From contig JBHLOC010000055.1 of the NCBI GenBank assembly GCA_048940925.1, positions 1 through 27,453 of the forward strand: DNA of 27,453 nucleotides, written 5' to 3'. The notes under the pieces are model-generated. The model had not been told where the DNA came from and ran no database searches. It worked only from the letters and a program-made list of their open reading frames with translations. Of this stretch, positions 1 to 27,453 are shown one piece after another. Both the position numbers and the translations under genes were made by a program. The number at the start of each line of letters is the position of its first letter. The stretch's first letter is position 1. The stretch comes from Promethearchaeota archaeon. Lineage in GTDB: Archaea; Asgardarchaeota; Lokiarchaeia; Sigyniarchaeales; SOKP01.

Positions 1-219
1 AATAGTACAATTATCATCTAAATAATGATTGCAATGTCTACAAGTCTTTGCATCAAGTCGTTCTTTAAGAAATTCAGTGTTAGCTCTATAAGAAGCAGAG
101 TCGGTTAGAATGGGTGGTTTTTCTTCAAGTAGGTGATATTTTGAATGAGATTTACAATAAACGCGCCCATTATTCCTTATTTTAAATTCAGGTTTCATAA
201 TATCAAATGGAATTTTCAT
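1..219 (-). CDS. Partial (runs off window) Cys/His-rich hypothetical protein, probable Zn-binding N-terminus; not in ORF track
   Basis: Manual translation from ATG at 219 (alternative ATG 198) is open to base 1: MKIPFDIMKPEFKIRNNGRVYCKSHSKYH...KTCRHCNHYLDDNCTI. Starts 7 nt after the stop of 227..1033 on the same strand. Confidence 0.75.
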   Translation of the reverse strand, partial: MKIPFDIMKPEFKIRNNGRVYCKSHSKYHLLEEKPPILTDSASYRANTEFLKERLDAKTCRHCNHYLDDNCTI

Positions 220-226
220 ATTATAA

Positions 227-1033
227 TTAATTTTTATTTCTTTTATTTAACTTTTTTAAATCTCTTTCTGTCCAAACTTCTAATCCCTCTAATGCATAAT
301 CATTAAGATGATTTTGAGTTTTCTCTGAATTTAGCTTTTCAAAGTAATTTAGAAGATTCCTACCATTTCTCGTTAAATGATATCCTTTATTATTCCTTAT
401 CAAAGGAATTTTTGAAACTTCAAGTTCAATCATGATTTTACTGAGATTTCTTAATAAATACAGCTTTGATTTCTTTTTTAGCATAGGACTTTTAGTAATA
501 TACTTTCTAAATTGAGAATGCGAATTAATTCTTTTATTATCACATAATATTCGTAAAATCGATATTTTGTAATTTAATTCTTTTCTTAAAATGATAAAAT
601 CATATATTTTTTTAATAATTAAAATAAGTGGAGATACAATAAATAATAGGTACAAGACTGATAAATTAATTGTTAACGATATAGTCTCAATATTGACACT
701 AAATTTTGTCAGTTGAGCCCATAATGAAATATAAAAGCAATATAAAACTAAAATTGAACAAGAAAATATCAATCTTTTTAATGAATATGGTTTTTGAAAA
801 TATTTTAAAAGAGCAAGAAAAGTCATTGATGCTCCAATTAAAGTGGAAAAAATCATTAATTTTTGAAATTTTAAAAAATAATTGCTAAAACCAACTATAC
901 TCTCCGAAAAAAATTCTACTAGACTTGTATATACCATAAAGGGAATAAGGATAGTCATAAATAAATTAAGAAAAATATCAATTGTCGGTGGCAATATTGT
1001 TTTTAAATCCATATTATATTTTTTATTTCTCAT
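227..1033 (-). CDS. Membrane protein (about 4 N-terminal TM helices) with a C-terminal winged-helix-like domain
   Basis: Four hydrophobic segments in the first ~145 aa. C-terminal LIRNNKGYHLTRNGRNLL resembles the wing/terminal helix of wHTH domains. GGTGA lies 6 nt upstream of the ATG. Confidence 0.7.
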   Translation of the reverse strand: MRNKKYNMDLKTILPPTIDIFLNLFMTILIPFMVYTSLVEFFSESIVGFSNYFLKFQKLMIFSTLIGASMTFLALLKYFQKPYSLKRLIFSCSILVLYCFYISLWAQLTKFSVNIETISLTINLSVLYLLFIVSPLILIIKKIYDFIILRKELNYKISILRILCDNKRINSHSQFRKYITKSPMLKKKSKLYLLRNLSKIMIELEVSKIPLIRNNKGYHLTRNGRNLLNYFEKLNSEKTQNHLNDYALEGLEVWTERDLKKLNKRNKN

Positions 1034-1115
1034 TAGATTTCACCTTAATTAGTGCATGAAATACATACTGAATTTTATATTAAAATCACAAAATGTAAGG
1101 CAAAAATTATAGTAG

Positions 1116-1123
1116 GGAGGTGA
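1116..1123 (+). promoter_or_regulatory. Shine-Dalgarno GGAGGTGA, pointing to ATG 1129 as the real start of the 795-aa ORF
   Basis: GGAGGTGA then TTAAT then ATG. The GTG start in the ORF track lies inside the SD itself. TTTATATT at ~1074-1081 is a plausible TATA box. Confidence 0.65.
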
Positions 1124-1128
1124 TTAAT

Positions 1129-3507
1129 ATGTGTGCTGAAAAAGTAGAAATACCTTTAATAAAATTCGAAGGGAATGCTTCAGCTCCAATTTTGAGATAT
1201 GATTTACCAAGTCCCTCGTCATATGAGGGGAGAAATTATATTGAACTTGATGTACCTGAAGATTATTTTATAGAAGAACATATTATTGTTCCTCCAGAGT
1301 TTCTCCAGAACAACTCAACGACAGAAACAGAATCATCAAGTTCAATAGATGAATATATTGAGTTTCTTCTAAAAGATTTTTTAGTTACTAACGAGGAAAT
1401 AATACGTGAATATATACAGAATATATCAATTGAACAACTAGAACAGCAAATATACTACTTCACGCTAACACAAAACGAAAGTACTAAAAAAAAGATTTCT
1501 GAGACAATAAGTAAAGCAAAAACAGAAATTCAACAAAGGTCAGCAGCCTTAGAAAATGTCGCCCTAAAAGGAAAAGCAACCGCATCATCTTGTTTAAAGG
1601 GAAATGTTAAACATAAAACAGCACATCTCAACGATGGTTTATTTGGCAATTCTCGTAGTTGGATTGCTGTTGATGTTGATGCATGGGCAAAAATTGAATT
1701 AACTGAACCTAGAGTTATAACCAAAGTTGTGTTTGGAAGAGATGAAAAAGGGGGTGGGAGTGATAGAGATCCTGGAAATGTAGATGTTTATTATTCTGAT
1801 GATGACATAACATATACTATGGCTTCAAACCAAGTAAAAGTAATACAAGGAACGGAGACAACTTACAACGGGAACTTAAAGGCAGGACAAAATGCTGAAT
1901 ATACGTTTACTCCTTTCATGGCAAAATATATTAAATTATATAAAGTAAACAAAAATGGTTGTATTGACGAGCTTGAAATCTACAGTCCCTCTACTTACGG
2001 AGTAGCATTTGAAAAAATAGCTGGTGAAATGGAATTGAAATTAATGTTGTTTAAATACTATATACAATTATCTTTGGAACTTGAAAGAAGAATCCCTTTT
2101 TTTTATAAGACCATGGGAGGAAATTATAAATTAAGGAGTATTAAATGTCCTGATTTTAAACCAAGACTTATATTTATTGAGACTTACAGGTTAACTTCCT
2201 TTCCAGGAGATTATGGTGCAGGGACAGCAATAAAGACACTCTCTCTTCTTCCAAAAGAAGAAACAGAAATTAGCATTAAGACCTGGAAAAAGACGATAGC
2301 TTCTATAAAAGAAGCATCTTCTATATTAGACTCATACACAGAAGATAAGGCTGATGAATTTGAGGATAATGTTCAAAAAGAAAGTTCTAAAACAAATAAA
2401 ATCGACGAATCTGTTGCCTATCATTTGGAAGCGTCTGCAAAAACAACTTTTGGTTGCAGCCCCCCTCCAGGTCTGGGAGGCCCAAAAATTAAGACAGATT
2501 CAACTATCGAATCAGGTGTTAAAGGAAGTACAAATTCTTCTAGAGAATCAATGTCTAGAAATGTTATGAATGCAACCGAAAAACATGCTCAAAAATCTAG
2601 TGCTAAGCGTGAAGTTAACATTGACACGAGTTATGAGAGGACAGAAGATATGGGAGAAGAAGTAGTTATTACAAGAAGGATTGAAAATTTAAATGCCAGC
2701 AGAACATTAAATTTTACTTTTCGTCAGATGAATCAACAGTATCATTCCCTTTTACATCTTATTGATTTAAAACTTGCATTTTATAATGGAAAACCAGGTA
2801 GTATGGAAGAATTCGAATTATCTGAGCTAGCTGAATTAGCTAAAAAATATTTTAAAGATCCAATTGCTGGATTTAAGGAGCTTAAACAGTACATAATCGA
2901 CGAATATACCAATGTATTTGATTACAAGGGAGAACCCCAGGCTCTTATCGAAGAAATCTTTCCAGATATAATAATTAACAGTATCGCTTCTATTAATAGC
3001 AATACTGAAGTTCAAGAGACCATAAATGAAGCGGATATCAATGATTGGGGAGATTTGTTAACCAGTTATTTAAGGATAATTCCTCCTAAAGAGATAAACG
3101 GTAAATTGATTGGGAAACAAGAATATATAATGCAAGAAGCAGATGAAGAAAACGGTCAGCAAAAAGATGTAAGATATCTCGACGGTATTATAATTTCAAA
3201 TAAAGTATTAACCATGAAGACTGATGGTGTGATAGTAGAAGCTTTATTAGGGCAAGTAGATGCTTTAGATCAATTTGCAGTTGAAGCTAGGAAAGAAAAA
3301 ATAAGGGAAGAAAAGTATGAGAACAATCTTAAAAAAGCACATTATAAGAAGATAATGGCAGGTGTCAATATTATAAATGAATTAATCACAGATAAAGAAT
3401 ATGATAAAGCAATTACAGCTTATAGAGAGATTTTTGGTGTACAAGAAGGAATCAAATATCTTGGTGAGACATTTAATCAACGGCTTGAAATTGAAAAAAA
3501 GACTTAA
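1129..3507 (+). CDS. Large hypothetical protein: F5/8 type C (discoidin/galactose-binding-like) domain plus C-terminal Ser/Thr-rich putative beta-pore-forming domain
   Basis: ENVALKGKATASS...AHLNDGLFGNSRSW...WAKIELTEPRVITKVVFG...AKYIKLY...IDELEIY is a typical F5/8C pattern (~1549-1986). The C-terminal half has a long polar alternating-pattern stretch (~2377-2740). No N-terminal signal peptide. Confidence 0.75.
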   Translation: MCAEKVEIPLIKFEGNASAPILRYDLPSPSSYEGRNYIELDVPEDYFIEEHIIVPPEFLQNNSTTETESSSSIDEYIEFLLKDFLVTNEEIIREYIQNISIEQLEQQIYYFTLTQNESTKKKISETISKAKTEIQQRSAALENVALKGKATASSCLKGNVKHKTAHLNDGLFGNSRSWIAVDVDAWAKIELTEPRVITKVVFGRDEKGGGSDRDPGNVDVYYSDDDITYTMASNQVKVIQGTETTYNGNLKAGQNAEYTFTPFMAKYIKLYKVNKNGCIDELEIYSPSTYGVAFEKIAGEMELKLMLFKYYIQLSLELERRIPFFYKTMGGNYKLRSIKCPDFKPRLIFIETYRLTSFPGDYGAGTAIKTLSLLPKEETEISIKTWKKTIASIKEASSILDSYTEDKADEFEDNVQKESSKTNKIDESVAYHLEASAKTTFGCSPPPGLGGPKIKTDSTIESGVKGSTNSSRESMSRNVMNATEKHAQKSSAKREVNIDTSYERTEDMGEEVVITRRIENLNASRTLNFTFRQMNQQYHSLLHLIDLKLAFYNGKPGSMEEFELSELAELAKKYFKDPIAGFKELKQYIIDEYTNVFDYKGEPQALIEEIFPDIIINSIASINSNTEVQETINEADINDWGDLLTSYLRIIPPKEINGKLIGKQEYIMQEADEENGQQKDVRYLDGIIISNKVLTMKTDGVIVEALLGQVDALDQFAVEARKEKIREEKYENNLKKAHYKKIMAGVNIINELITDKEYDKAITAYREIFGVQEGIKYLGETFNQRLEIEKKT

Positions 3508-3537
3508 TTAATATATAAAAAATAAGCATTTAGAGGT

Positions 3538-4386
3538 ATGATAAAAATGTCAGATGACGATGAAAAAGATATTGAAGGAGATATACTAGAAGCACCAACA
3601 AATTCAGAAATCTATACCAACACAGAAAGGGTTATCCCTACTGGAAAAGAAAAAAAATCTGGAAGGACCAAAAAAAAAGCCGATGAAAAAACAGTTAAAG
3701 AGGAGATGCCATGGAGTAATATGTATTTTGAAGAAATCAAATGCCCGTGTGGCGGGTATTTAGACCCAGATCTTGGTCAATGTAGTGAATGTGGAAGAGA
3801 ATATGGTTTTGGAGCAGCAGAAATTGATATTACATTTGATAAATCTGCTATAGCCACTGGATTTGACATTAATATAGAGGATGTTCCAGAACTTGCAAGA
3901 AGAAATGTAAGCTCAATTGCAAAATTCGTTGAATATCATGCATGTAAATATTATGGGAAAGAAGTTAAATTTATCGTGTCTGAAGACCAACAAGCCAACC
4001 CTGATATCGTAGCAGATGTACCGGATTATTAGGATTTTCCTTGTTTTGAAGTAAGGTGTTTTAGAACAGAGAAAAATCCTGGGGTAAAATCTGATCCTGA
4101 GACATATTTTACACAATCTAGTAATCGTAACTTTAAAGGCTTATTACATAAACTCAAAATGGTAAATGGTTATTTTTTACTAGATGCTACCGATTTTCCA
4201 ACATGTAAGGCTTATGAAGTCCCAACTCCTACCGTTGTTGCATGGTTATTTTTAAAAGACGATACCTATAGACTTTCCGCGACAGGCAAAATCAAGACAA
4301 AAGATTTGATAACATTATTGAATAAAACTATTGACAAGGGAATTGTAAAAATAAAAGGTGAACACGCTTTCAAATTCTTACCTTAA
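3538..4386 (+). CDS. Zn-ribbon plus PD-(D/E)xK-like (restriction endonuclease fold) nuclease interrupted by one in-frame TAG at 4030-4032 (readthrough gene or recent pseudogene); joins ORFs 3538..4032 and 4159..4386
   Basis: Both ORFs share a frame, and the 126 nt between them are open: ...NPDIVADVPDY*DFPCFEVRCFRTEKNPGVKSDPETYFTQSSNRNFKGLLHKLKMVNGYFLLD... CPCGG...CSECG ribbon. Helix Glu (KFVEY), PD (4000-4005) and ExR (4048-4056) motifs. Start may be ATG 3547. Confidence 0.7.
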
Positions 4387-4629
4387 AGAATATAGATAAT
4401 AATAGAAAAAGATGTCAATCAGAGTCCACTTACTATATCAGGAATAGTTATTATTCATAGAAAATTTTATATTATAATCAATACTTGAATTTTTTTGTAT
4501 TATAAAAATCCAGTAGTCATAATTATATTTTTGTTAAAAAGAAAAAATATTAGTGTTTATTTCCCTTTTTTCGTGGAAAACTATTGAGAATTAAGAATTT
4601 GGTGAGAAATTATTATCCCTGATGTTCTA

Positions 4630-5721
4630 TTGCAGAGAATCGATGAGGATGAAATTATTTTATATAAATCTCCAAAAATAGTGAATAAAAAAGCGATGAT
4701 TTTTTCAACAGTATTAATGGTGGGAGGTTTAGATACCTTTTTTATCCTATTTTTATATGCTTTAGATGATTTTCTTATAAGTATTCTTACAATAAGTTTA
4801 TTACTTATAGTATTTAATCCAATTATAATACGTTTCAATAATAAAACTGAAAAAAAAATATGTTATTTTCTATTAACAAATATAAATCTCTATGTGTATC
4901 ATTATGAGAAATCTCCTTTACTTTCAGAAAATGTACATTCCTATCCTTTAACTTCTTTTAAAGGTATTGTTTTTCATAAAAGGTTTTTTGATAAAAATTT
5001 TGATTCTGGAACAATTGAATTTGTAACTAATGAATTAATTCCAAAAAAAATTTCAATAAAAAATGTCCCTAATATTCAAAAACTTCAAAATCTTATCGAA
5101 TCTATATTTTTTTACTATGGAAATGTTGAAGAGAGGTTGAGACAAATTTGTAATGAAACTGATTACCAATTTCCTCAAATTTATGATATTTCAATTGTAA
5201 AATTGAAGCAACTAAAAAAGTTAAAAGTAATATACTTGGTTGTATTTATTCTTAATCCTATTTTCTGTTATCTATTAAATTATATAATATCTCTTTTCGT
5301 TAATGAATTAGTTGTTACAGTTGTAATTTATTCCTGCGGCGTAGCTTTTGCTATTATTGTACTTACTCAAATTTTTAGAATGGTAAAAAGAACATCTTAT
5401 AAAAATAATCAATTAGTTTTCAGTGAAAATGAATTTCTGCTTAAAATGAAAAAAACTTCATATAAAATTCCTCTCAATAAAAAAACCACAATCAATTTTG
5501 AATTTAGTAAAGGTCCGCTTGTGAGTCATAGAAATATATTAGAGAATTATGATTTTATTAAAATTAGCAAGTCATATAATTCAAAGGAATTTATCAAATT
5601 TGGACCGTTTACCAAGTTACCTTACATTCTAAACTTCTTATTTAGTTATATCTTAGTATGGAAATCAAACCATGGATATCTTTTATCAAAAGAAGAAATT
5701 ATTAAACTCAATCTGAAGTGA
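4630..5721 (+). CDS. Membrane protein with bacterial-type PH domain(s) (two TM-hairpin + soluble-domain modules)
   Basis: Two TM pairs. YFLLTNINLYVY...HKRFFDKNFDSGTIEFVT...ISIKNVPNIQKLQNLI fits a bPH-like pattern. True start uncertain (possible ATT at 4612). Confidence 0.65.
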   Translation: MQRIDEDEIILYKSPKIVNKKAMIFSTVLMVGGLDTFFILFLYALDDFLISILTISLLLIVFNPIIIRFNNKTEKKICYFLLTNINLYVYHYEKSPLLSENVHSYPLTSFKGIVFHKRFFDKNFDSGTIEFVTNELIPKKISIKNVPNIQKLQNLIESIFFYYGNVEERLRQICNETDYQFPQIYDISIVKLKQLKKLKVIYLVVFILNPIFCYLLNYIISLFVNELVVTVVIYSCGVAFAIIVLTQIFRMVKRTSYKNNQLVFSENEFLLKMKKTSYKIPLNKKTTINFEFSKGPLVSHRNILENYDFIKISKSYNSKEFIKFGPFTKLPYILNFLFSYILVWKSNHGYLLSKEEIIKLNLK

Positions 5722-5786
5722 AATACTACTTTTACTCTTCTTACTTCTAAATTTCGTTATAACTTTCTTAAAGAATACAATTAAAC

Positions 5787-7067
5787 TCAAATTAATTCCT
5801 TACGTAATTCTAATGCTGGTTTATAGTTAGGATCAAGTCTTAAACATCTTGAATTTGCTTCTTTGGCAATTCCAGCCTTACCGCTGCAATAGTATGATTT
5901 AGATAACATGTGCCAAGCCTGAGGATCTTCTGGTTTAATTTCTGTCACATGTAGGAAAATTTCGGAAGCATTTTTATACTTTTTAATGTTAAAATATATC
6001 TCTCCTAAATATTCTAGAATCTCAACATTTTCAGGATCATGATTTAATGCTTTCTTAAACATCTTTAAAGCCTTTTTAGTATATTCTAAAGAATAATAAG
6101 CAATACCTAAATTCTTATATAGATGTGTCAAAACAAAACTTTTTGAAGATCTTACAAAAAAGGTTGATATTAGAGAAAACGAAAATGTAGTCAAAGTTAA
6201 AGCTTTTAATAAAACTTCAATTGCTTCTTCATATTCTCCACATTTAATATATGCTTCTCCTAATTTATTCAATGCTTGGATGTTTAAAGTTAGATTTTTA
6301 GAAGATTCTTCGACTAATGAAATACCTCTATCCCCTGATATTGGAAAATGTTTAATTATAAAATTAAACTCTATTTTCGCTTTTTCAGGCTCTTTATTCT
6401 TCAGATAGAAAGAACCTAGAAGGTAATGAGTAATAACGTTTTTTTCATCAATCTCTAAAGCTTTATCAAATGCATTTTTAGCATCCTCATATTTTTCCAT
6501 AGAAAAATAACTAAATCCTAGAGAATTCCATAATTCAATATCTTGAGAATACTTTTCTAAAGCAATTCTAAGAATATCAGAACTGTGCGATGACCATCCG
6601 ATTTTAGAGAAATGAAATGCAGTACTGAAATTTATATCTATAACTTCTGAAGGGTAATGTGGAGGTAGGTGAATTTCTAAAAATGGTTCATCTTTATTAT
6701 CTTTAAAATAATTTTTGAGAGAAGTTGAGAAAGAAAGTTTTTGTAATTCTTCCTTTTTTTCTAGATGAAATTCCTCTAAATATCCTTTAAAAATCTTTAA
6801 TGCTTGATCAAAACTCTCGAGCCGATCATATGCGAAGAAGAGGTTATTCAAAGCAGGTCTATAGTCTTGCTTTAACTTCAGAACTTTTTCACATAATTGT
6901 ACAGCTTTTTTATATTGACCTTTTAAATTAAAAGCTTCAGCTAATTGATTTAATAACTCAATTGAGTTAGGATTTACTTTTAGCTTTGTATTACATTCCT
7001 CAATAATATTGTTTAATCTTGTATCTCTTGCATTTAAATCTACTATTTTTTTTATGAAATCTGACAT
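5787..7067 (-). CDS. Tetratricopeptide repeat (TPR) protein
   Basis: Multiple 34-aa TPR-like units, e.g. WNSLGFSYFSMEKYEDAKNAFDKALEIDEKN and YKNLGIAYYSLEYTKKALKMFKKALNHDPEN. Confidence 0.9.
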   Translation of the reverse strand: MSDFIKKIVDLNARDTRLNNIIEECNTKLKVNPNSIELLNQLAEAFNLKGQYKKAVQLCEKVLKLKQDYRPALNNLFFAYDRLESFDQALKIFKGYLEEFHLEKKEELQKLSFSTSLKNYFKDNKDEPFLEIHLPPHYPSEVIDINFSTAFHFSKIGWSSHSSDILRIALEKYSQDIELWNSLGFSYFSMEKYEDAKNAFDKALEIDEKNVITHYLLGSFYLKNKEPEKAKIEFNFIIKHFPISGDRGISLVEESSKNLTLNIQALNKLGEAYIKCGEYEEAIEVLLKALTLTTFSFSLISTFFVRSSKSFVLTHLYKNLGIAYYSLEYTKKALKMFKKALNHDPENVEILEYLGEIYFNIKKYKNASEIFLHVTEIKPEDPQAWHMLSKSYYCSGKAGIAKEANSRCLRLDPNYKPALELRKELI

Positions 7068-7366
7068 CTTTAATAATAATCTAAAATAATATGATTAAAA
7101 AAATCTAAATTTAAGTCTTATGTTAAAGTAGAATTTTTCAATAATAATATTTATCTTCTAACCTAAAATTAAAATAAAAGTAAATATAATTAAATAAAAG
7201 TTTTGACAAGAAAGGAATGTACAGTACTTTATTACTACTTAGTCTCCTCTTAGAGATATGTTATACAAAATTTTAATACCCTCAATTTAAAAAATTCTCA
7301 CGCTTAAATATTTATCAACTCACGGAACCTTTTCCATTTCCGTATTGAATTTCTATAGTTAAACCC

Positions 7367-7391
7367 GGGCGAGTCTTTCACTGGCTCGCCC
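7367..7391. other. GC-rich stem-loop in intergenic DNA
   Basis: GGGCGAGTC-TTTCACT-GGCTCGCCC forms a 9-bp stem with one G-U on the + strand. A second smaller inverted repeat, ACGGAA...TTCCGT, lies at 7322-7343. Confidence 0.7.
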
Positions 7392-7686
7392 TTATCTTTT
7401 AATTATAATCTCTGTATTTATATTAACTTTACAAATTCGTTTTAAATTGATTTTTTATTAAATTTTTAATTAAATCTGACTTTTTCAGTGTAATTTTAAC
7501 TTTTACTATTCTCTTAAAAAGCTGTAAACTTTGTCCAAGAGTAAGAAAAGCTATGCATATAAATACTGTTAAGTTAAGAAGATATTCGTCAAACAGGAGA
7601 AAGTATAAAATACCAAAAAATAGAAAGAAAATTCCTAAATGACTTTTAAGTTTCCCGGCGCTTCACTTATCATTTCTTGGAATCCA

Positions 7687-7907
7687 TTATGAACTTCTCC
7701 ATCCGACCTCTATAAACCCTAAAATAGCATCGTATAATGGACAAGTCCACATTTTACAACCCTTCGGACCCAAACCATAAGGTACAATGCTTTCTCCTTT
7801 AAATTCTCCTACTCTTGTCTTGATTTTTCCTTTTTTAGTCTCTTTGGTTTCGATAACGAAAAAATCTCTATATAAATTTATTTACTGCAATATAGACACT
7901 TACCTAT
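7687..7907 (-). pseudogene. Frameshifted small Zn-ribbon-type gene remnant
   Basis: IGKCLYCSK (frame A, TAA at 7878-7880) continues after a 1-nt shift as INLYRDFFVIETKETKKGKIKTRVGEFKGESIVPYGLGPKGCKMWTCPLYDAILGFIEVGWRSS*. The second CxxC reads CPLY and the presumed start reads ATA. Confidence 0.55.
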
Positions 7908-8105
7908 ACTATACACTATGAGTTTCGAGTATAATTAGTTAATTTAGATTTTTTAGCCTTAAAGCGAAAAAGATTATCTTTTTATTTTGCTTTTTTAGCT
8001 CTGAAGCTCTTTAAGCTTAAATAACTTCAATTTTTGGACAAAGATATTATATAGTTAGATAGTATTACTTTACATAATAATCTATACGTTTTTAGTGAAA
8101 TTAGC

Positions 8106-9314
8106 ATGAAACCAATCAAAGAGAAATATCTAATAATTCTGACCTTAGCTTTAGCTTTATTGTCCTTAATAGAAACTCCTTTTATTCTTAATTTAGGAAA
8201 TCGCCAAAAATTTTCGAAATTTAATGACACTATTAAATTGGATAACGAAAATTTGAAATTATCAATAGTATCAGGAAGGATTCATATTGATAATAATTGG
8301 TCTGATGCGAAGAGTGCAGGGATCTGTACAGGAGGAGGTACTAAATCCGATCCTTATGTGATAGAAGATTTAATAATAGATGGGAAAGGTTCGGGAAGTT
8401 GCATCTTTATTAATAATTCTGATGTATACTTTAGGATCGAAAATTGTATGGTTTACAATTCGGGAACAGAATGGAATGGTGCAGGAATATCCTTGAATCA
8501 TGTTAATAATGGAATCTTAACAAATAATGATTGTTCAAATAACGAAATAGCCGGAATATTTCTACACAATAGCAATAATACCATCATCTCAGATAACGCA
8601 GCAAATGAAAATAAACACGGCATATATTTATGGTATAATTGTTCCGATAACATTATTTCAGGAAACACCGCAAATTATAATCAGGAAATGGGGATAATAG
8701 TATATTACAGTAATAATAACGATATTTCGAGTAACACTATAAACAATAACGTTCATGGGATATGGATGTGGCATTGTAATAAAACCAATATCTTGGGAAA
8801 CACTGCAATTAATAACGCAAATTATGGGATAGGTTTAAGCGAGGGTAAAAATCACAATGTCTCGGGAAACACTGCAAATGGTAATACAGATACAGGGATA
8901 TCTTTATTTCAGAGTAACAATATTTCTATCTCAGGGAATACAGCAAATGGTAATGATTTTACAGGGATATCTTTTTATCAGAGTAACAATATCACTGTTT
9001 CGGGAAACATTGCAAACAAAAATAGGGAAAATGGGATATATCTAACATATCATTCTAACAATAATACCATCTCGAGAAATACCTTTAACGATAATCATTT
9101 TGGTATCTATTTAGATGGCAAAAGTAATTACAATATAGTATCGGAAAATAAACTAATTGGAAATGATAAATGCATCAAAGAAGAAAATTGTGAGGGTAAT
9201 ATCTTCGAAAACAATGAATGTGTCAAAAGAATTATCCTTGGATATAATCTATGTGTCTTACTTGGCATCATATTCGTTGTAGTAATCTTTACAAGTAAAA
9301 AAATAAAGAAATAA
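8106..9314 (+). CDS. Cell-surface right-handed parallel beta-helix (NosD-like) protein with Loki-CTERM-like C-terminal anchor
   Basis: N-terminal signal/TM, GGGTKSDPYVIEDLIIDG cap motif, repeated GIxL..S.NN.ISGN.AN units, and C-terminal ILGYNLCVLLGIIFVVVIFTSKKIKK. Confidence 0.9.
   Translation: MKPIKEKYLIILTLALALLSLIETPFILNLGNRQKFSKFNDTIKLDNENLKLSIVSGRIHIDNNWSDAKSAGICTGGGTKSDPYVIEDLIIDGKGSGSCIFINNSDVYFRIENCMVYNSGTEWNGAGISLNHVNNGILTNNDCSNNEIAGIFLHNSNNTIISDNAANENKHGIYLWYNCSDNIISGNTANYNQEMGIIVYYSNNNDISSNTINNNVHGIWMWHCNKTNILGNTAINNANYGIGLSEGKNHNVSGNTANGNTDTGISLFQSNNISISGNTANGNDFTGISFYQSNNITVSGNIANKNRENGIYLTYHSNNNTISRNTFNDNHFGIYLDGKSNYNIVSENKLIGNDKCIKEENCEGNIFENNECVKRIILGYNLCVLLGIIFVVVIFTSKKIKK
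8856..9015 (+). repeat. Intragenic 69-nt (23-aa) imperfect tandem repeat of beta-helix rungs
   Basis: GCAAATGGTAAT...ACAGGGATATCTTT...TCAGAGTAACAATAT recurs at 8874 and 8943. Confidence 0.75.
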
Positions 9315-9494
9315 TAATATTATTTTTTCTGAAGTCGTGGTTTAATTATTCAGAGGGAAAAATAACTAAATATAATATCACAAGGACTTTAAATACCTCT
9401 TTATAATATAGAGGATATACAAGTTGATCACTTTTTCTAACCTGATTTCTTAAGAATAAGTTGACAATGGTGAAAATTAATCAATCTATACTAA

Positions 9495-9576
9495 TTGACG
9501 AGCAGCAAGAATAGCAGTGGCAACAGCAACATATATCCTCCTGTATAAAAGAAAATGAGTAAATGAAATCTTATAA
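9495..9576 (+). pseudogene. Orphan remnant of the C-terminal TM anchor of a paralogue of 15123..17195
   Basis: Translates AARIAVATATYILLYKRK*VNEIL* versus AALIVAVTATVVLLRKRK*VSEV* at 17139-17210, with clear nucleotide similarity including the sequence after the stop. Confidence 0.7.
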
Positions 9577-9938
9577 TTTATAATAATTTTTTATTAAATT
9601 TTTTAAGAAAAGACATAAGAAAAGACTTAACATAATATTATTGCTTTTTACATTGGTTTCAATTTCCTCTAATTTAGCATCAATTTTTTGATCATTTTTT
9701 TTGATTTTTACTCATTCTTTTACCGAATACATCCATTCATATTGATTTCTTTAGATATTTCTAATTCTTTTTAATTTGACCTAATTTTAAAAAAAAATAA
9801 ATATTAGGATTAAACCTTTTTATCAAAAATGAAACACTTAAATATAATTTTAAACTACTTCCATGTCCAAATAATTTTTTAATTTATAAATTAAAAAAAA
9901 TTAAAATGGATTCAAAATCATTAAAAATGTGAGAATAA

Positions 9939-11801
9939 ATGATCAATGGAGGATATAAAGGTAAAATATTGAGAGTTGACTTAAGTAATAAAAAACTCTG
10001 GGAGGAGACACTAGATGAAGATATGCTAAAAAAATATGTAGGACAAGTTGGAATTGGTGCTAGAATTATGTATGATGAAGTTCCTCCTGAAATCGATGCA
10101 TATCATCCAGATAATAGGCTTATATTTATGACAGGTCCATTTACGGGAACAAATGTTCAATCTCCTACGAATTTTCAAGTAATATCCCAAAACCCTATTA
10201 CGGGTTATAATATTGCAGTTGCTAATTCCCATGGCTTTTGGGGACCACGATTAAAATTCGCTGGATTTGATGGCATAGTAATACAAGGTGTATCTGATAA
10301 ACCTGTGTATTTATGGGTTCATGATGGGCAATATGAAATTCGAGATGCAAGTAAATACTGGGGCAAAACAGATACTTTTGAAACAGAAGACCAAATTAAA
10401 AAGGAGCTTGATCAAAAAAATGCATCTGTTGTTACTATTGGACCTGCTGGAGAGAATCTTGTTGCTGGAGCATGTGTAGAAAACGAACATGGACATATAG
10501 CTGCGAAAGGAAATCAAGGAATTATTATGGGATTGAAAAAGCTTAAAGCTATTGCTGTATATGGAAATGAAAAAGTTCAAATTGCTGATCCTGAGGAATT
10601 TGAAGAGTTAGCAAAAAAATGGAGGGAAGAAAGTTTTACGTCTGCTCTTGGAGGATTAGTAAACGCTTTCGGAACCGCAGGATATGTTGGCGCAGTTCAT
10701 GAAATAGGAGATTTACCTGTAAAGAACTTTCTTACAGGAGTATTTCCAGAATATGAAAAAATAACAGGGCAATATATCAGGGAAAAGTTTAAATCTACAC
10801 CGAAACCATGTTATGGGTGTAGCTTAAAACATGTTCACGAAATGGAGGTAACTGAGGGCCCATATAAAGGATTTGTAGCAGAAGAGCCTGAATACGAAGA
10901 TTTCTCAAATTTAGGGTCAAATATCGGAGTAGGCGACCCTGGTGCAGTTCTTTGGTTAACCGATTATGTTGATAGATTGGGATTGGATGGTAATTGGGCA
11001 GGAGCGATTGTCAGTTGGGCAATGGAAGCATATGAAAGGAAGATGCTTATTAAAGAGGATTTAGGAGGATTAGAGCTTAAATGGGGTGATGAGAAAGCTG
11101 CAGCAGAATTATTAAGAATGATTGCTCACAGAGAGGGTATAGGAGATACCCTCGCTTTAGGCTTAAAAGCTGGTCCGGAAAAGATTGGTGGCGAAGAGGC
11201 AGTTAGTTTTGCCGTTCATTTTAAGGGTGAAACTCAACATGCACATGATGCTAGAGCTTTATGGGGTATGTTTTTAGGGCTTTGCATATCTGGAGCAGGC
11301 CCTAGATGGGAATCAAGTGGTGTAGATTTGATGCCTGATCCTGAAATCGGTTATACTGAACCACAAGATAGATTTTTACCTGAAGGAAAAGCTGAAGCCG
11401 CTCGAAAAACCCAAATAAAGAAATTATTTCAAGATTGTCTTGGAGTTTGTTGGTTTGGATTCTGCACTATGGAAACTTCAGCTAAGGCTTATACAGCGCT
11501 AACAGGTTGGCCCCTGAATGTTGATGATGAATATTTAATTGGAGATAGGGTAGCAAATTTACAGAGAGCATTTAACATTAGGCATGGATTTAAGCCTGAA
11601 TTCGACTTGGATGTTTCACCGAGACTTTTGGAAGCTCCTCCTGATGGTGGTGCCAAAGGACATACAATTGCTCCACATCTTAGGAATTTAGTAAAAGAAT
11701 ATAATGAGTTAATGGATTGGGATTGGGAAACTGGAAAACCATCTAAGGAAAAGTTAGCTTCTCTCGAACTAAATGATATTTCGAAAGATTTATGGGAGTA
11801 A
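9939..11801 (+). CDS. aor: Tungsten-containing aldehyde:ferredoxin oxidoreductase family protein
   Basis: GGYKGKILRVDLS N-terminus; LKFAGFDGIVIQG; IGPAGENLV; MGLKKLKAIAV; EYED, DRLGLD and DCLGVC pterin/Fe-S motifs. Confidence 0.93.
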   Translation: MINGGYKGKILRVDLSNKKLWEETLDEDMLKKYVGQVGIGARIMYDEVPPEIDAYHPDNRLIFMTGPFTGTNVQSPTNFQVISQNPITGYNIAVANSHGFWGPRLKFAGFDGIVIQGVSDKPVYLWVHDGQYEIRDASKYWGKTDTFETEDQIKKELDQKNASVVTIGPAGENLVAGACVENEHGHIAAKGNQGIIMGLKKLKAIAVYGNEKVQIADPEEFEELAKKWREESFTSALGGLVNAFGTAGYVGAVHEIGDLPVKNFLTGVFPEYEKITGQYIREKFKSTPKPCYGCSLKHVHEMEVTEGPYKGFVAEEPEYEDFSNLGSNIGVGDPGAVLWLTDYVDRLGLDGNWAGAIVSWAMEAYERKMLIKEDLGGLELKWGDEKAAAELLRMIAHREGIGDTLALGLKAGPEKIGGEEAVSFAVHFKGETQHAHDARALWGMFLGLCISGAGPRWESSGVDLMPDPEIGYTEPQDRFLPEGKAEAARKTQIKKLFQDCLGVCWFGFCTMETSAKAYTALTGWPLNVDDEYLIGDRVANLQRAFNIRHGFKPEFDLDVSPRLLEAPPDGGAKGHTIAPHLRNLVKEYNELMDWDWETGKPSKEKLASLELNDISKDLWE

Positions 11802-11886
11802 TCTTATCAACAAACAATATTTAATATTTAATGAGTGAAAAATTACAAATTAACCTTTTTTTTATTTTATTATGAACTGATTTAAG

Positions 11887-11975
11887 ATGGAAAAAATAAA
11901 GGTAAAAATACTTCAGCCCACACTCAAATGGCTAAGGTAGAAGAATCCATATTTGATATAGAGATTTTAAAGTAA
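11887..11975 (+). pseudogene. Probable truncated, frameshifted MoaD/ThiS (ubiquitin-like) gene remnant
   Basis: MEKIKVKILQP joined by a frameshift to HTQMAKVEESIFDIEILK* resembles the beta1-alpha1-beta2 start of MoaD. Located directly after aor. No C-terminal GG remains. Confidence 0.35.
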
Positions 11976-12035
11976 AGAAAGTTAGAATGACTTTCACAAA
12001 AAACTTTTCCATATATATTAATCATAAACTCAGGT

Positions 12036-12136
12036 TCAATTCTCATATTCATCGTCGTAAATTGTTTTTTTCATTGTATTTAACTTTTCTTCTGTCCAAA
12101 CCTATATTCTACCAAGATTTTAGATCTTGGCTTCAT
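12036..12136 (-). pseudogene. Small frameshifted ORF/remnant carrying a VWTE motif
   Basis: MKPRSKILVEY then a 1-nt shift to VWTEEKLNTMKKTIYDDEYEN*. Similar to the C-terminal LEVWTERDLKKL of 227..1033. Confidence 0.3.
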
Positions 12137-12250
12137 AATTCTATTCAATTTTAAAAAAATTCTTATGATCAAAGAGTTTAACCACATTATTTTCTTATCT
12201 ATATTTTAGAATTCAAGCTTGGAGTGTTTGGGAAAATTGTTAGTATCCAT

Positions 12251-13153
12251 TTATTGCCTTATGAAATAATACATTTTTCCTTCATGTTTCTTAGATTGAA
12301 TTTTCCCATTGAATAAAAGCCTGTTTAATACACCTTCGATATTATTCTGTAAATATTCCAACATTTCAGAATTCTCGATATCTTTCTCTAACCTCTCTAG
12401 TATAAATTGAGATGTAAATGCTTTGTCCGCATTTGTCTTAAAATAATTAATCACAATTACATCAAGCTCCTCAATTATTTTTTTTGTCTCATTTCGTTTT
12501 TCCTCTGATCTATCGGGTTCTCTTTTATATTTCTCTAGATCTGCATCAAGATAATGTCTTACTGTGATCATATCCTCCCCTAATTCTTCTGCTATTTTTC
12601 GAAAACTCTTTCCTTGACGATATTGGATTTCTACCCATTTTTTTTTATCCTCTAAGGTGCTTCCATATAAAATTTTCATTTTCTTTGACTTTACCTCCCT
12701 CAATTGGTTCTCGTATAACAAGAGATACTTTTCATCTTGCTTTCTACTGGCGGGGGTCCTCCATTTCTTAGATTGGCTCTTTTCTCGTATTTTTGTTATG
12801 GAGTTTTCAGCAGATTTTTCAATTTCTTCTAACTTTTCCAATGCCTCTTTTCTTTTTATATTATCGCTTCCACAATTACTGCATACTTTTTCTTCTAATC
12901 TTATTGTTGCTCCACATTCAACACAATGGTGGATTGTCTTTTCGCTTAAGAGAGTATTTCTCTTCTCCACAATAACAAAAATAACTACCAATACACAGAA
13001 GATAATTATAGATATTATAGCGGGAATAATAAAAATAAGGCTCCTAGGAGCATCAAGTAATATCACTAAATCGCTCACTCCCCACATCATAATGAAAAAA
13101 CTAACTATACACAACACAATACCCTTCAATATAGATTTATATTCTGATCTCAT
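12251..13153 (-). CDS. Membrane-anchored protein: 2 TM + double Zn ribbon + HTH + C-terminal winged helix
   Basis: Two N-terminal TM helices; CVECG...CSNCG; GKSFRKIAEELGEDMITVRHYL (HTH); AFTSQFILERL...VLNRLLFNGKIQSKKHEGKMYYF (wHTH-like). Confidence 0.75.
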   Translation of the reverse strand: MRSEYKSILKGIVLCIVSFFIMMWGVSDLVILLDAPRSLIFIIPAIISIIIFCVLVVIFVIVEKRNTLLSEKTIHHCVECGATIRLEEKVCSNCGSDNIKRKEALEKLEEIEKSAENSITKIREKSQSKKWRTPASRKQDEKYLLLYENQLREVKSKKMKILYGSTLEDKKKWVEIQYRQGKSFRKIAEELGEDMITVRHYLDADLEKYKREPDRSEEKRNETKKIIEELDVIVINYFKTNADKAFTSQFILERLEKDIENSEMLEYLQNNIEGVLNRLLFNGKIQSKKHEGKMYYFIRQ

Positions 13154-13238
13154 TTAATATTCTTCCTCATTTTTCTTGATTTTATTAACGTGTTCTAAGA
13201 TAATATTTTAACAAGAAGATACTCTATCCCTCTTAACA

Positions 13239-13658
13239 TTAACCTCTCCATTGAGCCTCAATAATAGACAAGGCAACTTCTTTAGCAATCCTTCTTAAAT
13301 TTTCTGAAGAAATGTAACTTAACTCAACATCTTTAGTCGTAGAAAATATCACAATTAATTCGACAACCTTGACTTCGCTCAAATAGAGCGTTATGAGATA
13401 CCCATCTGAACCCTTTATATATAACGCTTCGAAATCACCTTTTTTCATCTCAATTACCGCTCTCTTAGCTAAGGAAAAAAATGCAGCTCCCATCGCGGCT
13501 ACCCATGTTTCATCTGCTCCGTTAGGTAAAACTGAAGCGATCGGTAATCCATCCACAGAAAAAATTGCTACGACCCTCACATTTGGATCTAATGGAGCTC
13601 TATAAAATTTCCTCTCTTTTCTTTTTGCACTATCAGCAGAATAAGGATCTATCATCAA
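13239..13658 (-). CDS. Roadblock/LC7 (MglB-like) domain protein
   Basis: VAIFSVDGLPIASVLP...DETWVAAMGAAFFSLAKRAVIEMKKGDFEALYIKGSDGYL is the characteristic Roadblock pattern. Confidence 0.9.
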   Translation of the reverse strand: MMIDPYSADSAKRKERKFYRAPLDPNVRVVAIFSVDGLPIASVLPNGADETWVAAMGAAFFSLAKRAVIEMKKGDFEALYIKGSDGYLITLYLSEVKVVELIVIFSTTKDVELSYISSENLRRIAKEVALSIIEAQWRG

Positions 13659-13716
13659 CTTTTCTCATCATAGAATAACATTTTGGATTGAAGTCCTATA
13701 CTTTATCTTCTTTTGC

Positions 13717-14079
13717 TCAATCTTTTAAAGTCTTAGCTTTTTCAGCTTGGTTTTGTAATGAATCTTCGAGATTTTTGATTTGTTCATCTTTTAATTTAAG
13801 AAGATTAATTTTAGTTGCCAATTGCATTTTTGTAAAATAGTCCATTTTAAATTGAATCTCATTGATTGAAAATGCCATAATCATTCCTATCTTCTTAAAA
13901 TAATCTAATACGAACGGTTTTAATGCGGGAATTCCGTCATTTTTAGAGATTTCTAACAGATCAGCACTAAAAATCTCAGGAAGATATTTTCTCTGAATCG
14001 TTATTTTATCGACTCCCTGTTCATTAAATAGTGCTTCGATTTTTTTAATTGCTTTTTCTATTGAGTCAACTAAATTCAT
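13717..14079 (-). CDS. Hypothetical protein with C-terminal coiled coil
   Basis: 120-aa ORF with a plausible upstream GTGAG motif, co-oriented with neighbours. No family recognised. Confidence 0.65.
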   Translation of the reverse strand: MNLVDSIEKAIKKIEALFNEQGVDKITIQRKYLPEIFSADLLEISKNDGIPALKPFVLDYFKKIGMIMAFSINEIQFKMDYFTKMQLATKINLLKLKDEQIKNLEDSLQNQAEKAKTLKD

Positions 14080-14368
14080 TTGTTATCTCACTAAAAATGA
14101 AGTATATCTTCTGAATTTAAACATTGATTTTTTATGTCTTATAAGGAACAAATAGGTACCTTACTTTATAAATAAAATCCTCAGATTATAAAGAATTAAT
14201 AAAAAGATGACTCTTACTAGCAAAGTCATAATCATAAACAAAAAAAATAGATCATATCTTCATGAAAATTCAAAATTAATATTTATATTATATTTTAAAA
14301 TCACTATATTTGAACAGTTTAATGGATTTTTACTTTATAAATTAATAAACTAAATCGGATTATATAAT

Positions 14369-14935
14369 TTGAGGAACATGGATTTTTGGACTGGAATAAA
14401 TGTTTGCTTTGATAAAGAATCAAACAGCAAATTGAAAGAATTACAGAGAATTTTGAATGCTACCCCAGATCTACACGGTCAATTCGATTTGCGAATTCCG
14501 CCTCATATAACATTATTTGAACATGAAGAATTAAGAAAACAAGTTTATTACGATGCTTTGGAATCTGCAATTTCTAAATTTAACTCCTTTTCACTAGAAT
14601 TTACTGGTTTAACTACATTTCCTGCAACGCATGTTTTCTATCTAAATCCTAAATACTCAAGCAATCTTCAATCTTTAAGAAAACTCTGTTTGGAGACATT
14701 AAAAAACCAAGGTGTAGTTTTGGATCGAAAATCAGATAGTATGTGGAGCCCCCATGTGACCCTTCTATTAGACCTCCCAACTCAAGAAATATCTAAAGCA
14801 GTGGAGTTTTCCCAAAATTATCTGGATTTACAGATCAAGAAGCCTTTCATAGCAAAGATAACCCTTATCGAATTATTTTCTTATCCTCCCTATAAAGCTG
14901 AAAAAAAGTTCTTTTTACATGATAAAGCTGAATAA
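14369..14935 (+). CDS. 2H phosphoesterase (2'-5' RNA ligase superfamily)
   Basis: Two HxT motifs, PPHITLF and SPHVTLL. Start may be ATG 14378. Confidence 0.88.
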   Translation: MRNMDFWTGINVCFDKESNSKLKELQRILNATPDLHGQFDLRIPPHITLFEHEELRKQVYYDALESAISKFNSFSLEFTGLTTFPATHVFYLNPKYSSNLQSLRKLCLETLKNQGVVLDRKSDSMWSPHVTLLLDLPTQEISKAVEFSQNYLDLQIKKPFIAKITLIELFSYPPYKAEKKFFLHDKAE

Positions 14936-15122
14936 TGGGAGAAAATGAAAGATTTATAATAGTGTATACATTTTAAGCTAAGAATAAGAATTCAGAATAT
15001 CAAGAACATTCTTACTCATTTTTAATTTTCAATCCCATTTTAAAAGAAAAAAAGGGGGGCATTAAAAAATATTAAATATTTTTCAATTTTATATTTAATC
15101 CACTAATTGTTGGTGTAATTTA

Positions 15123-17195
15123 ATGAGAATTAAGTGTAAAAAAGAAGTAATTATATTAACTTTAGGAATATTGATCGCGGTTGTGGGCATCACCAATTAT
15201 ATTATCTTCAATGATCAAAATGGAACTTTCGAGAATAAAGACGAGAATAAATTAAAAAGTTTAAAGAAATCTGCGGGTTATTTCGAATCATTCATACACA
15301 TTGATGGTAGTATTCTAGATAATTGGTCAAATACTGCACTAAATTACGATTGGTGTAGTGGTAATGGTTCATGGAGTAATCCTTATATTATTGAAAATGT
15401 TACTATTGATGCCATTAGTTCCCCTACAGGGCAAGGAATTTTTATAGATAATTCCAAAGTTGATTTTTTTATCATTAAAAACTGTAAGATCTTTAATGCT
15501 TTCGCAGACAATGGGATCTTATTGAGAAATACAGATAACGGAACCTTATTAAATAATACATGTTCTACCAATTCTGAAGGAATCCAGTTAAATAATAACT
15601 GTAATAACAATACTATCTCGGAAAACATCGTTAATACTCATACAGGAGACGGTATATATTTAGTTCAGAATAACGATAATAACACCATCTTTGGAAATAC
15701 AGTGTATATTAGTGGTGGTTCTGGGATATATTTAAATAATCTCTGTAATGGTAATAATATCTCGGGAAACACAGTACATAGTAATGGTGGTTCGGGGATA
15801 GATTTAGATAATGGTTGTACTGGTAATATTATCTCGGGAAACACGGCATATGATAATAGTGGGTCGGGGATAGATTTAGATAATGGCTGTGATAGTAATA
15901 ATATCTCAGGAAACACGGTATATAGTAATAGCGATTCCGGAATATATTTAACGGGATTATGTAATAATAACACTATTGCGGGAAACAACGCAAGTGACAA
16001 CCTTTATGGAATATATTTAGAAAATAATTGTAACGATAACACTGTCTCAGGAAACATCGCAAACGATAATGTAGATGCCGGGATATATTTAATATCTTGC
16101 GATAATAACATCATATGGGGAAATACAATAGGCACATATAATCAAAATTATGGGATATACATTGATGCTGGTTCTGATAATAATACCATTATCAAAAATG
16201 TTATGCATTATAACTACATATATGGGATGTTTATAACTAGTTCTTGTTATAGTAATCTCATTTACTTAAATGAATTTAAAAATCAATTCAACGCGAGGGA
16301 CGATGGAAATAATCAATGGGATAATGGAACGATAGGAAATTATTGGGATGATTATGAAGGTGTAGATGCTGATGATAATGGTATTGGAGATACTCCCTAT
16401 GATGTGCCCCCTGCAGGAGGGAGTGTGGATAATTTCCCAATCTGGGAAGATGGAATTGACTTAGGTTCTTTGTATGTGGAAGTTTTCGATCAAATCTTTA
16501 CGGAAGAAAGCTTTAACATTACTTTCTTCATTCATAATTCAACTAATTTTGGTATTGAATTCGCATCAGTTCAAGTATGGTGGAATGGAGTGAATGTATC
16601 TGCTGATGTTCAAAATTTTGGTAATGGATATTATTTTATCTCATTAGACCCAATAACTGTAGCTCAAGGGGAAGATCCCATCCTGCTAAAAATAATAATC
16701 TCTGCATCTGGATATGCGGATAAATACTTTGAAATATATATCCTAGTCCATCCAAGTGATTTAGTAAAGGACACATTAGAATTTGAAATGATTGACCAAT
16801 CGCTCTCAAAGGAACAATTTAATATAACGTTCTTTATTTACAATACGACTGGTGATGGAATTGTTTTTGCAACATTCAAAATCTGGTGGAATGGCATAGA
16901 TGTGTCTGCTGATGTTCAGAATCTTGGTAATGGATATTACTTTATCTCCTTAGACCCAATAACTGTAACTCAAGGGGAAGATCCCATCCTGCTAAAAATG
17001 ATAATTTCTGCATCTGGATATGAAGATAAACAGTTTGAAACCTATCTCGCCGTAGATCCTGATACCTTAGAAAAAGAAATAGGGAAAGGGGCTGAAGGAA
17101 TTCCTCTTGTGATAATCCTTATCGCAATCATATTGACAGCAGCGTTAATAGTAGCGGTGACAGCAACAGTAGTCCTGTTGCGTAAAAGGAAATGA
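15123..17195 (+). CDS. Cell-surface NosD-like parallel beta-helix protein with two duplicated C-terminal beta-sandwich-like domains and a TM anchor
   Basis: N-terminal TM; GNGSWSNPYIIENVTID cap; GIYL..C.NN.ISGN repeats; GNYWDDY.G.D.DDNGIGDTPY NosD C-terminal motif; C-terminal TM + RKRK. Confidence 0.9.
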   Translation: MRIKCKKEVIILTLGILIAVVGITNYIIFNDQNGTFENKDENKLKSLKKSAGYFESFIHIDGSILDNWSNTALNYDWCSGNGSWSNPYIIENVTIDAISSPTGQGIFIDNSKVDFFIIKNCKIFNAFADNGILLRNTDNGTLLNNTCSTNSEGIQLNNNCNNNTISENIVNTHTGDGIYLVQNNDNNTIFGNTVYISGGSGIYLNNLCNGNNISGNTVHSNGGSGIDLDNGCTGNIISGNTAYDNSGSGIDLDNGCDSNNISGNTVYSNSDSGIYLTGLCNNNTIAGNNASDNLYGIYLENNCNDNTVSGNIANDNVDAGIYLISCDNNIIWGNTIGTYNQNYGIYIDAGSDNNTIIKNVMHYNYIYGMFITSSCYSNLIYLNEFKNQFNARDDGNNQWDNGTIGNYWDDYEGVDADDNGIGDTPYDVPPAGGSVDNFPIWEDGIDLGSLYVEVFDQIFTEESFNITFFIHNSTNFGIEFASVQVWWNGVNVSADVQNFGNGYYFISLDPITVAQGEDPILLKIIISASGYADKYFEIYILVHPSDLVKDTLEFEMIDQSLSKEQFNITFFIYNTTGDGIVFATFKIWWNGIDVSADVQNLGNGYYFISLDPITVTQGEDPILLKMIISASGYEDKQFETYLAVDPDTLEKEIGKGAEGIPLVIILIAIILTAALIVAVTATVVLLRKRK
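15680..15990 (+). repeat. Intragenic 72-nt (24-aa) imperfect tandem repeat
   Basis: CTC(G/A)GGAAACAC recurs at 15761, 15833 and 15905; unit NNISGNTVHSNGGSGIDLDNGCTG. Confidence 0.8.
16470..17066 (+). repeat. Tandem duplication of a ~102-aa domain (306-nt offset)
   Basis: TGGTGGAATGG...TCTGCTGATGTTC...GGGGAAGATCCCATCCTGCTAAAAAT at 16578 and 16884; near-identical WWNG.DVSADVQN.GNGYYFISLDPITV.QGEDPILLK.IISASGY. Confidence 0.9.
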
Positions 17196-17450
17196 GTAAG
17201 TGAAGTTTAATATTTTATAATATTTTTTTTTAAATAGACTTATTTGCATCTCATTTAATTCTTATTTTATTTCGATGACTTAAATCAAAAGATCATTACT
17301 TCTTCTTTCTTTTTCTATTCAAATTTATTTAAAGGCTTTAGTTTTGTTAAAGTTCATACTCCATCTGAAGTTTTGTATTAAAAACTATAAATTGTTATAA
17401 TGATCTCTAATAAATAGAAGAGGCAGAATAAATAAAATTGGTGAAAATGT

Positions 17451-17654
17451 ATGGATTTAGAAAATTTATATTTAACAAGGTATTTGCACTGTCCAAATTG
17501 TAATTGTATGCATATTATAATGGATCGAAAAATTCTTGCATGCCCAGTATGCAATTTATTTAAATTTAAGAAGACAAAAGAATCTAAAATTGGTTTATCG
17601 ACTTCTCTTCAAAATGGTTGTAATTATGTTCATAACTATAAACAAGAATCTTAA
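17451..17654 (+). CDS. Small Zn-ribbon protein
   Basis: CPNC...CPVC; GGTGA 6 nt upstream of the ATG. Confidence 0.6.
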   Translation: MDLENLYLTRYLHCPNCNCMHIIMDRKILACPVCNLFKFKKTKESKIGLSTSLQNGCNYVHNYKQES

Positions 17655-17675
17655 GAGAAAGCTTTAAAAAAATAC

Positions 17676-19010
17676 TTGGAGCAGAAAAATATGGAACAAG
17701 AACCAACTAAAAAAAATTTCAGACATTATCTTTACTTTTTGTTTGGACAACAATTTTCAATGTTAGGATCCTTAATCGTTGGATTTGTCATCACCTGGTG
17801 GATCACTATAGAAACGGGAAGTGCTGTTTATCTTTCTATATCTGTCTTTTTAATGTTTCTTCCACAGATTGTAATTCCCCTTTTTTCAGGCGTAATTGCA
17901 GATAGATGGAATAAAAAAGCCATTATAGCAATTTCAGATGCTATGCAAGCATTAGTAACATTTGTACTGTATGCATTTTTTCTCATGGGTTTTCAAAATA
18001 TATGGTTAATTTTGGCAATAAATACATGTAGGGCAGCATTATATGCGTTTCAATATCCTGCAGTTCAATCTCTTGTCCCTGTGTTGGTTCCAAAAGATAA
18101 TCTTAGCCGGGTTAATGGTGTGAATTTTATATTTTCTGGCGTAATTTTTAGTATAGGACCAGTAATTGCTGCAACACTCTTAGCATTTTTCCCTATTACA
18201 CAGATTTTCCTTATTGATATTATAACATTTTTTATTGCACTTATCCCATTGTTGCTAATAAAAATACCTTCTGTCCGGAATATAACTGAAGAAGCCACAG
18301 AAAAGTCACTCTTTAAGGATTTCAAAACAGGGCTATTAACAATCAAAATGATTCCGGGCTTATTTGCGATGATTGCGTTAGCAATGATATGGAACTTTAT
18401 TAATAGACCCTGGGCAGTACTATTACCTTACTTTATTAGATATACACATGACGGTACTGCTTTTGATCTTGCCCTTTTAATGACAGTGTCTCAAATTGGA
18501 AATATTGTTGGTTCCTTGATTACTTCAATTAAGAAAACGTGGAATCATAAAATAAAAATAAATCTAATTGGTGCTTCATTATTTTTTGTATGTCAAGCTT
18601 TTGCTATTATTGCACCCAAGGGGAATTTCATACTCATGATGATTTTTCTTTTTCCTGCGTGGATGACATTTCCAATCACAGTTTCTACCTACTTAGCAAT
18701 TCTACAGAATGTAGTTTCAAAAGATAAGGTAGGTAGAATAATGTCAATTGACCATATGATTTCGATGGCAATTGCTCCCATTGGAGCACTTATAGCAGGA
18801 CCATTAGCAGAACTTATTGGAATAATCAATTTATTTCTTATTTGCGCTATTATTGGAATGATTTTTCCTATTTTCTTGTGGTTTTTTACAAAAATCAAAC
18901 AACTAGAAATCATTGATAGAGAAATAATGGTGAAATCTGAAGAAGAGAAAGAAATGGAAGAATTTATAGAAACCCCCGAAATTGTCCAAGCTACTGAACC
19001 TATAGAATAG
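17676..19010 (+). CDS. MFS transporter, MefA/DHA3-like drug:H+ antiporter
   Basis: About 12 TM; GQQFSMLGS..V.F...WWIT..TGS; MFS motif A GVIADRWNKK; LVPKDNLSRVNG. Start may be ATG 17691. Confidence 0.92.
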   Translation: MEQKNMEQEPTKKNFRHYLYFLFGQQFSMLGSLIVGFVITWWITIETGSAVYLSISVFLMFLPQIVIPLFSGVIADRWNKKAIIAISDAMQALVTFVLYAFFLMGFQNIWLILAINTCRAALYAFQYPAVQSLVPVLVPKDNLSRVNGVNFIFSGVIFSIGPVIAATLLAFFPITQIFLIDIITFFIALIPLLLIKIPSVRNITEEATEKSLFKDFKTGLLTIKMIPGLFAMIALAMIWNFINRPWAVLLPYFIRYTHDGTAFDLALLMTVSQIGNIVGSLITSIKKTWNHKIKINLIGASLFFVCQAFAIIAPKGNFILMMIFLFPAWMTFPITVSTYLAILQNVVSKDKVGRIMSIDHMISMAIAPIGALIAGPLAELIGIINLFLICAIIGMIFPIFLWFFTKIKQLEIIDREIMVKSEEEKEMEEFIETPEIVQATEPIE

Positions 19011-19012
19011 AA

Positions 19013-19033
19013 TTTTTTTATTTTTGTGTTTTT
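19013..19033 (+). terminator. Oligo-T tract, probable archaeal intrinsic terminator
   Basis: TTTTTTTATTTTTGTGTTTTT immediately after the MFS stop. Similar tracts follow 17195, 21363 and 24415. Confidence 0.45.
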
Positions 19034-19205
19034 GAAAATCTAAAAATAAGGCATTTTAAATGAGTTTTTAATCAATTTTAAAAAAATATAAGATTAAGTT
19101 TGTAATTATTTATTTTCTAGGAGAAAGTTTTTAACATTTTCTTCTTTTTTTTTTAAAATTCATATTATTAAATTATATAAGATAATTGATTAGATGTGAA
19201 AAGGA

Positions 19206-20384
19206 GTGAGTGGACAAGATAGGTTTTTTGATGAAATAATCGATCGTACTGAGACTCAATCTGCCAAATGGGATGTGTATGGAAAAGATTTACTACCCTT
19301 ATGGGTAGCAGATATGGATTTTCGGGCACCCCAACCTATAATTGACGCTATTACTGATCGTGCAAGACACGGTATTTTTGGCTACTCTTACTTCCATAAT
19401 ACTTATTTTGATGCTGTATTACGGTGGTTTAAACGAAGATATAATTGGGAAATTAAAAGAGAATGGTTAAATTTTACACCTGGTGTCCTTCCAGCCATTA
19501 ATATAGCTATTAAGTCATTTAGTAATCCCGGTGATAAAATCATCGTTCAAAATCCTGTGTATTATCCTTTCTTTGGAGCTATAAAAAATAATGGACGACA
19601 CATACAATTCAATCCTTTGAAGTTATCCAATGGACGCTATCATATGAATTTTGATGATTTGAAAGAAAAAGTCAAAGATCCAAGAGTAAAAATGGTTATC
19701 CTCTGCAGTCCTCATAATCCGGTTGGAAGAGTATGGACTAGAGAAGAGTTAACCCAATTAGGAGAAATCTGTATCGATAATGGTATTTTAGTTGTTTCAG
19801 ATGAAATACACTGCGATTTAATATATTCTGGTTACACTCATATAAACTTTGCTTCGATAAATGATGAATTTGCTAATAATTCAATAACTTGCACTTCATT
19901 GAGTAAAACATTTAATCTTGCGGGTCTCCAACTCTCAAATATCATAATTCCAAATCAAAATTTACGTAGATCTTTTACTAATAGCATCGAAAGTATATTT
20001 ATCCCAGAAGAATTTGGATATCTTCCTAATAGTCTATCATTAGTAGCTTTTACTGCTGCATATCAAAAATGTGATGAGTGGTTGGATTCACTTATTTTGT
20101 ACTTGGAAAAAAATGTAGAATTTCTTAAATTATTCCTCAAAAATAAAATCCCAGAAGTTCAAGTGATTGAACCAGAAGGAACATATCTTGTATGGCTTGA
20201 TTTTAGGAAATTAGGGATTGATGATGATAAATTGGAAGATTTTTTACATAAAGAGGCAAAAGTAGCTTTAGACAATGGGGCTATGTTCGGAGAAAATGGA
20301 AAAGGCTTTCAAAGAATAAACATTGCATGTCCGCGATCGATTTTGGAAGATGCTCTTAAAAGAATCCATAGAGCAGTAAAGTGA
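19206..20384 (+). CDS. patB: MalY/PatB family PLP-dependent cystathionine beta-lyase (C-S lyase)
   Basis: LPLWVADMDF, HGIFGY, LCSPHNPVGRVW, SDEIHCD, SKTFNLAGL (PLP lysine), PEGTYLVWLD, RINIACPR. Confidence 0.93.
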   Translation: MSGQDRFFDEIIDRTETQSAKWDVYGKDLLPLWVADMDFRAPQPIIDAITDRARHGIFGYSYFHNTYFDAVLRWFKRRYNWEIKREWLNFTPGVLPAINIAIKSFSNPGDKIIVQNPVYYPFFGAIKNNGRHIQFNPLKLSNGRYHMNFDDLKEKVKDPRVKMVILCSPHNPVGRVWTREELTQLGEICIDNGILVVSDEIHCDLIYSGYTHINFASINDEFANNSITCTSLSKTFNLAGLQLSNIIIPNQNLRRSFTNSIESIFIPEEFGYLPNSLSLVAFTAAYQKCDEWLDSLILYLEKNVEFLKLFLKNKIPEVQVIEPEGTYLVWLDFRKLGIDDDKLEDFLHKEAKVALDNGAMFGENGKGFQRINIACPRSILEDALKRIHRAVK

Positions 20385-20628
20385 AAAGTTCACTACTAAT
20401 TTTTAATTCTAAAATTAATAATCAATGTTTATGGTGCTTTTGAACTTTTATTTGAAAATTTTTAAATAATTACTTATATAATCCTATTGAAAAAGAAGCA
20501 ACTATAAATGTGTCTAGAAAACAAATTACTGTTATAAAAGTATTTAGTCCTGAAGAATGTTTTTGACAAAATTCGATAATTATTTTTGATTTCTACTAAA
20601 CTGTTGATATTTTTCGATAAAAGGAAAG

Positions 20629-21363
20629 TTGAGGAATATGTCTCTAAAAAAGAATGAGAGATTGGCAGAATTTATCATAAAGGAGATTGATTTAAACATA
20701 GGTGTTATTCTAGAAGGAGGCTGTGGAGAAGGACAACTCACTATACCTTTTACCAAAAGAATTAGTCAATACATAAATGAATTTAGAATTATCGCTTATG
20801 ATCTTTCATCTGAACCTTACTCTGGAAGCCTTGATGTGTTGAAGGAAAAAATCCAACAAGAAAGTCTTGAAAACAAAATTGAGATTATGGAAGGCGATGT
20901 AAGAAAAATTGATAAATTAAAAAATAAGAGTATCGATTTTATTTATTCAAATGAATTATTTTGTGAGTTAGATAGAGATGGACTCGAAAAATGTCTAAAG
21001 GAGTTCTATAGAGTCTTAAAACCTGATGGTCAAATGGCACATGCGGAATATGCCCCCATTCATGAAAATTTAGCTCAGAAACTATTTATTGAAGCAGATA
21101 CTCACTCTTTAGAGACCTCTTTACCTAAGCCTGAATGGTTCTCCCCAAATTCTGATGAGGTTGCTGCTTTACTGCATAAAATTGGATTTAAAAATATAAC
21201 AGTTAAATATTTTGAGACATCTATTCATATGAATTATGAAGAAGCAATCCAAGCCTTTAAGGATTGGACAGTAGATCCCAGATTTATAGAGAAAAATAAA
21301 AAAGATTTACAACTTTGTGGTATAGAAACTCCTATGGAACATGTAATTTTCTGTAATAAATAA
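20629..21363 (+). CDS. Class I SAM-dependent methyltransferase
   Basis: ILEGGCGEG motif I; GDV; LKEFYRVLKPDG. Start may be ATG 20638. Confidence 0.9.
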   Translation: MRNMSLKKNERLAEFIIKEIDLNIGVILEGGCGEGQLTIPFTKRISQYINEFRIIAYDLSSEPYSGSLDVLKEKIQQESLENKIEIMEGDVRKIDKLKNKSIDFIYSNELFCELDRDGLEKCLKEFYRVLKPDGQMAHAEYAPIHENLAQKLFIEADTHSLETSLPKPEWFSPNSDEVAALLHKIGFKNITVKYFETSIHMNYEEAIQAFKDWTVDPRFIEKNKKDLQLCGIETPMEHVIFCNK

Positions 21364-21471
21364 GTAATTCAATTGACACCTATTTTTTTTATAAAATTTT
21401 CGCTCTCCAGTACTTTAAAAATAAAAAGTTGAATTTTTTATTTATAAACTCCACTAAAAAGTGAATTTAAT

Positions 21472-21633
21472 ATGGGTAGTGAAGCTGTATATATTCCTGA
21501 GTTTGATCTATTAGCATGTCCTTTTATAAATAGATGTAAACTTCCTAAAATTGATTTTTTATGTAGAATTCCAGAATGTAAGACTTGTCCTGACTATTTT
21601 TCAAATGTTAACAAACTAAGATACATCTTATAA
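21472..21633 (+). CDS. Small Cys-rich protein (53 aa), below ORF-track cutoff
   Basis: MGSEAVYIPEFDLLACPFINRCKLPKIDFLCRIPECKTCPDYFSNVNKLRYIL*. AGTGA upstream and TTTATAAA TATA-like element at ~21441. Ends 2 nt from the convergent gene's stop. Confidence 0.7.
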   Translation: MGSEAVYIPEFDLLACPFINRCKLPKIDFLCRIPECKTCPDYFSNVNKLRYIL

Positions 21634-21635
21634 AA

Positions 21636-22433
21636 TTAAATATATTTCTTAATCCAAGTGATAGTTATTTTAATAAATTTATCTAAATAAATTCCATCAA
21701 AATTATGAGTAGCCTTTTCAATTTCACTAAGATTATGATTTTTATCGTGGGGCATTATGCTAAATGCTTTTCTTGTCTGAGAAAGTTGCACTGATTTGTC
21801 TCTTGTACCTTGAACTATTAATGCTGGGGTTCTTAAGTTTTTAAGATAAGATTCAATATCATATCCTGAAAGATCTTCTACAAAGGTATAATCTATAATA
21901 ATAGGTTCATAATCGCCTGAAGAGGGGAGCGAAAGTGTTTTTTCTTTATTCTTTGTCATTGCTGAAAATAAATCTTTAATAAAAAACGCAGGAGCCCAAA
22001 ATATGTATGTTTTTACATCGGGTAGAGAAGCAATTAAAGCTGTAAGTCCACCAAATGAGAGACCAAGAACAGCAATCCATTTATATCCTTGATTTTGTGT
22101 CCATTTATATACATCTTCGAGGTCTTTAGCCTGTTTAGATAAAGTTATGAGCTCTCGTTCATTCTCACCAGAACCTGAAAAATCAAATAAAACAGCATCA
22201 ATACCCTCCTCATTTAAAGCTTCAGCTGTTTTATTAAAACGACCCCATTCATATTTATCTCCTGTAAGCCCATGACATAATATAATCAATGGATTTTTGC
22301 TATTTATTAGATAAGAATACTCTTTTTCACTCAAAAAATGAACAGCATGGAGATTCCCACCAACACTTCTCGGAATTAAAATCTTTTTATCCATAATTCT
22401 ATTAATCTTTAAGAATTTAAGTTCTTTTCTCAA
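21636..22433 (-). CDS. Alpha/beta hydrolase (serine esterase/peptidase-like)
   Basis: LCHGLTG oxyanion region, FDFSGSGE, GLSFGG nucleophile elbow, QGTRD acid, ATHNF His. Start probably ATG 22394. Confidence 0.9.
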   Translation of the reverse strand: MRKELKFLKINRIMDKKILIPRSVGGNLHAVHFLSEKEYSYLINSKNPLIILCHGLTGDKYEWGRFNKTAEALNEEGIDAVLFDFSGSGENERELITLSKQAKDLEDVYKWTQNQGYKWIAVLGLSFGGLTALIASLPDVKTYIFWAPAFFIKDLFSAMTKNKEKTLSLPSSGDYEPIIIDYTFVEDLSGYDIESYLKNLRTPALIVQGTRDKSVQLSQTRKAFSIMPHDKNHNLSEIEKATHNFDGIYLDKFIKITITWIKKYI

Positions 22434-22618
22434 AATTTAAAACTTATGTCTATGCTTTATCTAATCCATTTACTACGGTTTATAACAAACTTGGGTATTT
22501 GATCTCCTATTGCTCCTATCGTTTCTTTATTAAAGTTCACTCTAAGTTCATTAATTTCATCTATTTATAAGATCTATGATTGAATAAACATAGTCATAAT
22601 GAAATATTACAAAAATAG

Positions 22619-23173
22619 GTGAATGTGGATTTGAAAAAGAAAGAATTTGAAGGCAATCTTTTAAGCCCATTACCCGTAGTTTTAGTTGGCGCTCTGGTTA
22701 ATGGAAAACCAAATTACCTTGTGATTGGTTACATTACTCCCTTTGATTTTGGAAATTATATTTTTTTCAGTTTGTATAAGGGGCGGTATACAAGCATTGG
22801 AGTTCATGAAAATATGACATTTAGTGTAAATATTCCTGCAGAAGATCTTTTAGCTGAAACTAATATTTGTGGCAGCAAATCTGGTCGAGATTATGATAAA
22901 GCATCACTTTTTGATACGTTTTATGGAGTTTTAAAGACAGCTCCAATGATTAGTCAATGTCCAGTTAATATTGAATGTAAAGTAAAGGAAATTATTAACT
23001 ATGATCCAAATGAAGGAATTATCGGAAAAGTAGTAAAATCTTATGTCATTCCTCAATACGTAGAAGAAGATAAACTTGATTGGAGAAAAATTCATCCGAT
23101 TATATGGACTACAGGTGGTGATTATAATTTCTACCGTCTTGGTGAACGAATAAACCAAGATGAAGAGAATTAG
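22619..23173 (+). CDS. Flavin reductase-like (flavoredoxin) FMN-binding protein
   Basis: PLPVVLVGA..NGKPN, FSVNIP, CGSKSGRDYDK, APMISQCPVNIECKV. Confidence 0.9.
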   Translation: MNVDLKKKEFEGNLLSPLPVVLVGALVNGKPNYLVIGYITPFDFGNYIFFSLYKGRYTSIGVHENMTFSVNIPAEDLLAETNICGSKSGRDYDKASLFDTFYGVLKTAPMISQCPVNIECKVKEIINYDPNEGIIGKVVKSYVIPQYVEEDKLDWRKIHPIIWTTGGDYNFYRLGERINQDEEN

Positions 23174-23203
23174 TTTCAATAAATGAAAATTTTATAATCA
23201 AGG

Positions 23204-23401
23204 ATGAAGCATGAAAAAGCATTAATAGAGTTAGTGAAAATCTCTTTTTCAGTGTTTTAGTGAAAATTTTAGCAAATTTTATGTGTTCTATATTTTGCTA
23301 ACAGTAATTCTTTTGATGAAAATTCAAGGAAGAAAGAGGAATATTTTATAGGGAATAGTATTAGGGGAATAGTTGAATATACTTCAAAAAAACTCAATTA
23401 A
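23204..23401 (+). pseudogene. Possible decayed ORF with three in-frame stops
   Basis: MKHEKALIELVKISFSVF**KF*QILCVLYFANSNSFDENSRKKEEYFIGNSIRGIVEYTSKKLN*. Protein-like composition but no family confidently recognised. Confidence 0.25.
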
Positions 23402-23521
23402 AAATTAATTTATAATAATAAATAAAACTATAACCAATATTTAATTTAAAGATTAGTGAAATATCATATATTTATTTATGACTAATTTTATTTGAATAAG
23501 AATAGGAGAAAATAAAAAAAT

Positions 23522-24415
23522 ATGGATTTATTACGAACCCCTGAAGAGAGATTTGAAAATCTCCCTGATTTTCCATTTGAACCTCATTTTGTAGAAGTTA
23601 ATGGTATTAGAATTCATTATGTGGATGAAGGACCAAAAGATGCAGAAGTAGTTTTATTAATGCATGGTGAACCCTCTTGGAGTTTTTTATACAGACATAT
23701 GATTCCCATCCTCGTGAAGGCGGGTTTTAGGTCAGTGGCCCCAGATTTAGTTGGATTTGGGCGTTCTGACAAACCAACCAAGAAAGAAGATCATACCTAT
23801 GCAAAACATGTACAATGGATATCAAAATTAGTCGAAATGCTTGATCTTCAGAAAATAACCCTGTTCTGCCAAGATTGGGGATCTTTAATTGGATTAAGAG
23901 TTGCAATTGAAAATCAGGAGCGTTTTAATCGAATAGTACTATCCAATGGAGGATTACCTACGGGTGAACAACGTATGAATGAAGCCTTTTCAAACTGGCG
24001 ACAATTTTCAAGAGAATCCCCTAATTTTGATATTAAATTTGTTGTTCAAAGTGGAACAACTACAAAATTATCAAATGACATTTTAAATGGGTATGACGCA
24101 CCATTTCCAGACGATACATATAAAGCGGGTGCTCGAATATTACCATCATTAGTACCAATTACTATCGATGATCCAGAATATGAAGCTAACAAGAAAGCTT
24201 TTGAGGAATTTGGAAAATGGGAAAAACCATTTTTGACTGCATTTTCAGATAGTGATCAAATTACTAGTGGTGGAGATAGGTTCTGGCAAGGTTATGTTCC
24301 AGGTGCTAAAGGGCAAAATCATACAATAATTAAAAATGCTGCTCATTTTGTACAAGAAGATAAAGGCCCTGAATTAGCAAAACTCATTATAGAATTTATT
24401 GCACATACATCTTAA
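23522..24415 (+). CDS. Haloalkane dehalogenase (HLD-I, DhlA/DhmA-like)
   Basis: LRTPEERFENLPDFPF N-terminus, HGEPSWSFLYR, PDLVGFGRSDKP, QDWG nucleophile Asp-Trp, YDAPFP, FSDSD acid, HFVQED His; SD AGGAG. Confidence 0.92.
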   Translation: MDLLRTPEERFENLPDFPFEPHFVEVNGIRIHYVDEGPKDAEVVLLMHGEPSWSFLYRHMIPILVKAGFRSVAPDLVGFGRSDKPTKKEDHTYAKHVQWISKLVEMLDLQKITLFCQDWGSLIGLRVAIENQERFNRIVLSNGGLPTGEQRMNEAFSNWRQFSRESPNFDIKFVVQSGTTTKLSNDILNGYDAPFPDDTYKAGARILPSLVPITIDDPEYEANKKAFEEFGKWEKPFLTAFSDSDQITSGGDRFWQGYVPGAKGQNHTIIKNAAHFVQEDKGPELAKLIIEFIAHTS

Positions 24416-24553
24416 AATTTTTTTTTTTAAAGACTTTTGGAGTGCCTATATAACAGATACTGCTATATGAGTTTATATTTCTGTTTAGTAAGATTTATAT
24501 GGATTAATATATAAAAGAGATTAGAAAAATCTTTAACGATGTGAAATATTTTT

Positions 24554-25825
24554 ATGCAAAGAGAAAAAGTCTATTTAAAGTTAGCTGGAAGAAATCTCAT
24601 TAGTTTTAAGGTAACCGACGAAGGGCAACTAATAGGTACAGGAATTCTAAATCCACTTCTTAAAAAACTTCGCCTATTTGCTATGCTTTACTTACAGTCA
24701 AATTTTTATAAAAATTATAATAATCTTGCGCGATATAAAGGCAAAATGGTACCAAACACCTTTGCACCCCCAGTTGGAAGTCGTCCTCAATTTCGAGCAC
24801 TTAAAGGATTGATTAAATCCCATTTACTCCCTCGTCCGTCTCCAATTGCAATGACTTTTGCTATAACATATAGATGTCAATGTAATTGTGTCCATTGTAG
24901 CGCAGGAAGACATATAAAAAAAGGTGTTAAGGAACTTACAACAGAAGAAGCAAAGAAAGTCATTGATGACAGCCAAAAACTTGGAGTATCAATTTTAGCT
25001 TTTACGGGAGGTGAACCTTTACTCCGAGAGGATTTATTTGAATTAATCTCTCATGTTGATAAACGAAAAGCTTTACCTATTATGTTTACAAATGGTCAAT
25101 TTCTTACTGATGATAACGTACAAAAATTAGTTGATGCTGGACTTTACTCTCTCTTTGTAAGTATTGACAGCCCCAATCCTGAAGAACATGACGCGCTGAG
25201 AGGGATGCCTGGCCTTTATAAGACTGCTATAAACGGACTTAAGAAAATGAAATCAAAGGGTGTGATGGTAGGTATTTCTTCCTACGCGACGCGAGCATCC
25301 ACTGAAAAAGGAATGTATAAAAAGATGCATAAACTGGCTCAAGAGGTTGGAGCTCAAAATGTAATTCTTTTTGATGGAGTTCCAACAGGAAATATGCTGA
25401 AAAATACAAGCATTATTCTGACACCAGAACAACGTGAAGAAATTCGCGAATATTCTGAAAGAATTTTTAATGAACAAATCATACCTCCTCTTTCATCCCA
25501 ATCATGGCAGAACTCCGTTGAAGGAAATCTTTCAGGAATTGGTTGTCTTGCTGGAAATATACAATATTATGTTTCTGCTTATGGAGATGTCGCACCTTGT
25601 GATTTCACTCCCCTCTCTTTTGGTAATATACGTAAAGAACCGCTAAAGAAGATATGGAAAAAAATGGTTTATCATCCTGCCTATAGTCATCGAAGTTCGT
25701 TTTGTAGGATGCAAAATCTCAAATTCCGACATTGCTATATCGATCCAATTCCCGATAATGCTATCCTTCCATATCCAGTTTTTCGATTACCTCAAGTAGA
25801 TTATCGTGAAACGAAATTGTCTTAA
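24554..25825 (+). CDS. Radical SAM protein with SPASM/Twitch C-terminal domain
   Basis: CQCNCVHC (CxxxCxxC), FTGGEPLLR, FTNG, VSIDS; GCLAG...GDVAPC...FGNIRKEPLKKIW...C. Confidence 0.92.
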   Translation: MQREKVYLKLAGRNLISFKVTDEGQLIGTGILNPLLKKLRLFAMLYLQSNFYKNYNNLARYKGKMVPNTFAPPVGSRPQFRALKGLIKSHLLPRPSPIAMTFAITYRCQCNCVHCSAGRHIKKGVKELTTEEAKKVIDDSQKLGVSILAFTGGEPLLREDLFELISHVDKRKALPIMFTNGQFLTDDNVQKLVDAGLYSLFVSIDSPNPEEHDALRGMPGLYKTAINGLKKMKSKGVMVGISSYATRASTEKGMYKKMHKLAQEVGAQNVILFDGVPTGNMLKNTSIILTPEQREEIREYSERIFNEQIIPPLSSQSWQNSVEGNLSGIGCLAGNIQYYVSAYGDVAPCDFTPLSFGNIRKEPLKKIWKKMVYHPAYSHRSSFCRMQNLKFRHCYIDPIPDNAILPYPVFRLPQVDYRETKLS

Positions 25826-25963
25826 ATATTAAATCAGATCTTTCGATCCTTTAATAAAAGGTAATATCAATAATTTTTTATTTACTCTATTCAATTTGCA
25901 TGCCCTTTGAAGTGTGAATATTATAATGTGTGAAATACATATTTAAATTTTCCTGTATATAAC

Positions 25964-26572
25964 CTATTTTTTCACAATATATTCAAGTATGCATGTCCTT
26001 CTTGTGTTAAAATATCTTCCTTTTAGGATTTTAATTTTTTCTTTAAAGATTATCTCAAAATCATCAAAATAGTTATCAGGCTCATCATCTTGATAATAGC
26101 TATGCAAATAGGCTTCATCCCCTTCTTTAGTAATGATTTCGCCAGGAGCTTTTTCTTCTCCTTTTCCGAACCATCTATCATCAATAGAAAGAAAATTCAA
26201 ATAACATAATCCTCCTTTCTTCAAAACCCTAAATATTTCATCAATAGCAATACCAGTATCTTTCTTTGTTAAATGAAAAATAGAGTTATAGGAAAAAACG
26301 AACCCAAAAAATTCAGAGTCAAATGGAATTTTTCTCATATCTCCTTTGATAATATTCAAATCTATACCTTGATTTTCGCAAAATTTTATAGATTTTTTGA
26401 TTTGATCATCAGATATATCTATTCCATATGTCTCAAAACCATTTTCATAAAATAAGGCAAGTTTTGGATCAGGTCCCCCTGCTCCGCAATCTAATACGAT
26501 CTTTTCTAATGGACTAGATATCGCATATCTAAGAAAATTATATATCGAGGGTGGATAAAATTTCTTTATCAC
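25964..26572 (-). CDS. Class I SAM-dependent methyltransferase
   Basis: VLDCGAGG, GIDIS, GDMRKIPF, EIFRVLKKGG. Confidence 0.9.
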   Translation of the reverse strand: MIKKFYPPSIYNFLRYAISSPLEKIVLDCGAGGPDPKLALFYENGFETYGIDISDDQIKKSIKFCENQGIDLNIIKGDMRKIPFDSEFFGFVFSYNSIFHLTKKDTGIAIDEIFRVLKKGGLCYLNFLSIDDRWFGKGEEKAPGEIITKEGDEAYLHSYYQDDEPDNYFDDFEIIFKEKIKILKGRYFNTRRTCILEYIVKK

Positions 26573-26607
26573 AATTCATAACCATTAAAATTAAATTAAG
26601 AAAATAC

Positions 26608-27453
26608 TCAATACAAATCTGACGGTAAAATGGGACGAGTAAGAAGTGTTTCAAAATCCTTAGGAGAGGGACGTAGTCCAAGCTTCTTTTTAATTAGATT
26701 TTCGCCAATAAAATAAGTAAAAACATAAGTAGACCAAAGAGGATGGCGAATAAATTTTAATTGTTGTCGTATGTATTTTTCTGGATAGAAACCAAAATTT
26801 AATACATATTTTACCATTTGATTATCAGACCAACCATCTACATGAGCATGGATGGCAAGATTATTAAAAAGCCCAGATAATTTATCCCAAGCTTTCCCCT
26901 GGAGCAACAATAATTCAATATCCTCATTTTGAGCATTAGGGCATAATTTTTCTAAGCTAATTTTTACTTTTTCACGAGCAGAAAATAATACATCTATACC
27001 AGTATTTCCTATACCTTCAGCGATTACTGCTTCAGGAGTGGGTATTAAGAGGATAGCATGTTCAAACCTATTTTCTTCCTGATAAAGCTTTTTTTCTTTA
27101 ATAACATGTTCCGTATGATGTCCTGGATATCCCTCATGAGTAGCTAGCTTCAAAAATCTAGTCCATTCTATTGGTAAATCTATATTTACATCAATCCTCG
27201 ATTTATGATTGCCCAAATACCAATTATAAGCAGACCAAGGTTCATTTTTAACTATTTTAATCGCAAGTTCTTCATCTTTTGGCAAAAGATGTGGATAAAT
27301 TTCATATGTTTGTTCTCGAGAAATTTCTAAAGCTGTATTAAAAGTTTCTTCTATTTTATCATTTGGAACTTCATGGCTTTTTTTTGCTTCTTTTATTCGT
27401 TCAAGTAGAGGTCCAGACCCTTCATATAAAGCTTCTAATTCTTCTGCTACTTC
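26608..27453 (-). CDS. DUF885-like zincin metallopeptidase, 5'-partial (frame open to window edge)
   Basis: HEGYPGHH motif with a downstream EG, and YVFTY..G. Manual reading shows no stop between 27285 and 27453. Confidence 0.85.
   Translation of the reverse strand, partial: EVAEELEALYEGSGPLLERIKEAKKSHEVPNDKIEETFNTALEISREQTYEIYPHLLPKDEELAIKIVKNEPWSAYNWYLGNHKSRIDVNIDLPIEWTRFLKLATHEGYPGHHTEHVIKEKKLYQEENRFEHAILLIPTPEAVIAEGIGNTGIDVLFSAREKVKISLEKLCPNAQNEDIELLLLQGKAWDKLSGLFNNLAIHAHVDGWSDNQMVKYVLNFGFYPEKYIRQQLKFIRHPLWSTYVFTYFIGENLIKKKLGLRPSPKDFETLLTRPILPSDLY

Follow-up and report, generated by a model that had tools for sequence, protein, structure and literature searches.

Binary AB toxins, among them anthrax PA with LF/EF, clostridial C2/iota and Bacillus Vip1/Vip2, consist of a binding/pore component and a separately encoded enzyme. 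A comparable arrangement occurs in two adjacent genes of a Promethearchaeota archaeon (GenBank assembly GCA_048940925.1, contig JBHLOC010000055.1), which lie in a stretch of 27,453 nucleotides that was analysed as a whole and is called the window here. The first gene is termed the carrier (gene 1) and the second the partner (gene 2). A further resemblance is that in many bacterial members of the carrier family the otherwise unrelated enzymes have an N-terminal element in common, and one of 61 partners matches the ATLF family. In contrast to the binary AB toxins, the module lacks signal peptides, no PA14 or Binary_toxB domain was found on gene 1 in the Pfam scan, the partners are far more varied, and the hosts comprise archaea together with bacteria living free in soil and water. 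A different system again is ABP of Gram-positives, which has three genes (PMC13460014).

Polymorphic toxins and cargo effectors marked by an N-terminal domain, such as the MIX/RIX effectors of the T6SS, resemble the module in their toxin-domain repertoire (Endonuclea_NS_2, TseH and toxin type 44), which is found in the partners of its relatives. Partner exchange between close carriers, patchy spread and several copies per genome are likewise traits of the polymorphic toxin kind. Unlike in polymorphic toxins, the toxin-like domain is encoded by a separate downstream gene (66 loci) and not as a C-terminal domain. Furthermore, the module differs from polymorphic toxins and T6SS effectors in that it has no associated secretion apparatus, and a survey of ORFs of at least 70 aa in 62 loci revealed no immunity gene in tight linkage. 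Bacterial gasdermin-protease operons and other membrane-disrupting abortive-infection operons likewise join two genes, one for an enzyme and one for a candidate membrane-active protein devoid of a signal peptide. No gasdermin fold was matched in the structure comparisons of the carrier, however, and its partners are not confined to a single family of activating proteases. Type II restriction endonucleases of the R.HinP1I and DpnI type are linked to gene 2 by weak REase_II and DpnI-like signals, and at another Asgard locus (L014) the partner truly belongs to the R.HinP1I family, with a match above the Pfam cut-off. Gene 2 itself departs from these endonucleases by its leader and zinc ribbon, by its position behind a carrier gene and by having no DNA methyltransferase next to it.

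In our judgement the chances are about equal for and against genes 1 and 2 being one local representative of a conflict module that is widespread, has two genes and would deliver an exchangeable cargo as a binary toxin does. The module has the appearance of a new system for toxin delivery or cell killing.

The features of the two genes are collected in Table 1. Gene 1 starts at the ATG 3' of GGAGGTGA, and a ribosome-binding site is present. Its stop codon is separated by 30 nt from gene 2, which is read from the same strand and for which an ATG at 3547 is an alternative to the start at 3538. The gene upstream of the pair (227–1033) is on the minus strand and encodes a hydrophobic product, while no ORF of at least 70 aa was found downstream of gene 2 in 4387–4629. 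Among the window ORFs of at least 90 aa, DNA methyltransferase families are absent; the two methyltransferases of the window, at 20.6 and 26 kb, are of the Methyltransf_11/25 type. The other neighbours in the window are non-defence genes. Reading both N-termini by eye revealed no hydrophobic signal-peptide core in either protein. Thus, the original prediction was right about the co-oriented pair with its 30-nt spacing, the divergent upstream membrane gene, the lack of a DNA methyltransferase beside gene 2 and the lack of signal peptides.

Table 1. Positions of the carrier and partner genes and of their segments in the window.
Feature	Position	Strand	Basis or description
Gene 1 (carrier)	1129..3507	+	open frame, 792 aa
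Conserved N-terminal segment, aa 1-50	1129..1278	+	alignment of homologues, pattern APIL.Y..P.P.SY.G.NYIEL
F5/8C-like (galactose-binding-like) insert, aa ~138-289	1540..1995	+	Pfam PF22633 below cut-off; repeat matches in P0054
Family core, aa 316-720	2074..3288	+	three beta-strands, each 25-28 residues long, plus helical inserts (model)
Amphipathic Ser/Thr/Ala/Gly-rich hairpin, aa ~430-470	2416..2538	+	alternating alignment columns, 123 members
C-terminal helical hairpin, aa 715-781	3271..3471	+	modelled helices 715-754 and 758-781
Gene 2 (partner)	3538..4386	+	one frame split by a stop; 282 aa if read through
Charged leader, aa 1-60	3538..3717	+	poorly conserved
Zinc-ribbon motif CPC...CSEC	3742..3792	+	cysteines read from sequence (CxC...CxxC)
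Candidate PD-(D/E)xK-like nuclease domain, aa ~95-282	3820..4383	+	weak PADLOC and language-model signals
In-frame TAG splitting gene 2	4030..4032	+	single stop in frame

The 490-aa C-terminal core of gene 1 is part of a family with 1,727 representatives at 50% identity (counted at E<=0.001), and it is not covered by any Pfam, NCBIfam, PADLOC or PHROGs model. Full-text literature searches yielded no description of the family or of its architecture. Promethearchaeota, Thorarchaeota and Odinarchaeota all have homologues of gene 1, as do many bacteria including Bacillota, and the culturable hosts include strains of Bacillus, Paenibacillus, Streptomyces and haloarchaea. As most members are bacterial, the idea of an archaeal system had to be given up. 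Within the Asgard archaea, the family occurs in 11 of 400 genomes, and in 6 of the 54 genomes of the genus to which the window belongs; a genome can hold several carrier copies. This patchy distribution is as for accessory conflict genes. A phage origin of the module was considered and rejected, since the family has no match in 50,697 phage records and a single one among 2.9 million viral contigs (IMG/VR).

Gene 1 is composed of several segments, of which the first 50 residues are 70% identical to those of a paralogue on another contig (C2) of the same genome; residues 30–40 form a strand in the model with pLDDT >90. The F5/8C-type domain that the original prediction had placed in gene 1 is present, but the match is weak: F5_F8_type_C_2 (PF22633) aligns with aa 168–270 at E 0.003 and 18.6 bits, against a cut-off of 27.8 bits. 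The F5/8C-like stretch also matches at least eight repeats of P0054, a 4,383-aa protein rich in Ig, HYR and cadherin domains (BLASTP E down to 3e-13), and it is modelled poorly (pLDDT <50) because the alignment is shallow there. In other family members, the same position is taken by LamG, HHH_3, Big or CBM domains. The long Ser/Thr-rich segment with an alternating pattern, also predicted for gene 1, is real and is conserved across 123 family members. In their alignment, small-hydrophobic and polar columns alternate over two strands of about 10 residues with a Gly/Trp turn between them, and aromatic residues sit at the base and at the tip of the hairpin. The tip of the gene 1 hairpin carries a Pro/Gly-rich insertion. 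In the model, the hairpin is of low confidence and has helices on both flanks.

The core-only model of gene 1 is confident (pLDDT 82, pTM 0.80). Comparison of the gene 1 models, whole and core-only, with solved structures gave no significant match (best Foldseek E 0.11–0.23, best VIA Z 4.6–4.8). Aerolysin-type pore formers (aerolysin, ETX/MTX2, Tpp/Toxin_10, monalysin, parasporin-2, Dln1/LIP) recur as weak structural matches at Z 3–5, which is within the background range; among them are Dln1 (Z 4.8), LIP (Z 4.3) and the group of parasporin-2, CPE, monalysin and Tpp80 (Z 3.1–3.8). The nearest named language-model cluster is also that of the aerolysin-type toxins (0.75). These toxins and the carrier are alike in their very long beta-strands, in a lectin-like binding domain adjoining the core and in a Ser/Thr-rich amphipathic hairpin with aromatics at its ends. 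They differ in that the carrier shows no match to their sequence families (none of PF01117, PF03318 or related models on gene 1 in Pfam at E<=1), sets its hairpin between long helices, and has large helical inserts, a helical tail and no signal peptide. The wide structure search with the whole gene 1 model was dominated by generic helical-hairpin matches. The pore-forming fold that had been proposed for gene 1 was not established.

A survey of gene neighbourhoods showed how tightly the family is coupled to a downstream gene. Of the 80 loci surveyed, 66 have an ORF of at least 150 aa in the same orientation 3' of the family gene. The gap has a median of 9.5 nt and does not exceed 50 nt in 51 of these 66 loci, and the two genes overlap in 24. 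The rule holds in many phyla, and stop and start codons overlap in part of these loci. A tightly linked third gene (ORFs of at least 70 aa) was seen in only 4 of 62. The partners are largely unrelated to one another, as 37 of 67 are singletons by BLAST at 1e-5. Pfam families on 61 partners include TseH, Endonuclea_NS_2, GH5 cellulase, Beta-lactamase2, Peptidase_M23, Peptidase_M15_4, HH_signal, OmpA, R-HINP1I, ATLF (one of the 61) and Peptidase_M10. Endonuclea_NS_2 is the partner at the archaeal locus L038, and on the S. meliloti plasmid pAK76 a distant carrier relative is followed by a protein annotated as 'polymorphic toxin type 44 domain'. In the genome of the window, the second carrier, on contig C2, precedes a metzincin-like protein with the motif HExxHxxGxxH. 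Exchange can be seen at close range in loci L008 and L011, where the carriers are 85% identical, the partners are unrelated and the DNA similarity stops about 63 nt before the carrier stop codon.

This outcome favours the expectation of recurring or swapped enzymatic partners, since a tightly coupled gene is nearly always present and changes by locus. It also agrees with the idea of an enzymatic partner, because those that can be named are usually hydrolytic and of toxin type, namely nucleases, metallopeptidases, peptidoglycan hydrolases and a polymorphic toxin domain. There are also partners without obvious toxicity (a nitroreductase and a 2'-5' RNA ligase-like protein), and a Cohnella/Paenibacillus clade has retained one conserved partner of uncharacterised function. 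Cross-validation of a motif like x-A-L-x-N-x-x-K-V-L at the partner N-termini put 19 of the 58 held-out sequences above the 95th percentile of control ORFs; the motif was not detected in gene 2 or in most Asgard partners. Acidic leaders similar to that of gene 2 occur in other Asgard partners as well.

The sole homologue found for gene 2 is P0001, a protein of 290 aa that is 72% identical and uninterrupted. Further protein searches gave only short matches at chance level, as did 400 Asgard genomes searched in six frames, and no similarity to other Asgard partners was found by BLASTP or profile comparison. Scans of metagenomes and of viral contigs did not recover the contig of P0001, and the exact combination of gene 1 with gene 2 was seen at no further locus among those surveyed. 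The original prediction had divided gene 2 into a leader, a zinc ribbon and a nuclease; leader and CxC...CxxC ribbon stand, and the assignment of the nuclease part is weak. Over its first 41 residues, gene 2 has 13% identity with P0001. The ribbon, which reads CYEC...CSVC in P0001 with weak Pfam matches to DUF7575 and DZR, has a weak profile match to the eS27 zinc ribbon in gene 2, where the first knuckle is one residue shorter than in P0001. For the putative nuclease domain, PADLOC gave REase_II on aa 169–238 at E 0.0034, a weak match, and the language-model neighbours are DpnI, VRR_NUC and Endonuc_Holl (0.81–0.86). A PD...E-x-R pattern can be read from the sequence, with the stop falling between PD and E-x-R. 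The domain has no Pfam nuclease match and no PDB sequence match.

P0001 is continuous over the position of the TAG, and therefore the two ORFs of gene 2 were once one gene. The part ahead of the stop shares 74% of its residues with P0001 and the part behind it 73%; since the sequence is conserved equally well on both sides, any decay must be recent. Read-through of the TAG had been assumed, and no mechanism for it was found. Pyrrolysine insertion was rejected, as the genome, rated 100% complete, has a PylS match below the cut-off and no detected PylD, and TAG also ends the window genes at 19010, 23173 and 25964. The TAG is thus a real stop here and this copy of gene 2 is probably defective, so this pair of genes is probably non-functional.

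How such a module might work can be outlined from the build of its two products. The carrier would comprise an N-terminal strand, an interchangeable binding domain (F5/8C-like in this case), a beta-rich core with the hairpin and a helical tail, and the second gene would supply an interchangeable enzyme, represented here by a nuclease-like domain behind a charged leader and a zinc ribbon. The carrier may attach to a target surface via its variable domain, oligomerise and put the hairpin into a membrane, whereby the partner enzyme would be released or delivered, as by a binary toxin with exchangeable cargo. We infer in this scheme the association of both proteins, pore formation, export and the target; what the analysis shows directly is the family with its size, the close coupling of the genes, the varied and toxin-like partners and the conservation of the amphipathic hairpin. 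The swapped enzymatic partners lend partial support to the carrier-plus-cargo (AB-type) reading of the original prediction, in which pore formation, binding and target are putative. In its boldest form, the proposal is of a delivery system for interchangeable enzymes that works without a secretion apparatus in Asgard archaea, other archaea and many bacterial phyla. Its carrier, of a novel fold, would bind the target by an exchangeable lectin-like domain, put the hairpin into a membrane and deliver or set free the enzyme encoded 3' of it, and a short N-terminal peptide would mark some partners for recognition; this form is tentative and somewhat doubtful. Against the conflict-module reading stands the apparent lack of signal peptides on both proteins, which leaves an uncharacterised export route, and the missing linked immunity gene would be unusual if the partners were active toxins in the producer. 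The lack of a significant structural match to a pore former, the low-confidence hairpin between helices, the absence of the N-terminal motif from gene 2 and most Asgard partners, the partners without obvious toxicity and the interrupted gene 2 with its weak nuclease assignment also count against it.

The missing signal peptides and the missing immunity gene would be accommodated by an intracellular abortive-infection or defence module, in which the carrier domain senses an invader (for example DNA via HHH_3) and permeabilises the membrane of its own cell, and the partner degrades cellular or viral macromolecules. Signal-less proteins would be expected there, and no immunity gene is needed for self-killing. 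The nuclease and protease partners, the patchy distribution and the possibility of several copies per genome suit this as well, and 5 of 75 carriers have DNA-binding HHH_3 inserts. The inserts are nevertheless mostly lectin- or Ig-like and seldom nucleic-acid sensors, and many partners have extracellular substrates, such as the peptidoglycan hydrolases, the GH5 cellulase and those with OmpA-type wall binding. Besides, PADLOC has no match to the carrier and a single weak REase match on gene 2, and the window neighbours are not defence genes. We regard this explanation as unlikely. The wall-degrading partners without signal peptides (TseH, M23, M15_4, HH_signal-type and Beta-lactamase2) could instead belong to a self-lysis or release module, where the carrier perforates the membrane of the producer and lets the wall- or envelope-degrading partner escape in the style of holin and endolysin. 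The tight two-gene operon and the amphipathic hairpin agree with that, but the family is nearly missing from the phage and viral collections, and the nuclease partners and variable lectin-like inserts would be left unexplained. To our knowledge, Asgard archaea, the lineage of the window host, have no peptidoglycan. We consider self-lysis quite improbable.

It could also be argued that the two genes are functionally unlinked, with gene 2 as the decaying remnant of a solitary restriction-type nuclease and gene 1 encoding a protein of the surface or a structural protein. Gene 2 is indeed broken and nearly an orphan, and its zinc knuckle has lost one residue. This has to be set against the adjacency in the 66 loci of many phyla with their stop/start overlaps, and against the equal conservation on both sides of the stop, which makes the decay recent if there is any; a chance pairing of this sort seems to us hardly probable.

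If the reading as a conflict module with exchangeable cargo is true, it would add a new and very widespread microbial route by which hydrolytic enzymes are brought to bear against other cells or self. The module would be simple, with two genes, and modular, and it would occur in the closest archaeal relatives of eukaryotes. It would also add a class of weapons to the few antagonism systems known from archaea. Its occurrence in culturable Bacillus, Paenibacillus, Streptomyces and haloarchaea makes the family directly testable there. Whatever its mechanism, a family of such size that is modelled confidently and has neither a name nor a clear structural relative is worth describing.

The two adjacent genes on which the original prediction was built have been confirmed in the window (see the table), and an architecture in which a carrier, gene 1, is followed by an interchangeable enzyme, its partner, is well supported. 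Residues ~300–792 of gene 1 belong to a large family with 1,727 representatives at 50% identity (exhaustive HMMER search, E ≤ 0.001), 521 of them with E-values below 1e-30. Members are found in archaea (Promethearchaeota, Thorarchaeota, Odinarchaeota, Nitrososphaera and haloarchaea) and in bacteria (Bacillus, Paenibacillus, Cohnella, Streptomyces, cyanobacteria, Bacteroidota and others). Every member carries a 'hypothetical' annotation, and a literature search found no paper describing the family. The proposed two-component system is partly supported, as a carrier with an exchangeable enzyme, but its designation as archaeal is too narrow. The family was detected in 11 of 400 Asgard genomes and in 6 of 54 genomes of the window's genus, with no close orthologue of the window's copy. 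It was not found in any of 50,697 phage records, and of 2.9 million viral contigs only one contains it.

Features of the two-gene module and its surroundings in the window
Feature	Position	Strand	Remarks
Upstream gene	227–1033	opposite to gene 1	hydrophobic product
Direct repeat	1061–1088 and 4453–4480		28 nt, 82% identical, contains TTTTATATTA; flanks the module
Gene 1 (carrier)	1129–3507	+	792 aa; ribosome-binding site GGAGGTGA ahead
Gene 2 (partner)	3538–4386	+	one frame, starting 30 nt past gene 1; alternative ATG at 3547; one TAG at 4030–4032
Membrane protein	4630–5721	+	363 aa, multi-pass; 3' of gene 2
NosD/right-handed beta-helix proteins	8106–9314 and 15123–17195	+	two proteins
Roadblock/LC7 domain protein	13239–13658	-	in cluster 12251–14079; adjoins a zinc-ribbon protein and a 120-aa protein without Pfam match

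The central result is a survey of gene coupling in 80 carrier-family loci, one genome per species. In 66, an ORF of ≥150 aa comes after the family gene on the same strand, with a median gap of 9.5 nt; the gap is at most 50 nt in 51 of the 66 and the genes overlap in 24. A tightly linked third gene occurs in just 4 of 62 loci. The partners are mostly unrelated (37 of 67 remained singletons in BLAST), and the 12 that form the biggest group all come from Cohnella and Paenibacillus. Pfam names a minority of partners, most of these being toxin-type hydrolases: TseH, Endonuclea_NS_2, GH5 cellulase and Beta-lactamase2 were each assigned to two partners, and Peptidase_M23, Peptidase_M15_4, HH_signal (hedgehog N-terminal domain), OmpA, R.HinP1I, ATLF and Peptidase_M10 to one each; a nitroreductase and a 2'-5' RNA ligase-like protein were also named. 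The Asgard partners include an R.HinP1I-type nuclease exceeding Pfam's cut-off (locus L014), HExxHxxGxxH proteins (L006 and L010) and a zinc-ribbon protein (L008); those in the other Asgard loci are unrecognisable. Two Asgard carriers share 85% protein and 87% DNA identity, yet their partners are unrelated, and the similarity stops ~63 nt 5' of the carrier stop codon. A distant member on the S. meliloti plasmid pAK76 (L092:4278–6941) is followed by an NCBI-annotated polymorphic toxin type 44 domain protein. With 66 of 80 loci coupled and partners that vary, the survey favours the idea of swapped enzymatic partners.

Several loci deserve separate description. The pAK76 plasmid is conjugative, and the pair lies between a relaxase and type IV secretion genes. 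The window's genome carries a second module (L006, G000:C2:1962–4726) with a 600-aa carrier lacking the F5/8C insert and, 11 nt after it, a 316-aa partner bearing the metzincin-type motif HEYGHIIGLPHD; the L010 pair, from another Promethearchaeota assembly, is 87%/82% identical to it. A further Promethearchaeota contig has two family members in opposite orientation (L011:1–746 on the minus strand and L011:3072–5855 on the plus strand), of which the truncated copy shares 50% identity with residues 1–277 of gene 1, F5/8C-like insert included.

A motif resembling x-A/P-L-x-N-x-x-K-V-L opens many of the bacterial partners. In a four-fold cross-validation, it scored above the 95th percentile of the controls (418 ORFs from the same loci) in 19 of 58 held-out partners, where about three are expected by chance. 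Gene 2 of the window falls short of this score, as do most Asgard partners; these instead have long acidic leaders in common.

The first ~50 residues of the carrier are conserved as well, and the insert between them and the C-terminal core varies by member (LamG, HHH_3, Big-like, sialidase-type CBM, jacalin/tectonin-type). In gene 1, residues 168–270 match F5_F8_type_C_2 of Pfam below threshold (E 0.003). This stretch is a real domain, with at least eight matching repeats in a protein of 4,383 aa in which HYR, Ig-like and cadherin-like domains abound. Gene 1 has no match in PADLOC or NCBIfam, and single marginal matches in PHROGs (E 0.00097, outside the core) and among PDB sequences (FBP32, E 0.074, residues 132–205).

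The full-length model of gene 1 (pLDDT 73, pTM 0.70) resolves the F5/8C-like insert poorly; the core alone (residues 316–720, 123 sequences) reaches pLDDT 82 and pTM 0.80 and comprises three strands of 25–28 residues alongside smaller strands and helical inserts. There is no significant match among solved structures (best Foldseek E 0.11 with the whole model, 0.23 with the core alone), and a structural aligner run against 48,161 representative chains gave a best Z of only 4.6. Aerolysin-type pore formers recur among the weak rows (Cry35/Tpp, proaerolysin, monalysin, Dln1, LIP, parasporin-2, CPE, lysenin, Sip and Mpp75), and aerolysin is the nearest named language-model cluster (0.75). At Z 3–5, such kinship should be read as a lead only. 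The sole significant structural match to the core is a 642-aa uncharacterised protein of the giant virus Yasminevirus (BFVD entry A0A5K0U6Q4; Foldseek E 2.4e-7, 18% identity). Across 123 aligned members, residues ~430–470 show an outgoing strand of Y/W, V/A, A, A, A, W alternating with H, E, E/S, S, S, then a G-W-G turn and a return strand of A, V, G/A, V alternating with S/K, a pattern that looks like a membrane-spanning beta-hairpin. In the window protein the tip bears a Pro/Gly-rich insertion and, unlike in aerolysin, the segment is modelled, at low confidence, between long helices.

Read through its TAG, gene 2 encodes 282 aa, comprising a charged leader, a CPC...CSEC zinc ribbon and ~190 further residues. 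Its only homologue among 5.8 billion clusters is P0001 (290 aa, 72% identical), and a search of 400 Asgard genomes gave no homologue. P0001 is uninterrupted, with glutamate at the TAG position; identity is 74% 5' and 73% 3' of the stop, and just 13% across the first 41 residues. Read-through of the codon is not upheld: TAG serves as a normal stop here, terminating three other window genes, and in a genome rated 100% complete PylS falls under the cut-off and PylD is absent. Gene 2 is therefore broken, recently mutated or mis-assembled, and this copy is probably defective. The first zinc knuckle (3742–3750) reads CPC against CYEC in P0001, one residue fewer; together with the premature stop, this loss may mark early decay. 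Weak signals suggest a nuclease, namely PADLOC REase_II (E 0.0034), language-model neighbours DpnI, VRR_NUC and Endonuc_Holl (0.81–0.84) and a PD...E-x-R pattern with one element on each side of the stop, but Pfam and PDB sequences gave no nuclease match.

The window DNA is that of a low-GC archaeal chromosome. The label 'Asgard-like' proved reasonable, because the closest gene 1 relatives are in Promethearchaeota assemblies and the window has a Roadblock/LC7 gene. The cluster around that gene is of a kind typical of Asgard small-GTPase regulatory neighbourhoods. The two units of the direct repeat may be similar promoter elements of archaeal type, or may match by chance, the DNA being AT-rich. 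The membrane protein after gene 2 has a sub-threshold match to an archaeal Argonaute PAZ domain (E 4.5e-4, residues 128–190), and a relative of the first NosD protein (37% identity) lies upstream of the carrier in L008.

As to function, we infer pore formation by the carrier, binding of the partner and exit from the cell. A classical toxin reading leaves two features unexplained: carrier and partner are without signal peptides, and no immunity gene is linked. Because of both absences, an intracellular role of the module in suicide or defence is a possible alternative to the toxin reading. The carrier family is a good candidate for experimental study.
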